A stretch of DNA of 40,399 nt, taken from the IMG/VR virus record IMGVR_UViG_3300006145_000007, positions 1-40,399 of that record, one strand, 5' to 3'. This stretch comes from a virus. Taxonomy: Duplodnaviria > Heunggongvirae > Uroviricota > Caudoviricetes. The position numbers were made by a program, and so were the translations under genes. Positions 1-40,399 of the stretch are shown here, one piece after another. Numbering within the stretch: the first letter of the stretch is position 1; each line of letters starts with the position of its first letter. The notes under the pieces were generated by a model that did not search any database, was not told the DNA's origin, and saw only the letters and a program-made list of their open reading frames with translations.

Positions 1-307
1 CGGCCCGGCGTGGTGTCTATGTCACCTTTTCGCGCTATGTCCCATAAGGGGGCTTGTTTTCCATATTTTGACGGAACGCCCCCGCAGCCCAGGCGCCCAG
101 TTGGCTCATCTCCCATGGGTCACCAAAAAACTCACTCCGACCACAACCCCTTGCGCCACAACACTCACATCCGTTTTATCATCGGGGAGAATGTGTTGCT
201 CACGCCATTCTTTATAAAGGATCGTCACAGATGATAAAACGGCGTCTCGCCAAAGTAGCTTGAAACGTGACTTTAAGGAGACAGATAATTTTCTCCGAAA
301 TTTGTGC

Positions 308-335
308 TTGACATCTGGGGCGATTATGCTATAAT
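308..335 (+). promoter_or_regulatory. Consensus sigmaA/sigma70 promoter with extended -10
   Basis: TTGACA (308-313), 16-nt spacer, TG at 327-328, TATAAT (330-335). It lies about 50 nt upstream of the recombinase ATG. Confidence 0.85.
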
Positions 336-384
336 AGTATCATAGTCAACAATCTTTTTTGAAGTATAGAGGGAGGCACCGTTC

Positions 385-1218
385 ATGGGCAAGGTTATCA
401 ATGTAGACTTCACAGCGCGGAGTGCAGACGCAAACGCAGACGCAGTCATCGACGTTAAGGCAGTAGCTCAGTCCCGGAGGTTGCTCCAGGCTGGCCTGAT
501 CGCGCCGGCTGTCGAGGATACCAGTTACGAAGTAGCGGGGGAACATGCAAGCGAACCTATCAAGAACGTAGATGACATCTACGCCGTGTCTGAGTGGTTC
601 ATCACCAGAGGCCGGTATCGCGACAACATGCTCTTCATCGTTGGCATCAACTTCGGCCTGCGAGTCAGCGACCTGCTGACGCTGCGGTTCTCCCACCTGA
701 TCGACGAACAGTTCAGGTTCAAGACCACGTTCCCCATTCTGGAGAAGAAGACCCGGAACACCAGGAAGGTGAAGCGCAACCGCTACATCACCATCAACGA
801 TGCCGTGGTGGATGCAGTCACGCTCTATCTGGAGAACACACCAGGCGTCAAGCTCAGCGACTTCATGTTCCGTGGTGAGAGCAACCGGTGCGGCAAGGAC
901 AACAACAAGGCCATGAGCCGGAAGTCTGCCGACCGGATCTTGAAGGAAGTCGGTGAGGCGCTCGGCCTCGGCATCCACATTGCTACCCACACGCTGCGCA
1001 AGACGTTCGCCTATCACCAGATGGTAATGAGCAACAACGACCCACGCAAGCTCCTGCTTCTGCAGAAGATGTTCGGACACAGCACGTCCGCCCAGACACT
1101 CGACTACATCGGTATCACTGGTGAGGAGATCGAGGAGGCGTACATGCAGCTCAACCTTGGCGGGCGCCGCTCGCTCCGGCTGATGGACAGCACCATCGTG
1201 GAGCAGCCGGCAGGCTAA
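385..1218 (+). CDS. Tyrosine recombinase, catalytic-domain-only (phage integrase family)
   Basis: Motifs GINFGLRVSD (R), LEKKT (K), THTLRKTF (HxxR), FGHS (H) and TLDYIG (Y). The GGAGG RBS is upstream. Confidence 0.9.
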   Translation: MGKVINVDFTARSADANADAVIDVKAVAQSRRLLQAGLIAPAVEDTSYEVAGEHASEPIKNVDDIYAVSEWFITRGRYRDNMLFIVGINFGLRVSDLLTLRFSHLIDEQFRFKTTFPILEKKTRNTRKVKRNRYITINDAVVDAVTLYLENTPGVKLSDFMFRGESNRCGKDNNKAMSRKSADRILKEVGEALGLGIHIATHTLRKTFAYHQMVMSNNDPRKLLLLQKMFGHSTSAQTLDYIGITGEEIEEAYMQLNLGGRRSLRLMDSTIVEQPAG

Positions 1219-1227
1219 TGCGCCACC

Positions 1228-1247
1228 TGCACCTTGACAACAAAATA
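1228..1247 (+). promoter_or_regulatory. boxA-like motif (TGCACCTTGACAACAAAATA), possible antitermination signal
   Basis: Resembles, from recall, the Firmicutes rrn boxA consensus (xxCTTTGAAAACTGAAxA). The embedded TTGACA has no credible -10 at 16-18 nt. Confidence 0.35.
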
Positions 1248-1411
1248 GGATACTACAGTCCTTAGCTCCCTCGTTTGAAGGTTCTATAGCTACAAGTGTT
1301 CCTACAGAGATTCTCTTTAAGGGTTACCCCCTGAAATAATCCATTTCAAGGGCCGAAATTTTCGTTTTACCACCTGGGTGGTGGTAAACGGTTGTAAAGG
1401 AGGTTTTGCTT

Positions 1412-1792
1412 ATGAGTGTGAACTGGAAGATGGACGAGACAGCGCTGGGCCGCGAGACGTTCGCCGAGGACTTCGACGACTACGGGCGCGGGGAAGACCA
1501 CAAGGTTTCTATCGGCGACGAGGTCGAAGCCACAGACAAATACGGGCGTACCCACGCCGGGGTGGTGGTGGGGATCATCCGCGACATCAACCGCGAGCCG
1601 GTATGTTATAAGGTATGGAATGAGGAGCTGGACGACTTCGATTTTATCCAGGCGTCAGACAACATCCTGTGTGAGCCGTGCGGCTCGTCGCAGTGGTCGC
1701 TGGAGCGCATCGGGTATGTGCGGCATGGGAACGATGCAGACCGGTGCTGGTTCTACCTGAACAAGCGGACGGGGGATGTGATCTATTGGTAA
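1412..1792 (+). CDS. Hypothetical acidic protein (126 aa), possible SH3/KOW-like beta-barrel
   Basis: AAGGAGG at 1397-1403 places the start at ATG 1412 rather than TTG 1406. The segment IGDEVEATDKYGRTHAGVVVGI is SH3/KOW-like. Codon usage matches neighbours. Confidence 0.7.
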   Translation: MSVNWKMDETALGRETFAEDFDDYGRGEDHKVSIGDEVEATDKYGRTHAGVVVGIIRDINREPVCYKVWNEELDDFDFIQASDNILCEPCGSSQWSLERIGYVRHGNDADRCWFYLNKRTGDVIYW

Positions 1793-3012
1793 AGGTATGT
1801 GACGCCATCATGGGAACCGGCAAGAGTTCCGCAGCCATTACATACATGAACGACCACCCCGAGAAGAAGTTCATCTACATCACACCATACCTTGAAGAAG
1901 CGACACGCATCGCCACATCATGTTCCCGGCTCCACTTCTTCGAGCCCAAGAAGAAAACGGAGTTCAATGGGTCAAAGACCCTACATACGATTGACCTCGT
2001 GAAGCGAGGGGAGAACATCGCCACCACCCATCAGGCGTTCCGGTTCTATCCACAGGAGCTTCTGGAACTGGTGAGTGGGCAGGGCTACACGTTAATCATC
2101 GACGAGAACGTAGACGTGCTGGAAACGCTGGACGAAGACCCGGCAGATATCCAGATGGCTATCGACGCCGGGTACATTTCCGAAATCAGGCCGGACGTTT
2201 TCCACCTCGTCAAAGACATATACGATGGGAAGACGCATCGGGATCTGTTCCGAGTCCTGCGGACACGCGACCTGATTCGGATGACTGGCGAGTCCAAGGA
2301 GTCTTTCTTCTACTGGCAGCTCCCGCCTGAACTCATCACCTCGTTCGACGAGGTATACATCCTGACGTACCTGTTTGAGGGACAGAGCCTGCACCACTTC
2401 CTCGAAATGTACGACATCCCATACCAGTTCGTTGGGGTGGAGAAAACGGGCGACAGCGAGTTTAGGTTCAGCAGCTCGACAGAATACGTGCCGGACTACG
2501 TCCATAACATCCACGACATGATTGAGATCGTGGACGACCCCAAGCTGAATGATGTCGGGGAGGACGACTTCTCCCTGTCCATGAGCTGGTTCGACAAGGA
2601 GAGTTCTGACACATCCAGGTTGAAGAACAACCTTTATAATTTCTTCCGCTATATGTGCGGAGCAGAGGCCGCAGACAGAATGTGGTCTACATATCGTGAC
2701 GCGAAGTCGAAGATCCAAGGCAAGGGATACACCAACGGGTTTATTCCGTTCAACAAGAAAGCGACGAATGAATATAGGAATCGCACCGCCGTTGCGTACT
2801 GCGTCAACCTATATATGAACGTCGGACAAAAACTGTTCTACCAAAACAACGGCGTGGAGGTAGACGAGGACGCATACGCCTTATCCATTATGGTACAGTG
2901 GATTTGGCGAAGCGCAATCCGTGATGGGCAGAAGATCGTACTGTATGTTCCAAGCAAACGGATGCGCAGCCTGCTTACCAACTGGATGGAGGAGGTGAGC
3001 AGACGTGGATAA
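1786..3012 (+). CDS. SF2/DEAD-like P-loop ATPase/helicase (408 aa; position recalls SPbeta YonV)
   Basis: Walker A DAIMGTGKS, Walker B LIIDE and C-terminal QWIWRSAIR. The TTG 1786 start follows GGGGATGTGA and overlaps the upstream stop. The track's 1678 extension lacks an RBS. Confidence 0.75.
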   Translation: MVKVCDAIMGTGKSSAAITYMNDHPEKKFIYITPYLEEATRIATSCSRLHFFEPKKKTEFNGSKTLHTIDLVKRGENIATTHQAFRFYPQELLELVSGQGYTLIIDENVDVLETLDEDPADIQMAIDAGYISEIRPDVFHLVKDIYDGKTHRDLFRVLRTRDLIRMTGESKESFFYWQLPPELITSFDEVYILTYLFEGQSLHHFLEMYDIPYQFVGVEKTGDSEFRFSSSTEYVPDYVHNIHDMIEIVDDPKLNDVGEDDFSLSMSWFDKESSDTSRLKNNLYNFFRYMCGAEAADRMWSTYRDAKSKIQGKGYTNGFIPFNKKATNEYRNRTAVAYCVNLYMNVGQKLFYQNNGVEVDEDAYALSIMVQWIWRSAIRDGQKIVLYVPSKRMRSLLTNWMEEVSRRG

Positions 3013-3178
3013 GTGTGACAGATGTTTATGGGCAGGGTGCTGTCGTACAGCCATGGATGGATGCCCGGACTTTACAACGGTGGACGAGAACGAATACATC
3101 GAGGAGTTCCACAGGGTTCGGTCAGAGGAACTGCTTCCGTATTGGATGATATATATCGGACAATACAGCGACGACTAA
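3005..3178 (+). CDS. Cys-rich micro-protein (57 aa), below the ORF-track cutoff
   Basis: GGAGGTGA (2991-2998) then GTG 3005. Translation: MDKCDRCLWAGCCRTAMDGCPDFTTVDENEYIEEFHRVRSEELLPYWMIYIGQYSDD*. It overlaps the upstream stop. Confidence 0.7.
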   Translation: MDKCDRCLWAGCCRTAMDGCPDFTTVDENEYIEEFHRVRSEELLPYWMIYIGQYSDD

Positions 3179-3212
3179 TTTTTTTAGCGTATCAACAATT
3201 TTATTTGAGGCG

Positions 3213-5978
3213 GTGAGCATTATTTCCAAACAACAGTCTTGCCAGAAGTTTATCCTCAAACTTCATAGCGCACGCTTACGCAAGGCAAGGTGGAATTTGA
3301 CGCTCCCTATCTCCGAGGCGCGGAGAAACGATGAAGTCATTTCCCTCAGCGACAGCCAGATGCTGCGCTTTATCGATAAGCTGAATGGCATCGAGAACGC
3401 AGACGCGATTGCGAAAGAGATTAAGAGCGAAATAAAAATGCTCAGAAAACAAATAAATTCTCTACAAAATCGCAAGAAAATTAAAAGTTTATACGAGAAA
3501 TTAGATGAAATACAATACAAACCAGATTACATGTGTTTGATCATCGACAAAGAGAAAGACTATTGGAGAGCTTGCAAGGGCTTCAAGATCAACGGGGTGA
3601 AGTACGTTAGGCTGCTGGGTACCAACGGCGGCATCAAGAACTCGACCATCGTGTTCGTCAGCGATAGGATGGCGCCTGAGCTGCGCCGGCGTATCGACAA
3701 CGGGAGGGACAAGAGCAAGGAGCTGGTGCCGGCCAAGCTGGAAGCGTACCAGGCGCTGGCCTGCAGCGGCTCCATCCCGGTGTCCTACCCCAATGGCATC
3801 GCCGTGGTCGAGGACTGCGTGACGCACTTCAAGTCCGACGTCATCAACATCGAGGACTCGGACGGTGAACCGAAGATGTGGTTCCAGGCCGGGGCGGATG
3901 TGGAGCTCGACGAGTCGGACGGGTACGGCATCATGCTCCCGTCTCTGGCGAGAAGGTGGTCGGAAGAACTTCAGCTCGACTACATGGTAAGCGGAGTCAA
4001 CACCCGCCTGTCCTTTGAGAAGGGGATGGTCTTTACCTTCGACTTCCTGGAGTTCGCCGACGAGGTGGCCGGCACCCGTATCATCAAGGATGCGTGGGGC
4101 AACGACGTGGATCTCTCCAACGTGGAGCTGATACTCACCACGTCCATGGTTAAGCTGTGGGACAGCTACGCGAGCTGCGAGGACTACCTGCGCAACTGCA
4201 AGGAGAACGGGTATACCTTTGGCATCACAAAGTCATGCCCAAAGGTTTTGGAGAATGAGCGCAGTACCAACTACCAGTTCCTCCAGGTGTACGACCTGGA
4301 CGACGCACAGGTCGAGCAGCTCATCCAGCCGACCATGCAGGAGATCCACGACATCCTGGCGCTCGACTGGAGGAAGGCCGCTCTGTTCCTCAAGGGCGTA
4401 GGGCTGAACGAGGAGAACATCGACTTCATCGAGTCGGACTTCGCGAAGGCCATCATGGTGGAGCCCAGGATGATGGACGACCCATTCGTCACGAAGAAGA
4501 TCTACGGCATGATAAAGAAGCGCATCATCGACGCGAAGATCGGCGTCATCAAAGTGCGCGGCAACTACTCCATCATTTCCGGCGACCCATACGCGCTGTG
4601 TCAGAGCATCTTCGGTCTGGAGGTCACCGGGCTGTTGAAGGCTGGCGAGATCTACAACAAGTATTGGTTAGACCACGGCGTGGACAACGTGGTGTGCTTC
4701 CGCGCTCCTATGACCTGTGCCAACAACGTAATCAAGATGCACGTCAACGGAAGTGAGGAGGCACAGCACTGGTACAGATACATGGTATCATGCTCGCTGC
4801 TGAATGCCTGGGACACCACGGCGGCTGCGCTGAACGGCGCAGACAAAGACGGGGATCTGATTTTCACAACGGACAATGAGATACTGGTGTCGTGCCACAG
4901 GCAGCTCCCCGCGCTCATGTGTGCCCAGAGGAAAGCGACGAAGTGCGTGCCGACGCAGGAGGACATCATCAACTCGAACATCGCCAGTTTCGGCGATGAC
5001 ATCGGGAAGATCACGAACCACATCACATCTATGTTCGATGTGATATCCATGTATGAGAAGGGCAGCCCGGAGTACGAGGCGCTCGACTACCGTATCAAGT
5101 GTGGGCAGAAGTTCCAGCAGGACTCCATCGACCGGGCCAAGGGCATCATCTCAAAGCCAATGCCAAAGAGCTGGTATGACAGGGCGTATGTCAGGAACGC
5201 ATATGGCGACGATGAAGAGAAGGTACAGTTCGCCATGAAGATCGTTGCGGACAAGAAGCCATACTTCATGCGGTACATCTACCCGACGCTGATGCGCCAG
5301 TACACTACATACGTTTCCAACACCAACAAGAAGGCGCTTCGCGAGTTCCGCCTGACCATTGACGAGCTGATAGAGAAGGAGCGCGCAGGCGGTCTGTCTG
5401 ACGAAGAACGGGAGTTCCTACACTACTATCGTATCAAGACGCCGGTGGGAGTACATGACTGTGTGATGAACAGAATATGCCGGCGCTTCGAGGACGAGTT
5501 CGATGGGTACATCACCCGCCACAACTCCGACGTCGAGTTCGACTATACGATTATGAAGAGCGGCGTGGAGTATACACAGACCCAGTACAACGCAATCCTT
5601 CGGTTGTACGAAGCGTACAACAAGCGGATGCAGGACTATATGCAGTACGCAAAGAAGGAGCGCCTGGATGAAGACGAGAACATGAACCACAGGTACGTTA
5701 TGGTTCAGGACTTCCGCAGAGAGTGCCAGATTGTTTGCTCCAATAAAAGTCAGTTGTGTGACATACTGTTGGATATATGTTATCAGAAAGAAGGGTCAAA
5801 GCAGTTTGTCTGGGACATGGCAAGCGATGAAATCATCGACGCTTTGGTCAGGAACAACGGCGGCTATATTTCCTTCCCTGTCCGCGACGACAACGGAGAC
5901 GTTTTGTTTGGCGGCGAACGGTTCTCGTTCGCAAGAAAGCAGATTGGAGGGGAAGCAGATGAATATAGTGCTGAATGA
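3213..5978 (+). CDS. yonO: YonO-like single-subunit DNA-dependent RNA polymerase (double-psi beta-barrel family)
   Basis: About 920 aa with the catalytic DxDGD loop LNGADKDGD (4833-4856), preceded by CFRAPM. It sits upstream of an SPbeta-like structural operon. The true start may be ATT 3222 (see findings). Confidence 0.85.
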   Translation: MSIISKQQSCQKFILKLHSARLRKARWNLTLPISEARRNDEVISLSDSQMLRFIDKLNGIENADAIAKEIKSEIKMLRKQINSLQNRKKIKSLYEKLDEIQYKPDYMCLIIDKEKDYWRACKGFKINGVKYVRLLGTNGGIKNSTIVFVSDRMAPELRRRIDNGRDKSKELVPAKLEAYQALACSGSIPVSYPNGIAVVEDCVTHFKSDVINIEDSDGEPKMWFQAGADVELDESDGYGIMLPSLARRWSEELQLDYMVSGVNTRLSFEKGMVFTFDFLEFADEVAGTRIIKDAWGNDVDLSNVELILTTSMVKLWDSYASCEDYLRNCKENGYTFGITKSCPKVLENERSTNYQFLQVYDLDDAQVEQLIQPTMQEIHDILALDWRKAALFLKGVGLNEENIDFIESDFAKAIMVEPRMMDDPFVTKKIYGMIKKRIIDAKIGVIKVRGNYSIISGDPYALCQSIFGLEVTGLLKAGEIYNKYWLDHGVDNVVCFRAPMTCANNVIKMHVNGSEEAQHWYRYMVSCSLLNAWDTTAAALNGADKDGDLIFTTDNEILVSCHRQLPALMCAQRKATKCVPTQEDIINSNIASFGDDIGKITNHITSMFDVISMYEKGSPEYEALDYRIKCGQKFQQDSIDRAKGIISKPMPKSWYDRAYVRNAYGDDEEKVQFAMKIVADKKPYFMRYIYPTLMRQYTTYVSNTNKKALREFRLTIDELIEKERAGGLSDEEREFLHYYRIKTPVGVHDCVMNRICRRFEDEFDGYITRHNSDVEFDYTIMKSGVEYTQTQYNAILRLYEAYNKRMQDYMQYAKKERLDEDENMNHRYVMVQDFRRECQIVCSNKSQLCDILLDICYQKEGSKQFVWDMASDEIIDALVRNNGGYISFPVRDDNGDVLFGGERFSFARKQIGGEADEYSAE

Positions 5979-6744
5979 GTCGGAGTATGTGGAGGGAATC
6001 CTCCGTGACCATCAACTCGGGCCGAAGCCTACGGAGACTCTGGTGCGTGTGGCTCGGTACTATTCGACGGTAGATATGATGAAGAAGTCAGACGTACGCG
6101 CCGAGCTTGAGAAGTTCATGCTCCGGTGCGACCCATCCATCAACTTGGTCAAGTGGCAGGACACGTTGGACAGAATCATCAAGGCCGCCGGCAAGTATCC
6201 GATGGTCGATATCGAGAGCGTCCCTATCACCGAGAAAGAGATTGCCCTGTGCGACGGCCTGTCCAAGGATACCAAGCGGCGCGACCTCTCGATGTATAAG
6301 AGCTTCTCGGATAAGCCGATGCGCCGCCTGCTGTTCACCCTGATTTGTCTGGCGAAATACTCGGACCTTGTGAACAGTAAGAACGGCGGGTGGGTCAACC
6401 GGACAGACAAAGAGATCTTCAAGCTGGCTAACGTGGTCACGCCGGTCAAGCGCCAGTCCCTCATGTTGAACGACCTGCGTGAGATGGGACATATCAAGTT
6501 CAGCAGGAAGGTGGACAACGTGAACATCAACGTCCAGTGCCTTGACCCGGGTGGCGCGGTGGCGCTTGAGATTCGTGACTTCCGCAACCTTGGCTATCAG
6601 TACATGCGCCATTGCGGAGAGGCATACATAGAGTGCGAACAATGCGGTCTGGTAATCAAGCAGCGCAACAACTCACAGAAATATTGCCCCGACTGTGCCA
6701 TCGACGTGAACAGGCAAAGGTCTATTGATAGACGGAAAAGTTGA
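5959..6744 (+). CDS. Putative DNA-binding protein: winged-helix-like region plus C-terminal C4 zinc ribbon (261 aa)
   Basis: GGAGGGG RBS then ATG 5959, overlapping the RNAP stop. It has ECEQCG-x12-YCPDC and a wHTH-like stretch TDKEIFKLAN...LNDLREMGHIKF...NINV. Confidence 0.75.
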   Translation: MNIVLNESEYVEGILRDHQLGPKPTETLVRVARYYSTVDMMKKSDVRAELEKFMLRCDPSINLVKWQDTLDRIIKAAGKYPMVDIESVPITEKEIALCDGLSKDTKRRDLSMYKSFSDKPMRRLLFTLICLAKYSDLVNSKNGGWVNRTDKEIFKLANVVTPVKRQSLMLNDLREMGHIKFSRKVDNVNINVQCLDPGGAVALEIRDFRNLGYQYMRHCGEAYIECEQCGLVIKQRNNSQKYCPDCAIDVNRQRSIDRRKS

Positions 6745-6773
6745 ACTTTTTTGAATATGTTTGAAACAGAAAC

Positions 6774-6809
6774 AGCCTGTAAGTATTCAGTCCAAGATAC
6801 TTACAGGCT
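6774..6809. repeat. Perfect 13-bp inverted repeat with 10-nt spacer
   Basis: AGCCTGTAAGTAT-tcagtccaag-ATACTTACAGGCT, with no U-tract after it. Confidence 0.9.
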
Positions 6810-6890
6810 ACTGTGCAGTATTTCTATATGTAGAGAGAAAAGGCATAGAAAAATCACATTATATACTATAGGTTGAAAGGGTGTTCATTT

Positions 6891-7052
6891 TTGGTTGCTA
6901 TCAGCGCACGAGAAAAACAGATCATTGCGGAGAGATGTCCGATGGTGCATATCCGTCGGACGGTCAAACAGAAGAGTAACAGGCATCGGTACTACATGGA
7001 AGAGAGTAGGGAAGCCATGCGTATTCTGAGGTCGCTCCGCAGGTCGGCATAA
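6891..7052 (+). CDS. Small basic protein (53 aa), first gene of the putative late operon
   Basis: GAAAGGGTG RBS then TTG 6891. Translation: MVAISAREKQIIAERCPMVHIRRTVKQKSNRHRYYMEESREAMRILRSLRRSA*. It ends just before the next RBS. Confidence 0.65.
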   Translation: MVAISAREKQIIAERCPMVHIRRTVKQKSNRHRYYMEESREAMRILRSLRRSA

Positions 7053-7064
7053 GAGGAGGACTGT

Positions 7065-8267
7065 ATGGACAAGCTGACGAAGAGGCCAAACGAAACAGAT
7101 TTGGCGTATCATAAGCGTCTGATCTATGGGAAGTTGGTCGATGGGACGCTTGCCGACGAGGACTACTCAGAACTGGCGCCATATGTCTATGGTAGAGAAT
7201 ACAGTACGGATGTTGCACGCAGGATGATGTACGGCAGCAAGAGAACGCTTGAGCTGTTAAGCGAGAGCGCCGAGCAGTCTATCACATCCGACGATATCCT
7301 GAGCGAGCTGGACGCGAAGAGGATTGAGCTGCAGAAGGACAAGCAGAAGATGCTTGACCAGAGGTCTGCGCTCAACAAACTGATCCGTGAACGCGCACGT
7401 CAGGAAGAGATCAATGAAATCCTGATGAGCGCGGTGGAGAGGGGTAATCTTCCATCGCTTGATTACCATGGCCCGAGTGAGGGTGTCACATTGTCATCCG
7501 ACAACGATATCCTGGTGAGTCTCAATGACATTCACTATGGGGCGAAGGTGAACAACTATTGGAACAAGTACGACTCCGATATCTGTCGCGATATGATGCG
7601 CCGGTATCTTGACCGTATCATTGAGATCGGTCGTTTACATAGGAGCGAGAATTGCATCGTGTGGGAGAATGGAGACGCGATCTCCGGCAACATCCACTAC
7701 TCGATTGCAGTGACCAACAAAGAGAACGTAATACAGCAGGTCATTGGTGTGTCTGAGCTGATTGCAGAGTTCCTTGCTGAACTGAGCAAACACTTTGCCA
7801 GTGTGCAGTTTGTGAGTGTGTCAGGCAATCACTCCAGACTTGACGTGAAAGACCGTGCCTTACAGTCTGAGCGCATGGACGATCTGGTGGAATGGTATCT
7901 GGCTGCACGCCTGCAGAACTTTGACAACGTCTTGATTGGCGTTGGCGAGAAGGTAGACGCCACCATGTATCTGATTGATGTGCGTGGTAAGACGTACTGT
8001 GGTATCCACGGTGATTACGACGGAAGTGCCACGAAGGTGCAGGCGCTTCAGACAATGGCTCGCAGGCCGCTGTACGCGGTTCTGAGCGGGCATCTTCACC
8101 ACAACATGATGGATGAAGTCCAGGGGATCAAGACGGTCATGGCCGGCAGCTTCCTCGGGATGGATGATTTTTGTGTCAGTAAACGAATATACGGCCGCCC
8201 GGAGCAGATGGTATGTATCTGTGACAACAGCGGCATCAGGTGTTCGTACAATATTGATCTCAGCTAA
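7065..8267 (+). CDS. Calcineurin-like metallophosphoesterase with N-terminal coiled coil (YonJ-like position)
   Basis: All five metal motifs are present: DIH, GD, GNH, IHGD and GHLH. RBS is GAGGAGG. Confidence 0.85.
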   Translation: MDKLTKRPNETDLAYHKRLIYGKLVDGTLADEDYSELAPYVYGREYSTDVARRMMYGSKRTLELLSESAEQSITSDDILSELDAKRIELQKDKQKMLDQRSALNKLIRERARQEEINEILMSAVERGNLPSLDYHGPSEGVTLSSDNDILVSLNDIHYGAKVNNYWNKYDSDICRDMMRRYLDRIIEIGRLHRSENCIVWENGDAISGNIHYSIAVTNKENVIQQVIGVSELIAEFLAELSKHFASVQFVSVSGNHSRLDVKDRALQSERMDDLVEWYLAARLQNFDNVLIGVGEKVDATMYLIDVRGKTYCGIHGDYDGSATKVQALQTMARRPLYAVLSGHLHHNMMDEVQGIKTVMAGSFLGMDDFCVSKRIYGRPEQMVCICDNSGIRCSYNIDLS

Positions 8268-8273
8268 AGCGAC

Positions 8274-8307
8274 CGGGAGGGGTGAACAGCCCCTCCCGCT
8301 ATTTTTT
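8274..8307 (+). terminator. Intrinsic terminator
   Basis: CGGGAGGGG-tgaacag-CCCCTCCCG followed by CTATTTTTT. Confidence 0.75.
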
Positions 8308-8311
8308 ATAT

Positions 8312-8385
8312 CGCAGGATCGTCTAAAGGTAGGATATTTGGTTCATGCCCAAAAGATTAGAGTTCGACTCTCTATCCTGCAACCA
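8312..8385 (+). tRNA. tRNA with CAT anticodon, initiator (fMet)-like, encoded CCA
   Basis: Cloverleaf: CGCAGGA/TCCTGCA with C1:A72 mismatch, D-loop containing GG, TTTGG-TTCATGC-CCAAA, T-arm TAGAG-TTCGACT-CTCTA, then A73 and CCA. Confidence 0.85.
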
Positions 8386-8414
8386 CAACTATTTTTGATT
8401 GAAAGGGTGAACAT

Positions 8415-8705
8415 ATGGTAACAAGGGACGAGTTCATCGAGCGCCTGTCGCAGAAGGGTTACACCAAACGCGACGCTGGCATCGTGATGGACGATTTTAT
8501 CAGAACATTGGAGGAGGCTCTGGTCGGCGGCGAATCCGTAATGTTCCACGGGTTCGGGACATTTGAAATCCGTGAGCGCGCCGAGCGTGAGAGCTCCAAT
8601 CCACAGACGAAGGAACGAATTGTAATCCCCTCTTATCGTGCCGCGCACTTCACGCCGGGCAAGAAGCTGAAGCGTGAAATCAAAGAGGGCTTGGTTCGGG
8701 ATTGA
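8415..8705 (+). CDS. hup: HU/IHF-family DNA-binding protein (YonN-like)
   Basis: Signature GFGTFEIRER...NPQTKE.I.IP...F.PGKKLK, 96 aa. Confidence 0.92.
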   Translation: MVTRDEFIERLSQKGYTKRDAGIVMDDFIRTLEEALVGGESVMFHGFGTFEIRERAERESSNPQTKERIVIPSYRAAHFTPGKKLKREIKEGLVRD

Positions 8706-8716
8706 GGTGATACGCA

Positions 8717-9778
8717 ATGCCGAAGCAGAGTAAGATTGCAAGCACAAGGCCAAACGCGGCGGCTCCGGTTAAACAAGGCCCGGATCGGTTTTACTGTACC
8801 AGGTGTGAGCGTTCGTTCACAAAGCAGAAGAGTAACTTCCCTGGTTCGCAGAGTCCGCTGTGGAGGAACAACAACGGGTATATACCTGTGTGCCGGCATT
8901 GCGTCGATGAAATATATAATCATTATAAGGAGACGCTGGGCGACGAGAAGGCCGCCATCCGGCGTATATGCCTGAAGTTCGATATCTACTGGAGCGAGAA
9001 GATCTACAAGATGTTGGTTAAGACTTGCACTACGAACTCTCGCGTCTTGAGCTACATAAGCAAGTCGAACCTGTACCAGTTTGTCGGGAAGACATTTGAC
9101 GACACACTGGACGAAGAATATGCGGCGGAAGCAGATAAGACCGCTTGGCAGCTCCGGCAAGGCGATGCCGACAGTTATGTGGATGGTCAGGATGATCCAT
9201 CCATAGAACAGATAGACCAGGAAGTCATTGACTTCTGGGGACCCGGTATGACGCCAACCATGTATATGGAGTTGGAGCAGCGCAAGGTTTATTGGATGAG
9301 CCACTTGCCTGCCGGCGTTGAAGTCGGTATCGGGCTTGAGGCTTTGATCCGCCAGATCTGCAGTATGGAGGTTGATATCAACCGAGACCGTGCTGCGGGT
9401 AAGTCGGTTGATAAGGCGGTCGGTACACTGAACACTTTGATCGGGAGCGCTATGCTCAAGCCGAGCCAGAAATCTGACAGTTCGGACAGCTCCCTGGAGA
9501 AGACTCCGTTCGGAGTGTGGATCAAGAAGTGGGAAGATAAGAGACCGATCCCAGAGCCCGACCCGGATATGAAGGATGTAGATGGTATCGTCAGATACGT
9601 TGAGATCTGGATGAAGGGGCATCTGTCAAAGATGCTTGGGCTCAAGAACGCATACTCTGCTCTGTACGATAAAGAGATTGCGAAGAAGCGCGTGGAGCGC
9701 CCAGAGTTTGACGACGAGGATGACGAGACCTTCTTCTCTGACGTGTTCGGAGAGGAGGATCAGGATGACGAGAGCTGA
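8717..9778 (+). CDS. Zinc-binding protein upstream of terminase (YonG-like; candidate terminase small subunit)
   Basis: CTRC and CRHC pairs, an acidic C-terminal tail, and overlap with terL. Confidence 0.6.
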   Translation: MPKQSKIASTRPNAAAPVKQGPDRFYCTRCERSFTKQKSNFPGSQSPLWRNNNGYIPVCRHCVDEIYNHYKETLGDEKAAIRRICLKFDIYWSEKIYKMLVKTCTTNSRVLSYISKSNLYQFVGKTFDDTLDEEYAAEADKTAWQLRQGDADSYVDGQDDPSIEQIDQEVIDFWGPGMTPTMYMELEQRKVYWMSHLPAGVEVGIGLEALIRQICSMEVDINRDRAAGKSVDKAVGTLNTLIGSAMLKPSQKSDSSDSSLEKTPFGVWIKKWEDKRPIPEPDPDMKDVDGIVRYVEIWMKGHLSKMLGLKNAYSALYDKEIAKKRVERPEFDDEDDETFFSDVFGEEDQDDES

Positions 9779-11510
9779 GAAAATCATGCAAGGCGCAGCG
9801 GTATACTGCGCCTTTTATCGTGCAAATCCAGCGAGGTTTGCCAAAGACTATCTGCATCTTGACCTGAGACTCTTCCAGAAGATCGTCATCACGATGATGA
9901 TCCTATGCTCGAACGCTGTGTTCATCGGCGCTCGTGGTATTGGTAAGACATTCATCAGCGCGGTGTTCTGTGTTATCCGCTGTATCCTGTGGCCCGGTAC
10001 CAAGGTGTGTATTGCGTCAGGTACAAGAGGACAAGCCATCAATGTCTTGGAAAAGATTATGTTGGAACTCAAACCAAACTCACCGGAGTTGGCTGCTGAG
10101 ATCGACATGAAGGAAACCAAGATAAACGGTACGGACGCGAAGATCGTTTTCCTGAACGGGTCATACATCAAGGTCGTCACCGCATCCGACTCCAGCCGTG
10201 GTAACCGCGCAAACGTTCTGATCCTTGATGAGTTCCGTCTAATCTCCAAGGATGTTATTGATACGATCCTGCGCAAGTTCCTGACACAGCGGCGTATGCC
10301 GAAGTATGAGGAGCTGACCAAGGCGGAACGCCGTGCGGAGTACGACAAAGAAAAGAACATGACCGCGTACCTGAGTTCTGCGTATTACTCCGACCACTGG
10401 AGTTATACAAAGTGCCAGGATACGTTCAAGGCCATGCTGGATGAATCGAAGTCTCAGTTTGTGTGCAGCCTTCCATATCAGCTTTCTATCGAGGAAGGCT
10501 TGCTGGATGCTGATACTGTTCTGGACGAAATGTCGGAGACAGACTTCTCTGATATCAAGTTCTCCATGGAGTATGAGGCGCTGTTCTACGGCAGCTCTGA
10601 GGATGCGTTCTTTGATTTCGCATCTGTCTCCAAGAACCGGCGTATCAAGTACCCTATGTTCCCGGACAGGTCATCCGGGAAACTTATGTCCAACGCGAAC
10701 ATCAGCATACCCCCAAAGAGACCTGGCGAGAAACGTATCCTCTCTGTCGATATCGCTCTGATGAAGAGCAAGAAGAGAAAGAAGAAAAACGACGCCACGG
10801 CAATCTTTGTGAATCAGATGCTGCCAACAAAGGCAGGCAGGTATGTGAGTAACATCGTGTACGCCGATGGCAATGAGGGTATGCACACTGCAGACCAGGC
10901 ATTGCTCGTCCGCAAGTTGTTCGACGAGTATGAATGCGACTATCTGGTTATCGACGCGAACGGCGTAGGCGCCGGCGTTGCTGACCTGCTGCTCCGCGAT
11001 ATACCAGACCCAGTTACTGGAGATATCTACCCGGCTATATCATGCTGCAACAACCAGGACATGGCAGACCGGTGTATATCAAAGGACGCCAAGAAAGTAA
11101 TCTGGGCAATCAAGGCAACGTCGAAGTTCAACTCCGACATTGCGTATCTTCTGCGCGAGGGATTCAGCAGCGGCCGCGTTCGTCTTCTGGACACAGAGAT
11201 CAACGGCGAGGCGAGTATGAATGAGCTGCGCGGGTATTCGTCACTCAACCCGTCTGAGCGCACGTTTATGTCTCTGCCGTATGTCCACACCACTCTCCTG
11301 ATCGACGAGCTGACAAAGCTCCAGCATGAAGAGAAGGACGGGCTCGTCAGAGTATACGAGCGTTCCGGGAAGCGCAAGGATAGATACTCCAGTCTGGCAT
11401 ATAACTACTGGGTCGCCTGCCAAGTCGAGACAAAGATCCGTAAGCGGAGTGTGTCGGCACAGTCAGGGAGCGGCCCTCAGTTTATGTTCCGGGCACCAAA
11501 AGTCAAGTAA
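9765..11510 (+). CDS. terL: Terminase large subunit
   Basis: Walker A GARGIGKT, Walker B LILDE, YLSSA, and nuclease motifs SVDIAL, DANGVG and RKDRYSS. GGAGG then ATG 9765. Confidence 0.9.
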   Translation: MTRAEKIMQGAAVYCAFYRANPARFAKDYLHLDLRLFQKIVITMMILCSNAVFIGARGIGKTFISAVFCVIRCILWPGTKVCIASGTRGQAINVLEKIMLELKPNSPELAAEIDMKETKINGTDAKIVFLNGSYIKVVTASDSSRGNRANVLILDEFRLISKDVIDTILRKFLTQRRMPKYEELTKAERRAEYDKEKNMTAYLSSAYYSDHWSYTKCQDTFKAMLDESKSQFVCSLPYQLSIEEGLLDADTVLDEMSETDFSDIKFSMEYEALFYGSSEDAFFDFASVSKNRRIKYPMFPDRSSGKLMSNANISIPPKRPGEKRILSVDIALMKSKKRKKKNDATAIFVNQMLPTKAGRYVSNIVYADGNEGMHTADQALLVRKLFDEYECDYLVIDANGVGAGVADLLLRDIPDPVTGDIYPAISCCNNQDMADRCISKDAKKVIWAIKATSKFNSDIAYLLREGFSSGRVRLLDTEINGEASMNELRGYSSLNPSERTFMSLPYVHTTLLIDELTKLQHEEKDGLVRVYERSGKRKDRYSSLAYNYWVACQVETKIRKRSVSAQSGSGPQFMFRAPKVK

Positions 11511-11525
11511 AGGAGGTGAATGAGT

Positions 11526-13046
11526 TTGGCAAGAAAAATTGTCGATGCAAGCGAAGACAAGACAGAAGTATATAAGGAACCGTTGTCGTTTGACGCGGAC
11601 GGTTTGATTCGTATCCCACAAAGGTTCGCGGCGCTCAACCGTTTGATCATGCGGGACTTGAATGGCAGGCTGCGCAGTCCTACCTTCTATAAATACACGA
11701 AGGATCAGATTTCACAGTACCTGTCTAACCCATATCGCTACCAGAAGAATCTGCGTAACGCAGCGATCTATCTGTATGCGGCGAGTTCCCATTTCCGCCG
11801 TTTGATCCAGTATTTTGTTGCCCTGTCCGATTTGGCATATGTCGTGTCTCCGTATCGGATCGATACGAGTACGGCGAAGCAATCCATGCTGAGGAAACAG
11901 TACAAGCGTACTCTCAACATGCTTTCGGCTATGGACATCAAGAACCAGTTCCCGAAGATCCTCACGGTATGCTTGCGCGAGGATGTCTTCTTCGGAACAA
12001 TGTGGGTCACCAACGACAACATCACGATCCAGCAGCTCCCGTCTGACTTCTGCGAAATCGCAGTCGTTGAGGGGAACGTGCCAAATGTGTCATTCAACTT
12101 CTCGTATTTTGACACGAACCATCAGTATCTTGAGATGTATCCGAAGGAGTTCCAGGATAAGTACGAGCTGTATAAGAGTGACATGACGAAGATGAAGTGG
12201 CAGGAACTTGACGCACCTAACTCATTTGCCGTGAAGTGTAACAACGATATCCTCGACTACGCGATCCCTCCGTTCGTAGGTATCTTCCGTGAGATCTACG
12301 ACCTGGAGGATTACCGAAGCCTGAAGATGACCAAGACAGAACTGGAGAACTATGCGCTCCTGGTCATGAAACTTGGTATCAATAAAGAAGGCGAGTGGGA
12401 GATGGACTTCGACAAGGCGCGAGATTTCTACTCCAACCTTGCTGACGTACTCCCGGAGGAAGTCGGTGCAGTTCTGTCACCAATGCCGATTGATAAGATT
12501 GGCTTTGAGAAATCGAACACCAGAGACACAGACACAATCGCTGAGGCGGAACAGAATCTGTTTACTGCTGCCGGTGTATCTACTCTCCTGTTCAATAATG
12601 ACAAGGCTTCCAGTAATGCCCTGCTGCTTTCCATCAAGGCAGACCAGGCGCTTACATATGGCATCGTCAAGAGCATTGAGGAAGTGGTCAACCGTTTCAT
12701 TCACAGCTACCCGTACGGGAAAAACTTCAGAGTGACTTTCCTGGATTGTTCTCCATATAACCGCAAAGAAATGGGAGAGCAGTATTTGAAAGCGGCGCAG
12801 TATGGGTTCCCGACTCTGTCATACTTCTGCGCATCGCAGGGGTTGTCGCAGGCAGACATGGACGGCATGGACTTCCTGGAGAACGAGATTCTCAAGTTGA
12901 AGGATCGGTTCAGGCCATTGCTGAGTTCTGCCACCGTCAGCTCCGCAGACGGCGCCGGCAGGCCAACAAAGGATGACGGCGACCTATCGGATTCTGGTGA
13001 GTCATCCAGAGAGCATGACGACGGGGACGACAGCCAGCTTGAATGA
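11526..13046 (+). CDS. Portal protein
   Basis: About 507 aa directly after terL, with an acidic low-complexity tail (GRPTKDD...) typical of portals. TTG 11526 fits the RBS spacing better than ATG 11520. Confidence 0.8.
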   Translation: MARKIVDASEDKTEVYKEPLSFDADGLIRIPQRFAALNRLIMRDLNGRLRSPTFYKYTKDQISQYLSNPYRYQKNLRNAAIYLYAASSHFRRLIQYFVALSDLAYVVSPYRIDTSTAKQSMLRKQYKRTLNMLSAMDIKNQFPKILTVCLREDVFFGTMWVTNDNITIQQLPSDFCEIAVVEGNVPNVSFNFSYFDTNHQYLEMYPKEFQDKYELYKSDMTKMKWQELDAPNSFAVKCNNDILDYAIPPFVGIFREIYDLEDYRSLKMTKTELENYALLVMKLGINKEGEWEMDFDKARDFYSNLADVLPEEVGAVLSPMPIDKIGFEKSNTRDTDTIAEAEQNLFTAAGVSTLLFNNDKASSNALLLSIKADQALTYGIVKSIEEVVNRFIHSYPYGKNFRVTFLDCSPYNRKEMGEQYLKAAQYGFPTLSYFCASQGLSQADMDGMDFLENEILKLKDRFRPLLSSATVSSADGAGRPTKDDGDLSDSGESSREHDDGDDSQLE

Positions 13047-13060
13047 AAGGAAGGTACGGA

Positions 13061-13252
13061 ATGAACTTTATATATGTAATGAGTGTGAAGGACAAGAACA
13101 AGATGGTGTCCCTTGGGTATGACCTGATCAGGGAGGACACCAGGAACAGCATGTGGGTATTCAAGAATAAGGACACAACCACATTTGCCTGCGAGGATGA
13201 GATATCCGGCGCGGGCATTAAATTTGTGCTTTCCAACACGCTCACATTCTGA
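13061..13252 (+). CDS. Hypothetical protein (63 aa)
   Basis: GAAAGGAAGG RBS then ATG 13061. It fills the gap between portal and protease. Confidence 0.65.
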   Translation: MNFIYVMSVKDKNKMVSLGYDLIREDTRNSMWVFKNKDTTTFACEDEISGAGIKFVLSNTLTF

Positions 13253-13280
13253 AGCAGCAAAGAGCTGCGTTGGGAGGTAG

Positions 13281-14864
13281 ATGCACATGGACAAACAAAT
13301 CCGGCTGCAGTTTACCGCCTCAATCGAAGACATCTGCGACATCAATGAATCATTTGCCGCCGCGAAGATCCGTGCTTTCTATGTAGGCGGGAACAGGAAT
13401 GGTTCGTTCATCAGTAAGCAGAGTGCAGAAGATGCGATCCCGACTATGTTCAACTGCCCTATCGTATGCAACTACGATGTTGAGTCCGACACGATTGGCG
13501 GACATGACATCGACATTGTTGCAATGGATGACGGAGAACTTAAGCTGGTCAATCTCACTGACGCGGTCGGTGTTATCCCATCTGACGCAATGTATAGGTT
13601 CGAAACGATTGAGGAAGAAGACGGATCAACGCACGAGTATTTCGTGGTTGACGCAATCTTGTGGAAGCGGTCTCCTGCGTATGACAAGATCAAGCGGGAC
13701 GGCATTGTGTCTCAGTCTATGGAGATTACTGTGCTGAATGGTCACATGCAGGGCGACCTGTATGTTATCGAGAAGTTCATCTTCACCGCGTTCTGTCTTC
13801 TTGGCGATGGTATCGAACCATGCTTTGAATCTGCGTCGTTGCAGCTTTTCGATAAGGGGAACTGCAGAGAACAGTTTGCTCTGCTTATGAAAGAACTCAA
13901 GCAGAGCTTCTCAAAGGTCAATCCATCTTTACAGGATGACAATGATACAACTACTAATTTTGCAACGGAAGGAGGAGAAAAGGAGTTGGACGAGAAAAGT
14001 AAACTTGCCGTCGAGTACGGATTCGATATCAACAGTCTGGACTTTTCTGTGGAGGATCTGACTCTCGATGAGCTGCGGGCAAAGTTCGAGGAGATGAAGG
14101 CTGCTGATTCAGCGGTCACACCCGCAGATGGTGATCCCGAAAAGGACTTCGCGCTGGAGGGTCAGTTCCGAGGGGAACTCGTTGAGTCTCTGGAATCTGA
14201 GAAGATCGAAACCCCGTGGGGTATGGATTGTCACTACTGGTTCTGGGACTATGACCGCGAGGCGTCCGAGGTATATGCTACGGATCTTACAGACTGGAAT
14301 CTGTATGGGTTCCCGTACTCCACGGACGGCGACCGGGTCGTTGTGGACTTCAAGTGCAAGAAGCGCATGAAGCTCGCCGTGGTTCCATTCGATGAGGGCA
14401 GCGCCGCCGCGCAGATGAGCGAGATGTTCACTGCTGTGATGGAGAAGTTCACTGCTGCGAAGGAGGCAGAGATCCAAGCCAAGTTCGACGCAGAGAAGGC
14501 GGCTATCGAAGCAAAGTATCAGACAGCGGAGACCACCATCAATCAGATGAATACGGAACTTTCCGAACTGCGCCAGTTCAAGCAGGACAAGCTCAAGGAT
14601 GAGCGTGCTGCTGACGAGGACGCAGTTTTTGCTATGTTCCCGGATCTGAGCGGGGTCGAGACGTTTGAGAATCTCCGCAAGAGCTGCGCCGAGATGTCCA
14701 TCGACGAAATCGAGGACAAGTGCTTTGCGATCCGTGGCCGCAACACATCTGTGCAGAATTTCTCTGCTCAGAAGCCAAAGGCGCCCAGGCTGCCTGTGGA
14801 AAAGAGCGGGGCGGCTGACGAGCCCTATGGCGGACTTTTCGTAGAATTTCCGCCAAACAAATAA
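13281..14864 (+). CDS. Prohead protease/scaffold fusion (YonD-like)
   Basis: N-terminal protease-like region (NRNGS, QSMEI, FTAFCLLG...PCF) and an acidic coiled-coil C-terminus. It lies between portal and capsid genes. The start may be ATG 13287. Confidence 0.75.
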   Translation: MHMDKQIRLQFTASIEDICDINESFAAAKIRAFYVGGNRNGSFISKQSAEDAIPTMFNCPIVCNYDVESDTIGGHDIDIVAMDDGELKLVNLTDAVGVIPSDAMYRFETIEEEDGSTHEYFVVDAILWKRSPAYDKIKRDGIVSQSMEITVLNGHMQGDLYVIEKFIFTAFCLLGDGIEPCFESASLQLFDKGNCREQFALLMKELKQSFSKVNPSLQDDNDTTTNFATEGGEKELDEKSKLAVEYGFDINSLDFSVEDLTLDELRAKFEEMKAADSAVTPADGDPEKDFALEGQFRGELVESLESEKIETPWGMDCHYWFWDYDREASEVYATDLTDWNLYGFPYSTDGDRVVVDFKCKKRMKLAVVPFDEGSAAAQMSEMFTAVMEKFTAAKEAEIQAKFDAEKAAIEAKYQTAETTINQMNTELSELRQFKQDKLKDERAADEDAVFAMFPDLSGVETFENLRKSCAEMSIDEIEDKCFAIRGRNTSVQNFSAQKPKAPRLPVEKSGAADEPYGGLFVEFPPNK

Positions 14865-14893
14865 GAAAAGATTGAAATAAGGAGGAAAATATC

Positions 14894-15388
14894 ATGGCTT
14901 ATACAGTTTTTCGTTCTGATCTGCTGTCTGGCACTGACGTCGCGGCTGACCTTGTCTCCGCCCGCGTGTACGACAGCGGCGAAAAGATTGCCGTGGAGAA
15001 CGGCACCATCATCGAGCTCGAAGGTCTGGAGCCCGGCGAGCGCGAGGTTCACAAGGCCAAGCTGGCTACCGCTTCCAGCGAGCTGTCCAAGTGTGTCGTG
15101 GTCGGCACCCCCGAGGTGTTCTATGACGAGCGCCTGAAGAATCTCGACCAGTACATCAATGAGCCCAACAAGATCGTGCGCGGCTATATCCTGCGCAGCC
15201 GGAACATGTTCTCTGTGACGAAGGAAGGCTTTGTCGGCGGCACCGTTCCTGCTGTCGGCGACGAGGTCGGTATCGGCGCCAAGGGCAAGCTGGACGCTGC
15301 CGGCACTGGCTTCGGCGAGTGCATGGCTATTGAGCTGGCTGGCCGCTATACATACTACGTGATCCGTATCGCAAATACGGAAGTCTAA
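14894..15388 (+). CDS. Capsid-associated/decoration protein (YonC-like)
   Basis: Immediately precedes the major capsid gene and shows strong C/G-ending codon bias. Confidence 0.6.
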   Translation: MAYTVFRSDLLSGTDVAADLVSARVYDSGEKIAVENGTIIELEGLEPGEREVHKAKLATASSELSKCVVVGTPEVFYDERLKNLDQYINEPNKIVRGYILRSRNMFSVTKEGFVGGTVPAVGDEVGIGAKGKLDAAGTGFGECMAIELAGRYTYYVIRIANTEV

Positions 15389-15407
15389 TAAAGGAGGGTG
15401 AGATACA

Positions 15408-16421
15408 ATGGCTGATATGAATGAGATTGTCAGACTTGCTGTTGACGCATATCACGGCGTTACCACCAAGTATTCAGTGAACGAGTCCATGGACACTCTG
15501 CGCCAGGCTCTGGTCGCTGCCAACAACGGTTCCACCGTTATGAACTACAAAGACATCCGCGACGGCAAGTGCGTCGGTCTGTTCGCTCTGATCGAAGAGA
15601 TCCTGTCCCGCACCGTCGTCGAGGGCTTCCAGGGCGACGAGTATTTCAACGCTCTGGTCGATTTCCGCAACGTCGCTCTGGGCGACAAGAACATCTTCGA
15701 GGTTGCTGACCGTGACCTGTTCGTGGTGGCCGACGCCGCCGATGGTACTCAGGGCATCCGGCGTCAGCGGCTCGGTGGTGTGACACAGACCTCCATCCCC
15801 ACCTCCTTCAAGGTCGTGAAGATCTACGAGGAGATGAACCGCGTGCTGTCCGGTCAGGTGGACTTCAACTACTTCATCAACAAGGTGGCTGAGTCCTTCC
15901 GCCGGAAGCTGCTGGATGACATCTACGGCCTGTGGAGTACCGCTACCGCTGCCGACTTCGGCGGCACCACCTACTTCCCCGCCGCTGGTACATACAGCGA
16001 GGACGCACTGCTCGACCTGATCAACCATGTCGAGGCTGCCGCCAACGGCGCTACTGCCACGATCATCGGCACCAAGAAGGCTGTCCGTAATCTGGCTCCT
16101 TCCATCCAGGGCACTGACTCCAAGAGTGACCTGTATAACATGGGCTACTACGGCAACTTCTACGGCACCAGTGTCGTGGTGACCCCTCAGCGTCACAAGG
16201 TCGGCTCCACCGACTTCATCTTCCCCGACAATGTCCTGACCGTCATTGCCGGCGACGACAAGCCCATCAAGTGTGTGTACGAAGGCCAGTCCACCGTCAT
16301 CCTCGGCGACCTGACCAAGAACAGCGATCTGACCCAGGACTACTTCTACGGCGAGAAGTATGGTATGGGCATCGTGCTGGCCGGCGGCAATGCCGGTATC
16401 GGCCGTTACGAGATGGCCTAA
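15408..16421 (+). CDS. Major capsid protein
   Basis: 337 aa with very strong codon bias, in the expected position after the scaffold, followed by a stable hairpin. Confidence 0.8.
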   Translation: MADMNEIVRLAVDAYHGVTTKYSVNESMDTLRQALVAANNGSTVMNYKDIRDGKCVGLFALIEEILSRTVVEGFQGDEYFNALVDFRNVALGDKNIFEVADRDLFVVADAADGTQGIRRQRLGGVTQTSIPTSFKVVKIYEEMNRVLSGQVDFNYFINKVAESFRRKLLDDIYGLWSTATAADFGGTTYFPAAGTYSEDALLDLINHVEAAANGATATIIGTKKAVRNLAPSIQGTDSKSDLYNMGYYGNFYGTSVVVTPQRHKVGSTDFIFPDNVLTVIAGDDKPIKCVYEGQSTVILGDLTKNSDLTQDYFYGEKYGMGIVLAGGNAGIGRYEMA

Positions 16422-16435
16422 TCAAACACTACGCC

Positions 16436-16470
16436 AAGTGGCGGCCCTGTATCGCGCAGGGCTGCCACTT
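16436..16470 (+). terminator. 14-bp hairpin after capsid gene (weak terminator or mRNA stabiliser)
   Basis: AAGTGGCGGCCCTG-tatcgcg-CAGGGCTGCCACTT, followed only by ACTTTG. Confidence 0.55.
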
Positions 16471-16495
16471 ACTTTGAATGAAAGGAATGTGAATT

Positions 16496-17095
16496 ATGCC
16501 TACTACAACTACCGGCAGTAAGGTGAAGAAGACTACTGCCCCCAGGAAAACTACAGCGCGTGCGAAGAAGGATGCGACTGTACCCGTGGTTGCAGAAGCG
16601 ACTGCAAATGTGGAAGCCACTGAGACTTCCAAGCCAACCTTCAAGGTCAAGAAGGATCTCAGCCCCACTATGATCGTGACTGTCAAGAACGGGTTCAACG
16701 GCACCCTGGTGTATAAGAGCAAGCGCACAGGGGAGCTGTTCATTTGGGACGCTTTCGGCAGCGAGCAGGAGATGGAGCTTCAGGATCTGAAGGCCGCGAA
16801 GAACAGCTACAAGGCGTTCTTCATCAACAACTGGTTCCTGTTCGACGATCCTGAGATCGTGGAGTGGCTTGGTATGGAGCAATACTACAAGCACGCTTTG
16901 AATACAGAGTCGTTCAATGAACTGTTTGTCAGCGACCCAGAACAGATCGAGGAAACAATCGGCAAGCTGTCAGCCGGACAGAAGAAGTCGGTTGCTTTCC
17001 GCGCCAAGCAGCTCATCAAGGACGGCAAGATCGACTCCATCAAGGTGATCAACGCTCTGGAGAAGAGCCTTTCCATCGAGTTGATCGAGCGGTAA
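16496..17095 (+). CDS. Hypothetical virion-module protein (YonA-like position)
   Basis: K/T/A-rich low-complexity N-terminus and a globular C-terminus. RBS is GAAAGGA. Confidence 0.65.
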   Translation: MPTTTTGSKVKKTTAPRKTTARAKKDATVPVVAEATANVEATETSKPTFKVKKDLSPTMIVTVKNGFNGTLVYKSKRTGELFIWDAFGSEQEMELQDLKAAKNSYKAFFINNWFLFDDPEIVEWLGMEQYYKHALNTESFNELFVSDPEQIEETIGKLSAGQKKSVAFRAKQLIKDGKIDSIKVINALEKSLSIELIER

Positions 17096-17106
17096 GGGGG
17101 TGTCGT

Positions 17107-17553
17107 ATGAGCATCTCTTATGATGTGTTCACCGGCGCTTTCCTTGGGAAGGTGACCGAATACGACTTCCTGCGTCTGGACGACCATGATCGAAACGCAA
17201 CTGTGGACGGCTACATGAAGCGCGCTTGCGCAGAGTTCAACAAGATATGTAAGTACGATCTGCTTGACCGGGATGACGTAGTCCGAGAGTTTGCCACCGA
17301 CATCCCGGAGGAAGATCTGGACGAGATCGTAGATATCGTATCAGAGGGGATGCTCGTACAGTGGATGAAGCCGTATTTCTACAGAGCAGACAACCTTGAG
17401 AACATTCTGAACACAGCGGATTTCTCTGCCTATTCTCCTGCAGAGTTGCTGTACCGTATCACCAATGCCTACAATGAAGCGAAGAGGGACTTCAGAAATA
17501 TGATAAAGGAATACTCCTACGCCCACGGAGATCTGGTGCATCTGGCGCTATGA
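17107..17553 (+). CDS. Putative head-tail adaptor
   Basis: 148-aa helical protein in the neck region. The function is assigned from synteny only. Confidence 0.5.
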   Translation: MSISYDVFTGAFLGKVTEYDFLRLDDHDRNATVDGYMKRACAEFNKICKYDLLDRDDVVREFATDIPEEDLDEIVDIVSEGMLVQWMKPYFYRADNLENILNTADFSAYSPAELLYRITNAYNEAKRDFRNMIKEYSYAHGDLVHLAL

Positions 17554-17879
17554 AAACAGTGAACGGATACAACCTCTCATCCGAGATGGTATCAAACTAT
17601 CTGGGCGGACTCGTAAATCAGTTCTTCAAAATCCTCCCCATCAAGGAGAGTGGGGAGCCCTCTCTGAACGAGTTTATGAGGAGTCTCCAGGTTGAGCTGC
17701 TTGGGCATAAGAGTCTGATGCGATACCTGGAAAACGACTCGATGTATATGACGCTTTTGTCTATCCTTGAGTATCTTATCAACAACGATTGTGAGACGCA
17801 CGTCGTGAAGCGTGAGGTATTCAAGGCAATCTCAATCTGTAAGAAGCTGCGTAAAAAGTATTGTGACAAGGGGGCGTGA
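17550..17879 (+). CDS. Hypothetical protein
   Basis: ATGA overlap with the upstream gene, 109 aa. Confidence 0.65.
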   Translation: MKTVNGYNLSSEMVSNYLGGLVNQFFKILPIKESGEPSLNEFMRSLQVELLGHKSLMRYLENDSMYMTLLSILEYLINNDCETHVVKREVFKAISICKKLRKKYCDKGA

Positions 17880-17883
17880 TCCT

Positions 17884-18696
17884 ATGAGTGTATGGAGCAC
17901 TTACGAGGCACGGTTCGCACCGGATGATCCGACTATGGACCCGAGGCGAAATTCTGTACAGGATCATATCCGGAGCAGGATGCGGCGCAAGATCACCGTG
18001 TCCCTGTCATACAAGCGCGTACAGTGCGAGGGGCGTGATATACAGCTTGCCATCGTTGATACGGCAAACGACCTGAGCGCCAAAAAGATATTCTCTATGC
18101 CGGAAGAGGAACTCCCGCACGGCTCTATCATCGAGTGGGGTGACTCCCGCTGGTTGGTCACAGAGGCCGACTTTGGGAATGATCTCTGCCAGGAAGGTAA
18201 GATGCGCCGGTGTAATTATTACCTGAAGTGGATCAACTCCAAGGGTGATATCATCGGGCGCTGGTGTGTCGTGGAGGACGGCACCAAGTATCTGATTGGT
18301 GAACGGCAAGAGGATATGCTGGCGGTTGGTGACGCCAGAATGGCAGTCACGCTCGGCAGGGACTCAGAGACAACTCAGATCAATCGTGGAAGGAGATTCC
18401 TGATTGACGATATGGACTCACAAGAAGTTCTTGCGTATGAGGTGACCAAGCCAAACAAAATGTTTAACGTCTTCAACGGCAAGGGTGTGATCCGCTTTAT
18501 CATGGGCGAGTCTGAGCTGACAGATCTCGACAACCCGGAAGCGCGGATTGCAGACTACTATGGTTGGAAACCGGAGGAAGCAAAGCCCGTACCTGACACA
18601 AAGAAAGATGTTCCTTTCGAGGAAATGATTTCACAAGCTGAGCAGGAGGCAAAGGATAAGCCTGAGCAGATAGAGAAAAGTGGGGTGTGGCTGTAA
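17884..18696 (+). CDS. Putative head-closure/neck protein
   Basis: GGGGGCGTGA RBS then ATG 17884. Beta-rich GDxI.W..WLV-like motifs and neck-region synteny. Confidence 0.55.
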   Translation: MSVWSTYEARFAPDDPTMDPRRNSVQDHIRSRMRRKITVSLSYKRVQCEGRDIQLAIVDTANDLSAKKIFSMPEEELPHGSIIEWGDSRWLVTEADFGNDLCQEGKMRRCNYYLKWINSKGDIIGRWCVVEDGTKYLIGERQEDMLAVGDARMAVTLGRDSETTQINRGRRFLIDDMDSQEVLAYEVTKPNKMFNVFNGKGVIRFIMGESELTDLDNPEARIADYYGWKPEEAKPVPDTKKDVPFEEMISQAEQEAKDKPEQIEKSGVWL

Positions 18697-19193
18697 TGCT
18701 TCTGAACGAATTTTTTGACTATAAGAACAAACTGATGGAGACGCTTTGCCGCAACGAGAATATTGTGCGGCTTGTCACGGACAGCAAAGATGCACCTGTC
18801 CCGAACTACACGCTTGCGTATAACCGTATCTTCCCGTTTGAATTTGTCCCGGATACCGTGGACGACGGCGATACCTTTATATGCTTTGATGTGGATATCG
18901 CTCGGGTGTCAGACAAGGTGTACTATAAGCCCGTGCTATACGTGTGGGTGTTTACTCATAAGAGCAAGATACGTTTGGAGGAAGGTGGTATCCGAACGGA
19001 TCAGCTTGCCGTTGAGATTAACAAGGAGCTGAGCGGCAGCAGGTACTTTGGACTTGGCGAATTAGAGCTGTACTCGGTTGGGCGGTTCGCTCCCATTACA
19101 GACTTCCAAGGACGTGTTATGGCTTATGCCGCCACGGACTTCAACAGGCCAGGTATCTCCAAGAAGCCGCCAGCGAACCGTAAGCATCCATGA
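18696..19193 (+). CDS. Putative tail completion/terminator protein
   Basis: TAATG overlap gives ATG 18696. It lies in the neck region before the tail tube. Confidence 0.5.
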   Translation: MLLNEFFDYKNKLMETLCRNENIVRLVTDSKDAPVPNYTLAYNRIFPFEFVPDTVDDGDTFICFDVDIARVSDKVYYKPVLYVWVFTHKSKIRLEEGGIRTDQLAVEINKELSGSRYFGLGELELYSVGRFAPITDFQGRVMAYAATDFNRPGISKKPPANRKHP

Positions 19194-19903
19194 GCCTCGG
19201 CTATTTATATGCGCGCTCTTGTCCAATCAATGACCATATCTCGATCATGGTTCCGACTGTTGGTCAGATATGGGACAGAGAGGCGGAATACTACGGACTG
19301 ATTACATCCATTATCGCAACGCCATCAGACTTTATGGTACAGCTCGATGACATAGGGATCGACTTTTCGACGATCTCTCCGTTCGAGCTTTTTTTGCTGC
19401 TCTTCAACGGGTTGAAAGGCACTGATACCAGCATAGTGTTTGGTGACCTCGACCTGTCTAAGTTCAAGACGGCAATCAACGAGCAGAACGGCAAGGTCGT
19501 TCTTGTTGACACAGAGAACGATGTCGTGATCGATAGAGCGATACATGACCAGATACGTCGTACCATCCGCAAAATCAACCACCTTGAGAATATGGACAAG
19601 AAGCCGGGCAACGAAGAAGCCAAGAAATACATGATCGAGCGTGCCCGCATGAAGCAGAGAAGGTCTGCACACAGGAAGCACAAGTCGCAGTTGGAGGATT
19701 TGATCATCGCTATGGTGAACACGGAACAGTACAAGTATGGGTACGAGGAAACTCGTGACCTAACTATCTACCAGTTCCACGCAAGTGTCTACCAGATTAT
19801 CAAAAAGATCAACTACGACAATACGATGATCGGATGCTATGCTGGCACGATCAACGCGAAAGAACTGAGCCAGGACCAACTGAACTGGCTGACATCAAAA
19901 TAG
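19190..19903 (+). CDS. Hypothetical tail-module protein
   Basis: ATGA overlap, 237 aa, with codon usage like its neighbours. Confidence 0.65.
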   Translation: MSLGYLYARSCPINDHISIMVPTVGQIWDREAEYYGLITSIIATPSDFMVQLDDIGIDFSTISPFELFLLLFNGLKGTDTSIVFGDLDLSKFKTAINEQNGKVVLVDTENDVVIDRAIHDQIRRTIRKINHLENMDKKPGNEEAKKYMIERARMKQRRSAHRKHKSQLEDLIIAMVNTEQYKYGYEETRDLTIYQFHASVYQIIKKINYDNTMIGCYAGTINAKELSQDQLNWLTSK

Positions 19904-19916
19904 GAGGAAGATAACT

Positions 19917-20759
19917 ATGGTTAATGTGAATGACATCACCGTTACCAGTATCGAAACGATCACCGCGTTTGATATTGGCTCAGGCGCATTCAAGTGGGTC
20001 CTGGACGAGCTGCAGAATGCGAAAATCGCCAACACCCAGGAGACCACCGACATCACCGGTAAGCAGGGGCGCCTGCTGAATACCCTGAAGAAGAACAAGG
20101 CCGTGACCGTGAGCGGCAGCAACGGTCTGATCTCCGGCGGTCTGCTTGAGACTCAGGTTGGTAACGCCTTTGAGAACAAGCTGACCAACATCATGTACCC
20201 GGACTATCTGACCGTCACTGGCAATGAAGCGACTACGTCCTTCAAGGCCGTTGGCACCGCAGGCAATGAGATCGAGACTATCTATATCCGCAACGCCGAC
20301 GGCACTCTGGGCAAGGCTCTGACTCAGGACACCACCGCATCCGCTGGCAAGTTTGCGTATGACCCCACCACCCGCAAGATCACCTTCTACGCCGGCGATC
20401 CTGCCGCGTCTCCCGCTGTCCCTGCCGACCTGCCTGACGGGACTGAGATCGCTGTGTACTACTTCCGCAAGATCCAGGCCAACGTGCTGGAGAATATGTC
20501 TGACCACTATTCCGAGAAGGTGTCCCTGTATATCGATGCCTTCGCTGAGGACAAGTGCGCCAACATCTACCGCGTGCAGTTCTATATCCCCAAGGCCGAC
20601 TTCAACGGCAACTTCGACCTGGAGTTCGGCGAGAACCAGAGCGCCCATGCGTTCGAGGCCCGCTCCCTGGCGGGCAATGCGTGCAACGGCACCGGTGGCG
20701 GCGCCGCTACCCTGTGGACTTATACCATCTTCGGCGAGAATACCGAGGACGCAGAATAA
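19917..20759 (+). CDS. Major tail (tube) protein
   Basis: 280 aa, beta-rich and T/G/A-rich, with strong codon bias like the capsid gene. GGAGG RBS, upstream of the TMP. Confidence 0.75.
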   Translation: MVNVNDITVTSIETITAFDIGSGAFKWVLDELQNAKIANTQETTDITGKQGRLLNTLKKNKAVTVSGSNGLISGGLLETQVGNAFENKLTNIMYPDYLTVTGNEATTSFKAVGTAGNEIETIYIRNADGTLGKALTQDTTASAGKFAYDPTTRKITFYAGDPAASPAVPADLPDGTEIAVYYFRKIQANVLENMSDHYSEKVSLYIDAFAEDKCANIYRVQFYIPKADFNGNFDLEFGENQSAHAFEARSLAGNACNGTGGGAATLWTYTIFGENTEDAE

Positions 20760-20776
20760 TCTGAGAGGTGGTCGCA

Positions 20777-21055
20777 ATGCCGAAACAGACGAAAGAGTGC
20801 CGCGTTTGCGGCAAGACGTATGAGTCCTGTCGAAGCATCAAGACCGGCAGCAGCGCATTCAACTGGAGAGAGATGTGCTGTTCTCCTGAGTGCGGTCAGA
20901 TTTACTTCCAGCGCGTCCAGGAGGCCCGTAATCCGCTTCCTAAGACGAAGGCCAAGAAAGTACATACCCCGCGCAAAGGTGCCGTTGTGGAGGCTCCTAC
21001 GGCCTCTGAAGATGGTTCGGCAGAACAGCCCGCTGAGGTAGCGGACGAAACATAA
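20777..21055 (+). CDS. Small zinc-binding protein
   Basis: CRVCG...C...CCSPEC motif. GAGAGGTG RBS then ATG 20777. Confidence 0.7.
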   Translation: MPKQTKECRVCGKTYESCRSIKTGSSAFNWREMCCSPECGQIYFQRVQEARNPLPKTKAKKVHTPRKGAVVEAPTASEDGSAEQPAEVADET

Positions 21056-21061
21056 TTCAAA

Positions 21062-21101
21062 GGGGGAGGAGGAGAAACTTTATTCTCCCCTCCCCGTTTT
21101 T
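21062..21101 (+). terminator. Intrinsic terminator
   Basis: GGGGAGGAGGAGAA...TTCTCCCCTCCCC followed by GTTTTT. Confidence 0.7.
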
Positions 21102-21114
21102 GTGTGGTGAAAAC

Positions 21115-21672
21115 ATGAATATCCTCGCAATCGACCAGGCGCGTAACGGTGCTTGGTCTGTTTACAATTACGAAAAAGGTGAGCTGATCGGCTATGGTAC
21201 TTACGAGTTCCCGCTTGAGAAGTATACCTATGCCAAGGCTATCATGCACATAAAAGAGTTAATCTATGCTGTCATGAAAGCGTACGACGTTGAGGCTGTC
21301 TTCGTGGAGGATATCCAGATGCGCGCATCGGTATCTTCGTTCAAGAAGCTGGCTCAACTGCAGGGCGTCCTCGTGAACCTCTTTGAGGAGAACGAATACT
21401 TGTATGGCTATATCGCCCCGTCTCAATGGCAGAACTTTTGTAAGGCGCGTGGGCGCAACACAAAAGAGAAGAATGCCCGCATTATTGAGCTGGAACATTC
21501 CGGGAAGAAGCAATCAAAGATTCTGTCCATCCAGTTTGTCAAGGATCAATTCGGAATCGATACGGACAATGATGATTTGGCTGATGCAATCTGTCAGGGG
21601 TACTATATCGTGAACGCGGTAGAGATTCTGAAAACAGATAAATCTGTTAAGAAACGCGGCGAAAAGAAGTAA
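21115..21672 (+). CDS. ruvC: RuvC-like Holliday junction resolvase
   Basis: ILAIDQ (D), VFVEDI (E) and NDDLADAI (D..D) catalytic motifs. The start is ATG 21115 after GTGGTGA. Confidence 0.8.
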   Translation: MNILAIDQARNGAWSVYNYEKGELIGYGTYEFPLEKYTYAKAIMHIKELIYAVMKAYDVEAVFVEDIQMRASVSSFKKLAQLQGVLVNLFEENEYLYGYIAPSQWQNFCKARGRNTKEKNARIIELEHSGKKQSKILSIQFVKDQFGIDTDNDDLADAICQGYYIVNAVEILKTDKSVKKRGEKK

Positions 21673-21684
21673 AGGAGAATTAAA

Positions 21685-22347
21685 ATGAGCAAGAAATCCA
21701 ACAAAATCTCTGTCAATAAGCTGGAGTCCACAATGCAGAACAATGTGGTGTCCATCCCGATGGCAGGCTATGAGGATATTGAGATTGTGGTGCGGCGTGT
21801 GCTTCCTCTGCGCGATGTGATGCAGTTCGTGGAAGACGTGGTGTCGTCATGCGTTGACCGGGACACCGGCAGCTACATCCCCGAGGTTCAGGCGTTTGCA
21901 ACACGCGCCTGCGTCCTGACGCAGTATGCGAACTTCACATTGCCGAAGGACAGCGAGAAGCAGTATGACCTCGTGTATAACACCAGCGCGTTCCATCAGG
22001 TGATGGATGTCATTGACCGCGCACAGTACGACGAGATCCTGTACTCCATCAACGAGCGCATCAAGCATGAGGTGGCGATGATGGAGAGTTCTATGGCGGC
22101 TCAGATCGCTGATATCACTGCGAAGCTCGATCACTTCGTGGAGACCAGTGAGGCCATGTTCGGTTCCGTGAGTGACAAGGACATGTCTGCTCTTATCCAT
22201 GGTCTTGCGAACGGCGGGCGGTTGGATGAGAAGAAAATCGTAGACGCCGTGATGGATGCGCGCCGGCAGGAAAATGCTGCAGAGCATGAAGACCCTGTGG
22301 TCTCATCCGACGGAGAAGTGATTACGCTCCGCAAAAAGAAAGGCTGA
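21685..22347 (+). CDS. Hypothetical protein, candidate tail assembly chaperone
   Basis: 220-aa acidic helical protein between tail tube and TMP. RBS is AAGGAG. Confidence 0.55.
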   Translation: MSKKSNKISVNKLESTMQNNVVSIPMAGYEDIEIVVRRVLPLRDVMQFVEDVVSSCVDRDTGSYIPEVQAFATRACVLTQYANFTLPKDSEKQYDLVYNTSAFHQVMDVIDRAQYDEILYSINERIKHEVAMMESSMAAQIADITAKLDHFVETSEAMFGSVSDKDMSALIHGLANGGRLDEKKIVDAVMDARRQENAAEHEDPVVSSDGEVITLRKKKG

Positions 22348-22352
22348 TTACT

Positions 22353-22808
22353 ATGCCAGACTATGATAACTGGGAGGAACTTTGCGAAGCTGCGCAGGGT
22401 AGATGTAAAGATATCCTGAACAGAGATGTCGCGCCTGTTGCCATCCAAATCGTGAAGAAGCATATCCAGAAGGACATCTATGATGCGTATACGCCAATCA
22501 CTGGCGGATGGGTAAACGGGACAACATACAGCCGGCGCCATGTGCTGGAAGGTTCTGTGTATCACACCTTCATTCACGACGATGAAATCATGGTGACAAG
22601 CAACGCGACGGCATCCAAGTCTGTGGTGAAGGGATATAGCTTCCATAATCGCAGGCCAGGTTCCTTCCTCCAATTATTGGAGTCTGGTCATATGGGTATT
22701 TGGAGGCACGGGTTCCCGCGCCCAGCGATCGGGAACGCACAAAGTGAGATCGACCGAAGCTCGGCTATCCGCTCAGCTATACAGGCTGGTCTCGACAGAT
22801 ACTTTTAA
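22353..22808 (+). CDS. Hypothetical tail-associated protein (possibly HK97 gp10-like)
   Basis: 151 aa immediately upstream of the TMP, with a GAAAGG RBS. Confidence 0.5.
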   Translation: MPDYDNWEELCEAAQGRCKDILNRDVAPVAIQIVKKHIQKDIYDAYTPITGGWVNGTTYSRRHVLEGSVYHTFIHDDEIMVTSNATASKSVVKGYSFHNRRPGSFLQLLESGHMGIWRHGFPRPAIGNAQSEIDRSSAIRSAIQAGLDRYF

Positions 22809-22813
22809 TTCTG

Positions 22814-22842
22814 ACGGACTGGGTTTATCCCGGTCCGTTTTT
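22814..22842 (+). terminator. Intrinsic terminator
   Basis: ACGGACTGGG-tttat-CCCGGTCCGT followed by TTTT. Confidence 0.7.
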
Positions 22843-22859
22843 CAAGGGACGGTGAAAAA

Positions 22860-25800
22860 ATGGCAGGTTATGGGTTTGGTGCAAAGGTAAAACTTACTGT
22901 TGACAGGTCGAGGAAGGCCGAGTTCAACAAGCAGATCAGTGACATGGTCGGTCAGATCAAAGTCAGCAATAAGTTTACGGTTCTGCAAAAGGACATGGAC
23001 CGTGTGCGCAGAGAAGCGCAAGCCATGCTGAACAGCAATCCGCTGACTTTGAAGGTGAACAAGATTGACTGTTCTGCCGCCGTGAATGATGTAAAGAGAC
23101 AGCTCCAGACAATGCTCAGCGCTCTGAGTGTATCAAATGGAGTGAACATCACAGGGCTCAAAGACTTCATCGGGACTGACGGTATGGACGCCGCTATGCG
23201 TAATACTGCGGACGCCGCAAATGCTGCTGTCGCGAAGATGAACGAAGCGCAGGCCGCTACGGCGAGACTGTCCGGTCAGATGGAAGTCCTGAACACTATT
23301 GCGAAGAGTGTAGCATCTACATACAAACGCGGCACTACCGGCAATGGGATGATTGCAGATGAAGCAGAAGTCCAGAGGATTACTGCCGCGTATAACACAT
23401 GGATACAGAAAGTCAGAGAAGCTCAGGCTACTCGTTCTGGTGATATCGAGGCTCTCCAGCAGGAGGGTCTTGCCATTCAGAGGAATATCACTGCACTCCA
23501 GAATAAGCAGACCGAGGAGCGCCGCGCGCAAGCCGCCGCAGAGAAAGCAGCCAGGGCCGCAGAGTCCGCTGCTGAAAGAGCGGCAGCCGCGAATGAGAGT
23601 GAAGTCGCCTCCTTGAAACAGGTGTCCTCACTGCAGGAGCGCATGGCGAGATTCCTGAGATCCAACAGCCGTGTCTCTGTCTCCGATTTTGGTACACAGA
23701 TACGCACCATGCTCATGGAACTGAACTCTGGTTCTACGATTACAACAGAGCGGTTGCGTGAGATGGAGGGCGCCTTTGTCAATATCAGGTCGCAGGCGCT
23801 GCAGACCGGTGTTGTTGGGCGCACAGTCTTTGATTCTCTGCGCAGGGCGTATGAGAAGTTTGGCGGGTGGATGCTGATCACCCGGAGCCTGACTGCTGCA
23901 ATCCACACTATCAAGAATATGATCTCAAGCGTCAGGGAGATCGACGGCGCGTTAACGCAGCTCAAGATCGTCACTGGCGCTACAGACGAACAGCTTACCG
24001 CATTCCTCCAGAATGCTACCGTGTTGGCGAAGGATCTCGGTCAAAGCATTAAGGATGTGCTTGGCTCCATCGAGACATTCAGCCGACTGGGCTACAATTT
24101 GGTTGACGCATCTGAGCTCGCGGAGTATGCGACAATTCTTTCCAACGTCGCTGCGGTGGACACAGAAGCTGCAACGACTGGTCTGACCTCAATCATCAAA
24201 GGCTACAACATGAATGTGGCTGAGGCAGAGCATGTGGCTGATGTTTTGGTGCAGGTCGGTCAGAAATACGCGGTTTCCGCCAGTGAAATGATGGAGGCTT
24301 ATGAGAAGTCCGGTGCCGCCCTGAATGCGGCGAACACCAGCTTCGAGAAGTCAGCCGGTCTGATTGCCGCTGCGAATGCTTCTGTCCAGAACGCATCCAC
24401 AGTTGGTACAGCTTTGAAGACGGTCTCCGCCCGTATCCGTGGAGCGAAGTCAGATCTTGAAGCTCTTGGAGAAGAGACCCATGATCTTGCGCAAGGGTTC
24501 TCCAAGTATGCGGAAGAGATCAAGGCGCTGACCGGATTTGATATTATGGTGGAAGGAACCACCGACACCTATAAAGATATTTACGATATCTTTGAGGGAA
24601 TCGCAAAGGTATGGGACAAGCTGTCTGATACGCAGCAGGCCCGTGTGTCAGAGATCCTTGGTGGTACGAGACAACTCCAGGTTATCTCGTCCATCCTTGG
24701 TAACTGGAAAGATGCTGCCGGCGCCTACTCAGATGCAATGACATCTGCCGGTACAGCTACACAGGCCAACGCGACGTACATGGAATCTATCAACGGTAAG
24801 ATCGGTACGTTCAATGCGACATTCCAGGAACTCAGCACCAATATATTCAGCTCTGGTCTGGTAGAGTTCTTCGTCGAACTCGGTACGGCGATTCTGTCTG
24901 CGCTCAATGCGCTTGCGAAGATCAACCTCTTGCTGCCGGCAATCATATCCATGGTGGTTGCTATCAATGGTATCAGAGCTGGTCTCGCTGCAATGCGCAG
25001 CGCAACTGCTGCTGCGGAAACTGCATCTACGATCAATACGATTGTGGCAAAGCTCGTGGCGGAAAAGACCGCGACGGATGCTCTGGCGGTTTCCATTGCA
25101 AATCTTACAATCGCCGAGAAGGCAGAGTTAGCCACAAAGATCCAAGCTGCTGTTGTAAGCGGGTCGCTGACTGCTGCACAGGGAGAACAGATCCTCACAA
25201 CGCTTGGGCTTGCCGGGGCAGAGGGTACTCTCACTGGCGCCAACGTGACGCTCGCTGCGAGCTTCAAGGCTCTTATGGCATCCATCCCCGTGTGGGGCTG
25301 GATCGCGCTTGGTATCACTGCTGTTATCACGGCTGTCACCGCTCTTGCTAACGGTTATAAGAGCAGCGAAGAACGGCTCGCAGAACTGAACGAGGAGCAC
25401 AATGAACTGATCCGTAGTGTCAGGACAGCCGAGAGCGAGTTCAGGAGTCTGCGTGATTCCGCGGACGATGTGATCCCAAGGTTCGCTGAGCTTGCCAAGG
25501 GTGTGAACCAGTTTGGTGAGAACGTAAGTCTGACAGACGAGGAGTACCAAGAGTTCCTGTCTCTCAACAACCGTATCGCGGAGATGTTCCCTGAACTTAA
25601 CCTCGGTATGGACAGCAACGGGAATGCAATGCTCGCTCTGTCTTATTCCGCAGATACTCTTACTGAGTCTCTGTATGCGCTCGTAGAGGCTCAGCGTCAG
25701 GCCGCTGCTGCAGAAATTGCCGAGAAGATTCCAGAAGAACTCGAAAATATTAAAGCGGCTGAGAAAGAATACGAGAAGCAGATCCGGCGCGCAAAGGATG

Positions 25801-28800
25801 TCAAGGACGTGTGGGAGGATGTCTATGATGATATCGTTAATCAAGAACTCCCAACCAACATCGGAAGATACTCGACGCTTGAGGCCGGACAGCAAGCAGC
25901 CCTCGATTTCATTGAGAAGGCACAGCGCCTTGGTATGCATGGCGATGTTATGGTGGACAACCAGAACACCACCAACAACGGTTATGTATTCACGGTTGAA
26001 TGGAACTACGATGCTATCAGCCTGCAGAACGCCAAGGCCGCGCTTGACTCCATCATCGCTGGTCAGGATAGCGTAATCAACAATTACGAGAATCTGATCA
26101 ATGCGAGATGGGAAGGTCTCAATAATATCGTTAGCTACTGGGCTGAAACGAACTTCCTGTATAACGATCTGAATGGTCAGATGCGGAATATCGCAAAGAC
26201 CATGATCAGCGGGATAGACTTTGCATCGCTTGGTCTGGATACGGAAGAGAAGGTACATAACTATGTTGAGGACTACATCCTTCGTCCTCTGTTCCTCGCT
26301 TCCCCAGAAGTTAAAACGGCCTTTGAGAATCTTTTCGATCTCCAGGGTTCTCTGAAAAATGGGGATATCACACCAGAAGATTTCCAGGAACAAGTCAAGC
26401 AGATGTTCGATGGACTCTATGAGTCTGTCGATGCAGATAAGCAAGATGATTTTGTCAAAGCATTCGTTGCTGGATTCAATGCAATGGGCATTGCCGGCGA
26501 TGACTTCAACTCTGTCGTAGAGGGTATCGCAGACAACTGGGGTACTGTGACCGGTGCAATGTCAGGCGGCAATGCACTCAGCAATGTTTCTGATCTTGCT
26601 GAGGGGATATCAGAGCTGCAGAAAGCATACAGCCTGCTGGAAACTGCGCAGAAGGAGATGCTGAATGGAGGCTTGTCCGCTGATACGATTGCAAGCCTTG
26701 CTGATGCAACAGACGATTACCTTGACTACCTCTACGAAGAGAATGGCGTTGTAAAGCTCAACACTGAAGCGTGGAAAGAAAATGCCAATGCAAAGATGCA
26801 GAGCTCTATGGCGGACATCCAGAATGAAATCGATCTTCTGAATGAACGGAACGCGGCCCTCGCAGAGACATTAGAAGTCTATCAAACGAACAAGCACGCA
26901 AGTGCCGGCGATAGCTCAATGACTGCTGTGTGGGATGATAAGATCCGTGAAGTCAATGAGGAGATCGAAGCGAACACAATCGCTATCGGTGCAAACCAAG
27001 CCAAGCTCGCGCTTTACAGCGCTCTGTACGGCAATATCACCGGTGACCTGGATGCCTATACGGCAGCTCTGAGGAATTTCTCCAATATCGCTTCGACGAT
27101 AGATTCCGTAAGCAACTCCTTCCAGACGCTTGCAGATTTGCAGGCTGAGGTGGCGGACGGGTTCACCCTGTCCCTGGATAAGGCGCTGGAGTTTGCGAAG
27201 GTATATCCTGAGATTCTCAACAATGCACAGGTATCTGCAGATGGGCAGATCATTCTCAACCAAGATGTTGTGAACTCTTTCCTTCAGGGGAAGAAGGCGG
27301 AGCTTGACGCTCAGATTGACGCCCAGATTGCAGAGCTTGAAGCAGACAAGTTGGTACTGCAAGCCAAGATGGAGGCCGCTCAGGCTCAGCTCGAACTGGC
27401 TAAGAATGTTGGTGAGGGCGAAGGCCAGGTAGCCAAAGAGGTTGCAGAATATCGTATCAGGGCGTCCAACGAGATGGTGCAGGCGCTTATCGATAACGGT
27501 ATCGATGAGGCTGAAGCATTCAAGCTGGCAGCTCAGGCTATGTCGCTCAACGCGGAGGAGTTCGACCGCGTTGCGAAAGAAGTATGCACCGATGTTGACG
27601 GTAACTTTAATAACGCCGCTTATAATGCCGCGATGGGTATCTATGAGAACATGGAGCGTGCGAAGACAGATATCAACTCTGTCACGAAGCAAGCTCATGA
27701 GGCCGCGAAGGCTGTTAGCGGTATCGGGAAAGGTGTAGTCTCCGGCGTAGTCGGTAAGATGCTTGGCTCTGGCGGTGGCAAAAATCGCAAAGGCATTGAA
27801 ACGAATGTCACAAGCGGCGAGTTCAATGGGTTTGATTACGACTTTGATTTCAAAGGCGCTTCGCTGGATGATTTCATCACACAGGTTGAGCTCGATATAT
27901 CAACGTACGAAAAAGCAATATCTCAGATCGATGGGCAGATTGCGGCGCTTAAGGCGTTGAAAGATTTGCCGCTTAAAACTTTTGAAAGCACTGGTAAGAA
28001 TACATCTGGAAGTTCCCCTGATGCTTCTGAGGTTGAAGAGTATATTGCATCCATCGACGAATATCGCGAGGCCATTGAACGGCTCCGCAAAGCCCAAGAG
28101 AATGTGTCGAACCTTGAGACGCAGATCGAAGACGCCGGCAGTTACGAGAAGAAGATCGAACTGCAGAAGCAGTTGATCGAGGCGTATAAGGAGGAACAGG
28201 CCGCTCTCCATAATCTTAACAACCAGCGGGATGGTACGATTGCGTCAAGCATCGACTATCTCCGTGAGTTAGGGTTCGCCGTTGAATATAACGCTGACAC
28301 GAACGAGCTGTGGATCAGTAACCTGGAACACCTCAATGAACTGCAGGCTGATTCCAAAGGGAAGTACAAGTCGATGCAGGAAGCCACAAACGCTCTGCGA
28401 AAAGAAACAGAGAGTTTGATCAACAGCATCGAGGATCTGAACGAGGCAAATCGTGAAGGTTCTACTACATGGCTTGAGGTGCGTGACAGAATCTACGAGA
28501 CCATGATAGCTATGCACGAGAACGCTATCAAGACCAATGAGAACTCTATCACGCTGACAGAGAACCGGATGGACAAGGCTATGGACGATGGCTTTATCCA
28601 AGGTGTTTCTGGATATTCCAACGATATCGTTTCCTTCTATCGGCAGATGCAGGAAGCCGTCCATAGTGAAGCGGAAATATACCGCGCGTGGGGGTACGCC
28701 GAAAACAGCGATGAGATTACCAAGCTCAGTGAGCTGTGGTGGCAGTATGAGAAGGACATCAATGATGTTCGCGATAGGGTCGTTGATAACCTGTTGGATA

Positions 28801-30683
28801 TGGCGAAGGCATCGTCCGACCTCGTGGACAAGATGCAGGACGTTGATAAGACCTTGCACGATGCTGCTGAAGAGTATGCAGCAAATGGTGGTTTTATATC
28901 CGTTGATTCGCTGCAGGCTATCTATGACCTCGGCCCACAGTACCTCCAGTACCTTGAGGACGAGAACGGGCTGCTGGTCATCAACGAGGATCGCATCAAT
29001 GCGGTAATCGCTGCGAAGACAGAACAGCTTGCTCTTGATACCGCCATGTCGTATGTCGAGAGGCTGAGGCTTGCCGCTCTCGGAGAATCCAACGAGAATC
29101 TTGACATGCTGTGCTTCGCAACAACAAACGCCACCAACGCAACGTGGGGTCTTGTGTATGCACAGCTTGAGCAGATGCGGCTTGCCGGAGAGTTGAGCGA
29201 CTCGCAGTACAATGCGGCTCTGCACAACATCCAGGCAATCCAGTCGCTGGCGAAAAATGCCATAGCCGGCATCGGACGCACAGCGGACTCGGCGAAGTCC
29301 TCATTGGAGAGTCTGAAGAAAGAGCTTGAGCAGATGCAGGATGGTGTCGATGGCATCATCAAGTATGTCATGGATATGCTGAAGCACCGCATCCAGCAGC
29401 AGATCGACGCGCTGAATGAGATGAAGAAGGCATACGCCGACATCATCAGTCTGCGGAAAGAAGCGCTCGATGCCGCCAAGGAAGAGGCGGACTATGAGGA
29501 CAAGGTTGCTGAACAGATCCAGAAGATTGCGAAACTTCAGGAGCGTATCAATGCCCTGTCTCTGGATGACAGCCGTGACGCACAGGCACAGAAGATCAAG
29601 CTGGAAGAGGAGATGTCTGACCTCCAGAAGGAGCTTGCAGATACCCAGGCGGACTATGCGCGTGACGCGCAAAAGGACGCCCTGGATAGTATGCAGGAGG
29701 AATACGAGAAGCAGAAAGATGACGAGATCGCTATCCTTGAAGAAACAATCTCGTCTTATCAGAAGCTGTACGATATGGCTATCAGCTATATCAACCAGAA
29801 CTGGAGGACGCTCTACCAGGAACTGATCGACTGGAACTATGAGTATGGGAGCGTGCTGAACTCTGAAATCACTGACGCATGGGCTCAGTGTGAGGCGGCG
29901 GCACAGCGATACGGTACATCTGTGCAGGCAATGCTTGCCGGGTTGAAAGCTGAGATAGCCAGTGTGACATCACAGCTTGCAAGTATCAGCAACGGCTCGT
30001 ACAGTATTGACGGAGGTGGCACTAACAAACCGATAGTCGTCTCTCCATCCACGGGTGATACCAACGTCAAGAATGAAGACATGGTGAGGGCTATCGTGGG
30101 GAGGATGAAGCGGCTCGGGGCTCAGTGGAGCACGCTTAATCCGAAGGAGACAAACGATAAGCTGCATAAGCAGGCTGCCGTTGAAGCCGCGAAGCTGGAT
30201 CAGTATGGCGTACACGCAACATTCCGTGGGTCAGACGGTACATGGTGGATCTCTCGTGATGAATTGAATCCATCTAATGTAGGTAAGAAACTGCATAACT
30301 GCTACCACGAAGGCGGGTTTGTTGACGAACAGATTCCCCTTGGACGCAGAGAAGTTCCTGCTATCCTGGAGAAGGGGGAGCTTGTGCTGGACGGGCCAAA
30401 GCAAAAGGGTCTGTATCGTATGATCGACTTCACGACTGCGCTGTCTGAAAAGCTCGGCGCCGCATTCGGGTCTGGCGGCATAGCAAGTCTGCTCCATACG
30501 TTCAAGAGCGGGCCGGATGAAACACATGCACCACTCCCGTCCGTAACGAACAACCAGAACGAGGCTATCCATTTTGGCGATGTTTACATCTATGGGGCAA
30601 ACGAAGATACTGCCAAGCAGCACAGAGAGATCAACCGGCAATTCACCAATGAGGTTCTTGCGAACCTTCACATCAAACGATAA
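22860..30683 (+). CDS. Tail tape measure protein (2607 aa, TP901-type core)
   Basis: Long Ala/Glu-rich helical protein. It has a TP901-like core (REIDGALTQLKIVTG...FSRLG...LAEYATILSNV) and a C-terminal YHEGG..EVPAILEKGELVL motif. Confidence 0.92.
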   Translation: MAGYGFGAKVKLTVDRSRKAEFNKQISDMVGQIKVSNKFTVLQKDMDRVRREAQAMLNSNPLTLKVNKIDCSAAVNDVKRQLQTMLSALSVSNGVNITGLKDFIGTDGMDAAMRNTADAANAAVAKMNEAQAATARLSGQMEVLNTIAKSVASTYKRGTTGNGMIADEAEVQRITAAYNTWIQKVREAQATRSGDIEALQQEGLAIQRNITALQNKQTEERRAQAAAEKAARAAESAAERAAAANESEVASLKQVSSLQERMARFLRSNSRVSVSDFGTQIRTMLMELNSGSTITTERLREMEGAFVNIRSQALQTGVVGRTVFDSLRRAYEKFGGWMLITRSLTAAIHTIKNMISSVREIDGALTQLKIVTGATDEQLTAFLQNATVLAKDLGQSIKDVLGSIETFSRLGYNLVDASELAEYATILSNVAAVDTEAATTGLTSIIKGYNMNVAEAEHVADVLVQVGQKYAVSASEMMEAYEKSGAALNAANTSFEKSAGLIAAANASVQNASTVGTALKTVSARIRGAKSDLEALGEETHDLAQGFSKYAEEIKALTGFDIMVEGTTDTYKDIYDIFEGIAKVWDKLSDTQQARVSEILGGTRQLQVISSILGNWKDAAGAYSDAMTSAGTATQANATYMESINGKIGTFNATFQELSTNIFSSGLVEFFVELGTAILSALNALAKINLLLPAIISMVVAINGIRAGLAAMRSATAAAETASTINTIVAKLVAEKTATDALAVSIANLTIAEKAELATKIQAAVVSGSLTAAQGEQILTTLGLAGAEGTLTGANVTLAASFKALMASIPVWGWIALGITAVITAVTALANGYKSSEERLAELNEEHNELIRSVRTAESEFRSLRDSADDVIPRFAELAKGVNQFGENVSLTDEEYQEFLSLNNRIAEMFPELNLGMDSNGNAMLALSYSADTLTESLYALVEAQRQAAAAEIAEKIPEELENIKAAEKEYEKQIRRAKDVKDVWEDVYDDIVNQELPTNIGRYSTLEAGQQAALDFIEKAQRLGMHGDVMVDNQNTTNNGYVFTVEWNYDAISLQNAKAALDSIIAGQDSVINNYENLINARWEGLNNIVSYWAETNFLYNDLNGQMRNIAKTMISGIDFASLGLDTEEKVHNYVEDYILRPLFLASPEVKTAFENLFDLQGSLKNGDITPEDFQEQVKQMFDGLYESVDADKQDDFVKAFVAGFNAMGIAGDDFNSVVEGIADNWGTVTGAMSGGNALSNVSDLAEGISELQKAYSLLETAQKEMLNGGLSADTIASLADATDDYLDYLYEENGVVKLNTEAWKENANAKMQSSMADIQNEIDLLNERNAALAETLEVYQTNKHASAGDSSMTAVWDDKIREVNEEIEANTIAIGANQAKLALYSALYGNITGDLDAYTAALRNFSNIASTIDSVSNSFQTLADLQAEVADGFTLSLDKALEFAKVYPEILNNAQVSADGQIILNQDVVNSFLQGKKAELDAQIDAQIAELEADKLVLQAKMEAAQAQLELAKNVGEGEGQVAKEVAEYRIRASNEMVQALIDNGIDEAEAFKLAAQAMSLNAEEFDRVAKEVCTDVDGNFNNAAYNAAMGIYENMERAKTDINSVTKQAHEAAKAVSGIGKGVVSGVVGKMLGSGGGKNRKGIETNVTSGEFNGFDYDFDFKGASLDDFITQVELDISTYEKAISQIDGQIAALKALKDLPLKTFESTGKNTSGSSPDASEVEEYIASIDEYREAIERLRKAQENVSNLETQIEDAGSYEKKIELQKQLIEAYKEEQAALHNLNNQRDGTIASSIDYLRELGFAVEYNADTNELWISNLEHLNELQADSKGKYKSMQEATNALRKETESLINSIEDLNEANREGSTTWLEVRDRIYETMIAMHENAIKTNENSITLTENRMDKAMDDGFIQGVSGYSNDIVSFYRQMQEAVHSEAEIYRAWGYAENSDEITKLSELWWQYEKDINDVRDRVVDNLLDMAKASSDLVDKMQDVDKTLHDAAEEYAANGGFISVDSLQAIYDLGPQYLQYLEDENGLLVINEDRINAVIAAKTEQLALDTAMSYVERLRLAALGESNENLDMLCFATTNATNATWGLVYAQLEQMRLAGELSDSQYNAALHNIQAIQSLAKNAIAGIGRTADSAKSSLESLKKELEQMQDGVDGIIKYVMDMLKHRIQQQIDALNEMKKAYADIISLRKEALDAAKEEADYEDKVAEQIQKIAKLQERINALSLDDSRDAQAQKIKLEEEMSDLQKELADTQADYARDAQKDALDSMQEEYEKQKDDEIAILEETISSYQKLYDMAISYINQNWRTLYQELIDWNYEYGSVLNSEITDAWAQCEAAAQRYGTSVQAMLAGLKAEIASVTSQLASISNGSYSIDGGGTNKPIVVSPSTGDTNVKNEDMVRAIVGRMKRLGAQWSTLNPKETNDKLHKQAAVEAAKLDQYGVHATFRGSDGTWWISRDELNPSNVGKKLHNCYHEGGFVDEQIPLGRREVPAILEKGELVLDGPKQKGLYRMIDFTTALSEKLGAAFGSGGIASLLHTFKSGPDETHAPLPSVTNNQNEAIHFGDVYIYGANEDTAKQHREINRQFTNEVLANLHIKR

Positions 30684-30690
30684 CCACACA

Positions 30691-30720
30691 GTGGAGGGGA
30701 GTCGCTATGCTCCCCTCCAC
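30691..30720 (+). repeat. 11-bp perfect hairpin after TMP, no U-tract
   Basis: GTGGAGGGGAG-tcgctatg-CTCCCCTCCAC. Confidence 0.8.
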
Positions 30721-30747
30721 AATCATATAAGGAAGGAGGTTGTTTGA

Positions 30748-31545
30748 TTGGCTTTTAATTCATATGAATTCTCATTTAACGGCGAGTCATCGCTGATGTA
30801 TGGGTTGATGATATACGACTATGACGGGAATGGACAGGGTAATGTCAGCTTTGGGAATCAGGCTGCAATCGTAGAAACACGAACAAACAACCGTATCCAG
30901 CCTTTACATTTCGGCGTTAACTATCATCAGAAACCACTGGAGTTTAAGCTGGTCTTCGGCGCGGAGAACCCGCTGGACAGGTATGACCTGCAGAACATTT
31001 CCATGTGGTTGACAGGTCACCAGCAGTATCAATGGCTGTCTATCGACCAGCCGGATTTGGAGCATGTTCAGTTCCGGTGCCTGATCACCAAGCTGACTCC
31101 TCTCGCACACAGTTGGCTCCCCGTGGCTTTTGAAGCAAATATCCTGTGCGATTGTCCGTATGCCTACGGGTATCCGTTTGAGGAGAGCTACACTATTAAC
31201 GGCGAAACCAATATCCTGTTCCGCAACAACGGTTCAGTCCGTGAGTATTTTAAGCCGTATATTTCTTTCCGCCCTGCATTTGGTACAACAGAGCTGAAGA
31301 TTGTCAATGCAGATGATGGAGGCAGGGAATTTCTGCTGAGCGACATACCTACCGGCGCCGCTGTCGTGAACATTGATAATCGAAATGGAATCATACAAGA
31401 CCAAGACAACAAGTTCAATCTGTACGATGGGTTTAAGGACTGTATGAAGTTCTTCAGGCTTGTCCATGGAGATAACAATCTTGTTGTTACCGGGAATGGG
31501 ACACTGACAATCTACGGTAGGTTCTTGTATAACGTGTCAGCGTAA
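30748..31545 (+). CDS. Distal tail protein (Dit-like)
   Basis: Directly after the TMP. FSFNG start, W-L...Y..L and CDCPYAY motifs. TTG start with an AGGAGG RBS. Confidence 0.8.
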   Translation: MAFNSYEFSFNGESSLMYGLMIYDYDGNGQGNVSFGNQAAIVETRTNNRIQPLHFGVNYHQKPLEFKLVFGAENPLDRYDLQNISMWLTGHQQYQWLSIDQPDLEHVQFRCLITKLTPLAHSWLPVAFEANILCDCPYAYGYPFEESYTINGETNILFRNNGSVREYFKPYISFRPAFGTTELKIVNADDGGREFLLSDIPTGAAVVNIDNRNGIIQDQDNKFNLYDGFKDCMKFFRLVHGDNNLVVTGNGTLTIYGRFLYNVSA

Positions 31546-31556
31546 GGAGGTGCAGG

Positions 31557-34500
31557 ATGTATCTCGACTATTCAAAGATTGAGTTCGACCGGGATGGCAA
31601 TCCTGAGATGCCAGAGCTGATGCTGAAAACACTAAGCGACAAAGTGATCGGCGTGATACCCGGCGTACACAAACTCAAACTGAACATCAAGTTTTCTGAA
31701 CCAAGTGAGATTTCATTCGATGTTCCAGCCGTCATCGACGGCGTGGAGAATCCCATATACAAGTATCTGTGTGGTCATAAGCAGATTTACACGGAACACT
31801 ATGGCGTGTATGAAATCATCAACCCAAAGACATCCGCTGACGGTATCTCTGAAATCAAGCATGTCACCGGATACTCCTATGAGAAAACGCTGGAATCTAA
31901 AAAGTTCTTCCTTGAGGAAGGTACGTTCAACTTTTGGAACCCATCGTCACCAACAGATACTGTGCTTGGTCGTATTCAAGAGACCGCGATCGGATGGAGA
32001 ATCGGATATGTCTCACCGACACTGATTGGCAAGTATCGTACATTCGACGGGTATGACAACTATTTGCTCCAGTTCATATACAACAGTGCGCCTGAGAAAT
32101 ATCGTTGTGTATTCGTATTCGATACATACGAGAGAACCATCAATGTCTATGACAGCGACCAGCGGATAGCTAACCTGCCCATCTATCTTGACTTCGACAA
32201 TCTGGTAGAGAAGCTGGATATAACCGAGAAAAGCGACGAGCTTGTCACGGCACTGAGCCCGTATGGCGCAGATAATCTGGATATCCGTGCGGTCAATCCG
32301 ACTGGTACCAACTGGATATATGACCTTTCATATTTCATTGCGAACGGTGATATCAAAGGGGATCTCGCTGATAAGTGGAATAGCTGGCAGCGCAGTGTGC
32401 TGAGCAACCAGATGTACTATAAGGGTTTTGTCGCTTTGCAGGCTTCTACGACAGCGAAGGTTCTTGCAGAGCAGGCGGAGCTTACAGACCTGAACGGTCA
32501 GCTTGACTCAATGATCAATCAGCAGAGCGTTACGATTCAGGCGTTGGCTATGGAAACAACAGCCGCCGGCAAAGCGAGTCAACAGAATTTGCTGAATACG
32601 ATCAACGCGAACATCAAGGCCAAGAGGGCTGAGATTGATGCCAAACAGAATGAGATAGATACATCAAAAAGAGAACTGGCATCGTACACAAATGAGATCA
32701 AGGCCATCGTTGACGAGCTGTCAATCAAGAAGTATTTCACCGACAGCGAATATAAGGAACTGTCAAACTACATGACAGAACAGGATATCACTGAGAAGAC
32801 ATTCGTCGCGTCTACTGTAGATGCTACTGTGTCTGGTGAATCTTACTCTGTGCCAAATACGAGCGTTGCTATCAGCAGTTCGTCGATATCTATGGTTGAC
32901 CTGACGGGTAAGTTTTCAAAGCGGATGTTTGTACTCGCAGGCGGTACACTCGCGCTATCCGGCAGTACGTCTATCTCATGTGACATTATCAGGGGAACGG
33001 TAGAGACAAAGAACAACGGTGCATTCGTTATGAGCGTGTACGCCGGGACGATCCGCGTCGGGACTAAAACGGCTTCAAGTGGTCTCATTACGATATCCGG
33101 TACGTACTCAGGGCTGTCAAGTAATGTTGCCCCTGTGACGGTGGCCGGTGTGACTACGAACGAAGGAACAACAATGAGGTTTACCGTTGCGTCCGGGTCA
33201 ATGTTCCTGACCGGCAATGTCAGCGACTATCAGAAATACTCCGTTCAGATGGAGCTGTATGACTATGCGGTCAAAGTTCTCAAAGATCTTGCAACACCCA
33301 CCTATGAGTTCACCGTGGATTCTGGGAACTTCCTGTTTGAGCAGGAGTTCGCTCCGTTCCGAGATGGACTGGAGCTTGGCAAAGGCGTGTACCTGAATGT
33401 TGGGCCGTACGTTGTTACACCATACATCATTGAGTTTGAGCTGAGCTTCGAGGATCGCAGCGCATTTTCCATCGTATTCTCCAACCGCTTCAAGAGACCT
33501 GACGAAACGAATACTCTCGCAGACATGATCGAGAAGAGCTATTCGAACAGCCGCAGCTTTGACGCCAGCAAGTATATCTACAACCAGACAACGTCGCAGG
33601 CGTCAGAGGTATCGAAGTTCATGTCAGACGCATTGGATGCTGCAAAGAATGCGGTGCTTGGTGGGTCAGGTACAGTCAAGTATGACGCGACCGGGCTGAC
33701 TGTAGGCGTTGGTTCCAGATATCAGATCCGTATGGTTGACCGCATGATCGCCATGACAGATGACAACTGGGAACACGCGAAGGTTGGTATCGGTTTGATT
33801 GCCACACCAGACGGCGGGAGCAACTTCGTTGTCAACGCTGAGGTCATCGGAGGCAAACTGATCGTCGGCAATAACCTGGTGATTGAGAACGAAAATGATA
33901 CAGGTGTGATGCAGTTCAAGGTGGATGCCTCCGGCGCATGGCTGAACAACGCAACCTTTATCCTCCAAAAAGATAACGGCGGGAAGATCATCATCGACCC
34001 GAAGTACGGTATCGTGGGCGGGAATGGTAACCTGTATACAACAAGCGGGACAACGGTAACACCAGCATTCATCGACAGTAGGGGCAAGGTCACGCTTGAC
34101 GCAGATGGTATGCCGACCAACTCCAACTTCTACCTGGACATCCGTGACGGTAGTGTGTACTTTCGCGGAAAGATTTTCGCACAGGCTGGTGGTAAGATCG
34201 GTGGATTCACCATCAATACAAGTGAGCTCGTATCTAACAAATCAGGGTACGAGGTTGGTATCAATGGAGACCCATTGTATTCTGCAGACAATCCAAACTA
34301 TGCGTATGCTTTTTGGGCCGGGTCGTATACACCATCCCGCGCGAAGTTCTGGGTCAAGAAGGACGGGACGATTTACTCGAAGGGTGCCACGCTGGATTCT
34401 GCTACCATCAACAATGCGACTATCAAGACGGCGACTATTGATCATGCGAACATGACCAACGCGACTGTGAGCGGCGTACTGAATTCCCCAACAGTGACCG

Positions 34501-35108
34501 GGCTTATGAATGCTTCTGGCGCTACGCTGGTCGGCCCTGAGATCTATGTTCCAAATAAGGCAAACTGGAAATTCAAGGTTGACAGCAGCGGGAACGTATA
34601 TATCAAAGACGGCAGCATCAGTTGGGGTGCGGTGACTGGAACATCAGAAATCGACAACCGTATCGCGTCGGCACAGAACACAGCGAACTACGCCTATTCA
34701 CTTGCAGACTCTGCATATGACGCGGCAGATTACGCTCAGAGTGCCGCCATAGCAGCAGAGAATCTTGCAAGGCGTATCGCAAACGGTACGTTCAACAACG
34801 GTACATTTATCAATGGCACCGAGATATACAGCCCAACAATTTATGCAGACGAGTTCGTTGTTATGCCAAGAAACAGTTATTCAGGCCGATGGACAGGCGG
34901 GTATAGCATGTACGGGTATTTTGGCAATCAACTGTTCAAGATGCTCAACATCGGGTATGCGGATACTGGTTTCAGTCCTGAGATCGAGTTCTGGAGCCCG
35001 GCAGGGGCATACGCTTACTGGGGCTTTAACCGCACCATGTTCAGCGGGTATTGTGATTTCAGCGGGGCAACAGTGACTGGTCTTTCGACAACTGCAACAT
35101 TCGGATAG
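31557..35108 (+). CDS. Tail-associated/central spike protein (Tal-like) with coiled-coil stalk and C-terminal putative receptor-binding region
   Basis: Follows Dit. It has an N-terminal baseplate-hub-like region, a coiled coil near aa 290-400, and G/N/T-rich beta repeats at the C-terminus. Confidence 0.8.
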   Translation: MYLDYSKIEFDRDGNPEMPELMLKTLSDKVIGVIPGVHKLKLNIKFSEPSEISFDVPAVIDGVENPIYKYLCGHKQIYTEHYGVYEIINPKTSADGISEIKHVTGYSYEKTLESKKFFLEEGTFNFWNPSSPTDTVLGRIQETAIGWRIGYVSPTLIGKYRTFDGYDNYLLQFIYNSAPEKYRCVFVFDTYERTINVYDSDQRIANLPIYLDFDNLVEKLDITEKSDELVTALSPYGADNLDIRAVNPTGTNWIYDLSYFIANGDIKGDLADKWNSWQRSVLSNQMYYKGFVALQASTTAKVLAEQAELTDLNGQLDSMINQQSVTIQALAMETTAAGKASQQNLLNTINANIKAKRAEIDAKQNEIDTSKRELASYTNEIKAIVDELSIKKYFTDSEYKELSNYMTEQDITEKTFVASTVDATVSGESYSVPNTSVAISSSSISMVDLTGKFSKRMFVLAGGTLALSGSTSISCDIIRGTVETKNNGAFVMSVYAGTIRVGTKTASSGLITISGTYSGLSSNVAPVTVAGVTTNEGTTMRFTVASGSMFLTGNVSDYQKYSVQMELYDYAVKVLKDLATPTYEFTVDSGNFLFEQEFAPFRDGLELGKGVYLNVGPYVVTPYIIEFELSFEDRSAFSIVFSNRFKRPDETNTLADMIEKSYSNSRSFDASKYIYNQTTSQASEVSKFMSDALDAAKNAVLGGSGTVKYDATGLTVGVGSRYQIRMVDRMIAMTDDNWEHAKVGIGLIATPDGGSNFVVNAEVIGGKLIVGNNLVIENENDTGVMQFKVDASGAWLNNATFILQKDNGGKIIIDPKYGIVGGNGNLYTTSGTTVTPAFIDSRGKVTLDADGMPTNSNFYLDIRDGSVYFRGKIFAQAGGKIGGFTINTSELVSNKSGYEVGINGDPLYSADNPNYAYAFWAGSYTPSRAKFWVKKDGTIYSKGATLDSATINNATIKTATIDHANMTNATVSGVLNSPTVTGLMNASGATLVGPEIYVPNKANWKFKVDSSGNVYIKDGSISWGAVTGTSEIDNRIASAQNTANYAYSLADSAYDAADYAQSAAIAAENLARRIANGTFNNGTFINGTEIYSPTIYADEFVVMPRNSYSGRWTGGYSMYGYFGNQLFKMLNIGYADTGFSPEIEFWSPAGAYAYWGFNRTMFSGYCDFSGATVTGLSTTATFG

Positions 35109-35120
35109 GGGTGATGGGAC

Positions 35121-35789
35121 ATGGCGAGCTATACCGTATCTTGTACCACCACTTCTGTAACATTCCGTGTGACCGGGTTGACGAAAGGGCAATATGTCCA
35201 GTTGTACGTCCGTCTTGAAAGCGGAAGCAACGCGGTCATAAGTGAGTCTCATACCGCGAGCGGGTCATCATTAACAAGGTCTTTTTCTGGGCTATCACCA
35301 GGAACGGACTATGCGGCGAACGTAAAGGTTGGAGCGACCGGAAGTTCTGCAACTTGGCTTGGTAAGAAGTCGTTTACCACTAAAGGAGAGAGTAAGCCGT
35401 CAGTAGACAAATGGTCATGGAATAGATCTAATGGCAGCGCGTCAGCATCGCAGACAATGGCTGCATATTCTGCCGTCACAAGTAAAGGTCTGACAAGCAA
35501 TTTCTCTTATCTTGTCTGGAACGATATGGTCGATAAGGTGGACGAGCTTGTCAGGGCGTTTGGGAAGAGCTGGAACAGCGGGTATGCCAGTCTCGGCTCA
35601 ACCAGGATGAGCAGCTACAATAAAGATATAACCGCCGTTCGATTTAATTCCCTTCGGCTTAATCTCTCCTTATCCGGGTCTCATTCGTTCTCCGCATATA
35701 TCCCAACCGTCAGTAGAGGCGACACTGTTTACGGGTCGTACTTTACAGGTATCGCAACAGAAATCAACCGCTTGGTTGATAAACTTTGA
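35121..35789 (+). CDS. Tail-tip protein with N-terminal FN3/Ig-like domain
   Basis: FSGLSPGTDY..V motif typical of FN3. The protein is Ser-rich. Confidence 0.6.
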   Translation: MASYTVSCTTTSVTFRVTGLTKGQYVQLYVRLESGSNAVISESHTASGSSLTRSFSGLSPGTDYAANVKVGATGSSATWLGKKSFTTKGESKPSVDKWSWNRSNGSASASQTMAAYSAVTSKGLTSNFSYLVWNDMVDKVDELVRAFGKSWNSGYASLGSTRMSSYNKDITAVRFNSLRLNLSLSGSHSFSAYIPTVSRGDTVYGSYFTGIATEINRLVDKL

Positions 35790-35814
35790 ACATAGAGCTA
35801 AAGGAGATTGAACT

Positions 35815-36003
35815 ATGAAAGACGAAATCATGCAACGGATCGAGGCTGTTCTGGCCGCACTCAACAATGTGTATGTCAGGGGGAAACCAAACCTCGACAA
35901 CCTGTCCGGTAGTATCGCCATCCTTGAAGGTTTGGCTGGTACCCTGTCCGGCTGCGACATTATCGAGAATGTGAGCGGTGAGGACGCAGATCCGAAGGAG
36001 TAG
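35815..36003 (+). CDS. Hypothetical protein (62 aa)
   Basis: AAAGGAG RBS, and it fills the intergenic gap. Confidence 0.65.
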   Translation: MKDEIMQRIEAVLAALNNVYVRGKPNLDNLSGSIAILEGLAGTLSGCDIIENVSGEDADPKE

Positions 36004-36021
36004 GAAAGGCGGTGATACCGC

Positions 36022-36405
36022 ATGATTGAATGCTTTAACCCATATGTGTTGCCGACCATTGAGTTTGTTGGCGGCGAGACACAGGAGCTTTTGTTCAACA
36101 TGTACTTCTACCAGGGCAAGAAGCCGTTCAGTATGGTCGGCTGTATCAGCAGCTTCTCTATCGTGAGTTTCAATAATAAGAATGGCTCACCGATTCTGCG
36201 CAAGGACATGACAGTTCTGGAGAACCAGGACGGCACATCGCTCAATGTTCTGTCTGTTGAGCTTACCCCGGAGGAGACATATAAGTTGTCTGGCAAGTAC
36301 ATCTACCAGATATCCATCAAGGATGTGTCAGGCAATATCGAGATCCCAAAGCAAGGGCTCATGTATATCATCAACAACATCAATAAGGGCTTCATCACAT
36401 CGTAA
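36022..36405 (+). CDS. BppU-N-like baseplate/adaptor domain protein
   Basis: LTPEET..LSGKYIYQISI pattern of BppU-N-like beta sandwiches. RBS is AGGCGGTGA. Confidence 0.55.
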   Translation: MIECFNPYVLPTIEFVGGETQELLFNMYFYQGKKPFSMVGCISSFSIVSFNNKNGSPILRKDMTVLENQDGTSLNVLSVELTPEETYKLSGKYIYQISIKDVSGNIEIPKQGLMYIINNINKGFITS

Positions 36406-36462
36406 CCGGCGCGTATAGCGACCGGCTTTTATTATGCCCATTTCAACAAGGAGGAACGAAAA

Positions 36463-36861
36463 ATGACGACTACCTATTTTCTGAATGTCGTGGCGGGCAA
36501 TGTCTATGGCTCAGGCACCCTGACTCCTCTGCCGAGCAAGTATTACATCGGCCTGAGTACAACTGCTCCGAATATCAATGGCACCAACGTGACAGAACCA
36601 TCTGGTTCCGGCTACACCCGTATGGAGCTGACCAGCCTGGGCGCCCCGTCCAGCGGCGTTGTGACGAACACGGCGGCTATCGACTTCCCTGAGAGTACCG
36701 CGAGCTGGGGTACTGCTACCCACTTCGTCATCTATGACGCACTGACCAACGGGAACCTGCTCCAGTACGGCCCACTCTCCACTCCGCGCAGTATCGAGCC
36801 CGCAACCATCATGTCTATCCCCGCAAACTATCTGAACCTGAGTATGCAGAATCCTGTGTAA
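36463..36861 (+). CDS. Small tail fibre/baseplate-family protein
   Basis: YIGLSTTAP...EPSG.GY.R...N...I.FP..T..WGT.THF.IYDA.T.GN pattern, recalled from siphophage tail-tip proteins. Confidence 0.6.
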   Translation: MTTTYFLNVVAGNVYGSGTLTPLPSKYYIGLSTTAPNINGTNVTEPSGSGYTRMELTSLGAPSSGVVTNTAAIDFPESTASWGTATHFVIYDALTNGNLLQYGPLSTPRSIEPATIMSIPANYLNLSMQNPV

Positions 36862-36876
36862 TCACGGAGGTGGCGT

Positions 36877-37812
36877 ATGGCTAAGCAATTTGATGTCTTT
36901 CTGCGGCGCCACCTGATAGAGTGTGACATCCTTATCCAGTCTCTTCCGTATCGTGATGGTATCTCTGTGACAGATCGTATCATCGTTGACGCTGTTTTGC
37001 AGGGGTGCAAACTGATGCGTATTGCTGCTGCCCAGTCTGGTATCGAGGTAAATGCGCAGATCGACCGCCTTATCAAAACATGTTTGGAGCGTCTAAGTCC
37101 CCAGACTGTGATGGATGCGTCTGTCGATTTGAAAGCAACCAATATTGCGAAGCCAGTCAACGAACCAATCGTGATGGACGCCAAGAATCTCGGCACCCTG
37201 GAGACCGTCCTGAACCGGGCGGAAGCAGGTATGGTCATGGCGGTCAATCCGCTTGTCACAAAGATTGCGAAGTCTCTTGGGCAAATGAATACCGGTATCG
37301 TGGTCGGCGCGAACGTGACCGATACGCTGAAGAAAAGTATCTTGACGCTACGTGCAGACACTACTCTCGATGTCGAGGTTCAGGGCGAACTGAAGAAAGG
37401 GCTTCTGGATCTCGACACCAAGATTTGCATGGACGCCACTTTGGCGAGCTTGTGTAAACGTATCGGGTTCGATGCCGTTGCCGGTATTGAAATGGCTGTG
37501 ACATGTCTTGGCACAAAGCTATACCACTCGCTTGGTCGTGGGTATAGCGGCATTTCAGTTGACGCAAAGGTTACCGGTACGAAGGCGAGGAAGATAGAGA
37601 CTGCGGAGACCATCGTACAGATCATGGCAGATATGTCAGCAGTTCTGATTAAGCTGATATACCCCGAAGATGTGGACGTGTGGATTGACGCGGAGGTTTC
37701 TGAATCTCAACTCAAACGATACAGACTTATGTCTGACCTCGGCGATACAACGTTGGAGGATCTTGGTGACATGACACTGGATGATTTCTACTACATCATC
37801 CTTGCTGGATAG
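36877..37812 (+). CDS. Hypothetical fibre-like protein with twelve 21-22 aa repeats
   Basis: GGAGGTG RBS and a periodic I-x-[VM]-D-A motif (see findings). Confidence 0.7.
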   Translation: MAKQFDVFLRRHLIECDILIQSLPYRDGISVTDRIIVDAVLQGCKLMRIAAAQSGIEVNAQIDRLIKTCLERLSPQTVMDASVDLKATNIAKPVNEPIVMDAKNLGTLETVLNRAEAGMVMAVNPLVTKIAKSLGQMNTGIVVGANVTDTLKKSILTLRADTTLDVEVQGELKKGLLDLDTKICMDATLASLCKRIGFDAVAGIEMAVTCLGTKLYHSLGRGYSGISVDAKVTGTKARKIETAETIVQIMADMSAVLIKLIYPEDVDVWIDAEVSESQLKRYRLMSDLGDTTLEDLGDMTLDDFYYIILAG

Positions 37813-37845
37813 CGTCACATTTATAACCATCAGGAGGTGAAAGAG

Positions 37846-38406
37846 ATGTTCTATATCAAACTGAATGATGATATGGAGCTTGTCATCACAGTTCGTGAGG
37901 CGATCCACAGAGGCGATCACCTCAACCAAAAGCTCACCTTCCTTGTGCCTCTGCAAGTTGGCGATATCGATCCCGCCACTGCCGCTCTGTATCTGAGCTA
38001 TATCCGCGCAGACGGAACTGCGGACATCGACTTGCTTCATCGAGAGAAGGAACTGTATAACGAATCGTACTACCAGTTCACCATGCCAGTCACCAGCAAA
38101 CTGACACGGTATGCTGGCCCTGTTACCACCTTCCTCACCATCTACGCCGGCCCGACAAACTCCCCTATGGTTGTCAAGAGCGGCGAATGTATGCTGCAGG
38201 TCATGGCGTCTACCAACATGGACGACCTTGTGACAGATGAGGGTCTGTCCCTTATCTACAGTATGCAGAAACAGATGGAAGAAAAACTTGCAGACGGTCT
38301 TGCAGAAAAGGCAGACGGACTCGCCTTCGACGACGGCACAAGGGAGCTGCAACTTAAATCCGGGGATACGATGATTGGCGAACCGGTCGTCGTATCTACA
38401 ACCTAA
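37846..38406 (+). CDS. BppU-like baseplate/fibre adaptor protein
   Basis: GGAGGTGA then ATG 37846. It has a BppU-N-like N-terminus and a C-terminal KADGLAFD...LQLKSG...IG motif. Confidence 0.55.
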   Translation: MFYIKLNDDMELVITVREAIHRGDHLNQKLTFLVPLQVGDIDPATAALYLSYIRADGTADIDLLHREKELYNESYYQFTMPVTSKLTRYAGPVTTFLTIYAGPTNSPMVVKSGECMLQVMASTNMDDLVTDEGLSLIYSMQKQMEEKLADGLAEKADGLAFDDGTRELQLKSGDTMIGEPVVVSTT

Positions 38407-38430
38407 TTTATATGGAAGGAGGGTACAAGC

Positions 38431-39006
38431 ATGGCATATTGGATCGCTGGTCAATCCCCGCACGCGAAGCACTTCATGTGCGACACAGAAGCTGACGTTG
38501 CGAATCTGCCGACCACTGTTAATCGCGGCGTTCCACAGGATGACGTTGACGACACCAATACCTATACAGTGCAGGCAGGCAGCACGGCGAAAGTCATTGC
38601 CACTGGTGACAAGTATATCCTGCAGTCTGATATCGACACATGGATCAAGCAGCCCGCGTCTGGCGGAGGCGGCGGTGGTGGCGGTGGAGTCACTGACTAT
38701 AACATGCTGCAGAACCGCCCCGTGATCAATATCACTGGGAACGGCGTTGTGATCAGCTCGCTGACATCTGGTGTGTATAACATCAACGGAACATGGAAGA
38801 TGACATCGGACGACGAGGAGCGTGCTACCGCTAAGGACGACCTGTTCTATGTGTTCAACGACGACACTGGGAGCAGGCTGACGTGGGTCAGCGCTGGAAA
38901 AATCAAGACCTTTGGCGTCCCGGATGGAGGCACCGCCGCTGACATCACTGAGAGCGAGATTGCAACAGTGGAAGATGTTACCGGACAGTTGGTCGGCGAT
39001 TTCTGA
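38431..39006 (+). CDS. Two-domain fibre-associated protein with poly-Gly linker
   Basis: SGGGGGGGGGV linker followed by a DYNMLQNRPVIN motif. Confidence 0.65.
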   Translation: MAYWIAGQSPHAKHFMCDTEADVANLPTTVNRGVPQDDVDDTNTYTVQAGSTAKVIATGDKYILQSDIDTWIKQPASGGGGGGGGGVTDYNMLQNRPVINITGNGVVISSLTSGVYNINGTWKMTSDDEERATAKDDLFYVFNDDTGSRLTWVSAGKIKTFGVPDGGTAADITESEIATVEDVTGQLVGDF

Positions 39007-39079
39007 TGCAACAGGGCGATAGCCCGTTTTGCATATATTCGTACTATTCATTATAGACAACAAGAAAGGAAGATGCATT

Positions 39080-40012
39080 ATGGCAATCATCAGTAAGCTC
39101 GTTTACAAGGGTCTCAAGGCTAACCTCCCCGCTTCCCGCAGCGCGGACAGCTTCTATCTCTGCACGAATACCCGTGAGCTGTACTTCGGCGATGAGCTGT
39201 ATACCGAGCCTGTTCGGTTCTACAACGGCACCGCCAACAAGCCCACCGCTCCTGCTCAGGGCGTGCTGTATATCGACGAGGCCACCGGTAAGGGTGAGGC
39301 GTGGGACGGCACCGCCTGGAAGCCCGTCATTACCCCCGTGACCGTGAGCGCCAGCGACAACTCCGTGGAGATCGGCGGCACTGCTTCTGAGCCCACCGTC
39401 AAGGTGAAGCTCTCCACCAAGGACGGCAACCAGCTCCAGCTCGCGTCTGAGGCCGGCAAGGAGGGTCTGTTCGTCCCCGCCCCTGACTCCGCTGACTCCT
39501 ATAAGGTCGAGGAAGCTGCTGCCGCTGAGACCGGCTACCTGAAGACCTATGTGCTCAACCGCTACCCCAACGGCGACGAGACCAGGACTGCTGTTGAGTG
39601 CGGCAAGATCAACATCCCCAAGGACTACCTGGTGAAGTCCGCCGAGATCAAGGAAGTCGCCACCGCTGACGACCCCTACACCGGCGCGAAGGTCGGCGAC
39701 AAGTACATTGACTTCGTGATCAATGTCAAGTCTGGCACCGCTACCGACGAGCATGTCTACCTGCCCGTGAACGATCTGGTGGATGTGTATACCGCCGGCA
39801 ACGGTATCGACATCTCCGCCGCCAACGAGGTCAGCGTGAAGATCGACGCCGCGAATGCCAACGGCCTGGGCGTTGGTGCCGACGGCGTGAAGCTGGACGT
39901 GGCTGTTGCCAACAACAGCACCGGCGCGAACGGCAAGGCGGGCGCTATGTCCGCTGCCGACAAGACCGACCATGACGCCATGGTGGTCGCTCTGACTGTG
40001 GGCACGTTCTAA
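39080..40012 (+). CDS. Putative high-copy fibre/decoration protein (310 aa)
   Basis: GAAAGGAAG RBS then ATG 39080. Extreme C/G-ending codon bias, with motifs GKINIPKD and YTAGNGIDIS. Confidence 0.7.
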   Translation: MAIISKLVYKGLKANLPASRSADSFYLCTNTRELYFGDELYTEPVRFYNGTANKPTAPAQGVLYIDEATGKGEAWDGTAWKPVITPVTVSASDNSVEIGGTASEPTVKVKLSTKDGNQLQLASEAGKEGLFVPAPDSADSYKVEEAAAAETGYLKTYVLNRYPNGDETRTAVECGKINIPKDYLVKSAEIKEVATADDPYTGAKVGDKYIDFVINVKSGTATDEHVYLPVNDLVDVYTAGNGIDISAANEVSVKIDAANANGLGVGADGVKLDVAVANNSTGANGKAGAMSAADKTDHDAMVVALTVGTF

Positions 40013-40037
40013 TAACGGCCAACGAGACAAACTGATT

Positions 40038-40065
40038 GGAGGGAGGGGCTTTGGCTCCTCCCTTC
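40038..40065 (+). repeat. GGAGGG-type hairpin without U-tract
   Basis: GGAGGGAGGGGC-tttg-GCTCCTCCCTTC. Confidence 0.65.
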
Positions 40066-40088
40066 GTCAATAACGGGAGGTATTCAAC

Positions 40089-40399
40089 ATGGCCTTATTT
40101 AATCCAAACGTGACAGTTGAGAGTAAGGCGCGGAACACCACGCAGCTTCCCATCAGCGAAGGCCAGTTCTTGATGACCTCGGATACGAAAAATGTTTTCT
40201 ACGATCTGGCCGGTGAGCGCATTCAGCTCACGGACATCATTGAACTGGATACTGAGGCACAGCGGAAGGCGATCCTTGCGCCGCTCAACAAGTTCTATTT
40301 CGTCAAAGACACCGGCATCCTGTGGCGGTACAACAACGGATGGCTGAGCTGGGGACATGGCGGTGGTTCGTCAAGCTCCGCCGTACACAAAGTCCTCAC
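40089..40399 (+). CDS. Partial fibre-associated protein, truncated by the window end
   Basis: GGGAGG RBS then ATG 40089. The frame MALFNPNVTVESKARNTTQLPISEGQFLMTSDTKNVFYD... is open to the end of the window and is absent from the ORF track because it has no stop. Confidence 0.75.
   Translation, partial: MALFNPNVTVESKARNTTQLPISEGQFLMTSDTKNVFYDLAGERIQLTDIIELDTEAQRKAILAPLNKFYFVKDTGILWRYNNGWLSWGHGGGSSSSAVHKVL

What the first reader, a model, noticed from the sequence alone, without database searches (positions are those of the whole stretch)
1786..6744. Candidate multi-component phage transcription system: YonO-like RNAP flanked by an SF2 ATPase and a wHTH/Zn-ribbon factor
Seen: four tightly coupled genes (ATPase, Cys-rich micro-ORF, DxDGD RNAP, wHTH plus C4 Zn ribbon) sit directly upstream of the structural operon. 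Established: SPbeta YonO is a minimal double-psi-barrel RNAP that transcribes late genes. Archaeal TFE and eukaryotic TFIIE-alpha are winged helix plus Zn ribbon, and XPB is an SF2 translocase that opens promoters. Inference: the neighbours could act as dedicated initiation factors, giving a phage analogue of a pre-initiation complex that I do not recall being described. The TFE/XPB comparison is architectural only, not demonstrated homology.
Basis: partly seen in the sequence, partly recalled or inferred. Interest (0 to 1): 0.8.

Follow-up and report, generated by a model that had tools for sequence, protein, structure and literature searches.

The report
Phage RNA polymerase with dedicated DNA-binding partner
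A large SPbeta-like gut phage encodes a minimal YonO-type RNA polymerase, and the gene right after it (helix bundle, winged helix, zinc ribbon) is fused to the polymerase in other phages, so it is a testable candidate for the unknown factor that aims this polymerase at its late promoter; the neighbouring helicase-like ATPase is probably not part of the machine.

Summary
The four genes are real and tightly coupled. They are a YonV-family SF2 ATPase (1786-3012), a conserved Cys-rich 57-aa ORF (3005-3178), a YonO-family two-barrel RNA polymerase with invariant DxDGD (3213-5978), and a 261-aa protein (5959-6744). AlphaFold2 (pLDDT 91) shows this last protein as helix bundle + winged helix + C4 zinc ribbon.

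The polymerase/261-aa pair is the solid part. A homologue lies immediately downstream of the polymerase in every separate-gene relative checked (27-100% polymerase identity, including 80/80 IMG/VR loci). It is fused whole to the polymerase in one metagenomic lineage, on 5 contigs. Its zinc ribbon alone forms the C-terminus of SPbeta YonO and of the Perkons polymerase.

The ATPase is not an obligate partner. It is absent from five complete YonO-encoding phage genomes and present in six phages that lack the polymerase.

After the pair comes a covarying, terminator-like hairpin and then a conserved, single-copy ~30-nt motif (6812-6840). A similar motif lies inside the primer-extension amplicon of SPbeta's mapped YonO promoter.

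Best reading: a two-component late-transcription unit, polymerase plus detachable DNA-binding subunit, of a known polymerase family. The TFE resemblance is generic. The PIC/XPB analogy is not supported for the ATPase. No experiment, and no predicted complex, supports binding.

The parts
308..335 (+). Perfect sigma-A/sigma-70 consensus promoter (TTGACA-16-TG-TATAAT). It probably drives the early operon 385-6744, which contains the polymerase genes.
   Evidence: 12 of 12 matches with an extended -10. No terminator-like site on the + strand with more than 4 G-C pairs lies between it and 6744 (weaker + strand matches at 2617 and 4008). Its function is inferred.
1786..3012 (+). YonV-family SF2 ATPase/helicase-like protein (408 aa; Pfam PF27199 YonV_C on its homologues). 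It is syntenic, but not an obligate partner of the polymerase.
   Evidence: phrog_2467; 36% identity to SPbeta YonV; TM 0.89 to YonV; next best XPD/DinG; Pfam name. Decoupling from the polymerase.
3005..3178 (+). Conserved 57-aa micro-ORF. It has an N-terminal Cys cluster that is lost in some lineages and a conserved C-terminal helix motif (IE..R.EF...W..Y). Function unknown.
   Evidence: No Pfam, PHROG, NCBIfam or PADLOC match.
3213..5978 (+). YonO-family single-chain two-barrel RNA polymerase (921 aa). The catalytic DKDGD lies at nt 4842-4856.
5959..6744 (+). Polymerase partner protein (261 aa). Domains: four-helix bundle (aa 3-84, nt 5965-6210), winged helix (aa 88-220, nt 6220-6618), C4 zinc ribbon (Cys at nt 6634-6696).
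   Evidence: (phrog_30716). Adjacency. Fusions.
6774..6809 (+). Hairpin with a 14-bp stem directly after the partner gene. In relatives the stems covary, and some copies are followed by a T-run, so it is a likely terminator of the early operon. The window's copy has no T-run.
   Evidence: MFE z-score -3.8.
6812..6840 (+). Candidate late promoter for the phage polymerase: TGTGCAGTATTTCTATATGTAGAGAGAAA. The family consensus is KTGMWG-N5-C-TATAAT-G. It is single-copy in the 104-kb genome.
   Evidence: SPbeta counterpart inside the P_YonO primer-extension amplicon. Inferred, not shown.
6873..7052 (+). Conserved 59-aa ORF, the first gene after the candidate promoter. It occupies the position of SPbeta yonK but shows no detectable homology to it.
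   Evidence: codon-level conservation across 6 relatives; no Pfam YonK match.
7065..8267 (+). YonJ-like metallophosphoesterase/exonuclease, the first large gene of the presumed late operon.
   Evidence: Pfam YonJ_N/YonJ_CC on the orthologue.

Best explanation
Genes 3213-5978 and 5959-6744 encode a two-component version of the SPbeta YonO late-gene RNA polymerase.

- The 921-aa chain is the catalytic two-barrel core.
- The 261-aa chain is a detachable subunit. Its C-terminal zinc ribbon probably anchors it to the C-terminal domain of the core; this is inferred from the fusions. Its winged helix and helix bundle probably bind DNA and help promoter-specific initiation; this is inferred from the fold.

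Both genes, together with the ATPase and the micro-ORF, appear to be transcribed early by the host polymerase from the consensus promoter at 308-335. That transcript likely ends at the hairpin at 6774-6809. The phage enzyme would then start the late operon at the conserved single-copy motif at 6812-6840. That operon runs 59-aa ORF, exonuclease, HU, terminase, portal, head and tail.

The YonV-type SF2 ATPase belongs to the SPbeta-supergroup gene set and is not needed by this polymerase family in general. Its role is unknown. It is most likely an early or lysogeny-expressed DNA/RNA translocase unrelated to initiation.
For: Shown here:
- The RNAP is homologous to the experimentally characterised YonO and has an invariant DxDGD.
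- A partner-family gene lies immediately downstream of the RNAP in 80/80 IMG/VR relatives. The same holds in c-st, BUCT082, PMBT24 and MT835481, and in four metagenomic contexts with a profile-verified partner gene (L099, L106-L108), three of them at 28-35% RNAP identity, with E 1e-19 to 1e-25.
- In P0351 the whole partner is fused to the RNAP C-terminus (hhalign probability 98%, E 6e-14, 225 columns). It is a continuous ORF on 5 contigs; the four shown come from four different runs.
- SPbeta YonO residues 795-826 match the partner's zinc ribbon (probability 89%, E 2e-6), directly after the segment that aligns to RNAP residues 746-883. This is the only match to the partner profile in the whole SPbeta genome. 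The Perkons RNAP has the same fusion.
- No partner homologue was found in three phages that have the ATPase but no RNAP.
- The AF2 model (pLDDT 91) shows a DNA-binding-type winged helix.
- Hairpin plus motif are conserved downstream of the pair and are unique in the genome.
- A matching motif in SPbeta lies within the 242-nt amplicon used to map the YonO start site. The pattern occurs 3 times in 269 kb, roughly P 0.003, and was chosen post hoc.

From the literature: Forrest et al. 2017 (PMC5467207) show that YonO transcribes the late operon from a start upstream of yonK. They leave open whether it needs phage factors.
Against: - No physical evidence of binding exists.
- The fusion argument shows a functional link. 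It does not show that the partner acts in initiation rather than in stability, processivity or termination.
- SPbeta and Perkons keep only the zinc ribbon. TR-TP1 keeps only the helical and winged-helix part, without a ribbon. 0305phi8-36 has neither. No single domain is therefore universal.
- The promoter motif is inferred from conservation. Its TATAAT-like box, with a TG-extended form in some relatives, could instead serve host sigma-A.
- The SPbeta start-site coordinate could not be mapped onto the motif exactly.
- The motif is unclear in the most distant, AT-rich relatives.
Confidence: 0.6

Rival explanations
1. Full pre-initiation-complex model. The ATPase, micro-ORF and winged-helix/zinc-ribbon protein all assemble with the polymerase, and the SF2 ATPase opens the promoter as XPB does.
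For: - The order ATPase - small ORF - RNAP - partner is kept in all IMG/VR relatives that have upstream sequence.
- The same order occurs in the divergent P0351 lineage.
- yonV lies 3.4-4.3 kb from the RNAP in SPbeta and BUCT082.
- The ATPase has a complete SF2 core whose nearest solved folds are the TFIIH subunit XPD and DinG.
Against: - The ATPase is absent from the complete YonO-encoding genomes c-st, PMBT24, TR-TP1, Perkons and 0305phi8-36, and from 6 kb upstream of a distant RNAP.
- It is present in AM24, PT1-1, Fnu1, MMB025, pCD1602_4 and VH-8, which lack the RNAP.
- SPbeta yonV is transcribed divergently from yonO, together with a toxin-antitoxin mRNA, in uninduced cells (PMC5848175).
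- No ATPase-RNAP fusion was seen.
Confidence: 0.12
2. The 261-aa protein is simply the split-off C-terminal domain of the polymerase. On this reading it is a structural subunit needed for folding, clamp-like DNA or RNA holding, or processivity, and it has no role in promoter choice.
For: - Fused and split forms coexist.
- The c-st annotators already called CST177 a 'YonO homologue, C-terminus only'.
- This polymerase gene is also split elsewhere in some phages.
- YonO, which carries the ribbon, forms stable elongation complexes in vitro (PMC5467207).
Against: - Only the ~30-aa ribbon is shared with YonO. The helix bundle and winged helix (about 220 aa) are an independent module of a DNA-binding type.
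- That module varies in presence among lineages, which fits an accessory factor better than a core domain.
Confidence: 0.2
3. The 261-aa protein is an ordinary phage transcription regulator or replication-origin binder. It would act on host polymerase or on DNA replication and merely be encoded next to the polymerase.
For: - The winged-helix fold ties with ORC/Cdc6, Fur, CAP and MarR.
- AlphaFold DB clusters include the C-terminal regions of primase-polymerase proteins.
Against: - Two independent kinds of fusion to the polymerase exist.
- Adjacency is strict across 27-100% polymerase identity.
- No family member was found apart from the polymerase in the genomes tested.
Confidence: 0.05

Closest known systems
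SPbeta YonO (Forrest et al. 2017, PMC5467207), a single-chain two-barrel DNA-dependent RNA polymerase of the late genes
   Same: - The catalytic core is homologous (26% identity over ~490 aa, DxDGD).
- The gene sits at the same place, near the genome end: small ORF - RNAP - (HU) - late promoter - exonuclease - terminase.
- The C-terminal domain is homologous.
   Different: - YonO carries the zinc ribbon on its own C-terminus and has no helix-bundle/winged-helix module.
- Here the ribbon sits on a separate 261-aa protein with those two extra domains, and the core ends in a 38-aa tail instead.
Archaeal TFE / eukaryotic TFIIE-alpha (and the RNA polymerase III subunit Rpc82/RPC62)
   Same: The domain order is winged helix followed by zinc ribbon. 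VIA alignment of the winged helix gives Z 6.5 to 1q1h, 6.4 to 8byq_W and 5.9 to 6xjf.
   Different: - There is no sequence or profile match.
- The Z-scores are tied with many unrelated winged helices (ORC2, Cdc6, Fur, CAP).
- There is an extra N-terminal helix bundle.
- The ribbon signature C-x2-C-G-x12-KYC-x2-C is its own.
TFIIH helicases XPB and XPD; bacterial DinG
   Same: The ATPase has a two-RecA SF2 core with motifs I, II and VI. The best solved matches are XPD and DinG (Foldseek E 6e-7, TM 0.5).
   Different: - It is a 408-aa minimal core.
- No Fe-S or Arch domain was evident.
- XPB is not among the top matches.
- Its distribution across genomes is decoupled from the polymerase.
Helix-bundle domains of archaeo-eukaryotic primases (PriX of PriSLX, 5of3; RepB' 3h20; C-terminal parts of PrimPol proteins)
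   Same: The N-terminal bundle of the partner aligns to PriX (Z 7.8, 77 residues) and to RepB' (Z 6.0). AlphaFold DB clusters of primase proteins match residues 1-256. In primases this domain holds the template and the initiating nucleotide; that statement is from my own knowledge.
   Different: The Z-scores are in the range common for small helical bundles. No sequence similarity was found, and homology is not established.
Phage N4 RNA polymerase II with gp2, and bacterial sigma factors: polymerases that need a separate specificity factor
   Same: The concept is the same: a catalytic core plus a dissociable DNA-binding factor that directs it to promoters.
   Different: The folds and families are unrelated. 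Dependence on the factor is not shown here.

Membership tests
YonO-type two-barrel RNA polymerase (Pfam RdRP PF05183 superfamily) | DxDxD (DbDGD) metal-binding signature in the beta-prime-like double-psi beta-barrel | tested here: met
   D544, D546 and D548 are invariant in 71 homologues. The sequence is ADKDGD.
YonO-type two-barrel RNA polymerase (Pfam RdRP PF05183 superfamily) | Significant sequence homology to the experimentally characterised YonO and to the Pfam model | tested here: met
   BLASTP E 3e-30 against YonO. Pfam RdRP 42.1 bits against a cut-off of 23.8. phrog_8308 E 2e-90.
YonO-type two-barrel RNA polymerase (Pfam RdRP PF05183 superfamily) | Second (beta-like) barrel supplying conserved basic residues to the active site | tested here: inconclusive
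   Invariant K175, K270 and K314 exist upstream of the DxDGD barrel. The RNAP was not folded, so they are not assigned to a barrel.
YonO-type two-barrel RNA polymerase (Pfam RdRP PF05183 superfamily) | DNA-templated RNA synthesis and transcription of late genes | not testable with these tools
   Known only for SPbeta YonO (PMC5467207).
TFE / TFIIE-alpha | Sequence or profile membership (Pfam TFIIE_alpha and related models) | tested here: not met
   hmmscan of the 261-aa protein against Pfam at E up to 0.1 gave only two sub-threshold, unrelated hits. NCBIfam gave none.
TFE / TFIIE-alpha | Extended winged helix followed by a zinc ribbon, with structural similarity clearly above other winged helices | tested here: inconclusive
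   The domain order is the same. VIA Z 6.5 (1q1h) and 6.4 (8byq_W) are tied with ORC2, Cdc6, Fur and CAP at Z 6-8.
TFE / TFIIE-alpha | Binds the polymerase clamp/stalk and stabilises the open complex | not testable with these tools
   No binding assay was possible.
XPB-type promoter-opening translocase (TFIIH) | SF2 core with Walker A, Walker B and an arginine-finger motif VI | tested here: met
   Invariant G10/G12/K13, D106/E107 and Q371...R375...R379. Two-RecA fold.
XPB-type promoter-opening translocase (TFIIH) | XPB-specific elements (damage-recognition domain, RED motif, thumb), or closest structural similarity to XPB | tested here: inconclusive
   The top solved matches are XPD, DinG, Hel308 and DEAD-box proteins. 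XPB does not appear in the 50 rows listed.
XPB-type promoter-opening translocase (TFIIH) | Obligate co-occurrence with its polymerase | tested here: not met
   Five RNAP-positive genomes lack it and six ATPase-positive genomes lack the RNAP. Positive controls were run in the same searches.
YonV family (Pfam PF27199 YonV_C) | Full-length homology to SPbeta YonV | tested here: met
   36% identity over 98% of the length. TM 0.89 to the YonV model. PF27199 is recorded on all listed homologues. The model itself is not in the local Pfam copy.

The most novel reading that the evidence does not exclude
YonO-family minimal RNA polymerases do not find promoters alone. They use a dedicated helix-bundle/winged-helix/zinc-ribbon subunit that is either separate, as here, or partly or wholly fused. 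It docks through the ribbon and reads a KTGMWG-N5-C-TATAAT late promoter placed just after an early terminator. This would be the first initiation factor described for a single-chain two-barrel polymerase, and a minimal, independently evolved counterpart of sigma/TFB/TFE.
Probability: 0.4. Interest if true: 0.8.

Novelty: new variant of a known kind. Interest (0 to 1): 0.65.

Why it matters
Forrest et al. (2017) left one question open: does YonO, the smallest known relative of cellular RNA polymerases, recognise promoters by itself or with phage factors? This locus supplies a specific candidate factor and places it in a family of at least 277 proteins. It also offers natural fused and split forms that argue for a physical partnership, a candidate promoter sequence, and a tractable Bacillus subtilis phage (BUCT082) that carries the split form next to a promoter region 95% identical to SPbeta's. 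A minimal polymerase-plus-factor pair would be useful for studying how two-barrel polymerases initiate, and as an orthogonal expression system. The work also removes the ATPase from the model, so experiments can be focused.

Tried and rejected
- Complex prediction of RNAP 121-921 with partner 86-261 returned 'no answer' (score 0.00, controls not run). It is neither support nor evidence against.
- The search for homologous proteins for longer, fused forms of the partner found nothing. The one fusion came from the RNAP representative search instead.
- An exact search of genome contigs for the SPbeta motif, meant to map the published start-site coordinate, found nothing. The start site is therefore placed only within the 242-nt primer-extension amplicon.
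- Foldseek against PDB gave no match at E <= 0.001 for the partner. BFVD matches are family members with unreliable automatic names such as 'HscB', 'RNA polymerase subunit' and 'RecR'. The Atlas gave only unnamed viral clusters.
- PADLOC and NCBIfam gave nothing for the ATPase, micro-ORF or partner.
- A profile of a subset of the micro-ORFs (the window's plus 11 relatives') did not detect SPbeta YonP or the small ORFs upstream of other YonO-type genes.
- A weight matrix of the main-clade motif found no copy in this genome, because the window's subclade uses the TGTGCAG variant. Degenerate patterns then found only the one intergenic site plus a few low-stringency matches elsewhere in the genome that were not followed up and are presumed chance.
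- The search for related loci with the 20-sequence RNAP alignment failed for lack of conserved words. A closer alignment was used instead, so the 80 loci are all fairly close relatives and count as one lineage.
Full report
**What the window is.** The window is the first 40.4 kb of a 104.4-kb IMG/VR phage contig. All major genes lie on the + strand. PHROG and Pfam scans, together with the Pfam names attached to orthologues in related contigs (YonV_C, YonJ_N/CC, YonG_N/C, YonD_N), place it in the SPbeta supergroup of large temperate siphoviruses. This one comes from gut Clostridia-type metagenomes. The gene order runs as follows: tyrosine-recombinase-like gene, 128-aa ORF, ATPase, 57-aa ORF, polymerase, 261-aa protein. 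Then come a hairpin, a 59-aa ORF, a YonJ-like exonuclease, tRNA-Met, an HU-like protein, a YonG-like protein, terminase and portal. This mirrors SPbeta's yonP-yonO-yonN-(late promoter)-yonK-yonJ.

- The ATPase (1786-3012) starts at a TTG that overlaps the upstream stop. It has invariant Walker A, Walker B and motif VI residues.
- The micro-ORF (3005-3178) overlaps the ATPase stop. Relatives conserve a C-terminal helix motif, while the Cys cluster is kept in many lineages and lost in others.
- The polymerase (3213-5978) matches Pfam RdRP above threshold and matches SPbeta YonO at E 3e-30. D544/D546/D548 are invariant in 71 homologues.
- The 261-aa protein (5959-6744) overlaps the polymerase end by 20 nt and has four invariant cysteines.
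- An AlphaFold2 model built on 48 homologues (pLDDT 91) shows three domains. These are a four-helix bundle (residues 3-84), a winged helix (88-220) and a zinc ribbon (223-247).

**The polymerase and the 261-aa protein form a unit.**
- A member of the 261-aa family lies immediately downstream of the polymerase in all 80 IMG/VR loci recovered (56-100% polymerase identity).
- The same is true in Clostridium phage c-st, Bacillus phage BUCT082, Enterocloster phage PMBT24 and a faecal phage contig. It is also true in metagenomic contexts chosen for low polymerase identity (28-35%), with profile E-values of 1e-19 to 1e-25 and the same C-x2-C...KYC-x2-C ribbon.
- One lineage (protein P0351, 1173 aa) has the entire partner fused to the polymerase C-terminus. 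hhalign gives probability 98%, E 6e-14 over 225 columns. The fusion is a continuous ORF on five contigs; the four shown come from four different runs, so it is not an assembly accident.
- In SPbeta YonO, residues 668-794 align to polymerase residues 746-883. The next 32 residues align to the partner's zinc ribbon (probabilities 96% and 89%).
- That ribbon is the only match to the partner profile in the whole SPbeta genome. The Psychrobacillus phage Perkons polymerase shows the same arrangement.
- The c-st annotators had already labelled CST177 a 'YonO homologue, C-terminus only', but I found no paper that treats it as a factor.
- Gene fusion of this kind is standard evidence for a functional, usually physical, link. 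It does not say what the partner does.

**What the partner probably does.** The winged helix is of the common DNA-binding type. VIA Z-scores of 6-8 tie ORC2/Cdc6, Fur, CAP, TFE-alpha (6.5), TFIIE-alpha (6.4) and RPC62. TFE is therefore a fair architectural analogy, but membership in that family is not supported, and no Pfam model matches. The N-terminal bundle resembles the helix-bundle domains of primases (PriX Z 7.8, RepB' Z 6.0). Whole-protein matches in AlphaFold DB include the C-terminal parts of primase-polymerases. These scores are within the range seen for unrelated small bundles, so I treat them as a lead only. I infer that the ribbon is the anchor, because it is the part fused directly to the core in SPbeta. 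I infer that the winged helix and bundle contact DNA.

**A candidate late promoter.**
- Directly after the partner's stop codon, relatives share a long hairpin whose two arms covary. In some of them it is followed by a T-run, so it is terminator-like.
- Next comes a conserved block of about 30 nt. Its consensus is TTGATGrGGTGC-TATAAT-GAAaGGaAAtAtA. In the window's subclade it reads TGTGCAGTATTTCTATATGTAG.
- The block is contiguous. Its second 'TATAAT' position varies among A, G and T, and the upstream hexamer lies only six bases from it. That is not the geometry of a sigma-A promoter.
- The block occurs once in the 104-kb genome. This agrees with SPbeta, where YonO drives one long late operon from a single start upstream of yonK (PMC5467207).
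- Using the primers listed in that paper's supplement, I located the 242-nt amplicon used to map the start. It contains TTGCAGTTAGTCGGATAAT, which follows the same pattern.
- The pattern occurs three times in both strands of SPbeta. The chance of one copy falling in the amplicon is about 0.003, but the pattern was tuned after I had seen the sequence.
- BUCT082 carries the split polymerase-plus-partner. It shares a 1.5-kb block with SPbeta at 95% identity around this site, while the polymerase modules themselves have no nucleotide similarity. This is a natural module swap, and it suggests both architectures serve the same promoter.
- The perfect sigma-A consensus promoter at 308-335 would account for early, host-dependent expression of the polymerase operon.

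**The ATPase.** It is a complete SF2 core. It is 36% identical to SPbeta YonV (TM 0.89), and its next nearest folds are XPD and DinG rather than XPB. It lies upstream of the polymerase in the window's clade and in the P0351 lineage, and within 3.4-4.3 kb in SPbeta and BUCT082.

Profile searches of whole genomes, with positive controls in the same runs, show two things. It is absent from c-st, PMBT24, TR-TP1, Perkons and 0305phi8-36, all of which encode the polymerase. It is present in phages of Acinetobacter, Staphylococcus, Fusobacterium, Alicyclobacillus, Clostridioides and Vibrio that lack both polymerase and partner. In SPbeta, yonV is co-transcribed with the yonT toxin mRNA in uninduced cells (PMC5848175). 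The ATPase is therefore not a general component of this transcription system. A lineage-specific helper role cannot be excluded.

**Verdict.** The polymerase is a new member of a known family. The new elements are the recognition of its dedicated partner family, the fusion evidence and the candidate promoter. I found these described nowhere in the searchable literature. Together they make an explicitly open question directly testable. The three-factor 'phage pre-initiation complex' is not supported as proposed. No complex prediction or RNA data could be obtained.

Noticed in passing
L002:6001-9110 (c-st), L093:408-4178 (MT835481), L009 (PMBT24): In several phages the polymerase gene is interrupted. 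In c-st and MT835481 the break falls exactly at profile position 545/546, inside the catalytic DxDGD motif, with 0.3-0.9 kb of inserted DNA. Most Enterocloster phage records (not PMBT24) show 2-3 tblastn pieces spread over about 3.5 kb for a query that needs about 2.6 kb. This looks like mobile introns or homing elements at the most conserved site, or like a truly split enzyme.
   Followed up: partly
L099:5684-6196 and L100:1964-2476: In some relatives the Cys-rich micro-ORF between the ATPase and the polymerase is replaced by a 170-aa ORF. By eye it looks like a small sigma-70-family factor, with region 2-like and region 4-like segments. This was not tested with a profile.
   Followed up: no
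window 308-335 and 385-1218: A perfect TTGACA-16-TG-TATAAT promoter precedes a 277-aa tyrosine-recombinase-like gene at the head of the operon that contains the polymerase. I did not check whether this recombinase is catalytically intact or is a 'dead integrase' regulator like the one noted elsewhere in this genome.
   Followed up: no
window 6873-7052: A 59-aa ORF is conserved at codon level in relatives. It contains ...HIRRTVKQKS.RHRYYMEES... and sits where SPbeta has yonK, but it has no Pfam YonK match. It is the first gene after the candidate late promoter.
   Followed up: partly
L001:1141-2648 (SPbeta, minus strand) and L003:7447-8973 (BUCT082): The 1.5-kb non-coding stretch between yonN and yonK is 95% identical between SPbeta and BUCT082, although the flanking polymerase modules share no nucleotide similarity. 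It contains an Rfam DUF3800-VIII RNA motif (L001 1410-1475) and the 'unannotated non-coding RNA' mentioned by Forrest et al. The window has no equivalent long non-coding stretch.
   Followed up: partly
L095:6156-7547 and the contig of P0381: GIY-YIG endonuclease genes are inserted immediately upstream of the polymerase gene in two divergent lineages. This again points to homing-element traffic around this gene.
   Followed up: no
window 8312-8385: A tRNA-Met (CAU) gene lies between the exonuclease and the HU-like gene, inside the presumed late operon (ARAGORN, Rfam).
   Followed up: no
L011-L090 (IMG/VR relatives): In many relatives the contig ends about 4.3 kb upstream of the polymerase gene. 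In the Enterocloster, Thomasclavelia and Perkons isolates the polymerase lies within a few kb of the genome end or terminal repeat. In SPbeta the packaging start lies between yonR and yonP. The polymerase module therefore seems to sit consistently next to the genome terminus.
   Followed up: no
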